NCBI GenBank assembly: GCA_002269645.1
Contig: NIVC01002249.1
Span: 1 to 64,000, forward strand
DNA: 64,000 bases
Direction: 5' to 3'
Source: Macrostomum lignano
Taxonomy: Eukaryota
Below are positions 1 through 64,000 of this stretch, one piece after another. The notes under the pieces were generated by a model. It made no database searches, was not told the DNA's origin, and worked only from the letters and a program-made list of their open reading frames with translations. The position numbers were made by a program, and so were the translations under genes. Within the stretch, counting starts at the first letter, position 1. Each line of letters starts with the position of its first letter.

Positions 1-190
1 CAGCGATTTAATGAAATTAAACTGCATAGAAATAGATATGCGTACAAACTACTAATCCGGTGAAGAAACATAAGTAGCCATAGACTATTACTCAAGTGTG
101 TAGCACAGATATATTCATTTAATAGAATTACTTGCAGCAGCATTGTCTTTTCACTAAGAATTTGGATGTTTGGTTTTGCTGCAGTGAAGT

Positions 191-600
191 ATGCCTTCTG
201 CAAAATCGCGAAAACAGTGTGCTGCCTATGGCTGTCCAAATTATTCCTATCGTTGTCTACCAGAAACCAGGTTTCACAGCTTTCCTTCAAACCGTGCCGG
301 TAAGCTTAGTCGAATCGTGACTAATATTATTTGCATGAAAACTTGTGTACGATTTATGTTGAATTTTACGCTGTAGGTGTGAAGACTGGGCTCGTCGCAT
401 CTTTCCGTGCTGACCTTCTGGGGAAGAAGTATGAGCACAAATGGGCGACTGCAGTGGTGTGGCAGTCAGCACTTCGCTGATCACATGTATATGTGCCCGA
501 AAACCGTCATGAGCCGCACAGTCGACTTGTCTGGAATGCGCATCCAACACTGAAGCTGTATAAAACACGGCTCAGGACAGAAGACCCGCTCGCCTACAAA
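191..600 (+). pseudogene. Degenerate THAP zinc-finger coding relic (probably transposon-derived), inside GDH intron 3
   Basis: ORF 191 reads CAAYGCPN...FHSFP (THAP N-terminus). After a GTAAGC..TAG intron-like gap, shifted frames give CEDWARRI, CGSQHF and SRLVWNAHPTL, which resemble the THAP W, C/H and AVPT-box elements. The frames do not join cleanly. Confidence 0.5.
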
Positions 601-1039
601 GCCAAGAGCCTGTGTCTCAGAAGAGTTACATTTATACAGACTCAAAATCAAAAGAAAGCACAAATTTGCGGAACGACTTTGCGGAGCATCGCAGAGTCCA
701 GTCTGACTGTAGTCAGACAGTATTTGTACGCATATCTATTTCTACGCAGTTTAATTTCATTAAATCGCTGATTGAGCATTCTGTGTAAGTTTCTGTGTCT
801 TGCCCGCAAAATCAAGCAGGAATACATATGCAGCACCCGTTGCAATTATAGAAATCTATGCTATAAATATCGCGCCAACTCTTTCCAGAATATTTTGGGT
901 TTAGGAAAGTTCCTTGTCAAAAACTATTATACGAGTGTAAATATAAACGCGGTTCACTCTTAAATTAATTTTCTGCTTAAGTACTCAAAACAGAACTGAC
1001 TGCGAAAGGAAAATTCTGTTTGGGGACCAGCTCTGCTCA

Positions 1040-1415
1040 TGGCTCACATCCCAGGGCTCATGGGATTAGTTCAGATCCCAAGGCTCATGGGGATTAGTTC
1101 AGATCCCAAGGCTCATGGGATTATAGCTCACATCCCAAGGCTCATGGGGATTATAGCTCACATCCCAAGGCTCATGGGATTATATCTCACATCCCAAGGC
1201 TCATGGGGATTATAGCTCACATCCCAAGGCTCATGGGGATTATAGCTTACATCAAGGCTCATGGAAATTAGCTCACATCATAAGGCTCATGGGGATTAGC
1301 TCACATCCCAAGGCTCATGGGATTATAGCTCACATCCCAAGGCTCATGGGATTATAGCTCACATCAAGGCTCATGGAAATTAGCTCACATCTCAAGGCTC
1401 ATGGGGATTAGCTCA
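1040..1415. repeat. Intronic minisatellite, ~27-29 bp unit (AAGGCTCATGGGGATTATAGCTCACATCCC)
   Basis: About 13 visible tandem copies in GDH intron 3. Confidence 0.95.
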
Positions 1416-1517
1416 TTTACGACAATTAAATTTTGAGAATGTAAGCGTTGAGCCTCACTTCAACAGAACTACATGTACGTAGCCAGCACATGTCTATAGA
1501 GAATACCGCGCACTCAC

Positions 1518-3462
1518 CGTTTTGTACTTGAGCAGATCTTCCGGATCAATGCCATTGGATTGTAGATCGAGCCGTCAATCTCCAGCACGCCAATTAACCT
1601 GGCCTGCGCCTTGCGCAGGTAGTGGCTGCTGTGGTAGCCCACATTGCCGAAGCCCTGCACTACGAAAGTTTTGCCCTTCAGTCCCGTGCTCAGACCCAGC
1701 CGGCCAGCATATGACACATCGTCTAGGAAATTTTTCACGGCAAAGTAGATCCCCTGTCACAGGGGGTGGAGGGAGGAACAAAAGCGCGGTCTTTGAGCTG
1801 AACTTTGGCTGAAATCGCACTGGCTGATTCCTATTCAACTTGCACAGTTATGAATGTGTTTTGATCAGAAAGTCAAGTAGTGGCTGTTTTAACTCATGGA
1901 ATAGAGACCTCTTTCCCCTCTCCGTTCTCTTCCGCTTGCCTCCCTTCCTCCCTTCATCTCACCTCCCTTCATATCACCTCCCTTCATATCACCTCCCTTC
2001 ATCTCACCTCCCTTCATATCACCTCCCTTCATATCACCTCCCTTCATCTCACCTCTCTTCATCTCACCTCCCTTCATCTCACCTCCCTTCATCTCACCTC
2101 CCTTCATCTCACCTCCCTTCATCTCACTCCCTTCATCTCACCTCCCTTCATCTCACCTCCCTTCATCTCACCTCCCTTCATCTCACCTCCCTTCATCTCA
2201 CCTCTTTCATCTCACCTCCCTTCATCTCACCTCCACTATTTGTCTTTTCCTCTTATCTCCTTTCATCTCCCCATTCATCTCCCTCCCCTTCCCTTCTCCC
2301 CTCTCTTCTCCCTCCATTCTCCCTTCCTTCATCCCAATTCTACCCACTATTGAAGTAGTGACTTACCCGTCCCGTAGCGGAGGTCCGGCCATGAATGCCA
2401 AACAGTGTGATCGGCTTGCCAGTGACGCAAGCGTGCGCGTTTAAATCGCTGGAGCCTGACAAATCAAAGTAGTTGAGATTGCATTTATAGAAGATTCAAA
2501 ATACAAATTTTCCAAGCGCAGAGAATGTCGTACTTCGGGGACTCTGGATTGAGGCACGCTGTGCATAAAGGAAAGGAGCATTATGTGAATGGAGGGGGTC
2601 AGGACTATGTGAATGGGGGCGCTGTGTCAATGAAGGGGCGCTGTGTGAACGGGGGGCTCTGTGTGAATGCAGAGGTGCTGTGTGAATGGGGGGGCTCTGT
2701 GTGAATGAAGGGGTGCTGTGTGAATAGGGAGCTCTGTGTAAATGCTTTTTGCGCAAATAGAGGAAGGGCTGCGTGAATAGAAGAACAGGCTGTGTGAGTA
2801 GAGGGTGCTGTATGAGCGGGAGATCGCTCACCGTGCGTGTTCAAATACGTGTCGACAATCCAGCCCATCTCCCTCTCCGAGGTGCCCATGTCCGGCGCGG
2901 GCACGTCAACGCCCGGTCCGATGAAGTTCTTCTTGGCCAATTCAACCGCGAATCGTCTGGTGATTTTCTCCAGCTCAACTGCCGAGTAGGCCGTGGGATC
3001 GATCGCTATGCCGGCCTTGGCGCCGCCGAACGGCACGTCGACCAGAGCGCATTTGTAGGTCATGAGGGAGGCCAGCGCCTTCACATCGTTCTTGGTGACA
3101 CTGGGCGCGAACCGGATGCCGCCTTTACACGGCGTCCTATGGAGTGAGTGCTGCGCCCGCCAGGCCGAGATGATCTCGAAGTCGCCGTTGTCTCTCCGGA
3201 TCGGGAAGTTCACCTCCAGGACGAAGTTGCACTCGCGGATGGAGTTGAGAATGCCCCGGACTCGGTGCTGGCGCTCCTCAATGCCGACTCGGCGAGGATA
3301 GCCGGCCACCAGCTCGTCCACTAGAAGCACCGATGCCTTGTTGTAGAAGCCCTCAGTGGTCTCATGGAAGCGCTGGTCGCTGCCGCCGTCGCTTTTGAGA
3401 CTGAGACAGCGGCGGGCACTGCAGACTCCGACGGCAGCTCTGGGAGCCAATATTCTGAGCAT
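1518..3462 (-). CDS. GLUD1: Glutamate dehydrogenase, mitochondrial (5' part). Exons 3462-2832, 2455-2367, 1753-1518; the rest lies left of the window
   Basis: Motifs seen: [61 protein letters not shown] (exon 2, too short for the ORF track) and [12 protein letters not shown]. Introns are GT-AG with matching phases. Exon 3 is 236 nt with an apparent 1-nt deletion near 1556. Confidence 0.95.
1955..2235. repeat. 15-bp minisatellite (CACCTCCCTTCATCT)n in GDH intron 2
   Basis: About 18 tandem copies. Confidence 0.95.
2575..2815. repeat. Degenerate ~20-bp repeat (GGGGGCTCTGTGTGAATG-like) in GDH intron 1
   Basis: Recurrent CTGTGTGAAT core. Confidence 0.8.
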
Positions 3463-4569
3463 GCTGCTGCTCCTGCTGTATTTCACAACAAATATCTAAG
3501 CTCATAAGTGGCTCTGGCTGCCGCTTAGAATAAAATTTCTGCTTTTATTTGCATCTTTCTCAAGCTTTCTCTATTGCTACCCTTGGGTTGTACGTCTGTC
3601 TTCTGTCTTTCCGTCTGTCTCCGGAAAAAGCATTGGGCCATGCAGCCACCTTCGAAATTCTCTCCTTTGGACAGTGCAAGAGCAGGACAATGTACGTTCA
3701 TACCTGTTCTAAGCAGCTTCTGTGCAGGCATGCGGTTAGGGGCAGTGTCAGTCGTCATTCACTGACTGACAGCTATAGGCTCAGCACCCGAAATACGTGC
3801 ATTTGAATTTTTCTGCAAGCTAAAGGCTGTTCATTCTATTGTTATTGTTTTCTCCATAGGTATTGCATTTATTCATCTATTGTGGTTTCTGACAACAAAA
3901 TAACTACTACGCACGACGCACGATGCAATACTGAAGAACACTACTCATAGTAAAGCGTAAAGAAACTCTTGATTAATTTTTAACCTCATTGAACGGTAAT
4001 CGAACATTTCTTATTTTCTGAATAGTTTTATTCTACTAAAATTCTTTATTCTTTATTCTTGCTCGTAGATTTAAAAAAATTAACCAATTTTCTGATTCAC
4101 AGCTCTTTAGATCCACTAAAAAAGCTCCAAAAGTTCCACTCGAAAATCTTTCCCTAATCTCTAGCCCAAAAGCCCCTAAGGCTACTATAATATATACATT
4201 AACATGTGTTGCTTCAGTTTACATTAAAAAGTGCACACGGCTTGTTATAAGAGTTCCTTTATATTTTATAATAACGTCTAGTCAGTGTACGCATTGGTCC
4301 TTCGCCCCGTTCCGTACATTCCCGAGAGAGAGGGGTGGAGGGGTTGTTGTCTTACAATGTACATTGCCGCCGTTCAAACCCAGCGGGAGGCAGTGGCGTT
4401 CCCGCGTACACGGGGGGCGGGCGGCATTTCCAAGAAATATACTCGGTCAACGCTTTATAAATTCAACTGATTTTTCGTTTCACAAAATTTGACCATATTA
4501 CTAGTAAAGTCAGAAAATGACAAAATAAATTTATATAGTAGTAATCTAAATCATTAGAGATCAAACTAA

Positions 4570-7181
4570 ATGTCAGCTGATAAGCAGCACCGGTTAGCCA
4601 GCGCTAGCTTGAACAAGCTGGTTAAACGACTGAAGAAGTACGCGGATTCCGAGTCAACTTCCGGTCTAGTGAGAGCTGTTTGAAATAATTTTATATAAGT
4701 AGCTTGACAATAATTAAGACGATATTTTTGTATTAAAACCGGTAATCATAGGCTACCATTGCTTTCTAGACATTACCTAAAAGCCGCCGTGATCTCCAAT
4801 TTGGCGTCATGATATCCAATTTGGCGCCATGATCTCCAATTTGGCGTCATGATATCCAATTTGGCGCCATGATCTCTAATTTGGCGCCTTGATATCCAAT
4901 TTGGCGCCATGATCTCCAATTTGGCGTCTTGATCTCTAATTTTGCGCAATGATCTCTAATTTGGCGCCATGATCTCCAATTTGGCGTCATGATATCCAAT
5001 TTGGCGTCTTGGTCTCTAATTTGGCGCCATGATCTCCAATTTGGCGTCATGATATCCAATTTGGCGCCATGATCTCCAATTTGGCGCCATGATCTCTAAT
5101 TTGGCGCCATGATCCCTAATTTGGCGCCATTATATCCAATTTTGCGCAATGATTTCCCATAAGAAAAAGCAATAATGAAATGTCTAACACTGAATTCTCT
5201 ATTTGACATGTCAGATTTCCAAGAAAGCAGAGCGCGGCCTCGCCCAGCTGCAGTCGCTGCCGCCCCTGTCGGCAAAGCAGCTGAGCGACTCTGGCCTGCC
5301 GGGCATTGTCAACCGCCTGCGGAAGCGGCTCCGACCGGAGGAACCTGCGGCTCGAACTGCTAGACGCCTCATCAAATCCTGGCGACTCGTCGTGGAGTTT
5401 GAGCAGAAGCAACAGCAGGAGCAGCAAGATCAAGTAAATGATTCCTCAGAACATCGAAGGCCGGCAGAAAAGCTATCAAAGAAAGATTCTGCAACAACAA
5501 CAGATCGAGGGCCGGCTGAAAAGCTATCAAAGAAAGATTCTGCAACAACAGATCGAGGGCCGGCAGAAAAGCTAGCAAAGAAAGATTCTGCAACAACAAC
5601 AGATCGAGGGCCGGCAGAAAAGCTAGCAAAGAAAGATTCTGCAACAACAGATCGAGGGCCGGCAGAAAAGCTAGCAAAGAAAGATTCTGCAACAACAGAT
5701 CGAGGGCCGGCAGAAAAGCTAGCAAAGAAAGATTCTGCAACAACAGATCGAGGGCCGGCAGAAAAGCTAGCAAAGAAAGATTCTGCAACAACAGATCGAG
5801 GGCCGGCAGAAAAGCTAGCAAAGAAAGATTCTGCAACAACAGATCGAGGGCCGGCAGAAAAGCTAGCAAAGAAAGATTCTGCAACAACAGATCGAGGGCC
5901 GGCAGAAAAGCTAGCAAAGAAAGATTCTGCAACAACAGATCGAGGGCCGGCAGAAAAGCTAGCAAAGAAAGATTCTGCAACAACAGATCGAGGGCCGGCA
6001 GAAAAGCTAGCAAAGAAAGATTCTGCAACAACAGATCGAGGGCCGCAGAAAAGCTAGCAAAGAAAGATTCTGCAACAACAGATCGAGACCGGACAAATGT
6101 GTCCGACACTAATGGCGGTGGTGCCGACGATGTCTCGTGGACACCGAGCACCACCGATCCCGCCCGGTTGAAGGCCATCGAAATGTTTGAGCAGGCGCTA
6201 CAGATGGTGAGCATGAGTGTTTTGGAGTCTCATGTTTGGAGATTCATGATGATCCCGGTTTCCGATTGTTTGAAGAAGCTTGCTTGCATTGAGAAATGGA
6301 CCTTGTATAAGACCAATCGTAGTCGCGAGTTCGAATCTCAACATCAGTTAATATTATTGCAATATAGTCTATATTTTAGTACAGATTTAGTATAGTGGGG
6401 TTGTAGCCTAGTGGTTAGAGCGTCGGACTCACGACTTGAAGGTCGGGGTTCGATTCCCGATCCCACTGGAACAATTTGTGTCCTTGAGCAAGACACTTAA
6501 CTCTGCATTGCTTCAGTTCACCCAGCTGTAAAATGGATGCCAGCATTAGCTGGGGTAATTGAGGGTGTGTGTGTGGCGACCCCCAGTCCTTGGACTGAAC
6601 AGCCGTACGCAGCCTTCAGATGCGCCGCGCAATAGCTGCGGCTGAGCTGTCGGTTGCACATCTGGCCCAATTGGGGCAGGTGTAATCAATTATTATTATT
6701 ATTTAGTACAGAACAATGCCTTGCCTTATAGACGTCATCCAGCGCTGCCGCCGCCCGGCCGCCCCGACGTCTGTCCGCGGAAATCGAGGCCGCGGTCTTC
6801 GCCGACGCCGGCTCGGACACCGGCCGCTACCGGGCCCGCCTGCGCTGCCTGATACAGAATCTGCGCGACCCCAAGAATCCCGGCTTGCGCGCCAGCCTGC
6901 TTGACGGCGCCCTGGCAGCGCCCGACTTCGCCGTGATGACCTCCGAGCAGCTGGCGTCGGCCGAGATGCGGCAGCTTCGACAGCGGCTGGCAGACGAAGC
7001 GGCCGCCAGGCTGAAGTCGGTGGCGTCGGCCAGCTCGGAGCCGGGCAGCAGCCTCTTCACCTGCAAGCGCTGCCGGAAGAAGAACTGCACTTATAACCAG
7101 CTGCAGACTCTGCCGGGGGACGAGCCCATGACCACTTATGTGCTGTGCAACGAGTGCGGCTTCCGGTGGAAGTTTAACTAA
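4570..7181 (+). CDS. Divergent TFIIS/TCEA-family elongation factor. Exons 4570-4668, 5215-6206, 6732-7181
   Basis: N-terminal TFIIS-N-like helices, a central domain (RYRARLRCLIQNLRDPKNPGLR...MTSEQLASAEM) and a C-terminal Zn ribbon (FTCKRCRKKNCTYNQLQTLPGDEPMTTYVLCNECGFRWKF). Phase-0 GT-AG junctions. Exon 2 has a 1-nt frameshift near 6046. Confidence 0.85.
4790..5155. repeat. 20-bp minisatellite (GATCTCCAATTTGGCGCCAT)n in TFIIS intron 1
   Basis: About 18 copies with a strict 20-bp period. Confidence 0.95.
5455..6085 (+). repeat. Coding tandem repeat, 48/51-nt unit = DRGPAEKLAKKDSATT(T), about 12-13 copies
   Basis: Unit lengths are multiples of 3 and the repeat is open in the TFIIS frame. Confidence 0.85.
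6386..6701 (+). mobile_element. tRNA-derived SINE with CORE/MIR-like central domain and (TTA)n tail, in TFIIS intron 2
   Basis: A box TAGCCTAGTGG and B box GGTTCGATTCC. Core GTGTCCTTGAGCAAGACACTTAAC...CAGCTGTAAAATGG. TATTATTATTAT tail. Flanking direct repeat TTTAGTACAGA at 6375-6385 and 6702-6712. Confidence 0.85.
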
Positions 7182-7184
7182 AGC

Positions 7185-7366
7185 TGGGCTGTCTGTCTAC
7201 CTGCCTGTCCGTTTGTCTTCTGTCTGTCTACCTGCCTGTCCGTTTGTCTTCTGTCTGTACACCTGCCTGTCCGTTTGTCTTCTGTCTGTCTACCTGCCTG
7301 TCCGTTTGTCTTCTGTCTGTACACCTGCCTGTCCGTCTGTCTGTCTGTCTGTACACCTGCCTGTCC

Positions 7367-7417
<51 letters not shown>

Positions 7418-7440
7418 TGTATCTGTCTGTGTCGGTCTGT
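7185..7440. repeat. (TGTC)n microsatellite plus 36-bp higher-order copies, 3' of TFIIS
   Basis: Direct inspection. Confidence 0.9.
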
Positions 7441-7880
7441 ATAGTTAATTGATTTTTAATATGACAAATCTATATTGCACTATCTTGTAATCTAACATAT
7501 TTTGCCTGTTTTAGAAAACTGCTTTCTCATTCAGATGTCTGCTGTTCCAGCCCTACTCATACTATTAGCCGCTACTGATTCAAACTCCGCAGTAAAGTAC
7601 ACACCGAGTCCCATGACTGCAGCCACTGTCAGTTTAAAATTCATTACAGAATATGCGGGGCCAGCATGTTTTTCTGTTAATCTATTGGCCTCCGATAGCC
7701 GTCTCTATTCAAAAGACAACATTGGAAGTATATAAAATGACACTATATAAAAATATATGGAGTACATGCCAGCAGCCGCTTTTAGCTGCCGCCCCATGAT
7801 CCGTATTTATTCACAAAAATATTGCACAGAAAAATTGGAGTTTGGGCGAAACAAATTATGACAAAATTATGCAAATTTGC

Positions 7881-9455
7881 TCATCGGCCGGCCTTCCTGC
7901 GCTGCAGAGCGCGACTGAACAACCGCTGCTGAGCCTCTGAGATCGACTGCGACGCCAGCGTTGTCGACTCCGTGTTCGTTGGCTCGGTTGCGAACTGTCC
8001 GGAGTCGTCCAGATCGCTCGATGCAATGTCGCTCAGCATCTCGTCTTCATCGTCGTGCTCGTCGTCCAGCATCTCAGAGTTCGTCATGCTAGTCGACGTT
8101 GTCAGCCTCCCGCTGCCACCGCGGCGTCTGCTAGCGGCTCCGGCTCCTTGATCCAGCCAGCTCTGGCGCCGATACCGCCGCCGCCGCCGCCGCCTTCTCG
8201 AGTCCCCGTCGGCCGAGGCGTCGACGCTCTGCCGGAGCAGGGCGGCCAGCCGGTCGATGGCGCTGCTGGCGGCCGCGAGGGCCTCGGCGGGTGTCAAAAA
8301 GTTTTTGCCAGCGTGCCGGCGTGCCAGACGGCCTCGCAAGCCTTCGCGAACGCTGAGACTGCTGGCGCTGCTGCAGCTGTGGCTGCGTCTACGACTGCTG
8401 CTGCTGCTGAAGCTGCCGTTGCTTTCGCTGGCAATGCTGCTGTTGCTGTTGCTTCGGCTGCAGCTGCTGGCGCTGCTGCCAGACCAGCAGCAGCCGGGCT
8501 CCCGCCTCTGCCGCCGCCGCTGCTGGCCCATCCGCTCCAGGTTGTTCTGCTGCCGTTGCTGCACCGGCGGTAAGAAGCTGACGCGAACGCCGCTGCTGAG
8601 CGCCTTCCGCCTGGCCGCCGCGGCAGCCAGCCGGTTGCTGGCGTTCTTGGCGTCCTTGGCGTCGGCGCTGAGCGCACTGTCGGCTTTCTTGTCAGTGCTA
8701 CTTTGGTCCTTGAGCTTATCCAGCGCCGCCTCATTGTCCTCGTCATAGTCCTCATCTTCCTCCTCATCCTCCTTGTCGTCTTCTTCTTCTTCGTCGTCGT
8801 CGTCGTCATCGTCGTCGTCGTCGTCATCGCCTTTCTTTTTATTCGCCTTCTTGGACTGGTCGTTGCCTGCGATGACGGACTTCTTGCCCTTGCTGCTCTT
8901 TCTGCCGTCCGCAAGCGTGCTCACCCGAGTTGTCTTGCGCTTGGGTGTCTCAGCCTCCTCCCTGATGGAGCTCTTTCTTATGGTCTTCCTCTTCGGCTTT
9001 TCCGTTTCCGAATACACTGAGGTTTTCCGCTTGGACTTTTTTTTCTCCATGCCATCAGTCAGCGAGCTTCTTCTTGTGGTTCTCGCGGTCTCATCCGTCA
9101 CTGCGGTGTTCGTAGTGGTTCTGCGAGTCGGCCTGGGCTCGGGCTCGGGCTCGATCACTAGGGGCTGGTAGTAAGAGTCCTGCTGCCCCTGGGTCTCCGG
9201 CTCAGACTCCGCGTCAGTCGGCGGCTCGTACCTGGACGGCGGCCTGGGCTGGATCGACGATTCGCGACGCTGGAACGAGTCAGGGTCCGACTGGATGGAC
9301 GTCTTTCTGTGCCAGCCGTCGCCGCTGCTCGTGCCGCCGGCGCCAAGCGCTTTATTGAATATGATGCGCCAGATCTCGCGATTGCAGCGCTTCCTGCAGT
9401 CTCGGATCTCCTCCTTCACCGAGCCGAGATTGATGGTGAAGTCAACAGGAAGCAT
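7881..9455 (-). CDS. Uncharacterised 524-aa low-complexity protein (acidic D/E tract, Ser-rich and Arg-rich blocks); possibly the last exon of a longer gene
   Basis: 1.57-kb uninterrupted ORF with the same GC-rich codon style as neighbouring exons. No recognisable domain. Confidence 0.7.
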   Translation of the reverse strand: MLPVDFTINLGSVKEEIRDCRKRCNREIWRIIFNKALGAGGTSSGDGWHRKTSIQSDPDSFQRRESSIQPRPPSRYEPPTDAESEPETQGQQDSYYQPLVIEPEPEPRPTRRTTTNTAVTDETARTTRRSSLTDGMEKKKSKRKTSVYSETEKPKRKTIRKSSIREEAETPKRKTTRVSTLADGRKSSKGKKSVIAGNDQSKKANKKKGDDDDDDDDDDDDEEEEDDKEDEEEDEDYDEDNEAALDKLKDQSSTDKKADSALSADAKDAKNASNRLAAAAARRKALSSGVRVSFLPPVQQRQQNNLERMGQQRRRQRREPGCCWSGSSASSCSRSNSNSSIASESNGSFSSSSSRRRSHSCSSASSLSVREGLRGRLARRHAGKNFLTPAEALAAASSAIDRLAALLRQSVDASADGDSRRRRRRRRYRRQSWLDQGAGAASRRRGGSGRLTTSTSMTNSEMLDDEHDDEDEMLSDIASSDLDDSGQFATEPTNTESTTLASQSISEAQQRLFSRALQRRKAGR

Positions 9456-9671
9456 TTTCCTGCTTATATAGCCTTAGTGCTATACACACTGCGGCATACT
9501 GACAGACCGCAGCCTCAGCTGCTCAGATAACACGAACCTCAGCACGAAGCTTCAAATATTAACCGTAGACAAAAGTATGCAGTCCACAGTTAAACAAATC
9601 TCATTGACGCAAAAGTACATGTAGAATTTCTTTAATTTGTGGTGAAACATTGAGGCGCGTTGTGTGAGAAC

Positions 9672-10222
<551 letters not shown>

Positions 10223-10527
10223 GAAAATATCTAACTAGCTAACTACAAAATAACTACGTTACACTAAAGTAGCTAACTAACATTTCTGACTCTCCAACCC
10301 AGGAATACTGAGATCACCTAGCATAAATTACCAATCAAGAACGTCAAATAAGGCACCTAAGACTCCTGTCTATGGCTGTAACTTCAGGCTGAATTATTAA
10401 TGTAAAAAGGTGATGTCAATGCTGCTCGGTAAAGCCTGACAGTGAGCAATAATTACACTTAAGCAACTGCTCAGCTGCTCTAACTAGTCATCTTGACAGC
10501 ACGCAAGACACCCGCACCAACGCAGAC

Positions 10528-12749
10528 ATGGTTGCCGACCAGTTTATCAGCTACGCCCAGAAATGGGGCCTCGGTCGAACCGCCAATCTAAATGACTATG
10601 CCGACAAGTTCAATTACCTACTAATGCCAATTGTGCTCATTCTGTTCGTGTCTCTCACCACCCTGCGGCAGTACGTGTTTCAGCCGATTGTCTGTGAGGC
10701 GGCCACCACACCATCCAGTACTAACTTTGCCGACTACATCAACAACCTGTGCTGGGTGGAAGGCACTTACACCGAGATCGACTTCGAATCTGCCAAACTC
10801 CGTATTGACGAAGAGTTTTGGGCAAAACAGAGGAAGTCGCTCTACTATCAGTGGGTGAGCTCTGGGGGCCGAGCGTAACACTGTTCAATTAGGTACTGAC
10901 AGTCCTGTTTAATTAGGTACTGACAGTCCTGTTTAATTAGGTACTGACAGTCCTGTTTAATTAGGTACTGACAGTCCTGTTTAATTAGGTACTGACAGTC
11001 CTGTTTAATTAGGTACTGACAGTCCTGTTTAATTAGGTACTGACAGTCCTGTTTAATTAGGTACTGACAGTCCTGTTTGATTAGGTACTGACAGTCCTGT
11101 TTAATTAGGTACTGACAGTCCTATTCAATTAGGTACTGACAGTCCTGTTTAATTAGGTACTGACAGTCCTGTTTAATTAGGTACTGACAGTCCTGCTTAA
11201 TTAGGTTCTAACAGCCACAACTAATTAGGTAATGACAAGCCCGTCATAAAAGCTACAGACTACCTTGTCTACATGTAATTATAGACGCCGCAATCTTCTT
11301 CCCGCATTATAGTTACCAACGCAACTGGCAAAGTCCCAATCTCCATCCACCCGCCAGGTGCCATTCACCCTGGCCCTGCAGGCCACCATGTTCTTCCTGC
11401 CGCGCCTCATGTGGCTGGCCTACGTGCACAACCGGGCCGGGCCGAACCTCGAGGCCCTGCTGGAGAGCGCCTCGGAGGCCAACAAAGCCGTTGATTGGCA
11501 GCTGCGCCAAAGCCTCATCAGCGGCATCGGCCGGAGTCTGGATTACATGCTGCGCATGCGGCAGAGCCTCCAGCTGGCTCCGCGCCTGCACGACGGCTAC
11601 AAAAGTCGGCGCAATTCCATCAGGCAATGCCTGTCCCGGCGACCTTCCGGCTGCTTGACGATCATCTACGCGCTGATCAAGCTGCTGTTCATGGTGAACG
11701 CGCTCTGCCAGATGTACATCATGGGCCTGATGCTGGACCCGGACTCTCCGGATCCGTTCCTGTTCGGCTTTCGGTTGATTACGGCGCTGAGATCGGGAGC
11801 AGATTGGCGGGCGACCAGGTATTTTCCCAGGTAAGGCCCGGGCTGCTGCATTTCCTACCTGATCTCTCATTGGCTGATACCGGCTCTGCATTCATCTCTA
11901 CATCTCTACCCTAGCTGCTCTCTGATCAAAAGACATCTGCACTCTAGCTCTGCTCTCCTATTGGCCGATTAAAGATATCTCTACCCCGAGGTGCTCGCTG
12001 ATTGGCTGATTAAGTCATCTTTATCCTAGCTGCTCTCAGATTGGCTGATCCAAGACATCTGCACCCTAGCTACTCTGTCATTGGCTGATCACAGACATCT
12101 GCACCTCGGCTGCTCTCTCATTGGCTGATGAAATTCATCATTTCTACCCAGCTGCTCTCTGATTGGCTGACCGGGTCATCTCTATCCTAGCTGCTCTCTG
12201 TTTGGTTGAAGAACTCAATTCCGAATTGCTCTTTCATTAGATAAATCCTTGATGCTTTTCATTCTCAAGCGGCACTACCAAACCCCAACCCGCAGGGTGA
12301 CCCTGTGCCGGGTCCTCATCCGGCAGATTGGCGCCCGGAACATGTACGCCGCACAGTGCATCCTACCGCTGAACATGCTTAGCGAGAAGATCTACTGCTT
12401 CCTGTGGGTGGCCTCGGCCGTGGGCGCCTCCCTCAGCTGCCTGTCGCTGCTCCAGTGGGCGCTGCGACTCACCTGCGGTCACGGCCGCTGGCGCCACCAC
12501 CTGAGGCGCTACCTGCTGATGGGCACGGACCGCTCGCGCCATGCCAACGTCAGCCAGCAGTCGTACGACTTCGCCGACCATCTGGACACTGACGGCCTCT
12601 TCCTGGTGCACATGATCCGGCTCAACGTTGGCGAGCTCATTGCCTGCGATGTCACAAACTCCCTGTACAGCCTCTGGCTGGAGCGAATGTACCCGGACCC
12701 GATGGAGGCTGGGGAGCCGGCGGCAGAGGCTGAGTCCTGCGCCGTGTGA
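10528..12749 (+). CDS. Innexin (gap junction protein), 417 aa. Exons 10528-10854, 11358-11830, 12296-12749
   Basis: Innexin signatures YYQW|VPF, FPR|VTLC and QCILPLNMLSEKIYCFLW, plus conserved extracellular Cys. Exon lengths sum to 1254 nt, in frame. Confidence 0.96.
10882..11205. repeat. 24-bp minisatellite (TCCTGTTTAATTAGGTACTGACAG)n in innexin intron 1
   Basis: About 13 copies. Confidence 0.95.
11855..12210. repeat. Degenerate ~40-45 bp repeat with (CTG)ATTGGCTGA core in innexin intron 2
   Basis: About 7-8 copies of CTAGCTGCTCTCTGATTGGCTGA-like sequence. Confidence 0.8.
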
Positions 12750-13104
12750 TTAATTATCCCATAAATCTAATCCTAATCTAGATTCTTATTTACTGCGTAA
12801 TTTACTGTAGACCAGCATAATAGAGAGCTGAATAATTAAATAAATAAACAAATAGATACGAAAATTGTAAGCAACACGGACCGATTTTTATACTCTACGC
12901 AGGCGAGTATCATTAATAAGTTGTCGCGCAATTTGAATTCGAAGAAATCATTTTTATTAGAATATTGAATGCAAATCAGAATTGTGAATGGAGGAATTGA
13001 AATGAAACTTATTGCAATCCGACGTTAAAGAATTTATAGACGCCACAACCGTGGATTAGAAGTTCTGCTTTCCCAACACGGCACATAAAATCCCACATAG
13101 AACT

Positions 13105-13425
13105 TCCATACATACCATACCCAGAAGTCCCACACATTCCATACCGGAAGTCCCACACATTCCATACCGGAAGTCCCACACATTCCATACCGGAAGTCCC
13201 ACACATCCCATACCGGAAGTTCCACACATCCAATACAGGAAGTCCCGCACATTCCACACCGGAAGTCCCACAATTCCATACTGGAAGTCCCACACATTCC
13301 ATACGGGAAGTCCCACACATCCAATACAGGAAGTCCGCACATTCCACACCGGAAGTCCCACACATTCCATACCGGAAGTCCCACACATACCACAGCGGAA
13401 GTTCTACACATCCCACACCGGAACT
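13105..13425. repeat. 23-bp minisatellite (CCATACCGGAAGTCCCACACATT)n between the convergent innexin and ASPDH 3' ends
   Basis: About 13 copies. Confidence 0.93.
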
Positions 13426-13456
13426 CCGCACAGCCTGTCCCTGCGGCGCCGCCAGC

Positions 13457-14296
13457 TCAGCAGGAGCGCACAGCGGGTCGCCTCCGAGCGCCGGCCGCCC
13501 TGAGCACACTGGCTAGAAAAGATCGAAAAGTGGCGCCACCAGTGACGGCGCCGGGCGCCGCCGGGTTAAACCGGCGCGTACAGACCCGAAACCCGTCGGG
13601 TCCCTCGGCTTCGACTTCGACCAGGTGCGCCTCCGGCATGCCGGGATCGGCACGCAGCCGCCCGACGACGCCGTCGAAGCCCAGGTTGGTGGCGCAGACT
13701 GCGGCGGCGGCCATGGTGTTGACGTTGTTGGGCGCCAGCGGGCAGAGGCCGCGGACCGGGCCCTCGTACAGCACAGTCGGTCCTTCGGTGGCGGCGGCGG
13801 CCTCCTCGTTGCGACGTCGCATTTCCGGATCGGCGAACCGGAAGCTGTCAGGCCGCTTGGTCATTGTGACTTGGAGCGAGCGCAGGCCGCCGGACTCGGC
13901 CAGTCGCTCGATGTCCGGGCCGCCCCAGAGGGCGCCAGCAGGGACAAACAGTGTCCGGCCGGACGTCTCGGCGGCCGAGCGGAGCTTCGCTTCCAGCTGG
14001 GCGTCGGCCAGCGCAGTCGGCGAGCCCATCAGGTAGTCGGCGACGGCCAGGAAGTCGGCGCCGTGCCGCTGGGTGACGCACGGATGGGCGACCTCGACGA
14101 TGAGGTCGGGCGACCGGCTGGCGAAGTCGGCGAGGTCGGCGAGCTCCAGGCCGGCCGGCAGGTCGCGCAAGGCGTTGGTGCGGGTTCGATTCCACACGAA
14201 GGCCAGCTCGATGGCGGGCTGGGCAACAAGCTGCTCGAACAGGTACTGGCCCAGGTGGCCGAAGCCGACAAGGCCCACTCGGCGGGGTCGGTCAGC
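13457..14296 (-). CDS. ASPDH: Aspartate dehydrogenase domain-containing protein; single coding exon lacking an in-frame ATG
   Basis: Rossmann motif VGLVGFGHLG, plus LIVEVAHP, GALWGGPDI, GLCPLAPNNVNTMAAAA and NPAAPGAVTG. The coding sequence begins at an AAG|GCT acceptor (14296). Confidence 0.9.
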   Translation of the reverse strand, partial: ADRPRRVGLVGFGHLGQYLFEQLVAQPAIELAFVWNRTRTNALRDLPAGLELADLADFASRSPDLIVEVAHPCVTQRHGADFLAVADYLMGSPTALADAQLEAKLRSAAETSGRTLFVPAGALWGGPDIERLAESGGLRSLQVTMTKRPDSFRFADPEMRRRNEEAAAATEGPTVLYEGPVRGLCPLAPNNVNTMAAAAVCATNLGFDGVVGRLRADPGMPEAHLVEVEAEGPDGFRVCTRRFNPAAPGAVTGGATFRSFLASVLRAAGARRRPAVRSC

Positions 14297-14644
14297 CTTT
14301 AAGTGTTCATAGCGATCGTTTTTTGAGGGCAACAAGAATCATCAAGACAACTGCAGGCTACTGACTACTTATTTGTAATGTACGCGAGTAGTTATGCTGC
14401 AAATTAGAGCAATTTACTACGTAATAATCGCCACTTAATCTAGATGTACTCGTATATAGCTGCTGCAGCTAAACAATATATATTACTGCAAGTAGTTGTG
14501 CATACTACTGGTACGTATGTGCACTGCGAGACAGAGCAATTTTATTCGCAATATTTAGTTTCATTCTTAATACTCGTAAACTAGGTCTTAGATTCAATAT
14601 TCTCGCTAGAGTAATAAGATTAAAAGTACGAAATTGAATGACGT

Positions 14645-17600
14645 GGAGGGCGATTCTCCAGTGGGTTGGGGGCGATTCTCCAGTTGGTTGGGGGCGATTC
14701 TCCAGTGGGTTGGAGGGCGATTCTCAAGTGGATTGGAGGGCGATTCTCAAGTGGGTTGGAGGGCGATTCTCCAGTGGATTGGAGGGCGATTCTCAAGTGG
14801 GTTGGAGGGCGATTCTCCAGTGGGTTGGAGGGCGATTCTCCAGTGGGTTGGGGGCGATTCTCAAGTGGGTTGGAGGGCGATTCTCCAGTGGATTGGAGGG
14901 CGATTCTCAGTGGATTGGAGGGCGATTCTCCAGTGGATTGGAGGGCGATTCTCCAGTGGGTTGGAGGGCGATTCTCCAGTGGGTTGGGGGCGATTCTCAA
15001 GTGGGTTGGAGGGCGATTCTCCAGTGGATTGGAGGGCGATTCTCAAGTGGATTGGAGGGCGATTCTCCAGTGGGTTGGAGGGCGATTCTCCAGTGGGTTG
15101 GGGGCGATTCTCAAGTGGGTTGGAGGGCGATTCTCCAGTGGGTTGGGGGCGATTCTCAAGTGGGTTGGAGGGCGATTCTCCAGTGGATTGGAGGGCGATT
15201 CTCAAGTGGATTGGAGGGCGATTCTCCAGTGGGTTGGAGGGCGATTCTCAAGTGGATTGGAGGGCGATTCTCAAGTGGATTGGAGGGCGATTCTCCAGTG
15301 GGTTGGAGGGCGTTGGCGATTCTTCAGTGGGTTGGAGGGCGATTCTCCAGTGGATTGGAGGGCGATTCTCAAGTGGATTGGAGGGCGATTCTCCAGTGGG
15401 TTGGAGGGCGATTCTCAAGTGGATTGGAGGGCTATTCTCCAGTGGGTTGGAGGGCGATTCTCAAGTGGATTGGAGGGCGATTCTCAAGTGGATTGGAGGG
15501 CGATTCTCCAGTGGATTGGAGGGCGATTCTCAAGTGGATTGGAGGGCGATTCTCCAGTGGGTTGGAGGGCGATTCTCAAGTGGATTGGAGGGCGATTCTC
15601 AAGTGGATTGGAGGGCGATTCTCCAGTGGGTTGGAGGGCGTGGGCGATTCTTCAGTGGGTTGGAGGGCGATTCTCCAGTGGATTGGAGGGCGATTCTCAA
15701 GTGGATTGGAGGGCGATTCTCCAGTGGGTTGGAGGGCGATTCTCCAGTGGGTTCGGGTGCGATTCTCGTGGGTTGGGGGCGATTCTCCAGTGGGTTGGAG
15801 GGCGATTCTTAAGTGGATTGGAGGGCGATTCTCAAGTGGATTGGAGGGCGTGGGCGATTCTCCAGTTGGTTGGGGGCGATTCTCCAGTGGGGTTGGGGGC
15901 AATTCTCGTGGGTTGGGGGCGGTTCTCCAATGGGTTGGAGGGCGATTCTCCAGTGGATTGGAGGGCGATTCTCCAGTGGGTTGGAGGGCGATTCTCAAGT
16001 GGATTGGAGGGCGATTCTCAAGTGGATTGGAGGGCGATTCTCCAGTGGGCTGGAGGGCGTGGGCGATTCTTCAGTGGGTTGGAGGGCGATTCTCCAGTGG
16101 ATTGGAGGGCGATTCTCAAGTGGATTGGAGGGCGATTCTCCAGTGGGTTGGAGGGCGATTCTCCAGTGGGTTCGGGTGCGATTCTCGTGGGTTGGGGGCG
16201 ATTCTCCAGTGGGTTGGAGGGCGATTCTTAAGTGGATTGGAGGGCGATTCTCAAGTGGATTGGAGGGCGTGGGCGATTCTCCAGTTGGTTGGGGGCGATT
16301 CTCCAGTGGGGTTGGGGGCAATTCTCGTGGGTTGGGGGCGGTTCTCCAATGGGTTGGAGGGCGATTCTCCAGTGGATTGGAGGGCGATTCTCCAGTGGGT
16401 TGGAGGGCGATTCTCAAGTGGATTGAAGGGCGATTCTCAAGTGGATTGGAGGGCGATTCTCAAGTGGATTGGAGGGCGATTCTCCAGTGGGTTGGAGGGC
16501 GTGGGCGATTCTTCAGTGGGTTGGAGGGCGATTCTCCAGTGGATTGGAGGGCGATTCTCCAGTGGATTGGAGGGCGATTCTCCAGTGGGTTGGAGGGCGA
16601 TTCTCCAGTGGGTTCGGGTGCGATTCTCGTGGGTTGGGGGCGATTCTCCAGTGGGTTGGAGGGCGATTCTTAAGTGGATTGGAGGGCGATTCTCAAGTGG
16701 ATTGGAGGGCGTGGGCGATTCTCCAGTTGGTTGGGGGCGATTCTCCAGTGGGGTTGGGGGCAATTCTCGTGGGTTGGGGGCGATTCTCCAATGGGTTGGA
16801 GGGCGATTCTCCAGTGGATTGGAGGGCAATTCTCCAGTGGATTGGAGGGCGATTCTCTAGTGGATTGGAGGGCGATTCTCTAGTAGGTTGGAGGGCGTGG
16901 GCCATTCTCCAGTTGGTTGGAGGGCGATTCTCCAGTGGGTTGGGGGCGATTCTCCAGTTGGTTGGGGGCGATTCTCCAGTGGGTTGGAGGGCGATTCTCA
17001 AGTGGATTGGAGGGCGATTCTCAAGTGGGTTGGAGGGCGATTCTCCAGTGGATTGGAGGGCGATTCTCAAGTGGGTTGGAGGGCGATTCTCCAGTGGGTT
17101 GGAGGGCGATTCTCCAGTGGGTTGGGGGCGATTCTCAAGTGGGTTGGAGGGCGATTCTCCAGTGGATTGGAGGGCGATTCTCAAGTGGATTGGAGGGCGA
17201 TTCTCCAGTGGATTGGAGGGCGATTCTCCAGTGGGTTGGAGGGCGATTCTCCAGTGGGTTGGGGGCGATTCTCAAGTGGGTTGGAGGGCGATTCTCCAGT
17301 GGATTGGAGGGCGATTCTCAAGTGGATTGGAGGGCGATTCTCCAGTGGGTTGGAGGGCGATTCTCCAGTGGGTTGGGGGCGATTCTCAAGTGGGTTGGAG
17401 GGCGATTCTCCAGTGGGTTGGGGGCGATTCTCAAGTGGGTTGGAGGGCGATTCTCCAGTGGATTGGAGGGCGATTCTCAAGTGGATTGGAGGGCGATTCT
17501 CCAGTGGGTTGGAGGGCGATTCTCAAGTGGATTGGAGGGCGATTCTCAAGTGGATTGGAGGGCGATTCTCCAGTGGGTTGGAGGGCGTGGGCGATTCTTC

Positions 17601-20600
17601 AGTGGGTTGGAGGGCGATTCTCCAGTGGATTGGAGGGCGATTCTCAAGTGGATTGGAGGGCGATTCTCCAGTGGGTTGGAGGGCGATTCTCAAGTGGATT
17701 GGAGGGCTATTCTCCAGTGGGTTGGAGGGCGATTCTCAAGTGGATTGGAGGGCGATTCTCAAGTGGATTGGAGGGCGATTCTCCAGTGGATTGGAGGGCG
17801 ATTCTCAAGTGGATTGGAGGGCGATTCTCCAGTGGGTTGGAGGGCGATTCTCAAGTGGATTGGAGGGCGATTCTCAAGTGGATTGGAGGGCGATTCTCCA
17901 GTGGGTTGGAGGGCGTGGGCGATTCTTCAGTGGGTTGGAGGGCGATTCTCCAGTGGATTGGAGGGCGATTCTCAAGTGGATTGGAGGGCGATTCTCCAGT
18001 GGGTTGGAGGGCGATTCTCCAGTGGGTTCGGGTGCGATTCTCGTGGGTTGGGGGCGATTCTCCAGTGGGTTGGAGGGCGATTCTTAAGTGGATTGGAGGG
18101 CGATTCTCAAGTGGATTGGAGGGCGTGGGCGATTCTCCAGTTGGTTGGGGGCGATTCTCCAGTGGGGTTGGGGGCAATTCTCGTGGGTTGGGGGCGGTTC
18201 TCCAATGGGTTGGAGGGCGATTCTCCAGTGGATTGGAGGGCGATTCTCCAGTGGGTTGGAGGGCGAATCTCAAGTGGATTGGAGGGCGATTCTCAAGTGG
18301 ATTGGAGGGCGATTCTCCAGTGGGTTGGAGGGCGTGGGCGATTCTTCAGTGGGTTGGAGGGCGATTCTCCAGTGGATTGGAGGGCGATTCTCAAGTGGAT
18401 TGGAGGGCGATTCTCCAGTGGGTTGGAGGGCGATTCTCCAGTGGGTTCGGGTGCGATTCTCGTGGGTTGGGGGCGATTCTCCAGTGGGTTGGAGGGCGAT
18501 TCTTAAGTGGATTGGAGGGCGATTCTCAAGTGGATTGGAGGGCGTGGGCGATTCTCCAGTTGGTTGGGGGCGATTCTCCAGTGGGGTTGGGGGCAATTCT
18601 CGTGGGTTGGGGGCGGTTCTCCAATGGGTTGGAGGGCGATTCTCCAGTGGATTGGAGGGCGATTCTCCAGTGGGTTGGAGGGCGATTCTCAAGTGGATTG
18701 AAGGGCGATTCTCAAGTGGATTGGAGGGCGATTCTCAAGTGGATTGGAGGGCGATTCTCCAGTGGGTTGGAGGGCGTGGGCGATTCTTCAGTGGGTTGGA
18801 GGGCGATTCTCCAGTGGATTGGAGGGCGATTCTCCAGTGGATTGGAGGGCGATTCTCCAGTGGGTTGGAGGGCGATTCTCCAGTGGGTTCGGGTGCGATT
18901 CTCGTGGGTTGGGGGCGATTCTCCAGTGGGTTGGAGGGCGATTCTTAAGTGGATTGGAGGGCGATTCTCAAGTGGATTGGAGGGCGTGGGCGATTCTCCA
19001 GTTGGTTGGGGGCGATTCTCCAGTGGGGTTGGGGGCAATTCTCGTGGGTTGGGGGCGATTCTCCAATGGGTTGGAGGGCGATTCTCCAGTGGATTGGAGG
19101 GCAATTCTCCAGTGGATTGGAGGGCGATTCTCTAGTGGATTGGAGGGCGATTCTCTAGTAGGTTGGAGGGCGTGGGCCATTCTCCAGTTGGTTGGAGGGC
19201 GATTCTCCAGTGGATTGGAGGGCGATTCTCCAGTTGATTGGAGGGCGATTCTCTAGTGGATTGGAGGGCGATTCTCTAGTAGGTTGGAGGGCGTGGGCCA
19301 TTCTCCAGTGGGCTGGAGGGCGATTCTCCAGTTGGTTGGGGGCGATTCTCCAGTTGGTTGGGGGCGATTCTCCAGTGGGTTGGAGGGCGATTCTCCAGTT
19401 GGTTGGAGGGCGATTCTCCAGTGGGTTGGAGGGCGATTCTCCAGTGGGTTGGAGGGCGTGGGCGATTCTTCAGTGGGTTGGAGGGCGATTCTCCAGTGGA
19501 TTGGAGGGCGATTCTCAAGTGGATTGGAGGGCGATTCTCCAGTGGGTTGGAGGGCGATTCTCCAGTGGGTTCGGGTGCGATTCTCGTGGGTTGGGGGCGA
19601 TTCTCCAGTGGGTTGGAGGGCGATTCTTAAGTGGATTGGAGGGCGATTCTCAAGTGGATTGGAGGGCGTGGGCGATTCTCCAGTTGGTTGGGGGCGATTC
19701 TCCAGTGGGGTTGGGGGCAATTCTCGTGGGTTGGGGGCGATTCTCCAATGGGTTGGAGGGCGATTCTCCAATGGGTTGGAGGGCGATTCTCCAGTGGATT
19801 GGAGGGCGATTCTCCAGTGGATTGGAGGGCGATTCTCCAGTGGGTTGGAGGGCGATTCTCCAGTGGGTTCGGGTGCGATTCTCGTGGGTTGGGGGCGATT
19901 CTCCAGTGGGTTGGAGGGCGATTCTTAAGTGGATTGGAGGGCGATTCTCAAGTGGATTGGAGGGCGTGGGCGATTCTCCAGTTGGTTGGGGGCGATTCTC
20001 CAGTGGGGTTGGGGGCAATTCTCGTGGGTTGGGGGCGATTCTCCAATGGGTTGGAGGGCGATTCTCCAGTGGATTGGAGGGCAATTCTCCAGTGGATTGG
20101 AGGGCGATTCTCTAGTGGATTGGAGGGCGATTCTCTAGTAGGTTGGAGGGCGTGGGCCATTCTCCAGTTGGTTGGAGGGCGATTCTCCAGTGGATTGGAG
20201 GGCGATTCTCCAGTTGATTGGAGGGCGATTCTCTAGTGGATTGGAGGGCGATTCTCTAGTAGGTTGGAGGGCGTGGGCCATTCTCCAGTGGGCTGGAGGG
20301 CGATTCTCCAGTTGGTTGGGGGCGATTCTCCAGTTGGTTGGGGGCGATTCTCCAGTGGGTTGGAGGGCGATTCTCCAGTTGGTTGGAGGGCGATTCTCCA
20401 GTGGGTTGGAGGGCGATTCTCCAGTGGGTTGGAGGGCGTGGGCGATTCTTCAGTGGGTTGGAGGGCGATTCTCCAGTGGATTGGAGGGCGATTCTCAAGT
20501 GGATTGGAGGGCGATTCTCCAGTGGGTTGGAGGGCGATTCTCCAGTGGGTTCGGGTGCGATTCTCGTGGGTTGGGGGCGATTCTCCAGTGGGTTGGAGGG

Positions 20601-21556
20601 CGATTCTTAAGTGGATTGGAGGGCGATTCTCAAGTGGATTGGAGGGCGTGGGCGATTCTCCAGTTGGTTGGGGGCGATTCTCCAGTGGGGTTGGGGGCAA
20701 TTCTCGTGGGTTGGGGGCGGTTCTCCAATGGGTTGGAGGGCGATTCTCCAGTGGATTGGAGGGCGATTCTCCAGTGGGTTGGAGGGCGATTCTCAAGTGG
20801 ATTGGAGGGCGATTCTCAAGTGGATTGGAGGGCGATTCTCCAGTGGGTTGGAAGGCGTGGGCGATTCTTCAGTGGGTTGGAGGGCGATTCTCCAGTGGAT
20901 TGGAGGGCGATTCTCAAGTGGATTGGAGGGCGATTCTCCAGTGGGTTGGAGGGCGATTCTCCAGTGGGTTCGGGTGCGATTCTCGTGGGTTGGGGGCGAT
21001 TCTCCAGTGGGTTGGAGGGCGATTCTTAAGTGGATTGGAGGGCGATTCTCAAGTGGATTGGAGGGCGTGGGCGATTCTCCAGTTGGTTGGGGGCGATTCT
21101 CCAGTGGGGTTGGGGGCAATTCTCGTGGGTTGGGGGCGTTTCTCCAATGGGTTGGAGGGCGATTCTCCAGTGGATTGGAGGGCGATTCTCCAGTGGATTG
21201 GAGGGCGATTCTCTAGTGGATTGGAGGGCGATTCTCCAGTGGATTGGAGGGCGATTCTCTAGTGGATTGGAGGGCGATTCTCTAGTAGGTTGGAGGGCGT
21301 GGGCCATTCTCCAGTTGGTTGGAGGGCGATTCTCCAGTGGATTGGAGGGCGATTCTCCAGTTGATTGGAGGGCGATTCTCTAGTGGATTGGAGGGCGATT
21401 CTCTAGTAGGTTGGAGGGCGTGGGCCATTCTCCAGTGGGCTGGAGGGCGATTCTCCAGTTGGTTGGGGGCGATTCTCCAGTTGGTTGGGGGCGATTCTCC
21501 AGTGGGTTGGAGGGCGATTCTCCAGTTGGTTGGAGGGCGATTCTCCAGTGGGTTGG
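14645..21556. repeat. 6.9-kb satellite, 22-23 bp monomer (GGAGGGCGATTCTCCAGTGGGTT) with higher-order repeats
   Basis: About 300 monomers. Variant positions recur at 419/442, 980 and 2275 bp offsets. Confidence 0.98.
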
Positions 21557-22134
21557 ATGGTGATGAGTTTTTGCATTGATTTGGACTGCAACAAATGCAA
21601 TGACTAAAAGGTAATTTTTAGTGAGTCTACAATGAGCAATGAGCAAGTCTCCAGGCACTCAGTTAGCAGAAGGAAGCGGTTTGCCGATAGTCAAAATCAC
21701 GTGACTAGGACAAGGCGTCCTTTTCATCGCACAGGTAATACGCGCGCACAAAAACAATATATTAGGTCATACATTTTAATAGCAGTATAATTAGTGAATT
21801 TTAACGTCCATGCGTACCTTCAATTTGGTACGAATTGAGACTGAGTCTGTCTATTAACGCGTACGTTACTTAATGCTTGAAGTACATCTATGCGATATAG
21901 CAACATTAAACTTGACGGCAACGCAAAAACATACAAAATTATGAGATTACAATAAAATCTAAGCGGGCAGGAATGAGGTTGGGGCTTTGGAATTTCAGCG
22001 AAATATAACAATGCTGTTATAAACTTTTAGCGTTTTAGAACTTTTAGTACAGCACTACAGTACCCTATGGATGTACCGGTATAAGTAAAATAGCTTTTAT
22101 GTAAAACTACAATAACTTCAAATCAAAACAATCA

Positions 22135-22420
22135 TAGTTTTAATCTAAAAGTACACTAGCTTTAATCTAAAAGTACACTAGCTTCAATATAAAAGTACAC
22201 TAGCTTCAATCTAAAAGTACATAAGTTTTAACTTAAGAGTACACTAGCTTCTAGCAGTAAATTTGTTTCAATTTTAAAGCACATTAATTTCAAAATAAAG
22301 TACGCTATCTTTAATTTAGAAGTACATTAGCTTCAAATTAGAAGTACACTGGGTCCAATCTATAAGTACAATAGGTTAAAGCTAAAAGTACAATAGCTTA
22401 AAGCTAAAAGTACACTGCAT
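22135..22420. repeat. Degenerate ~22-bp repeat (AAAAGTACACTAGCTT core) 3' of BCKDHB
   Basis: About 10 diverged copies. Confidence 0.7.
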
Positions 22421-22537
22421 AAGTACTGTAGTATATTAGGTGGAATAGATGTATAGCTCTTGTCACAACACGCTCGTAGAAGCGGAAAACAGATAAACAA
22501 GTCTCTCACTGCACCAGCCAGTCCAATTGAAGCCAGT

Positions 22538-24826
22538 TCAATAACCAATGAGATCTTTGATGGCGGCCAGGCAGCGGCGCTGATGGGGCAGGTAGAAATT
22601 CTCGAATATATGTGGAAACGGCGTGTCATGACCGGCTACTCGCCTCACTGGCGCCTCCAGATTGAGGAAGCAGTGCTCCTGCACCGAGGCGGCCAGCTCG
22701 GCGCCGAAACCGCCGGTCAGCGGCGCCTCGTGCGCGATCAGACAGCGGCCGGTTTTGCACACAGACGCGTACACGGTCTCCTCGTCGAATGGCAGGATGG
22801 TGCGCATGTCGATTAGTTCGCAGGAGACGCCGAGCTCGGATTGGGCTAGGCGGGCCACCTCCCGGAGCACATGCACCTGTGCGACAGGTGGGAGGATAAA
22901 ATAGGCCATAGAAACTGCGCGACGATATTGACTATACTTGACTATATTTTACTAGCAGAAGTCTTAGCAACCGCTTAGCAACAGCATAGTAACTGCATAG
23001 AAACCACAAAGCAACTGCATAGCAACTGAATAGCAACCAAATATCAACAACATAGCAACCAAATGGCAACAGCATAACAACCACATAGCAACTGCATAGC
23101 AACCACATAGCAACGACATAGCAACCAAATAGCAACAGCATAGCAACCACTTAGCAACTGAATAGTAACCATATAGCAACGACATAGCAACGGTGTAACA
23201 ACCACATAGACGTAACTTAGGAACAGCATAGCAACCGGACTAGAAGAGTAAACTAGAAAAATGATTATTTTAACACCAACCTGAGTCCCGTAGCCAATGA
23301 GGGTAACGTCGCTGCCTTCAATTAGCACTTCGGCTTTGCCAATGGGCAGCACGTAGCCATTGACTGGCACGTCTTCAACGGCCGATCTGTACAAAATTTT
23401 CGGCTCAAAATAAAAACACGGATCTGGATCGTTGATGCAGGCCAGCAGGAGGCCCTTAGCCTGGATTGGGCCGCGCGGTATCACCACCTTGATGCCGGGC
23501 AGGTGGGCGAAGAAGCCCTCGGGACTCTGGCTGTGGTACAGGGCGCCGTGACCAACAGCGCCTATTGGGGCCCGGACAGTGAGGGAGCCGCAGTTGAAAT
23601 GATTCCCAGACCGGTACCGATACTTGGAGGCCTCGTTCGCAATCTGATCGAATGCCGGGAAGATGTAGTCTCCGAACTGGATCTCCGCCACCGTGGTGGC
23701 CCCGGCGACTGCGTGACCGATGGCGAATCCAACGATGCCCTGCGGAATTCGCCGGGTAAGGATGAGCAGCGGAGTAGGACTTGAGCAAGGAGTAGGGATA
23801 TTTACTGATGGGATAGGGAAGGCTGCTGCAAGGGTAGGAAAGGCAGTTGCTATGGTAGGCAAGACTGTTGCTAGGGTAGGGAAGGCTGTTGCTAGGGTGG
23901 GGGTCTGTTGCTAGGATGGAAGAGGCTGTTGCTAGGGTTGGAAAGGCAGTTGCTAGGATGGAAGAGGCTGTTGCTAGGGTTGGAAAGGCAGTTGCTATGG
24001 TAGGCAAGACTATTGCTAGGGTTGGGGAAGTCTGTTGCTAGGATTGGGAAGGCTGTTGCTAGGGTGGAGAAGTCTGTTGCTAGGGTGGAGAAGGCTGTTG
24101 CTAGGGTGGAGAAGGCTGTTGCTAGGGTGGAGAAGGCTGTTGCTAGGGTGGAGAAGGCTGTTGCTAGGATGGAAGAGGCTGTTGCTAGGGTTGGAAAGGC
24201 AGTTGCTAGGGTTGGAAAGGCAGTTGCTAGGATGGAAGAGGCTGTTGCTAGGGTTGGAAAGGCAGTTGCTAGGATGGAAGAGGCTGTTGCTAGGGTTGGA
24301 AAGGCAGTTGCTATGGTAGGCAAGACTATTGCTAGGGTTGGGGAAGTCTGTTGCTAGGATTGGGAAGGCTGTTGCTAGGGTGGAGAAGGCTGTTGCTAGG
24401 GTGGAAAAGGCTGTTGCTAGGGTGGAAAAGGCTGTTGCTATGATGGTTATTGAAGTCTAGAGGAAAACCACACGAACAGCTCACCTGTTCACTAAGTGGG
24501 GTATTAAACACCCTGTCCTTGCCATATTTGTCCTTTAAGCCAACTGTGCAGCGAAACACGCCGCCAAAGGCGACATCCTCGCCAAACACCACAGCGGACG
24601 GATCGTTAGCCAGCGTGTTGTCCAGAGCCGAGGTGACGGCCTGGAACAGGTTCATCCGGCTGGTCTCGCCCAAGGATTTGTCAGCGGATTCGGGGGTGTA
24701 CACGAACTGAGGGCCGAAGGACAGGCGGCGACGGCTGAAGCTGGCGGCATCGAGGCAGACAGGGCCGAGTCTGGCGGCCAGCGACCGGCAGCTGCCGCCG
24801 AGCAGCAAAGACGCGATGGGCAGCAT
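22538..24826 (-). CDS. BCKDHB: Branched-chain alpha-keto acid dehydrogenase E1 beta. Exons 24826-24485, 23739-23281, 22876-22538
   Basis: [36 protein letters not shown]|[36 protein letters not shown] and [13 protein letters not shown]-terminus resembles a mitochondrial presequence. GT-AG, phase 0. Confidence 0.97.
22965..23235. repeat. CATAGCAAC-based repeat in BCKDHB intron 2
   Basis: About 20 copies of (A/C)ATAGCAAC with short spacers. Confidence 0.9.
23790..24440. repeat. 21-bp minisatellite (GAAGGCTGTTGCTAGGGTGGA)n in BCKDHB intron 1
   Basis: About 30 copies. Confidence 0.95.
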
Positions 24827-24994
24827 CAAGGTGGGGGGGGGGGGTCACACCAGGTAGTTGCACGCCATGTGTCTGAGCAGCTTTGGATATAATAATCATC
24901 TCTTATGACTCCTCACAGCTATTGTTGCCCATATCATATCCATTTTTTTACTGAAACCTGTCATTGACGGCCGCTCTAAAACCAAGGTTACTAT

Positions 24995-25890
24995 TGCCAT
25001 TGTCACTCCAGATCGCTGCCATTGTCACTCCTGATCGCTGTCATTGTCACTCCTGATCGCTGTCATTGTCCCTCCAAAATCACTGCCATTGTCACTCTAG
25101 ATCGCTGCCATTGTCACTCCTGATCGCTGTCATTGTCACTCCAAAATCACTGCCATTGTCACTCCTGATCGCTGTCATTGTCACTCCTGATCGCTGTCAT
25201 TGTCACTCCAAAATCACTGCCATTGTCACTCCTGATCGCTGTCATTGTCACTCCAAAATCACTGCCATTGTCACTCCAAAATCACTGCAATTTTCACTCC
25301 AGATCGGTGCCATTGTCACTGAAAAATCACTGCCATTGTCACTCCTGATCGCTGTCATCGTCACTCCAAAATCACTGCCATTGTCACTCCAAAATCACAG
25401 CAATTTTCACTCCAGATCGCTGCCATTGTCACTCCAAAATCACTGCAATTTTCACTCCAGATCGCTGCCATTGTCACTCCAAAATCACTGCAATTGCCAC
25501 TCCTGATCGCTGCCATTGTCACTCCAAAATCACTGCAATTTTCACTTCAGATCGCTGCCATTGTCACTGAAAAATCAATGCCATTGTCACTCCTGATCGC
25601 TGTCATCGTCACTCCAAAATCACTGCCATTGTCACTCCAAAATCACTGCAATTTTCACTCCAGATCGCTGCCATTGTCACTCCAAAATCACTGCAATTTT
25701 CACTCCAGATCGCTGCCATTGTCACTCCAAAATCACTGCAATTTTCACTCCAGATCGCTGCCATTGTTACTGAAAAATCACTGCCATTGTCACTTTAAAA
25801 TCACTACCACTGTCACTCTAAGGTCACTGCCATTGTCACTCCAAAATCACTACCACTGTTACTCCAAGGTCACTGCCATTGTCACTCCAA
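24995..25890. repeat. ~21-bp compound minisatellite (CACTGCCATTGTCACTCCAAAAT / CTGATCGCTG variants) upstream of BCKDHB
   Basis: About 40 units. Confidence 0.93.
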
Positions 25891-26424
25891 CTTCAGCAAA
25901 TTTCTACTCCAAATGTGTTTATATTCACTGAAAAATCACAACTATAGCGCCACAAATATCGCTAAAGTCCAATATCTGCAGCTAGAGTATCAAACTATCT
26001 AATTGAATAACTGCTTAACAAAAGCAAATAAGAAACTCAATGACTACCGTTTCTCAATTGGTACTCAACTCCAACAAAAAAATCCTACTTATTTAAAAAA
26101 AGTTTAACAGACACTTTTTATCTAACAAAAATATACACTATTGAATATATAGCGACAGAAAATACTTATATATAATTATATCTAACAGCAACGCTACTAG
26201 CCATAATGTATTGCAATAATAACCGTTGGCGTTAACCAAATGCATCCACAAGTCAGAGTGAGCCAGCTCGATCGATTACCCTAATTGAGGCACTACCCGA
26301 AAGCAAAATTAAGCAAATTATAAAAGCAGAAAAAAATGCACTACTCATTATAATATAGCAGAAGTAGCTTATCCTAATAGTAGTGCATGTAATACAGGCT
26401 CAGTACACAGTAGCGACGATAAAG

Positions 26425-26427
<3 letters not shown>

Positions 26428-26483
<56 letters not shown>
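26428..26483. repeat. (GA)n microsatellite
   Basis: Direct inspection. Confidence 0.95.
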
Positions 26484-26487
<4 letters not shown>

Positions 26488-26715
26488 ATCAGGGAGCTAC
26501 AGTACTGAAGGATTACAGACAGCATAAGATTAATCGATATCAATCGATATTTTCTCACCGGACACACTACTGAGGAATGCAGTATTACATAGAGTGCATG
26601 CATATTAAGAGAAACAATTCAAAACATCAATTAACTGTTTGACGCTGAGATTGAGGTTAGGGGATTAAAATGGTTAATTGGAATTTGAAATCTAATCCCT
26701 ATGTAGATTGAATTC

Positions 26716-27330
26716 TGAGACACTGATCCCAAATTGGAGATATTTTAAGACACTGATCCCATATTGGGGATATTTTTTGAGACACTGATCCCATATTGGG
26801 GATATTTTAAGACACTGATCCCATATTGGGTATATTTTTTGAGACACTGATCCCATATTGGGGATATTTTAAGACACTGATCCCATACTGGAGATATTTT
26901 GAGACACTGATCTCATATTGGGGATATTTTGAGACACTGATCCCATATTAAGGATATTTTGAGACACTGATCCCATATTGGGGATATTTTTTGAGACACT
27001 GATCCCATACTGGGGATATTTTTTGAGACACTGATCCCATATTGGGGATATTTTAAGACACTGATCCCATATTGGGTATATTTTTTGAGACACTGATCCC
27101 ATATTGGGGATATTTTAAGACACTGATCCCATACTGGAGATATTTTGAGACACTGATCTCATATTGGGGATATTTTGAGACACTGATCCCATATTGGGGA
27201 TATTTTGAGACACTGATCCCATATTGGGGATATTTTTTGAGACACTGATCCCATACTGGGGATATTTTGAGACACTGATACCTTATTGGGGATATTTTAA
27301 GACACTAATCCCATATTGGGAGATTTCCAG
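26716..27330. repeat. 30-32 bp minisatellite (GAGACACTGATCCCATATTGGGGATATTTT)n just 3' of IPO9
   Basis: About 20 copies. Confidence 0.95.
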
Positions 27331-27394
27331 ACACTGGCCTGAATGGGATAATTTTCCAACACCCTTCAAGAAAATACTGAGCAGTCTGAAGCCT

Positions 27395-30300
27395 TCAGTC
27401 AAGCTGAATGCCCAGGCAGGTGCGCAAGGCCTTCTTCTCCATGGGGTTGTGATGCTGGGCAAAGCTCGCATAGAACGGCTGCTGCGCCAGCCGGGTGAGA
27501 AAGTCGGCCAGATGCTGGCGCAAGTCGACTCTGTTCACCGGATCAGCGGCCACGTCAGGATCGTCGTCCTCGTCGTCGAGACCTTCGCAGAAGTCGTCAT
27601 TGACTCCATCATCAGCGCAGCGGCTGGAGGCCAACATCAGCTGCTGGAAGAAGTCGCCGCCGCGACGCTCGCTGACATCATCGTCATCGGCTGCTTCGGC
27701 ATCTTCCCCGTCGCCCTCAACATCGTTGCCTTCGTCGCCATCGTCGTCGTCGTCGTCGTCAGCTTCGTCAACAAGGCCGGCTGCGGCTGCGGCGCTGCGC
27801 TCGGCCGCTGCCTCGGTGAGCTCGGCCTGGTGGCTCAGCTCATTGATAAGCAGCTTATAGATCTTCACTACGGCCGGGATCTGCTTGAACTCCTGCTTGC
27901 CGGCCCGCCGGGTGGAGCGCTGGCCCGTGTCCACCTGGACGGCGAGGCAATGTTTATTAATTTAATTCTATGCCGCTAATTTCTAATATTTAATTCCCAT
28001 CCTGTTGGTTGATTCTTAACTCTCGCATGTGCACTGCATTTTCGATCCTTACATCTCTTTCTTTCTCTGATCCCTACATCTCCTCCCTTCTCAGATCCCT
28101 AAATCTTCTCCCTTCTCCGACCGCTACATCTTCTCCCTTCCCAGATCCCTACATCTCCTCTTTTCTTTGATCCCTACCATCTCCTCTTTTCTTTGATCCC
28201 TACATCTCCTCCCTTCCCAGATCTCTACATCTCCTTCCTTCTTCAATCCCTACATCTACTCCCTACTTCGATCCCTACATCTCCTCTTTTCTTTGATCCC
28301 TACATCTCCTCCCTTCCCAGATCTCTACATCTCCTTCCTTCTTCAATCCCTACATCTACTCCCTACTTCGATTCCTACATCTCCTCTTTTCTCGGATCCC
28401 TAAATCTCCTCCCTACTCCGACCACTACATCTCTTCCCTTCTTCGATCCCTACATCTCCTTCTTTCTTCGATCCCTAAATCTCCTCCCTTCTCCAATGCC
28501 TACATTTCCCTTCTCTGATCCCTACACCTTCTTCCCTGGTCATAACGTTTTGCTTTTTCTAATGACTAAATATCCAATCTTCTCATCTCATATCCCTACA
28601 TCTCTATACTTTGCAAATTTCCCAGATAGCCCCCAGACTCACCGGGTCGCCATCCAGCATGACAGTCTGCAGCGCGGGGTTGTCAGTCTTGATGCAATAG
28701 TCCAACAGGGCGGTCAGGGCCATCACAGTCACCCTAAGCTGATAGGCTCCAAAGAACAGGTGCTGACGCGATAGCCAACATTTGAGCAGCTGCTCAAGAG
28801 CCGGACGGCCCCGAGAGTCGGGCGTGACGGACAAGAAGCTGACAAAATGATCGGGATGATGCAGGCAGAGCTGGCTGAACACCAGGATGACGCTCTGTGC
28901 TACAGTCAGAGTCTCGGTAGCCAGCAGTTTGCTTAGGCAGGCCCGCAGGATCAGGTCCAGCTGACCGCCGGGGGCCAGATCGCCGCTAAGCCGGGAAAAA
29001 ATGACGCACACCAGCATGCCGACCTCGGAGCTGGCCGCCTCGGGAGCCTGATTGTCCAACAGTTTCAGCAGGCAGGCCACTAGAAGGTCCAGACCGGTGG
29101 CCTGGCTGTGCGGATCGCGGTACTGCCTGACCAGGTCGGAGGCCACGGAGACCAGAGCTCGAAGGCATTCACCGGTGTTCTGCAGTACGGCGCTATCGTC
29201 GCTGCACCTGGCTACCTGGCACACCAGTGGCAGTGCGGAGCTCACTAGCTCGGCCGGGCAGCCGCCGTCGCCGCAGCCGCGTATCAGCACCTTCAGCACG
29301 TCGATGGCGATGGCCGTCAGCGGGCCGACATCCGGCTTCGCCGCTCCGGCTGACGAATCAGAGGCGGCATCCTAGGGAAGGGGGTTTAATCTTTTTTTCA
29401 GGTGTTGTGGACATGGCGGCGGATCAAAGGAGGATCGAGAAGATGGCGGCAGATCAAAGAAGGATCGGGAAGATGGCGGCGGATCAAAGGAGGATCGGGA
29501 AGATGGCGGCGGATCAAACGAAGGTCAGGATTTAGGAAGATGGCGGCGGATCAAACGAAGGTCAGGATTCAGGAAGATGGCGGCGGATCAAAGGAGGATC
29601 GGGAAGATGGCGGCAGATCAAAGGAGGATCGGGAAGATGGCGGCAGATCAAAGGAGGATCGGGAAGATGGCGGTGGATCAAAGGAGGATCGGGAAGATGG
29701 CGGCGGATCAAACGAAGGTCAGGATTTAGGAAGATGGCGGCGGATCAAACGAAGGTCAGGATTTAGGAAGATGGCGGCGGATCAAACGAAGGTCAGGATT
29801 TAGGAAGATGGCGGCGGATCAAACGAAGGTCAGGATTTAGGAAGATGGCGGCGGATCAAACGAAGGTCAGGATTCAGGAAGATGGCGGCGGATCAAAGGA
29901 GGATCGGGAAGATAGCGGCGGATCAAAGGAGGATCGGGAAGATAGCGGCGGATCAAAGGAGGATCGGGAAGATAGCGGCGGATCAAAGCACTGAGGACTC
30001 ACAGCAGTGGGCTCCTCCTTCTGTCGCACGTAGGTCTGCAAAATGCTGCACATTGGCGGCAGCAGCCGCTCTCGCAAGGCATCCCTACAAGCCGGATTTC
30101 CGGCCAGCTGGGTGAACACGTCCAGGCAGAGGTCGACCAGCACAGGATCGGAGTAGAACTTCAACAGCATGGCCAGAGCCAGAGGGCCCAGTTGGCCCTC
30201 AAATCCGGCCGTAATCCGAGGATCGATGGGCAGAGCAAAGCAGAGGCTCTCCATGCAGAGGCATTTCACTTCATGGCCCTGGGTGAAGGCCAGAGAGGAC

Positions 30301-33300
30301 AGGCCGTGGAACATCTGGGCCAGATGCGGCTTTAGCAGACTTTCCTGCAGGATGTTGTTAAAAAAACGAAGTAAATAAAGCAAGTAAACACGGCTCAGTA
30401 GCAACTAAAATGACTAAACCGTTGAAGACCAAGAAAGGTGAAAATTCACCTGAAAACTTTGTTAGAAATTCCAAAAACAGGTATTCCCAAACGTGGAAAA
30501 TCGCAAACCAGTTGATTTTCGAACCCAAAGGTATTCCCAAACAGGGGGATTCCAAAGCCCAGGGAATTACTAAACCAGGGATTCCCAAACGTGGGAAATC
30601 TCAAACCAGAGGATTCCCGAACCCAAAGGGATTCCCAAACCAAGGGGATTCCTAAACCAGAGATTCTCAAACAACCCAGGGAATTCCCGAACCAAAGTGA
30701 TTCCCAAACCAAGGGGATTCCTAAACCAGAGGATTCCCGAACCCAAAGGGATTCCCAAACCAAGGGGATTCCTAAACCAGAGATTCTCAAACAACCCAGG
30801 GAATTCCCGAACCAAAGTGATTCCCAAACCAGGGGATTCCCAAACCAAGGAACTCTCATACCAGGGGTTTTTCGTGGAAGTAGAATTGGAAAATCTTGGA
30901 AACGATTAGCAAAACAGATTACTGAAACAAAGAGAATCAAAATAGTAAAAACAATATTCTTATGAATACATGATTTCCAATGAACCCGCATAAGAAAATA
31001 GCATTAGAAGCTCACCTGTCCAACCGCTTTGAGGTGATCGCAGTAGCACATGACAGCCCGGGCGGCGCACACCCGGACACTGACTGGCCGCTGGTCGGAC
31101 AGCGCGGCTGCTGTAGCGGCCAGCAGGCCGGGCAGGTGCTGCGGCGGGGTGTACAGAGCAAACCGGCCGGCGCACCAGAGCGCCCGGCCCTGCAGGAACG
31201 GATAGTCGGCCTCCTGCAGTGTGGGTATGAGCAGCTGCTCCACGAATGCTGCGGAGTCGAAACCGCCGCCGCCGCTTTTAGTGAGCAGTTTGCGCGACGC
31301 GCCCATCGCTAGCAGCAGCGCCTCGCATCGGCGCCACCAATTGGCGTCGCCAGCGGAGCGCGCTTTGGCAAGATCCTCGCGCAGGCGGCCGCAGGCGCGG
31401 ACCAAAGCGACCGACGTTGATTTGGCCAGGTCGGAGCGCAAGGCGTCCAGTAGAGACTGGGCTGAGGCGCGCACCTGTCGTTTTTAAATACGACGGATTG
31501 CCCTGACCTTTACAAATTCATTGATTTTTTCCGTAACTTTTATATGGCCGCTCGTTCATTTTATATATCTGATATTCATCTAACCCGAACAACCCTTTGT
31601 TAGTTTGATCTCGCCGCCAATCTATTCCTTTTTTATCTTCGCATCTACATTGGTTCTTTGATCTCGCCGACAATCAGGTCCTTATCTATCCCAGCATCTA
31701 CATTGGTTCTTTGATCTCGCCGACAATCGGGTCCTATCTATCCCAGCATCTACATTGGTTCTTTGATCTCGCCGACAATCGGGTCCTTATCTATCTCAGC
31801 ATCTACATTGGTTCTTTGATCTTGCCGACAATCGGGTCCTTATCTATCCCCGCATCTACATTGGTTCTTTGATCTTGCCGACAATCGGGTCCTATCTATC
31901 CCCGCATCTACATTGGTTCTTTGATCTCGCCGACAATCAGGTCCTTATCTATCCCAGCATCTACATTGGTTCTTTGATCTCGCCGACAATCGGGTCCTAT
32001 CTATCCCAGCATCTACATTGGTTCTTTGATCTCGCCGACAATCGGGTCCTTATCTATCTCAGCATCTACATTGGTTCTTTGATCTTGCCGACAATCGGGT
32101 CCTTATCTATCCCCGCATCTACATTGGTTCTTTGATCTTGCCGACAATCGGGTCCTTATCTATCCCCGCATCTACATTGGTTCTTTGATCTTGCCGACAA
32201 TCGGGTCCTTATCTATCCCCGCATCTACATTGGTTCTTTGATCTTGCCGACAATCGGGTCCTTATCTATCCCCGCATCTACATTGGTTCTTTGATCTTGC
32301 CGACAATCGGGTCCTTATCTATCCCCGCATCTACATTGGTTCTTTGATCTCGCCGCCATCAATATACCGTATTGTTTAAATGATGCCAGAGTAAAATAAG
32401 TCAATAACCCATGATTTACCGAATAAGCGGTGCTCTCAATCTCCTCTTCCGCCACAAATTTGTCCGGATTCTCCTGCCAGTCCAAGGTGTCGCACTGTCT
32501 AATCTGCATCAACAGCACCAGGTAAACCAGCAGGTCGTCCAAGCTAGTCTTGAGATCGGCTCTGAACTTGGAGGAAGCCAGCATCGCTTCAACAAAATCG
32601 AATAGGCCGTAGCAGACTGTCTGGATGCTGAACTCGCCACCTTCGGAGTCGGCCGCCTCATCTTCGAGCGAGTCCGAGTCAACCGCCTGGCGGAGGTAGG
32701 CCTGAGCGCTCTGCACCAGGGTGCGCCAGACAGCCGGCAGTAGATGAGTTTTGTAAGGCGCCAAGTGGCCGGGGAAATAAGTCACCAGGCTGGTTAGCAG
32801 GCCAAGAAGCTCTTTGCGGAGCCGGTGACCGCAGGCTGGCGACTCAAGCTGGCCGACAGCGGACGGAATTAGATCCTCCAGGAACGGCTGCACGCACTGG
32901 GCAGCCAGTGCTGAATAGGAAAAGGGCATCGTTTCGGCTATTGAGTTCGATTTCTGATTGAGGCATGCGACTTTATAGGGGTAAAGGTGACCCCTCTTAA
33001 TTAGGGGGGTCAAAAGGTAACTTTTAATTAGGGGGTCAAAGGCGGCTCTTAACTATCGGGGGGGGGGGCAAAGGCGACTTAATGGGGGGGGGGGGTCAAA
33101 CACAACTCTTAATTAGGGAGGGGGGTCAAAAGGCGACTCTCCATGGAGGGGATTCAACAGGCGACTCTCCATGGAGGGGATTCAACAGGCGAGTTCTAGC
33201 GTGGGTCAGCGATCAAAGGGCAACTTTTGATGAGGCAAACTTCGAATTTTATCTAGCTACTGTCTAGGTTTGCTTAAACAAACAAATATAAATTAACCTG

Positions 33301-35040
33301 GCCGACCGCACTGCCCAATAAAGGCAAGCAGCGTTGCCATGGTGACAGCGGCTCGAGCCCGCACTCCGGCGGGAAACTGGTCCGGACTAGCCAGCACGGC
33401 CAGCAGGTGAGGCATAATTACAGGGGCCAACTGCCCAGCCTGCTGCTCGGACATCTCCCTGACCAGCTCCTGCAGCACCCGCAGAGCTCCGTGCACGCTG
33501 GGGCCCTCACGCCGGCTGAGCAGTTCGATCAATGAGTCGAACAGTCCGGGCCAGTCGTCTGGCCAGTCGTTCTGAGCTGCTAGAGCCACGGTTAGGGCGG
33601 CTGTTGAGCGCAGTCTCGATTCCGGCAGGGCGATGGCGCGCAGAAGCTGGTCGCGAAGAATTTGTTTGGCGGCAGCTGGCACCGGGGGTGGCGGCTGCTG
33701 CTGGGTGGAATTGGCGACGTCTCCGACCGCGACGCTGGAGTCTGAGTCCGCCTGCATGGTGAAAAGTTTGACACTGATACAGGATTCAGTGCAGTGTCGC
33801 TGTATAAATCCCCTGATAGGTAAGAAGGCGCCCCCTGTCTCCATCTCGTGAATGTTCAGGGAGTGCCAGCTGCCTTCATATCCTAGCTGCTCAGGGAGTG
33901 CACACAGCCTCTACCCTGATGATAGTTCAGAGAGTGCCCGTTGTCTCTATCCATTCTCTAGCTGTCCAGGGAGTGCCCGCTGTCTCTATCCATTCTCTAG
34001 CTGTTCAGAGAGTGCCCGCTGTGTCTATCCATTCTCTAGCTGCTTGAGGGAGTGCCCGCTGTCTCTATCTATTCTCTAGCTGTTCAGGGAGTGCCCGCTG
34101 ACGCTGTCTATCCATTCTCTAGCTGCTTGAGGGAGTGCCCGCTGTCTCTATCTATTCTCTAGCTGTTCAGGGAGTGCCCGCTGACGCTGTCTATCCATTC
34201 TCTAGCTGCTTGAGGGAGTGCCCGCTGTCTCTATCCATTCTCTAGCTGTTCAGGGAGTGCCCGCTGTCTCTATCCATTCTCTAGCTGTTCAGGGAGTGCC
34301 CGCTGTCTCTATCCATTCTCTAGCTGTTCAGGGAGTGCCCGCTGTCTCTATCCATTCTCTAGCTGTTCAGGGAGTGCCCGCTGTCTCTATCCATTCTCTA
34401 GCTGTTGAGGGAGTGCCCGCTGTCTATCCATTCTCTAGCTGTTCAGGGAGTGCCCGCTGTCTCTATCCATTCTCTAGCTGTTCAGGGAGTGCCCGCTGTC
34501 TATCCATTCTCTAGCTGTTGAGGGAGTGCCCGCTGTCTATCCATTCTCTAGCTGTTCAGGGAGTGCCCGCTGTCTATCCATTCTCTAGCTGCTTGAGGGA
34601 GTGCCCGCTGTCTATCCATTCTCTAGCTGCTTGAGGGAGTGCCCGCTGTCTCTATCCATTCTCTAGCTGCTTGAGGGAGTGCCCGCTGTCTATCCATTCT
34701 CTAGCTGTTTATGGAGTGCCCGCTGTGTCTATCCATTCTCTAGCTGTTTAGGGAGTGCCCGCTGGACAAAGTCAAATAAAGATAAGCTCCAAAAGTAGTT
34801 AAGTACTAAAAAAGTGAGCCAAACCTGGACTCCGCACCAGCTCTGCGCCACGTACTGCTTGAGCACAACGCAGGCCAGGTGTCGCACCGGTGGCGCCACC
34901 TGGTCGCTAAGCAACAAATCAGCCAGAACGGGGCCATATTCATCTGACTGGGCAAAGCAGGCTAAGCGAGCCTCCTGTTCACGCGAGCTGCCAGTTGCCA
35001 GGTCGGACAGGCAAGCAAAAATCGAGTCCCGTAGAGCCAT
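27395..35040 (-). CDS. IPO9: Importin-9. Exons 35040-34825, 33751-33298, 32910-32420, 31474-31016, 30344-30003, 29371-28643, 27934-27395
   Basis: VRHLACVVLKQYV..W (IBN-N), AQNDWPDDWPGLF, DPDKFVAEEE-like (NPDKFVAEEE), FLQGRALWCAGRF, an acidic C-terminal loop, and DPVNRVDLRQHLADFL. All junctions are GT-AG and phase-compatible. Confidence 0.95.
28050..28520. repeat. Degenerate pyrimidine-rich repeat (GATCCCTACATCTCCTC core) in IPO9 intron 6
   Basis: About 15 copies. Confidence 0.85.
29410..29990. repeat. 30/37-bp minisatellite (GGAAGATGGCGGCGGATCAAAGGAGGATCG)n in IPO9 intron 5
   Basis: About 17 copies, two unit types. Confidence 0.95.
30515..30850. repeat. GGATTCCCAAACC-based compound repeat with a ~120-bp duplication, IPO9 intron 4
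   Basis: Direct inspection. Confidence 0.85.
31600..32355. repeat. 52-53 bp minisatellite in IPO9 intron 3
   Basis: About 14 copies of GATCTCGCCGACAATCGGGTCCTTATCTATCCCAGCATCTACATTGGTTCTTT. Confidence 0.95.
32990..33200. repeat. Degenerate G-rich repeat (GGGGGTCAAAAGGCGACTCT) in IPO9 intron 2
   Basis: About 6 diverged copies. Confidence 0.7.
33850..34765. repeat. 37-39 bp minisatellite in IPO9 intron 1
   Basis: About 23 copies of GGGAGTGCCCGCTGTCTCTATCCATTCTCTAGCTGTTCA. Confidence 0.95.
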
Positions 35041-36584
35041 TTTGAGTAGTTCTGCTTTTTAACTGTATGTTAGAACTGTAGATATTTCAGCCAGCTATTG
35101 CTGGACAAGACATCTAAGCATGCAATAAATTCAATGTTTTCATTTTTTAAAAAAGAGAAGTGATAGCAGCCACAACATTGAAACCAAAGTTAACTAAGTA
35201 TTCATACATGTGCAACCCAAACCCGAAAATAGACAAAAAACTAACTAGCTGACGAGCCATTTAGCCTTAATAATAAAGTTATAGTTACTCCTGCCGCTTA
35301 CCCAAAATTACATTAATTATGCTTGGGTTTCTTTTACAGGTAAGTTGCACAGCCAGTGTAAATCAGGGGGGGGGTGCGCATGTATGTTTAAGACTATGGT
35401 GAGCCTACTGGGATTTTAAATAAAGCATTTTTGACTATGACCTACAGATGGGTTTACCTGATGTCAATGACCTTGTTTCCCAAGATTTATACTAACAATA
35501 GTTGTTTTTGCCTTTAAAACTCATTCAACTTCTCTTAGTTAATAAATAAAAAGGCTTTTTTCAGATTGTTGTAGGGTTTGTGCTAAAAAATGACAAACAA
35601 AAAATCAAAACTAAATAATATAATAAAACAATTTGAGATAATAAGCTATAGCACTACTGCAGCTCTGTTTGAAGTTTTTTTTATTTGAATCCATGCCAGT
35701 GAGCATAAACAATTATGCTATTGTGACATAGAAGTGTCTTTGAATTGTCTATGATCCAAAAGGGATATGTATGATAAAGCTAAATAGGAAAGATACAAAG
35801 AGCATTATGAGCCAAAAATGGCTAGATATCTAGTAAGGCCAACTAGGATAATACTAAAAAACAAAATACTATCACATGATGTAATTCTTTAATTGCACAT
35901 AAATGCTTATAAACAGGACAACAATGCTTATAGAGGCTGCTATTTTCAATGGTTGACAAAGTATACCCTAATTGCCAATAAAAAAGTTTATGGCTACCTT
36001 GTTAGTACAAGTGGTATAATGTACTAATAAGTCTGCAATACCAAGAAAAGCAATGCTACTTAAATGGATATTCTTAGGATTGCAAGACTTTTTAGGCATA
36101 GGTCAAGGTGTATAGTTTTCTTTTAAACATAGCTATCTAGAACTTTAGCAGCTTATTAGTGAACAAATCTATATTTTGTGCTGCTTGTCTAAATATCTGT
36201 CTATCTATTGTTGATTTTTTGAGAACAGTCTGGCCATTTTTTAATTAGCTTTAAATACATTCTACTTTTAGGGAATCATGCATAACTTTTTTGATGAAAA
36301 ATTTGAATGGGAAGTGGGTCAAATATTCGAAAAAAGATTTTTATATGCTTTTAATAGGTACTCTGTTTTTTAATTTAATTATTCAGTTTAACCATTTAGC
36401 CTAGGCTTCTCTTTGGCTTTTATACAATATTTATTTATATTTATTTATACTAATTATTAGTAGGCCTAAGTTAAATATTTGAAGAAAAAAAAGTTTTTAA
36501 TGCTTGCAATGTTTGAACTTTTAATTTGAATGTTTACCATTGGGGGCTTAGTGTCATAGTATGCTTAATATATACTCAGCCAGC

Positions 36585-36868
36585 AACATTGAAAAGTTGC
36601 TATCATAGAAGATTCCATCTGTGGTTGCCCTTTTTAAGAAGGCAGGTAAAGTCTTTCCATCATTGCAAGTAACACAACTTGCTATGCCGTGGCAAACTTA
36701 AGTTGATAAATAAAGTGAAGGGGGAAGGTGCAGTGTGTGAAGGTTTTGTTGGATAGATTAAAGCTATCTAATCAGTTTTATTGTATCTTTTATTTAAGAA
36801 TAGTCCAAGAGAAATTGCTTATGACATTGGTGCATAGGGCCTAGAGTGGCAACTTTTCAATGTTGCTA
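36585..36868. mobile_element. Possible old MITE (~20-bp inverted repeats AGCAACATTGAAAAGTTGC)
   Basis: Inverted pair near 36586 and 36848-36867. No TSD confirmed. Confidence 0.4.
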
Positions 36869-38107
36869 AGTAGGGGCCTATGGCTATATATAAAATTTTG
36901 AACAATGAAAAAATTGATTTTGGAAGTGGGTCAACTATTCAAAAAACATTTTTTATGCTTTCAATGTTTGAATTTTGAAGCTTAATGTGCTTAATGTGCT
37001 AGTTTTCACTATGCTTACAGTTTGTCATTGTGCTAAACTATAGGGCTGTACTACTATACAGGGGGCTATATATAGGGGCTTTGGAATATGGGCTATTTGG
37101 AATTATATATAGGGGCCTATATATAATTCCAAAGTTATAGCATCATTTTGAAAGGTAGCATTATAGCCTAAAGATTTTCTAAATGTTGTGACAGATTATA
37201 TAGCCATCAAGTTTTTATTTATAGGATATAATGGATATTTTAAATCAAATTATAGTCAAATTATATAACTCATAGTTTATAGACTCTACTATTTACACTT
37301 AGAAATTTTAACTTTGAGAATCCTTTAGTTATTTAAAATAAAAGTAAAGGTCTGACAGGATCCCAATCTCAATCTCAAACTCCATGCATTGGAAGACGAT
37401 CAATTTGCAGAAAGAAGCAACGTGTTTGAAAACGTGCTTTACGACGACGTTTCCATTTCTATATCGTAATATTAACTTTTTGACAGTTTTAGCTTATTCT
37501 CTAGTCTTTGGAGAACGAACGCATAAATATGAATTGGCTGTCAAACCTAACCCTAACCCTTGCTAGTAGTAAAATTTCCGGCAGTTGATGGTCGTGCTGA
37601 CGCCTGCGTGGCAGCACGACGAAATGCTGCTTCAGAAAAAAATTACAAACATATATATGATTTCAATGTGTGTCTGTATGACCGCTGACGTATAAAATGG
37701 TCTATATAACCGTTTGTGTATCAATTGAACTACTGCTGGTTGGCTTTATTGCAGCTGAATTCATAAGTACTGTCCATGGGTACACACATGTGCATAAGGT
37801 TGTGTCCTTGACACATATTTGTATATGAAATTGTATAGTACATGTATCTCAACGGGCATGTGTACTCATAGCCATGCATGGACAGTGTACGAGTGTACTT
37901 ATACATTGAATTTCAGCCTGCGCAGCAATGTGGAGTAGCGCGTAAAGGTGCAACACAGAAAGTGCCAGTGTTGTAACAGTTTGCAACCGGCAAAGCCAAG
38001 CAAGATTTTGGCTTTTAGCACGAGTTTAGCTCGTGCTAAAAATCTTCGTCCCGTCGGGGAGGCAAAAAATTTCGAAAGGAATAAATTCTTTTAATATAAG
38101 GTACATG

Positions 38108-39768
38108 CAGGGGACTTCGCCACCAGCCACCGGGATAGCGATGTTTGCCTGCAGGACGTTTGCCAGCCGACGTTTGCCAGCCGACGTTTGCCTGCGGGAC
38201 GTTTGCCAGCCGACGTTTGCCAGCCGACGTTTGCCTGCGGGACGTCATGCCTGCGAGACGTTTGCCAGCCGACGTTTGCCAGCCGACGTTTGCCAGCCGA
38301 CGTTTGCCAGCGAACATTAAGTCAGTGAGTGAAATTTTGATACTGAAATATTCGAAATTTAGCGGTTTGAAAAAAAACCGGTTTTAGTCCAACATTTTGC
38401 GGTATTCGCATGTATAAAAGTTCGAAAACAAAATCTATACAAATTATGCAGTTCATCAACTAACATCTACGAGCGTAGTGTAACAAAAATTTCTTTAAAT
38501 GTGAAAATATTATAAAGTTTTTACTTCTACTGACAGCTTTGTATTGCTTTTCCCAGTTTGAGATGCTTGATTTTTGATTTGCGAATGAAGACACGCAAAT
38601 TTAAACGGGAATCTCCAGCGAGCCAAGTTTTGAGCAAATAAAAGAACTGCTGAACGATAATTCTGGCTTATATATTTCCCAGTTCATTGGGAGATCCAAA
38701 AGTAAGCGAATTACGAGCCGTAATTCCAATGCAGCTTGTCAAGTGCACGCTGTCATGGCCAAACTCAGCAGAGTTAAGCAGAGTTTGGCTTTTGAGTTAA
38801 GTATAAGGCGAGACTAAGCCATTACCATTATGGATGACTCAGTCTTTTCCCATTTAGCTTGTAAACACTTAGCTTGTTTGGCCACTGAGATGGAAAGGGC
38901 CATTCCATGGCATACATAGACATCAACTGTGACAATGGAAACTCCTATTTTGTATTTTTACCCTACCTTCCTATTTAGGCAGACAAGAGCAATAATTTCA
39001 ATAAGCCTGAACATTAGTTTTTTAGTAACCTGTATATTTAATAGCAGTAGTAGGGAGCGAGGTGGAATTATATTAGTGCTGTGTCCACAGTTTTCAAACG
39101 CAAGTACATGTAAGTCTAGAGAGGGCATACTTCTTTAACCAATTGCCGCCTGCAAATGTCCGGCTGGCAAACGTCCGGCAGGCAAACTTCGTAGACCCGT
39201 CGCCACCGGGGGGGACAGGGGGATGTCCCCCCCCCCAAGTAAAAGATATGGGGGGGGGGCATGCCAATGCTTTTTGCCCCCCTTACCCCACCTTATGACC
39301 CGTTATGGAAATCAATAATTTTGCTGCAGGGCGACGAAACATAGCGCCTGCGGCGCCAAAATTAGTGTCTGCGGCGCTAAAATGAGTGCCTGCTGCGCTG
39401 AAATGAGTGCCTGCTGCGCTGAAATGAGTGCCTGCTGCGCTGAAATGAGTGCCTGCTGCGCTAAAATGAGTGCCTGCTGCGCTGAAATGAGTGCCTGCTG
39501 CGCTGAAATGAGTGCCTGCTGCGCTGAAATGAGTGCCTGCTGCGCTAAAATGAGTGCCTGCTGCGCTAAAATGAGTGCCTGCTGCGCTGAAATGAGTGCC
39601 TGCTGCGCTGAAATGAGTGCCTGCTGCGCTGAAATGAGTGCTGACAACAGCGATTCTGAAAATAATCTACAAATTTTGGAATCTAGGCATTCATGTATTG
39701 ATAAATGTACATGTACATGTAGAATTCTTTGGCTTTGTCAGCTCCCCCATCCAATGGCGACGCCCCTG
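38108..39768. mobile_element. hAT-like non-autonomous element (TIR CAGGGG..CGCCA / TGGCGACGCCCCTG) containing a nested MITE and a 21-bp minisatellite
   Basis: Flanks ggtacatg / actacatg match at 6 of 8 positions (possible TSD). Internal (GCTGAAATGAGTGCCTGCTGC)n at about 39340-39645. Confidence 0.55.
38132..39198. mobile_element. Nested TIR element with GGG..CCC ends and subterminal GACGTTTGCC(A/T)GC repeats
   Basis: Left GGGATAGCGATGTTTGCCTGCAGGACGTTTGCCAGCC matches the reverse complement of the right end (GGGTCTACGAAGTTTGCCTGCCGGACGTTTGCCAGCC). Both flanks end in GCCACC (imperfect 9-bp TSD). Confidence 0.55.
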
Positions 39769-40584
39769 ACTACATGTATACATTTGACCATTATGCATGC
39801 ATTCGCTATACGTAGAAACAAATCAGTATCAGCCCCGAAAGCAAACGTATATTATAGCATATTACGTTGTCACCGTTATCACCACCCCTTCAACATGTAC
39901 TACATCAAAGCCTCCCTTTAACAGTAGAAAGACCACGCTATTTTTCCCCATGGGGAAAGACCACGGGGGTGTATTACAAATACACACGACCCATTTCACG
40001 ATAGCTCGCAAACCGAATTACCGATTTTCACCAAAGTTCACCATATGAATCAAATTTTTCCGCCCTTTCCCACAAACTAACTTTCAAAGTCATCCGACGT
40101 CAGCATCGTCGAGATATTCAACGATTCTTGTCGAAGACACTGGTGGCAAGGACAACCAACACTACACTGTATAAATCTGGCTCAATAATCTGGGTCAATC
40201 TGTCGTAGAGGCCTTTGTTCTCAGCATCCCAGGCAACAGGGTCCACTTCATCACCGTCTGGAGCATCGGCGGCGACCGTCGGGACCTTCAACAAAAGCAC
40301 CCGATCGGTATCTCAGAGACGGCTGCGTTCCCAAAACTGAAATGGAAGAATCCGCTTCTGTATGCAGCATTCAGTCAGTAGACACAATCGGTGAATGAAA
40401 TGGACGATGGCGACCCTCTAGGCTGACCTGTAGACATACAGGCGACCTTCGGGACCTTCAACGGAGTGCCACCGCGCGCGGCTCTGACGAGCTGGCACCC
40501 CCAACATCGTGATTTTTCTATCAAGGCACCAAACCAGGCATGTCTGCATATTATACAGTGCTTTTGCACCATGTTAAATCGGAG

Positions 40585-40943
40585 CTGGTGCAACTGACAC
40601 CTTCAACATCGGCGTCGAGCGAGTCACCAACGCGGCACTCTATCGCCGCGCTGGCCTGCCACGTCCAAGCGATCTACTGCGCCGTCGGCGACTCCAGCTC
40701 GCAGGCCATCTCATCCGCGCCGAGTCGTACTGCCCACAGCCGGTGCAGGTGCTGCTGCTCACGCTGCAGGCACCCTACCGGCGAGGTCAAGCGCGAACTC
40801 GGCGTTATGTTGACTGTCTGCTGGCTGACGCCGGCGCCCCGGACACTGCCGGTGCCGCGGCCTTTGTTCGCGCCCAAGCCATGAAGCGCGCCCTGTGACG
40901 CTGACTTTGGCCATCCTGACAGCGTATTTTGTTGTTGTTGTTG
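40585..40943 (+). mobile_element. 5'-truncated RTE-clade non-LTR retrotransposon 3' end inserted in the piggyBac
   Basis: One frame reads VTNAALYRRAGLPRPSDLLRRRRLQLAGHLIR...RRGQARTRRYVDCL* (RTE-type RT C-terminus). (GTT)n tail. 10-bp TSD TAAATCGGAG at 40575-40584 and 40944-40953. Confidence 0.85.
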
Positions 40944-41126
40944 TAAATCGGAGAGTTACAGATTTAATTGGCGACCGAAAAATATAAAATATTTAAATTG
41001 TTAAAAATGATATTACAGCATGTCAAAAATGATATTACAGCATGTCAAAAATGATATTACAGCAAATTCAGAGCAGAAGGACATGAACACCGACATAGGA
41101 ACAAAAGTGGAGTCAATTGTCACTAT

Positions 41127-42819
41127 TTACTTTGGTGCACAATGTGCGCAGTAATGGTGACTCACTGTCTCTTCCATCGCAGTGTGTCTTCGGCAAGTTC
41201 CTTCGTCACACATGCAACACTTCCTTGTTGTTGCACTCAAGGCACGCTTCTCGTCCTTTGACTTTTGTCTCGCGCATGTTGCACAGCGCTTTCTGCCACC
41301 AACTGACACCACAGCCGCCGTTTCGCGTGCCTGTTCCTTCATTTGCTCGTCGTTGATTTGGCAACCTGCGAGCTGGAACATCATCCGGTGATGATTGGCA
41401 GATTATGAAGAAGAGCGGCCGATTGCTAGCGCTCCTCGATCAGAGGTTGGAGAAGTTGCGCAGCTGCCTTGCGCTGGAACTCGTTGCGATAGTTCGGCAA
41501 GGCGCAAAGTCTCCAGGTAGCGGCGGCATTCACACCTGCTATGTTGAGTATGCCGCCGGAGAAAATTGCCTTCTCGCATGAGTCGGACTTTCGCTTGCAG
41601 TCGGATGTGCGGAACATCCTGTTGCAGGTGTCCGTGCCACTCTTGGTAGAATTGTAGTACGTGCCTATTGCTACAGGCTTGCCATTGGGAAGCAATTGTC
41701 TGTCGTGATGCATAGTGAACAGCAACATCCCGTTTCGGCCCGCCTTGGGGCAGTAGTACACACACGTGAGCTCCTCAGAAAACCGGAATTCGCTCGTGTG
41801 TGGAGCCACGTTTTGAGTTGAATTCTTGAGATCGGCTAGCAGGCCACCACGACTGCGCATCACTGTTCCAAGAAACGTGAATCCCATTTCCTGTACCAGT
41901 GTCATCTGAATGAATCAGCCAAGCGGCAAACAACTTGCTCACCACTCCACACCTCTGAGCCCTTGGCCAGCCGAGCATCGGATTCCTGTGATGCAAAAGT
42001 AATGGACAGCAGTGTTCCTTTGCCAGTGCAGATTTCCGCATTGAACACATGTCCATGTCATCCTGAATCTTTGGATTCCCAGCCGATGTCAGCAGGAACA
42101 GCTTGGCACCATTGCGATCGGGCTTCTCCTTCAGAAAGACCGTGAAGTCACAGTCCACACGCCAGTAGACAACCAGAGTTTCGTCGACGCAGAGGTACGG
42201 CCCGGAAAGAGCAGGATGGCGCAGCTGACCTACAGGCGTCGGATGCCGTCCGTTGCGGCAGTCCGCTGACGATGTTCGGCAGTTTCAAATTTAACATGGT
42301 ACAAAAATGTGTATAATATGCAGACATGCCTGGTTTGGTGCCTTGATAGAAAAATTACGATGTTGGGGGTGCCAGCTCGTCAGGGCCGCGTGGTGCCATA
42401 ACGTTGAAGGTCTTGAAGGTCGCCTGTAGGTCTACAGGTCAGCCTAGAGGGTCGCCATCGTCCATTTCATTCACCGATTGTGTCTACTGACTGAATGCTG
42501 CATACAGAAGCGGATTCTTCCATTTCAGTTTTGGGAACGCAGCCGTCTCTGAGATACCGATCGGGTGCTTTTGTTGAAGGTCCCGACGGTCGCCGCCGAT
42601 GCTCCAGACGGTGATGAAGGGGACCCTGTTGCCTGGGATGCTGAGAGTAAAAGTCCCTACGACTGATATGCATAGTTTGTTGAGCCGACGTGGTTTCATG
42701 ATGAGATTTTGTGAGCAGAAAAAATTTGCCAATGTTGGTTTTTGCCACCAGACACCCCGAGGAGAATCGTTGAATATCTCGACGATGCCAATTTTTCGTG
42801 ATTCTTGAAGTTGCTTCAT
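41127..42819 (-). pseudogene. Disrupted piggyBac (PGBD/DDE_Tnp_1_7) transposase
   Basis: Fragments in several frames: YLCVDETL, KEKPDRNGAK, FLGTVMRSR, YYNSTKSGTD, LNIAGVNA, and a Cys-rich C-terminus (RKRCATC...KCCMCDEGTCRRH). Confidence 0.9.
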
Positions 42820-44384
42820 CGAATAGAGCGGAAAATTTTAGCCAGTGTTCTGGATTTTCATGGCAATCGGTTCAATATTTTTGGAGACCCAGACAAAGGG
42901 AAAATGTGTGCATTTGAAATACACCCCCATGGTCTTTCTACTGTTAAGCCATGACTTAACGTCAACCCCGGCCTATTCTCCCTTCGATGCTTGGCCTAAA
43001 AAATTCCCTCATGAGCCTTGACATCTCAGCAATTCCCGGCCCTATGACCACAACACTTCAGCGCCAATCCCCGGTGAGTCTCAATCATCCCAGAAACTCC
43101 CCACACGAGCGTTGACATTAGCAATTCCTCCTGTGAGCCATGCACAGAATTTCAGCAATCCCCTCATGAGCCGTAGCATTTCAGCAACTCCCCGTGAGCA
43201 TTGAACTTTTAGCAATTCCTTCATGAGCTCGTACTCGCGGTTAAATTTACTTCCACTACATATCGGATGCGACGCTATAGGAATTTTATACATTTGCATC
43301 CAACACAGTACGTAGATGTTTATACTCGTAACAGCTTGTGCAAGGAAAGATCACCGCGGACTACTTACGATCTAAATAGAAGGACGCACAAAGCATGCAA
43401 ATTTTATTGGAGACTGATTATTCAATTTGATGTAGCCCGGGCTCCAGAAACTCGTCGAAATGTAGTTTGTGTACATGTAATTTAGGGTAAACGACTCTTA
43501 TATAGTAGTCTGTGGGAAAGTTGCGAATAAAAATATTTTGTACACGCAAAAAACCAGTAAAATACCCCAATATGATGCACACAGAAATCTGCAGACTGCA
43601 GCATGGGACAAAAAGTAGCTTTTCAACTCTTCAAGGTCTACGTCTTCAAGATAAAACTGGTTCGCCCATGCGCTGTGGATTCACGCTAAAAGCCTTCTCC
43701 ATGTCTGCACGACCTAAAAAGGAAATGATTGACAAATTTAGACCGGAACAGAAACTGTTTTACAACTAAATTATTCAACAAGTGTTTGCCCTTGTCATTT
43801 TCTCCTTGTTAAGATCGGTGGCTCATCTTCTAACTGCCAACCAAGAAGAAAGCAAAAAGGTCATCAAAAGACTAAATTTTAGTTTTTGACTGGGTCCAAA
43901 TGAACAATAATGATAAAATGATAATTTGATTAAATGAAATTTTAACGAAGGCAAGGCACTCATTTTAATTTGAATCATTTTAATTTGTGCTGCAAACGAG
44001 CATAATGAAACCACGAAGAACCTACGGTCAATTTCTGGCATAAAAGTTCCCGGTGTACTGGCTGCCATTACGGCGGGGAGTTTGCTTGAAGTTTGAAGTC
44101 GTGCTTATTCTTGTCCTAGCAAACATCGCAAAGAGCGTCTTTCCCGTTTTAACAATCGAGCCAGCATGAATTATTGAAGATGCAAGCATCGACTCGGCTC
44201 GCTGTCAAAAGATCCAGTCGAGAAGCTGTTGAGCAACGCAGCGCACTCAAGCTCGGCTGTATAAATGCGCCGGTCCAGTCCGAGAACCCAGAGTCCTCGC
44301 AGAGAACATTTTTTGCAGAACAAGCTGCTGCAGACAGAGAGTCGGTCTCAATTCCAAACCACTGAAGCCCGTAGAAGCTGCAAC

Positions 44385-45085
44385 ATGATCTCAGGCCCCC
44401 TACTGCTGCTCCAAGTGATGCTGGCGGCATTCGCTATTCAGGAGACTATGGTAAGCATCTGGTTCTGCATCAGTGGCAATTTAAAATGGCCAATTGCAGC
44501 TTCACTCGAATGGCCCCTCTGTTGTACAAATTGCAGGCGAGTCCGTCGCATTCCGCCCTAGACAGAAGAGAGTACCTGCTGCAGTCGCTGATTCAGTCCT
44601 TCATCGATCAGGAAGTGCACTACGATGGCCAGCGCAAACGGGCCGCAGCCTTGGAGCGCCTGGTGAACCTTGATGTGCTGCCGGACGGCCGGCGCAAGAG
44701 AGGCGGCAGCATCAGCGAGCTGGAACGGCTCCTGAAGATAATGGAGGTGGAATCGCGCGGCAACAGCCCCATCCGCCGGGCGGCCTATTTCCCGCCCAAC
44801 CTGCCGCTGGATCTGGACGTCCTGCCAGACGGCCGACGCAAGCGAGACATGCCCGATTGGACCCGAATCATCGGCATGAACACCAACTACGACGGACGTC
44901 GCAGGAAGCGATCCAACTACAAGAAGAGCCTGGCCGTCTACAGCAACCTGCGCCCCCTGATCGCGCCCGACATCATCCACATGGGCAAGCGCCACACTGA
45001 CACGGTTGGCGGCGGCCACCGGCGCAAGCGACTGCTGGACACTCTGGTCAGGGCGCGGCCGATTTTCGATGGCAAGCGAGGCTGA
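44385..45085 (+). CDS. Secreted neuropeptide precursor (prohormone). Exons 44385-44450, 44537-45085
   Basis: Exon 1 encodes a hydrophobic signal peptide (MISGPLLLLQVMLAAFAIQETM). GTAAGC..TTGCAG intron, phase 0. Exon 2 has multiple G-RRKR/G-KR sites bounding repeated LDVLPD, NYD, IIHM and PIFD peptides. Confidence 0.88.
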
Positions 45086-45504
45086 GCAACAGCTGCATGC
45101 CTCATCAAATCAACAAAATTTCAATGCCGAACCCCAATAAAAGACAGATGACAAATAAGTAGCTATCATAGCAACGAGAGCGCAGTTTGAGCTCGAAAAA
45201 TACACGGGTAACACGGATCTCATTTTTTTGAAGAGATCTACTATGCGGAATGCTTCTTCTGGCTAAGAAATGTTAAAATTGTCACCGAACCAGTCGCTCT
45301 GCAACGCGCCAGCTGGCAAGTTAAAAGCCCAATCTGAAAAGCTGAATTCATGAAAGCTCGTATAAAGTCACAGATACTATAAACACTGTGTTTATAGTAT
45401 CTGTGTATAAAGTAAGGACCATGCGAGATAACCGAATGACTGAACACTACGAATAATCTGTTTCGAATGATTAAATCTTGATTTTAAACCAAATTTCGAT
45501 TGCT

Positions 45505-46550
45505 AATACCGAATCCCGATGATCCCAAACAACCGAATCCCGATTATCCCAAATACCGAATCCCGATTATCCCAAATAACCGAATCCCGATTATCCCAAA
45601 TACCGAATCCCCATGATCCCAAATACCGAATCCCGATGATCCCAAATAACCGAATCCCGATGATCCCAAATACCGAATCCCGATTATCCCAAATAACCGA
45701 ATCCCGATGATCCCAAATAACCGAATTCCGATGATCCCAAATAACCGAATCCCGATTATCACAAACACCGAATCCCGATGATCCAAAATAACCGAATCCC
45801 GATGATCCCAAATAACCGAATCCCGATGATCCCAAATACCGAATCCCGATGATCCCAAATACCGAATCCCCATGATCCCAAATACCGAATCCCGATGATC
45901 CCAAATAACCGAATCCCGATGATCCCAAATACCGAATCCCGATTATCCCAAATAACCGAATCCCGATGATCCCAAATACCGAATCCCGATGATCCCAAAT
46001 ACCGAATCCCGATGATCCCAAATAACCGAATCCCGATGATGGATGATCCAAAATAACCGAATCCCGATGATCCCAAATAGCCGAATCCCGATGATCCCAA
46101 ATACCGAATCCCGATGATCCCAAATAACCGAATCCCGATGATCCCAAATACCGAATCCCGGTGATCCCAAACAACCGAATCCCGATGATCCCAAATACCG
46201 AATCCCGATGATCCCAAATAACCGAATCCCGATGATGGATGATCCAAAATAACCGAATCCCGATGATCCCAAATAGCCGAATCCCGATGATCCCAAATAA
46301 CCGAATCCCGATGATCCCAAATACCGAATCCCGATGATCCCAAATACTGAATCCCGATGATCCCAAACAACCGAATCCCGATGATCCCAAACACCGAATC
46401 CCAATGATCCCAAACACCGAATCCCAATGATCCCAAATAACCGAATCCCGATGATCCCAAATACCGAATCCCGATGATCTCAAATACCGAATCCCGATGA
46501 TCCCAAATACCGAATCCCGATTATCTCAAATACCGAATCCCCATGATCTC
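45505..46550. repeat. 22-23 bp minisatellite (GATCCCAAATA(A)CCGAATCCCGAT)n
   Basis: About 45 copies. Confidence 0.96.
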
Positions 46551-47144
46551 ATGTCACGCAATGCAGATTTTAAGTATTTTATCATATCAATATCAACCAG
46601 TATTTACCTCAAAAAATTGTAAACTATTACTAATGAAAATAACTAACACAGTGCAAACCAATAATTATTTTTGAACACGAAAGCAAAGGCAAAAAGCAAA
46701 ACCCAACTGCACGTTTAGAAAGCGAAAAAGAAATTTACTAATTTATTAATAAAGAAGCGTTAATGGAATTATTAATGTATAAATCTTAAATCTTACATTT
46801 CGTCTAGCACTCAGTTTGGCATGCACAAATTTAATATTACTGTTGTAAACTGACACAACTTGGAAAGCAACAAAATCTGTCAATTAAATTCGTACTGAAC
46901 AAAAAATCATTCAAAATGGATAAAGAAGCTACAGGCAACAAGAGAACGGCAAAGATGAATGAGCAAGTCGCGGATGGTGAAGGAATCACAGAGATTTAGA
47001 CGGTTGGAAATTTTTGCACAATTAATTCTGTTTAGTGCGAGTTACCTTAAAAACTTTTCACTGGACCTTTTGATGGGAATGTTGTACCGCTTGATGACGA
47101 TAAAGCAATTGTGAAAAAATAAGCACGTTCAGTCAAAGGGGATA

Positions 47145-47610
47145 GTTTGCATTCTAAGGGGATAATGTGCATTCTGAAGGGATAATGTGCATTCTGAAAG
47201 GATAATGTGCATTCTGAAGGTATAATGTGCATTCTGAAAGGATAATGTGCATTCTAAAAGGATAATGTGCATTCTAAAAGGATAATGTGCATTCTAAAAG
47301 GATAATGTGCATTCTAAAAGGATAATGTGCATTCTGGGAGGAAAATGTGCATTCTAAAGGTATAATGTGCATTCTGAAGGTATAATGTGCATTCTGAAAG
47401 GATAATGTGCATTCTGAAGGTATAATGTGCATTCTGAAGGTATAATGTGCATTCTTAGAGGATAATGTGCATTTTGAGAGGAAAATGTGCATTCTGAAGG
47501 GACAATATGCACTATAGGGATAATGTGCATTCTGAGAGGAAAATGTGCATTCTGAGAGGATAATGTGAATTCTAAGGGAACAATGTGCATTCTGATGGGG
47601 TAATGTGAAT
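47145..47610. repeat. 20-bp minisatellite (GATAATGTGCATTCTGAAAG)n
   Basis: About 23 copies, degenerating rightwards. Confidence 0.95.
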
Positions 47611-48529
47611 TCTAAGGAGATAATGTACACTCAGTAGGAATATAACGTGCAGTCAATGGGAACAACGCAGATTGGATGAGGACAATGTATACTCAATAGG
47701 GACAATAAGCACTAAATGAGGACAATGCGCATTCGATGGAGGGCGAATCTGCACTCTGCAGTAGGCTTACAGAAAAATATTTCCACTAAAGCCAAAACAA
47801 ACGGCCATTGGCCAACCAGTTAGAAACCATCGGCACAGAAAGGAACACATGGATTCCAAATAAAATCTCTGATAGCACTTAGAAAAGAAATGTTAACGGA
47901 AGAAAGAAGCGCAGGTTTCTATAGGACTTTCAATATTGAGCCAGAGATAGTGAGAAATAAGCGGAGAGCATTGAGTATCGATTTTTAGCCTCTGATGGTC
48001 GGCAGTGAGGCGGTCAGGGCAGCCGAGTTGAAGAATTCGCATTAGACTAAACATAATGCACAGGTCTGACAGATGGTCAGCATTATTTCTAAATAAATAA
48101 ATAGGAACATGTTGCAAACTGTGCTACTGTCAGTAGGCAAATTAACAAAGAGTAACAATAATAGAAAAATGCGCGCAAAATATAACCGAAAACAGGCCGG
48201 CGCGAACTGGTGATTTCTTGGAAAAGGCCAACAAAACAGCTCTGCGAATAATGGACAGACAGGCAGGAAGACAAACGTATTAGATTGGAAGAATAAACAA
48301 CTTTTTTTTAAAAAGGAAAAGCAAAGCCAATTCACCTGCTGCAAGAAAGTTGGCGGTTAACTATCATACAATAAGCATGGCTTATAAAAAAACATTATTT
48401 TCTAATAACACTTTTTTCACTGCAAATTTTTAAAACAGCCTCAACGGAACCAGAAGACTTCCTTAGCAATAGTTCAGAGGGACTTGAGAGACGCAACACT
48501 GAAGGACCTAAGATATGTATGGGCATAGG

Positions 48530-49010
48530 TGGCTCATTGAGGACCTCGGAAGGGGAAGAGGGAAGCAGCGGCCCATTGAAGGACCTCGGAAGGAGGAAGA
48601 GGGAAGCAGCGGCCCATTGAAGGACCTGGGAAGGCAGAAGAGGGAAGCAGCGGCCCATTGAAGGACCTGGGAAGGAGGAAGAGGGAAGCAGCGGCCCATT
48701 GAAGGACCTCGGAAGGAGGAAGAGGGAAGCAGCGGCCCATTGAAGGACCTGAGAAGGGGGAAGAGGGAAGCAGCGGCCCATTGAAGGACCTGGGAAGGGG
48801 GAAGAGGGAAGCAGAGGCTCATTGAAGGACCTGGGAAGGGCGAAGAGGGAAGCAGCGGCCCATTGAAGGACCTGGGAAGGGGGAAGAGGGAAGCAGCGGC
48901 CCATTGAAGGACCTGGGAAGGGAGAAGAGGGAAGCAGAGGCTCATTGAAGGACCTAGGAAGGGGGACGAGGGAAGCAGCGGCCCATTGAAGGACCTGGGA
49001 AGGGGAAGCC
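48530..49010. repeat. 40-41 bp minisatellite 3' of ICA1
   Basis: About 12 copies of GAAGAGGGAAGCAGCGGCCCATTGAAGGACCTGGGAAGG. Confidence 0.95.
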
Positions 49011-49102
49011 AGTTTAGGACAAGAAAATGGTCAAGCCGAACAAAAACGCAGGCAGCACAAGAGCTGGAATATAGGATGATAAAACGAGAGCCCAGGCAGT
49101 GT

Positions 49103-55841
<6,739 letters not shown>

Positions 55842-56355
55842 AGCAAATTTGAGTCCGTTGACAGTTCGCACTGAAAAATATGCTGATTGGCCGAATCTCG
55901 ACTACAAAGACAATCTCTTGCTGCACTCTCCTCTCTCTTCTTTCTTGCTCTTAGATGCTGCAGAAAAAGCAGTAACTGATATTGTGTTGACAGCACAGAC
56001 ACACGGCGGCCGCGCAACAACTTGAAATCAAGTTGATTTATGATTCAAAATTTAGAGCCTGAAAATGCAGTACCGTTTCGTATAAGTACTCGTCTAGAAT
56101 TGCTTTATTATGTTTCCGCAAAAAATATTAACACTAGCTCTTGTCGCTACTTGCTAAGTTGAATTGAATTGAATATTTCGATTCTTTCTCAACTTGATTA
56201 ATTGCAAAGTTATGAGAGTGTTTTAGTTTGCCATGTTGGCATAATATGTTTTTCCCCTATCCAAAAATGTAGTTTGACTATGAAAAATTATTAAATAAAC
56301 TTAGGAAACGAAAATAAAAAAGAAACGAAAATACTACTTGTTCAAGTAAGTAGAG

Positions 56356-56538
56356 CAGGGGTCGGCAAACGCCGGCCCGCGAAGACTCTCTATCCTAATT
56401 ATGTTTTGAAACTCCACAATAGCCACCCGACCCGCTTAAGATAATGTTTGTGTCTCTTCTCAGCTCTGTCCTCTTCTCTCATCTTCTATTCCCTATCTTT
56501 TTCTTTCTCAGCTGGCCCCTGAGTTTTGCCGGCCCCTG
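56356..56538. mobile_element. 183-bp hAT-type MITE
   Basis: TIR CAGGGGTCGGCAAA / TTTGCCGGCCCCTG. Perfect 8-bp TSD AAGTAGAG at 56348-56355 and 56539-56546. Confidence 0.88.
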
Positions 56539-56604
56539 AAGTAGAGCATTTATTTAAACAATATCATAGACTACACAATAGCATTAAATGCATTCACTAG
56601 CTAG

Positions 56605-57738
56605 TTAGAATCGATACTCAATAGTCTCCACGCCGCCAGTTGAGCACACCTGATAGTGCACGCTGGCATCGTCAACTATGGCAAACAGGAGGTCCACGCC
56701 GATGCCGGCGGAACCGCCAGCAGCCAGCAGCTGCAGAGCGCGCACCCCGACGGGGCAGGGCGGAGTCGAGTCAACGTCTACAACAGCCAGCCGATAGTCG
56801 GGCAGAGCCGCCCCGGCTGCCGTGCGTCGCCGCCGGTGCCCCGGCCGGAAGACGTCGAAATCAACGCGAGCGAGCTGGCCGCTGCAAACCGAGCATCGGC
56901 AATCTTCACCCGACTCTGAGCCAACTGGAATCTCTGGCAATGACATTCGTTGAAGAGCTTCGCGAGTTGTTAAACAAGCCAGGTCCTGACAGGGCAGCAG
57001 CGGCCCGGGCAGCGACTCGCCCATAGGAAAACTAGCCGACTGAAGCTCGCGAGCGATCGCTGGAACTACAATGGCCGAGCTTGCTGCCCGATATTCGGAC
57101 CAAGAGGCGGCTCTGCTAGGATCAATTTCAGCAGCGGCACCGGTTGAGGAAGGCAGACCGGCGTCAATACGCCGTTTGGGCCGATTTGACAGATCAATAA
57201 AGAACTGGCGCGACTCAGCCACAGCTGAGGGTGGAGCCTGAGCTGCCGCTGTAGGCCCCCTGGGTGACGGCGAATGCCTGACCAGCCTGTAACCAGCTCG
57301 AACCAGTCTGGCATACGCTAACCAACGTTTAAACTCTAAAGGCGACGTTAGAAAAGTCTGATAGGCCTGCTGTATGGACAGCGGCAATCCGCCAAATTCT
57401 ACTAGCAATTTGCCCAGCTCCATCAGCACTAGCGCCTCCTCCGGGTGCAGCAGAGTGGCGCCATCTGTTTGGCGCCGCCAGCCAAACTGGCCAGAGAATT
57501 TGGCGCGGCCGGACACAAGCACTTGGCACTGATTGGGCAGCCATTCGCCTTTGGCTAATTGATTTGGCGATGCGCTGCGCTCCTCTGTTAAGGTGAGCCG
57601 CCACCTGGCCATTGCCAAGTCAACTTCTGATTTGCTACTGTCAGAGTTGGCGTCGCGCCAATGCCGTTTGAGTCCGCCAGTCTCTGGCAGGCTGCTGGAC
57701 TTTGGCTGGCGGGCCAGCAGATCGCGGCCAACTAGCAT
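56605..57738 (-). CDS. TSEN54: tRNA-splicing endonuclease subunit Sen54, intronless, 377 aa
   Basis: Sen54-N-like ATLLHPEEALVLMELGKL, AYARLVRAGYRLVRH, and C-terminal DFDVFRPG...PDYRLAVV...LLFAIVDD. Confidence 0.85.
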   Translation of the reverse strand: MLVGRDLLARQPKSSSLPETGGLKRHWRDANSDSSKSEVDLAMARWRLTLTEERSASPNQLAKGEWLPNQCQVLVSGRAKFSGQFGWRRQTDGATLLHPEEALVLMELGKLLVEFGGLPLSIQQAYQTFLTSPLEFKRWLAYARLVRAGYRLVRHSPSPRGPTAAAQAPPSAVAESRQFFIDLSNRPKRRIDAGLPSSTGAAAEIDPSRAASWSEYRAASSAIVVPAIARELQSASFPMGESLPGPLLPCQDLACLTTREALQRMSLPEIPVGSESGEDCRCSVCSGQLARVDFDVFRPGHRRRRTAAGAALPDYRLAVVDVDSTPPCPVGVRALQLLAAGGSAGIGVDLLFAIVDDASVHYQVCSTGGVETIEYRF

Positions 57739-60320
57739 TTAGTTAGTGGGATAAATGTTCTACCTTGTTATAGGATTCATGAATCATGTGTAACTGATGT
57801 ATAGTCTCTGTTCTGTAGTCAAACCATATTGAACTCATCAAGAGAAGCTTCTTGCCAAGCTATTAGCATTAATGTAAACTGGTGTTTAGACAGAGTTAAA
57901 CAATGGACTGTACTCAAGATTAAAATTTTTATGGGCACCCATGAAAATATTTTAATACTTGGTTAATAAACATTCTTTTACTGTAATTAGTTCAAATGTA
58001 TTTGAGCACAATAATCTCGGGATTCTAGCATTCTAAATCCTAGGGTCTTAATTGTCTAGGATTTGAAAATTATTAATATTAACTATCAGCATCCAAATGT
58101 TGCTTTGCAATAAATTCAATCATTTATTCTCAAATAATATCTATATCTAAACTACTTGTCAAATGAAAATCAAAAGGAATCATAAGGTCCTGCTTTGATT
58201 CATTATCTTTTAACATAAAAACTAACGAATAAAAGGCTAAGGCTACAAGGATACACAACAGAAGCTATTGGCAGACTATAAAGAGATTTAAAGTATAATA
58301 ATATATGCTATATGCATATATTTATAGACTACTAAAATTATAATTCTAAAACATATATACATAGTATATAAAGCCTAAAGCAATAAAAGATAATCCTTCA
58401 TTGTTTCTTATCCCTTTATGTTAAAAACATTATTCTTAATGCTTAAAAAAATCCTAAGACTAGGATAGAATCTTTGCATAGCAATTTTAGAATAGAAAGT
58501 TACACATAATTTTTTGCAAGTTTTTACTTTAAAATATACAATTTTGGCACTTATCTGAAATTTGAAAAATCTGAAATATTATTCTGAAATATTATTAACT
58601 TTAAATTTTTTGTAATGTTAATATAGTACTTAATGGCTTTGCTTTCAAATGTAATAACTTTGTTTTAAATGTAATAAGTAATATAATAATGTAATATTGT
58701 AATATATAACAATATGCAACATTTTCAAATGAAACCATGTAAGTTTATTTTTATTTGCAAAAAACCTACACATAAACCTCATAGAGTTGTATAAGTTTGC
58801 CAAAAATATGTATAGAAATATGTAACTATAAGTGCTTGTTAGCATATATGGAATGGGCTAAAGATTTGGTTTGGTACAAAAATTTAATAATGGCTTTTAC
58901 ATTTTAGATGCCAACTAGAATAGAGATAAAAATAATAAAACTACTTTAAGCAATCCCTATCTTTAAAACCTTTTGGTCATAATTAAAATTAGAATATTGG
59001 GGCTTTGTTATTACCAATGGACCACAATCCCAAGTTTACAATTTTCTATCTAAGGCAAATGCCCTTAAAGGGTCTGATCTTTTTTATCCTATTATTAGTA
59101 CTTTAGACCATAGGCTTAGCTTTATAAGCTATTGTTTCCTAGGTTATATTATAATCAAGTGGCAATGTTGCAGTTTGTTACGCATAATTATTTTTACTTT
59201 TGAATATGCACCAATGTGTCACGGAGGGTTTAAATATGTGCTGACTTGTCATGCAACGTCATCCTAAAAGGCCATAGACACTTTTGGGCAAGTTTTAGTA
59301 AGTCCCTTTGCGCTACATTTATGATGTGACTTGCGACACAGTATCAATGATTCGTTGGCTAGCTAAGTTCCACCTGCTGTCCAATCAAGTGACCTGTCAA
59401 CAATGTGAGTATTTGAGTTCTGAGACTTGTTTTGAGGAACTTTTGAGGATTCAGTGACTAAGGAATGATGTTATAGTCCTGTTAATGTTCACTTGTTTGA
59501 TTGTTCATGGTGTTGGCATATATTCAAAAGTAAAAATAATTACGCAAAACAAACTACAACATTGCCAATCAAGTTTGTTTTTCAAAATAACACTGTTTTC
59601 AATGACACTGTTTTCAACCTGTTGTGATGCAATCTTTATCAGAATTGAAATTCAGTTAGCACGCACGCACAAATACAGTGCAAAATTAGTTTATAAAAAG
59701 AAAAGATATTACGGGTTCCTTTCTAGAATATTCTAGAATGAAAGGAGCATCCAAGGTGCATACATAATATATAATACATATGTACATTTAATACACAGGT
59801 GTATATGGCAGTGAAAAGTGAAATGTACGTGCTCTGGGAGTCCACTTTATTGGCACTAAGTCTTAGAGTGCCTTGCAGCTGGCCAGGCGGGGGTTGATTG
59901 GCTGGGGGTGGTAGTGAGATGAATCAGCATCTGGTATTAGCTGTATAGCTATATTATTACTTGCTATGTGGCCCATAAAGATTTGGGTATGGGTAAGTAT
60001 GGGGGTTTTCTGATTTGCTAGAAGCTCAAATCTTATTTTATTCTGTTAACCATTTGTTTGCCGAGCTAACTTCCCAGAAATTCAAATCAAGTGTACCAAA
60101 TAATTTACTTAAATCTTTCATTGCAGTCTTTCATCTGTTATTCATCTCATTCTCAAGTTTGCAATATTCATCAGCAATCATTTTCTCGTAAGTTAAACTT
60201 ATTTTTTGTTGCTTAAAGAGCAAAATTTTGAATCGATACATACATGCAATCTTTTTCAGCATCAAATTTATTAAGTATATTAATTGATTTTACTGTCAAT
60301 TTTCGAATCAATTTCAAGAA

Positions 60321-61313
60321 ATGGCCACCAGTACCGATTACGCGAGCGAGTCCCAGCATCCAAAGCTGTCCATCAAAGGCTTGCAGCTGGGCCCTATGCA
60401 AGGTTCTGTTACTGGCTGAGTGATTAGAGAGCCCTGCAATGTTTTGGACTTTAAAAGCAAAGGAGCAAAGCACAGGTGTTCTCCTTTGTTCTGGGAGACG
60501 AGACTGCCAACATTTGGGTCAGTGTTTGGCAAAGAGCTACGGCCACTGCATGACATCTGCAAGAGCGCCCAGGTTGTTCACATTGCTGGCGGGTTTGTGA
60601 AGTCATTGCATCCAACCTACAACAGAACTGACAACAAGTTGGAGGTGTCCCTGTCTATGGATTCCAAAGGCAATATCGTTTTAAGCAATGAGTTAGTGAG
60701 CTCTTATCAAGTTGAGTTCACAGACATTTTTGAATTAGGCAATTTGGCTTTGAAGAAGTAAGCAAATATTATATGCTAATTTTTATTCTATAGGCAATAA
60801 AAATTTTGCTAAATTTATATATTTATTATCCAAATTCGAATTTTACAGGCTTGTAAATGTGTCGGGGGTGATAACTGCTCAGAAGTCCAGAAGAAGGACC
60901 AGAGCATGGTTGCCTTAAGTAAGGTGACCCTGGTGGACAGTTCAAAGTCATCCATGGAATGCGCATTCTGGGGCAACAAAGCTGACCAGGTTCAATGGTG
61001 GTCCATCAGTGACATTCTGGAGATCAGAAGAGCTGCAATGCATGAATATGCCAGGATGGTGACGCTAACCTGCATGGAAGCTAGAAAATGCGACTCTGAT
61101 GATTACAAATTGTTGAACAAGTGGTTTGATGAAGCCCAAAAAGAGGAACTAGGGTTCTCTCCCATTATGGCGTCGCAGTCCATGATGGAACAGTAGTCGC
61201 AAACACATCAGCCTGATAGTACAAGGGTTTTGGTCTATGAGAATCCACCAGAAGCTCTGCAGCACTACAAGAGTGTTAAGCAGATCCAGCAACGATTTGG
61301 AGAAATATTGGTA
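60321..61313 (+). pseudogene. RPA1/RPA70-like tandem OB-fold pseudogene (in-frame TGA at ~60417, frameshift near 60880, one intact intron 60758-60848)
   Basis: VKSLHPTYNRTDNKLEVSL..VEFTDIFEL and KVTLVDSSKSSMECAFWGNKAD..LEIRRAAMHEY..KLLNKWFDE align by eye with RPA70 DBD-A/B (NIYLMD...ATLWG...IKGARVSDF...KLRGWFD). Confidence 0.65.
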
Positions 61314-61734
61314 AGCATTATTTAATTGCTATTTATATAATAAAAAAGTAATTCATATAACAAGTCAATTTGTATATATTTACTGAACTCCTTTTGTTAT
61401 AGTTAACATTCAATTGAAATGAACAGCAGCCAGTGACCAGCACTCCAGAGCCATCAACTAGGCGTAAGCAGAATCAAGATTCAACTTATTGTGTGAGTGA
61501 ATTCCTAGAAAGCCTGTGAAACTCTTGCAATGTTTGTGATATTATGAGTCACATAGAGGCTTTTTTGCTCAACTGAGTGGTTTGAAGGAATTAAAATATA
61601 AAATATAAATATATAATATGTTTGCATCATTGAAATCAAAATATAAATATAGATACTGACAGTCTTTGTTTGGTTCTTTGGTGTTTTTTTTATCTTTCGA
61701 TTATTTTTTAATATGAAATTTTGGAAGTCTAATC

Positions 61735-62031
61735 CATACATGCGCAACCTCCAAATTTCGGTCGGCCGTGCGACTTAGTTTTAACAAAAATGCGACGTAG
61801 TTTTTGGCCAAAAAATGCGACTTACATGTAAAATAACCCAACAGCAAAATTAACCCAACTTTGGGTAAACGGCAGGAGTAACTATGACTGTCTTATAAAG
61901 CCAAAATGCCTCGTCAGCTACTTAGTGCTACTACTCTGTGTTTTTCGGGTTGGCATTTTTGCGACTTCCTTGGTTGGCCGCCAAATCGGTCGGCCGGATC
62001 GGCCGACTCGGCCGACTGTTGCGCATGTATG
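61735..62031. mobile_element. hAT-type MITE copy 1 (TIR CATACATGCGCAAC)
   Basis: Perfect 14-bp TIR. 8-bp TSD GTCTAATC on both sides. Confidence 0.92.
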
Positions 62032-62613
62032 GTCTAATCTATGGGTCTTAACCATAGATCTTATATTCCCTAGATATGCCACTCTTGGTGCATTCAATAG
62101 GAAAAGACTGACCACGCGAATTGCAAGAAAAATTTATTTAAGCCGACAGCTTTTGAGAAAGTCTGAGGTCAATAGCTTAAAGGGACATAGACATATTTCT
62201 TTTGTGGTTACAAGAATATTCGCAACAGACACAAAGTTCACAGGTTGTCGCGACCTTGCGCTTTGCTATCAAACAAATGGGCAAAAGAGTGCTGAATTTG
62301 GGGCTGCAGCATATACAAATTGCCACCACCAACAAGTAATTGAATCAAAATGTCGCTGCACATCTTCCCTAGGAGTGGCTTTGCTGCTCAGAAGTGGATT
62401 AAAGCATTAAGCAACCCTGAAGTTGATCTTCTTTTAGTCATAGGATTCAGGCATAGGCTTTTTTCCAAAACAAGGGCTACATGGACTACAAGCAAGTATG
62501 GCTTGCGCCTGCCATCTAATTATTAAAAAACATTAATACGCGCACAAGCTACTGACCTGATATTGTAGTTGCAAAATCTTCAAGAAAGATGAAGGCTCTA
62601 TGGGTGTGCTTAT

Positions 62614-62914
62614 CATACATGCGCAACCTCCAAAATTCAGTCGGCCATGCGACTTAGTTTTAACAAAAATGCGACGTAGTTTTTGGCCAAAAATGCGACT
62701 TACATGTAATTAAAAAAACCATACGCAAAATTAACGCAACTTTGGGTAAACGGCAGGAGTAACTATGACTGTCTTATTAGGTCAAAATGCCTCGTCAGCT
62801 ACTTAGTAATACTACTTTGGTATTTTTTCGGGTGGGCATTTTTGCGACTTCCTTGATTGGCTGCCAAATCGGTCGGCCAGATCGGCCGACTCGGCCGACT
62901 GTTGCGCATGTATG
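62614..62914. mobile_element. hAT-type MITE copy 2 (same family)
   Basis: Same TIR and highly similar interior. Different 8-bp TSD, GTGCTTAT. Confidence 0.92.
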
Positions 62915-64000
62915 GTGCTTATGGTTGTGAGTGGCTTATCTAGGGAATATAAGATCTATGGTCTTAATTATGCATCGGGATATTAATAAGCAAACTGAAT
63001 TTAAGTACTGATGCTTGAAGGAGGAATTTGTCTTCCTATGGAGTCATTTGTCATGGGTGAATGAGTTTTCTTCTTATTGCTACAGTATTTTAAGTGATAG
63101 ACAAATAGGTATTTGTATTTCAATTTATTTATTAATTTCCATTAGTCCATGTTTTTACTAATACATGTTGAAACTTCTATTTTTTTAAATAGTGCCCCCC
63201 AAGGGGGGCTTAGTATGCTAGTCTAGTCTAATTTTGATTACAAAAATTTTTTATTATCTAGCTTATAAATAAAAGCATATATTATAATATTATATGAACC
63301 AACTTACATATTATATTCCAATTTAAAGCTTATTAGCTAGGCTAGGGTCTAGGTCTACTAGTTTTTTGCTTGCAAAATAATTTTTGTTCTACTTATGTTA
63401 TTGAATTGAAAGCCTTTTTGATTAGATGATACAATGTAAAATTGTATTAACATTTAACAAAGATGATGAAAAACTTTTTTTCAATCCTAGACCTAGGATC
63501 TTGGCCTAACTCATTAGGATACTAGGATTGGCAAGGTCTAGGATATCCTACTCCTAAGAATCCTAATATTGACAAAACTTAGGTTTTTTCATTAGATTTT
63601 TATCCTAAGAATCCTAATATTGACAAAAGTTAGATTTTTTATTCATAGGCCTATTGTCATTATAGATATATAGGTGGCATAGGCCTATACAGTGTAATTA
63701 TAGTATGATTACTAGTATACTTTTGACTTTTTACCTTGAATTTTTATGCTTTGTTTATTCAATTCGAATTTGACTAAACTTGCTAAACAATGTCAATATT
63801 TGAATTACTAATTAAATTAGTAATTATACTTCTAATAAAAAGGCCTAGGCCCTAGTCAATAGAATACAGTATAAATTTATAATTAATGCATTCTGTATTG
63901 TCAAATGCTCATAAGCTCATGCTCTATCATAAGCTAATATAGCTAAGCATAAATCAAAAGAGATAACAACTGCTAGGTATAGGCCCTAGTCCATAGCCAG

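What the first reader, a model, noticed from the sequence alone, without database searches (positions are those of the whole stretch)
14270..14345. ASPDH has no genomic start codon: candidate for a Met donated by the spliced-leader 3' AUG
Seen in sequence (- strand): an in-frame TGA lies ~45 nt upstream of the conserved region. No in-frame ATG follows it, and the only AG in between is TTAAAG|GCT GAC CGA CCC CGC CGA GTG GGC. I found no ATG|GT mini-exon in the 8 kb up to BCKDHB by eye. Adding one Met at the junction gives MADRPRRVGLVGFG, which parallels the vertebrate ASPDH start (MADRGPWRVGVVGYG, from memory). Established knowledge: platyhelminth spliced leaders end in AUG that can initiate translation (shown in Schistosoma). 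Inference: this gene obligatorily depends on trans-splicing for its start codon.
Basis: partly seen in the sequence, partly recalled or inferred. Interest (0 to 1): 0.72.

Follow-up and report, generated by a model that had tools for sequence, protein, structure and literature searches.

The report
ASPDH gene lacking its own start codon
This flatworm (Macrostomum lignano) copy of the aspartate dehydrogenase gene really has no start codon in the DNA and most likely borrows one from the trans-spliced leader RNA, a mechanism already known in flatworms, so this is an ordinary new example that also exposes a probable polishing error in the reference genome.

Summary
The window is Macrostomum lignano, Mlig_3_7 contig NIVC01002249.1:1-64000. 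The intronless ASPDH ORF (13457-14296, minus strand) has in-frame TGA TGA 45 nt upstream, no in-frame ATG, and an AG (14298-14297) in phase 0.

The species' 35-nt spliced leader (SL) ends in ...TTGCATG. Two other copies of the locus in the same assembly read TGCATG|GCTGAC where the window reads TTAAAG|GCTGAC. These are three differences within four bases, all towards SL bases.

Mlig_3_7 was polished with Pilon using RNA-seq. The simplest reading is that SL-bearing reads overwrote the acceptor. If so, SL-ATG|GCTGAC mRNAs exist.

The neighbouring BCKDHB shows the reverse pattern: TTGATG| in the window against TTGCAG| in the other copies. An importin-like gene carries an exact 13-nt SL suffix in its 5' leader.

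The ORF is under purifying selection (9 synonymous, 1 non-synonymous difference). No transcript could be retrieved, so trans-splicing at this weak AAG site in this copy is inferred, not shown.

SL-donated start codons are established in flatworms (Cheng 2006). Verdict: a new member of a known kind, of modest interest.

The parts
13457..14296 (-). Intronless ASPDH ORF (279 codons plus stop), beginning GCT GAC CGA... (ADRPRRVGLVGFG...) with no ATG of its own
   Evidence: Pfam PF03447 and PF01958. 99% identity to M. lignano PAA52195.1/PAA94054.1 and 50-58% to animal ASPDH.
14297..14302 (-). TTAAAG: proposed SL trans-splice acceptor, with the AG at 14298-14297 in phase 0 with the ORF. It matches 5 of 6 positions of the published motif [T/C]TNCAG; the mismatch is A instead of C at -3.
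   Evidence: Sequence; motif from PMC8629364. The sister copies read TGCATG here.
14339..14344 (-). In-frame TGA TGA that closes the reading frame 45 nt upstream of GCT
14299..14310 (-). Out-of-frame upstream ATG AAC ACT TAA. It is a harmless 3-codon ORF in this copy. In the sister copies as assembled (ATGAACACTGCATGG...) it opens an out-of-frame ORF of more than 80 codons that overlaps the apparent start.
   Evidence: (ORF 14029..14271).
14351..14356 (-). CTGCAG: a consensus-type alternative acceptor upstream. SL-AUG joined here would read AUG UUG UCU UGA, a dead-end 3-codon ORF.
   Evidence: motif.
14644..21564 (.). 6.9-kb satellite (23-nt unit, about 297 copies, 419-nt higher-order period) that fills most of the BCKDHB-ASPDH spacer. 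It is only about 0.65 kb in the sister copies.
21701..21727 (-). The only candidate cis-spliced ATG exon upstream (ATGAAAAGGACGCCTTGTCCTAGTCAC|GTGATT). It has a weak donor, is conserved in all three copies, and is absent from the deposited gene models.
24824..24826 (-). BCKDHB 'start codon' in this copy (ccTTGATG|CTGCCC). The sister copies read ccTTGCAG|CTGCCC, a consensus trans-splice acceptor in phase 0, and have 5'-partial CDS.
35119..35131 (-). Exact 13-nt 3' end of the SL (AATTTATTGCATG; 17 of the last 20 SL bases match), 78 nt upstream of the importin-like gene's ATG (35040-35038)
   Evidence: the best SL-like site in the window; about 0.002-0.005 expected by chance.

Best explanation
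The ASPDH gene of Macrostomum lignano is an intronless gene whose mRNA is made by SL trans-splicing at the AG directly in front of GCT GAC CGA. The 35-nt spliced leader (...TTGCATG) supplies the only in-frame AUG, giving MADRPRRVGLVGFG....

The genomic ATG seen at this position in the two sister copies of the same assembly (TGCATG|GCT) is most likely not real DNA. It is probably a footprint of SL-bearing RNA-seq reads used with Pilon to polish Mlig_3_7. The same process would explain the ATG in front of BCKDHB in this window and the 13-nt SL suffix in the importin leader.

Shown:
- The window copy has no genomic ATG.
- The SL ends in ATG.
- SL-specific bases sit at the junction in the sister copies.
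- RNA-seq was used in polishing.
- The ORF is under purifying selection.

Inferred:
- The SL-like bases come from reads rather than from DNA.
- The window copy itself is expressed and spliced at its AAG.
- Ribosomes start at the SL AUG.
For: (1) There is no in-frame ATG between the TGA TGA and the Rossmann motif. The only internal Met (codon 91) would remove the NAD-binding domain.

(2) The M. lignano SL is CGGTCTCTTACTGCGAAGACTCAATTTATTGCATG. All reported flatworm SLs end in AUG, and S. mansoni has more than 40 cDNAs that need it. Wiberg 2023 flags the final ATG as a start codon in Macrostomum.

(3) Sister copies L001 and L002 read TGCATG|GCTGAC against the window's TTAAAG|GCTGAC. These are three differences in four bases, all to SL bases. 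Apart from one cluster inside a 23-nt tandem repeat, this is the only cluster of three or more differences in 11.8 kb of alignment at 98.4% identity. My estimate of chance for that site and direction is about 1e-6.

[quoted passage not shown] The same paper's transcript-assembly mapping used --alignEndsType EndToEnd.

(5) The reciprocal case is BCKDHB: the window has TTGATG|CTG and the sister copies have TTGCAG|CTG. Copy g2 has an in-frame TAA six codons upstream and no ATG. SL-AUG would give [21 protein letters not shown], which looks like a mitochondrial presequence.

(6) An exact 13-nt SL suffix lies in the importin 5' leader.

(7) The deposited ASPDH and BCKDHB models in the sister copies are 5'-partial. 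They begin 7-34 nt downstream of the junction and have no upstream exon.

(8) Window versus sister CDS shows 9 synonymous differences, 1 non-synonymous difference and one codon indel.

(9) If the sister-copy ATG were real, an upstream ATG 11 nt before it would open a long overlapping out-of-frame ORF.
Against: - No SL-junction read, cDNA or protein starting MADRPRR was found in any accessible collection.
- The acceptor is AAG rather than the preferred CAG and has no pyrimidine tract.
- The window copy has no gene call in the deposited annotation, and it escaped the presumed RNA-driven 'correction'. Both facts suggest that few SL reads map to it, so it may be weakly expressed.
- As assembled, the sister copies do carry a genomic ATG.
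- The polishing-artefact mechanism is inferred from the methods text and was not demonstrated on reads. The tract lengths (3, 6 and 13 nt) need copy-specific RNA/DNA coverage ratios to be explained.
Confidence: 0.7

Rival explanations
1. The genomic ATG in the sister copies is real. Under this reading, the window copy is a redundant homeologue of a neopolyploid genome that lost its start codon (ATG to AAG plus two nearby changes) and is silent or decaying.
For: The sister copies as assembled read ATG. The window copy has no gene call in the NCBI annotation. M. lignano carries several copies of most loci.
Against: - The two extra changed bases (-4 and -5) match the SL and have no role in a start codon.
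- The same SL-directed pattern occurs in the opposite direction at BCKDHB, and as a 13-mer at the importin gene.
- The sister gene models do not include the ATG.
- An upstream ATG 11 nt before it would open an overlapping out-of-frame ORF.
- 9 synonymous against 1 non-synonymous difference argues against early pseudogenisation.
Confidence: 0.12
2. The SL-like bases are real DNA: relics written into the genome by recombination with reverse-transcribed, SL-capped mRNA. Homeologues would then toggle between an SL-donated and a genome-encoded start codon.
For: There are three SL-suffix tracts (3, 6 and 13 nt) at the 5' ends of three consecutive same-strand genes, and they differ between copies. 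ASPDH is intronless here. A published note reports SL sequence mapping to the 5' end of a coding gene (Mlig013257.g1).
Against: - A documented technical route exists (RNA-seq in Pilon).
- All tracts are perfect, copy-specific and undecayed.
- cDNA conversion lacks homology on the SL side, so it should rarely copy SL bases.
- Three independent recent events in 20 kb would imply a genome full of relics, which has not been reported.
Confidence: 0.1
3. A cis-spliced upstream exon supplies the ATG. One version uses ATGAAAAGGACGCCTTGTCCTAGTCAC|GTGATT at 21727-21701. Another uses a 37-nt mini-intron from ATG ATT CTT|GTTGCC.
For: The candidate exon is conserved in all three copies. Mini first coding exons do exist in this genome, for example ICA69 ATGGC|GTGAGT.
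Against: - The donors are weak compared with the GT[G/A]AG consensus.
- No such exon is in the transcript-based gene models.
- The bases imprinted at the junction in the sister copies match the SL (TGCATG), not the candidate exon end (AGTCAC).
- The resulting N-terminal extension has no counterpart in orthologues.
Confidence: 0.04
4. Translation starts at a non-AUG codon (the in-frame TTG TTG at 14335-14330) on an mRNA whose 5' end lies further upstream.
For: In-frame TTG codons exist downstream of the stop.
Against: - UUG initiation is inefficient in eukaryotes (general knowledge).
- The 14-residue extension has no counterpart in orthologues and differs between copies (P to S).
- An upstream ATG (14310-14308) intervenes.
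- The gene models do not extend there.
Confidence: 0.03

Closest known systems
Flatworm SL 3'-terminal AUG used as initiator methionine (Cheng, Cohen, Ndegwa and Davis 2006, J Biol Chem 281:733; Schistosoma mansoni)
   Same: The SL ends in AUG. An acceptor AG lies in phase with an ORF that has no AUG of its own. The conserved N-terminus is completed by a single Met from the leader.
   Different: The species differs (a free-living macrostomorph). The junction was not observed in RNA here, and the acceptor is AAG. In S. mansoni the usage was shown on cDNAs and by reporter translation.
slORFs: ORFs created by SL trans-splicing (slORFfinder, PMC9851317)
   Same: Same concept: the start codon is supplied by the leader, and such ORFs are missed or called 5'-partial by genome-based annotation.
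   Different: slORFfinder needs SL-containing reads and ribosome footprints, and neither was available here. M. lignano was not among the species analysed.
Relic spliced leaders in dinoflagellate genes (mRNA recycling; recalled from memory, Slamovits and Keeling 2008)
   Same: SL-derived bases sit in genomic sequence immediately 5' of coding regions.
   Different: In dinoflagellates the relics are seen in genomic clones and are often tandem and decayed. Here the tracts are perfect and copy-specific, and they occur in an assembly polished with RNA-seq, so an artefact is more likely.
Animal aspartate dehydrogenase domain-containing protein (ASPDH; Pfam PF03447 + PF01958)
   Same: Full-length collinear match, 50-58% identity to vertebrate, echinoderm, mollusc and crustacean ASPDH, and the same N-terminal R-[VI]-G-x-V-G-[FY]-G motif.
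   Different: It is intronless and has no genome-encoded Met in this copy.

Membership tests
SL-AUG-initiated mRNA (flatworm slORF) | The species' spliced leader ends in AUG | tested here: met
   The M. lignano SL is ...ATTTATTGCATG (PMC8629364). All reported flatworm SLs end in ATG (PMC12582326).
SL-AUG-initiated mRNA (flatworm slORF) | No genome-encoded in-frame AUG between the upstream stop and the conserved N-terminus | tested here: met
   TGA TGA lies 45 nt upstream, no ATG follows, and the next Met is codon 91.
SL-AUG-initiated mRNA (flatworm slORF) | An acceptor AG in phase 0 so that SL-AUG reads into the ORF | tested here: met
   AG at 14298-14297, followed by GCT at 14296. It is a non-consensus AAG.
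SL-AUG-initiated mRNA (flatworm slORF) | SL is actually joined at that AG in mature mRNA | tested here: inconclusive
   No transcripts could be retrieved. Indirect support comes from the SL bases TGCATG at this junction in two sister copies of an RNA-seq-polished assembly and from their 5'-partial gene models.
SL-AUG-initiated mRNA (flatworm slORF) | Ribosomes initiate at the SL AUG | not testable with these tools
   This needs Ribo-seq, N-terminal proteomics or a reporter assay.
ASPDH (aspartate dehydrogenase domain-containing protein) | NAD_binding_3 (PF03447) followed by Asp_DH_C (PF01958), collinear with animal ASPDH | tested here: met
   PF03447 at residues 11-119 (57.5 bits) and PF01958 at 171-255 (67.4 bits). 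1023 homologues with E <= 1e-10.
Downstream gene of an SL-resolved operon (BCKDHB-ASPDH) | Same strand, both genes trans-spliced, and a repeat-adjusted intergenic distance under 1 kb (criterion of PMC8629364) | tested here: inconclusive
   Same strand. The spacer is 8.2 kb here (6.9 kb of it satellite) and 2.0 kb in the sister copies. After subtracting repeats the distance is about 1-1.3 kb, which is borderline. Poly(A) and SL sites are not known.

The most novel reading that the evidence does not exclude
The SL-like bases are real genomic DNA. In that case M. lignano repeatedly writes the 3' end of its spliced leader into gene 5' ends by recombination with reverse-transcribed mRNA. Recently duplicated homeologues would then flip between a leader-donated start codon (AG acceptor) and a genome-encoded one (ATG), as seen reciprocally at ASPDH and BCKDHB.
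Probability: 0.1. Interest if true: 0.75.

Novelty: new member of a known kind. Interest (0 to 1): 0.38.

Why it matters
Biologically, this adds a conserved metabolic enzyme (ASPDH), and probably BCKDHB as well, to the set of flatworm genes that can only be translated after trans-splicing. It extends a mechanism shown in Schistosoma to a basal free-living flatworm used as a regeneration and transgenesis model.

Practically, it matters for anyone using Mlig_3_7. Genes of this type are deposited as 5'-partial or are not called at all. The assembly also seems to contain leader-derived bases at trans-splice junctions, which create spurious genomic ATGs and destroy real acceptor sites differently in different copies. 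This would affect start-codon annotation, promoter and 5' UTR design for transgenes, acceptor-motif statistics, and comparisons between subgenomes.

Tried and rejected
- **Transcript or protein evidence for MADRPRR...** The full-length protein search returned only the two NCBI partial proteins. A search with the N-terminal 94 residues found no M. lignano entry and did not even recover those two, so the word index is unreliable for short queries. An exact look-up of M plus the window ORF found nothing on record.
- **Homeologue sequence for the importin 5' end.** A search with the first exon found nothing. A neighbouring single-exon ORF was not on record. The 13-mer could therefore not be compared between copies.
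- **Gene-specific literature.** 'Mlig017120' occurs in no held paper or supplement.
- **Similarity of ICA69 exon 1 to the SL.** It looked suggestive by eye, but 175 of 3552 windows score as high or higher, so I rejected it as chance.
- **Other AG/TG toggles between copies.** In about 45 kb of alignment there were only single SNPs or repeat-register differences.
- **SL RNA gene in the window.** No 15-mer of the SL is present.
- **Wasik 2015.** The paper could not be opened.

Full report
**Identity of the window.** The ORF at 13457-14296 (minus strand) is 99% identical to two Macrostomum lignano proteins. Both are annotated 'hypothetical protein BOX15_Mlig017120g1/g2, partial' (PAA94054.1 and PAA52195.1). 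It is 50-58% identical to animal ASPDH and carries PF03447 and PF01958. Exact look-ups of two single-exon proteins place the window at GCA_002269645.1 (Mlig_3_7), contig NIVC01002249.1, bases 1-64000. Two further copies of the locus sit on NIVC01000017.1 (g1; loci L002, L003, L007) and NIVC01003285.1 (g2; L001, L004). M. lignano line DV1 is a hidden polyploid, so several copies per locus are expected.

**Checking the observation.** On the minus strand the frame reads TGA TGA TTC TTG TTG CCC TCA AAA AAC GAT CGC TAT GAA CAC TTA AAG | GCT GAC CGA CCC CGC CGA GTG GGC.
- The nearest in-frame stop (14341-14339) is 45 nt upstream of GCT (14296).
- No in-frame ATG follows until codon 91, which lies beyond the Rossmann motif.
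- The AG at 14298-14297 is in phase 0.
- With a Met added, MADRPRRVGLVGFG has the length and character of orthologue N-termini: MATQRRIGIVGFG, MSRRRIGVVGFG, MSSKRKVGIVGFG and MSGSLRKRRVGIVGYG.

A second, out-of-phase AG lies inside the RRVG codons. In-frame TTG TTG codons exist. One weak ATG...|GT candidate exon lies upstream of the satellite. A phase-0 AG alone is expected by chance (about 6% per codon boundary), so it carries little weight on its own.

**What is known.** The single M. lignano SL is CGGTCTCTTACTGCGAAGACTCAATTTATTGCATG. About 30% of genes are trans-spliced, and the top acceptor motif is [T/C]TNCAG (PMC8629364). All reported flatworm SLs end in ATG (PMC12582326). In S. mansoni the SL AUG is in frame in 28% of trans-spliced mRNAs, and more than 40 cDNAs need it (Cheng 2006, as summarised in PMC9851317). 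Only this instance is new.

**The key comparison.** Both sister copies read gaacacTGCATG|GCTGACCGA where the window reads gaacacTTAAAG|GCTGACCGA.
- Over about 480 aligned bases the copies differ at eight isolated positions (about 1.7%), plus this cluster of three differences within four bases.
- All three clustered differences change the window base into the SL base at that position (-2 T, -4 C, -5 G).
- At -7, where the SL differs from the shared base, both the window and the sister copies keep the genomic base.
- In the 11.8-kb unique alignment (98.4% identity) the only other cluster of three or more differences lies inside a 23-nt tandem repeat.
- For this exact site and direction I estimate chance at about 1e-6.

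**A documented technical route.** The Mlig_3_7 methods state that the Canu assembly 'was polished with Pilon v. [quoted passage not shown] The same paper's transcript-assembly mapping used --alignEndsType EndToEnd (PMC5730564). Reads that begin inside the SL and are forced to align end to end would place SL bases over the last bases of the outron. Pilon would then write them into the consensus wherever RNA evidence outweighs DNA evidence. This step is my inference. The settings used for polishing are not given, and I could not inspect reads.

**Two further footprints in the same window.**
- BCKDHB, the next gene upstream on the same strand, shows the reciprocal pattern. The window has ccaccTTGATG|CTGCCC (ATG at 24826-24824). 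Both sister copies have ccaccTTGCAG|CTGCCC, a perfect [T/C]TNCAG acceptor in phase 0, within otherwise near-identical flanks. In g2 an in-frame TAA lies six codons upstream and there is no ATG. SL-AUG would give [22 protein letters not shown]..., which looks like a mitochondrial presequence. The two changed bases are again the SL bases.
- The best SL-like site in the window lies 78 nt upstream of the importin-like gene's ATG (35040). It is an exact 13-nt SL suffix, AATTTATTGCATG (35131-35119), with 17 of the last 20 SL bases matching. About 0.002-0.005 such matches are expected by chance. I could not obtain the homeologous sequence for this site.
- Tract lengths of 3, 6 and 13 nt fit a model in which support for SL bases falls with distance from the junction. 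The cap would be near 13 nt, set by STAR's default limit of 10 mismatches. That default is recalled from memory.

**Support from the annotation.** The deposited ASPDH CDS in g1 and g2 are 5'-partial. They start at +7 (RPRRVG...) and +22 (GLVGFG...) from the junction, although an ATG sits at -3 in those contigs. The BCKDHB CDS are also 5'-partial, starting at +25 and +34. These models come from RNA-seq. They contain no upstream exon and no contiguous 5' UTR. That is what a genome-templated mRNA beginning at the junction would give.

If the sister-copy ATG were real and preceded by a normal leader, the ATG 11 nt upstream (ATGAACACTGCATGG...) would open an out-of-frame ORF of more than 80 codons across the start. 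In the window the same ATG is closed at once by the TAA of TTAAAG.

**Is the window copy a live gene?** Its CDS differs from g1 and g2 (identical to each other) by 9 synonymous changes, 1 non-synonymous change (G183S, where the window keeps the widely conserved G) and one codon indel. Under neutrality about a quarter to a third of changes would be synonymous, so the frame has been under purifying selection.

There are two points against. The deposited annotation has no gene call on the window's ASPDH (L005 gene list). This copy also escaped the presumed RNA-driven correction. Both suggest that few reads are assigned to it. The 6.9-kb satellite between BCKDHB and ASPDH (0.65 kb in the sister copies) might lower its expression, but that is speculation.

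**Rival explanations.**
- Real ATG in the sister copies, with start-codon loss in the window. This does not explain the SL-specific bases at -4 and -5, the reciprocal BCKDHB case, the importin 13-mer or the 5'-partial models.
- Real SL relics from cDNA-mediated conversion. The sequence alone does not exclude this, and it is the most novel reading. A documented technical cause exists, however, and the tracts are perfect and copy-specific.
- A cis-spliced ATG exon. The only conserved candidate (21727-21701, donor GTGATT) is weak and is absent from the gene models. The imprinted bases match the SL, not that exon's end. ICA69 does have a true mini first coding exon, ATGGC|GTGAGT (55841-55837), so the architecture exists in this genome.
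- Initiation at TTG. This is unsupported.

**Limits.** No read, cDNA or peptide with the junction could be retrieved, and no paper mentions the gene. Trans-splicing at this AAG in this copy, and initiation at the SL AUG, therefore remain inferences. The polishing-artefact reading rests on the methods text plus three sequence footprints.

**Verdict.** The more useful by-product is evidence that Mlig_3_7 carries leader-derived bases at trans-splice junctions. These mask or mimic start codons differently in different copies.

Noticed in passing
window 24821-24830 (minus); L001 about 5570-5576; L002 about 5840-5846: BCKDHB shows the reverse of the ASPDH pattern. The window copy has a genomic ATG (TTGATG|CTG), while both sister copies have a consensus trans-splice acceptor (TTGCAG|CTG), no usable ATG and 5'-partial CDS. 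BCKDHB is therefore probably a second gene that takes its Met from the SL.
   Followed up: yes
window 35119-35131 (minus): An exact 13-nt 3' end of the spliced leader (AATTTATTGCATG; 17 of the last 20 SL bases match) lies 78 nt upstream of the importin-like gene's ATG (35040). It is probably the gene's trans-splice junction overwritten with SL bases. The homeologous sequence could not be fetched for comparison.
   Followed up: partly
window 14644-21564: A 6.9-kb satellite (23-nt unit TGGAGGGCGATTCTCCAGTGGGT, about 297 copies, 419-nt higher-order period, strong GC skew) lies between BCKDHB and ASPDH. The same array is only about 0.65 kb in the two sister copies.
   Followed up: partly
window 13457-14296 (= L005 5160-5999): The deposited Mlig_3_7 annotation has no gene call on this ASPDH copy, although the ORF is intact. 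The two sister copies are called only as 5'-partial proteins.
   Followed up: partly
window 55835-55870 (minus): ICA69 has a mini first coding exon (ATGGC|GTGAGT, ATG at 55841-55839), preceded by a TTTTTCAG acceptor 29 nt upstream. Spliced to CGGCTACCC..., it gives MAGYPGSNY...[21 protein letters not shown], which aligns with human ICA69. Its apparent similarity to the SL is not significant.
   Followed up: yes
window 24831-24842 (minus); L001 and L002 equivalents: A poly-C tract just upstream of the BCKDHB junction differs in length between copies (C12 in the window; C8 and C9 followed by A in the other two). This changes the upstream reading frame and gives g1 a spurious in-frame ATG 24 codons upstream. 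It is likely a homopolymer length error or polymorphism.
   Followed up: partly
window 21696-21705 (minus): A palindromic E-box / CLEAR-like motif (GTCACGTGAT) lies in the unique sequence between the BCKDHB 3' end and the satellite. It is conserved in all three copies and overlaps the weak candidate donor. It may be a promoter element for ASPDH.
   Followed up: no
window 13106-13432: A second 23-nt tandem array (CCACACATTCCATACCGGAAGTC, about 14 copies) starts immediately 3' of the ASPDH stop codon, between ASPDH and the convergent innexin gene.
   Followed up: no
window 5203-6214; L003, L004, L005 TFIIS models: The TFIIS/Med26-domain gene contains an expanded coding repeat (KKDSATTDRGPAEKLA, multiple copies). 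It is modelled very differently in the three copies: 500 aa in one, 244 aa in another, and 244 + 191 aa in the third. One model starts inside the repeat without an ATG.
   Followed up: no
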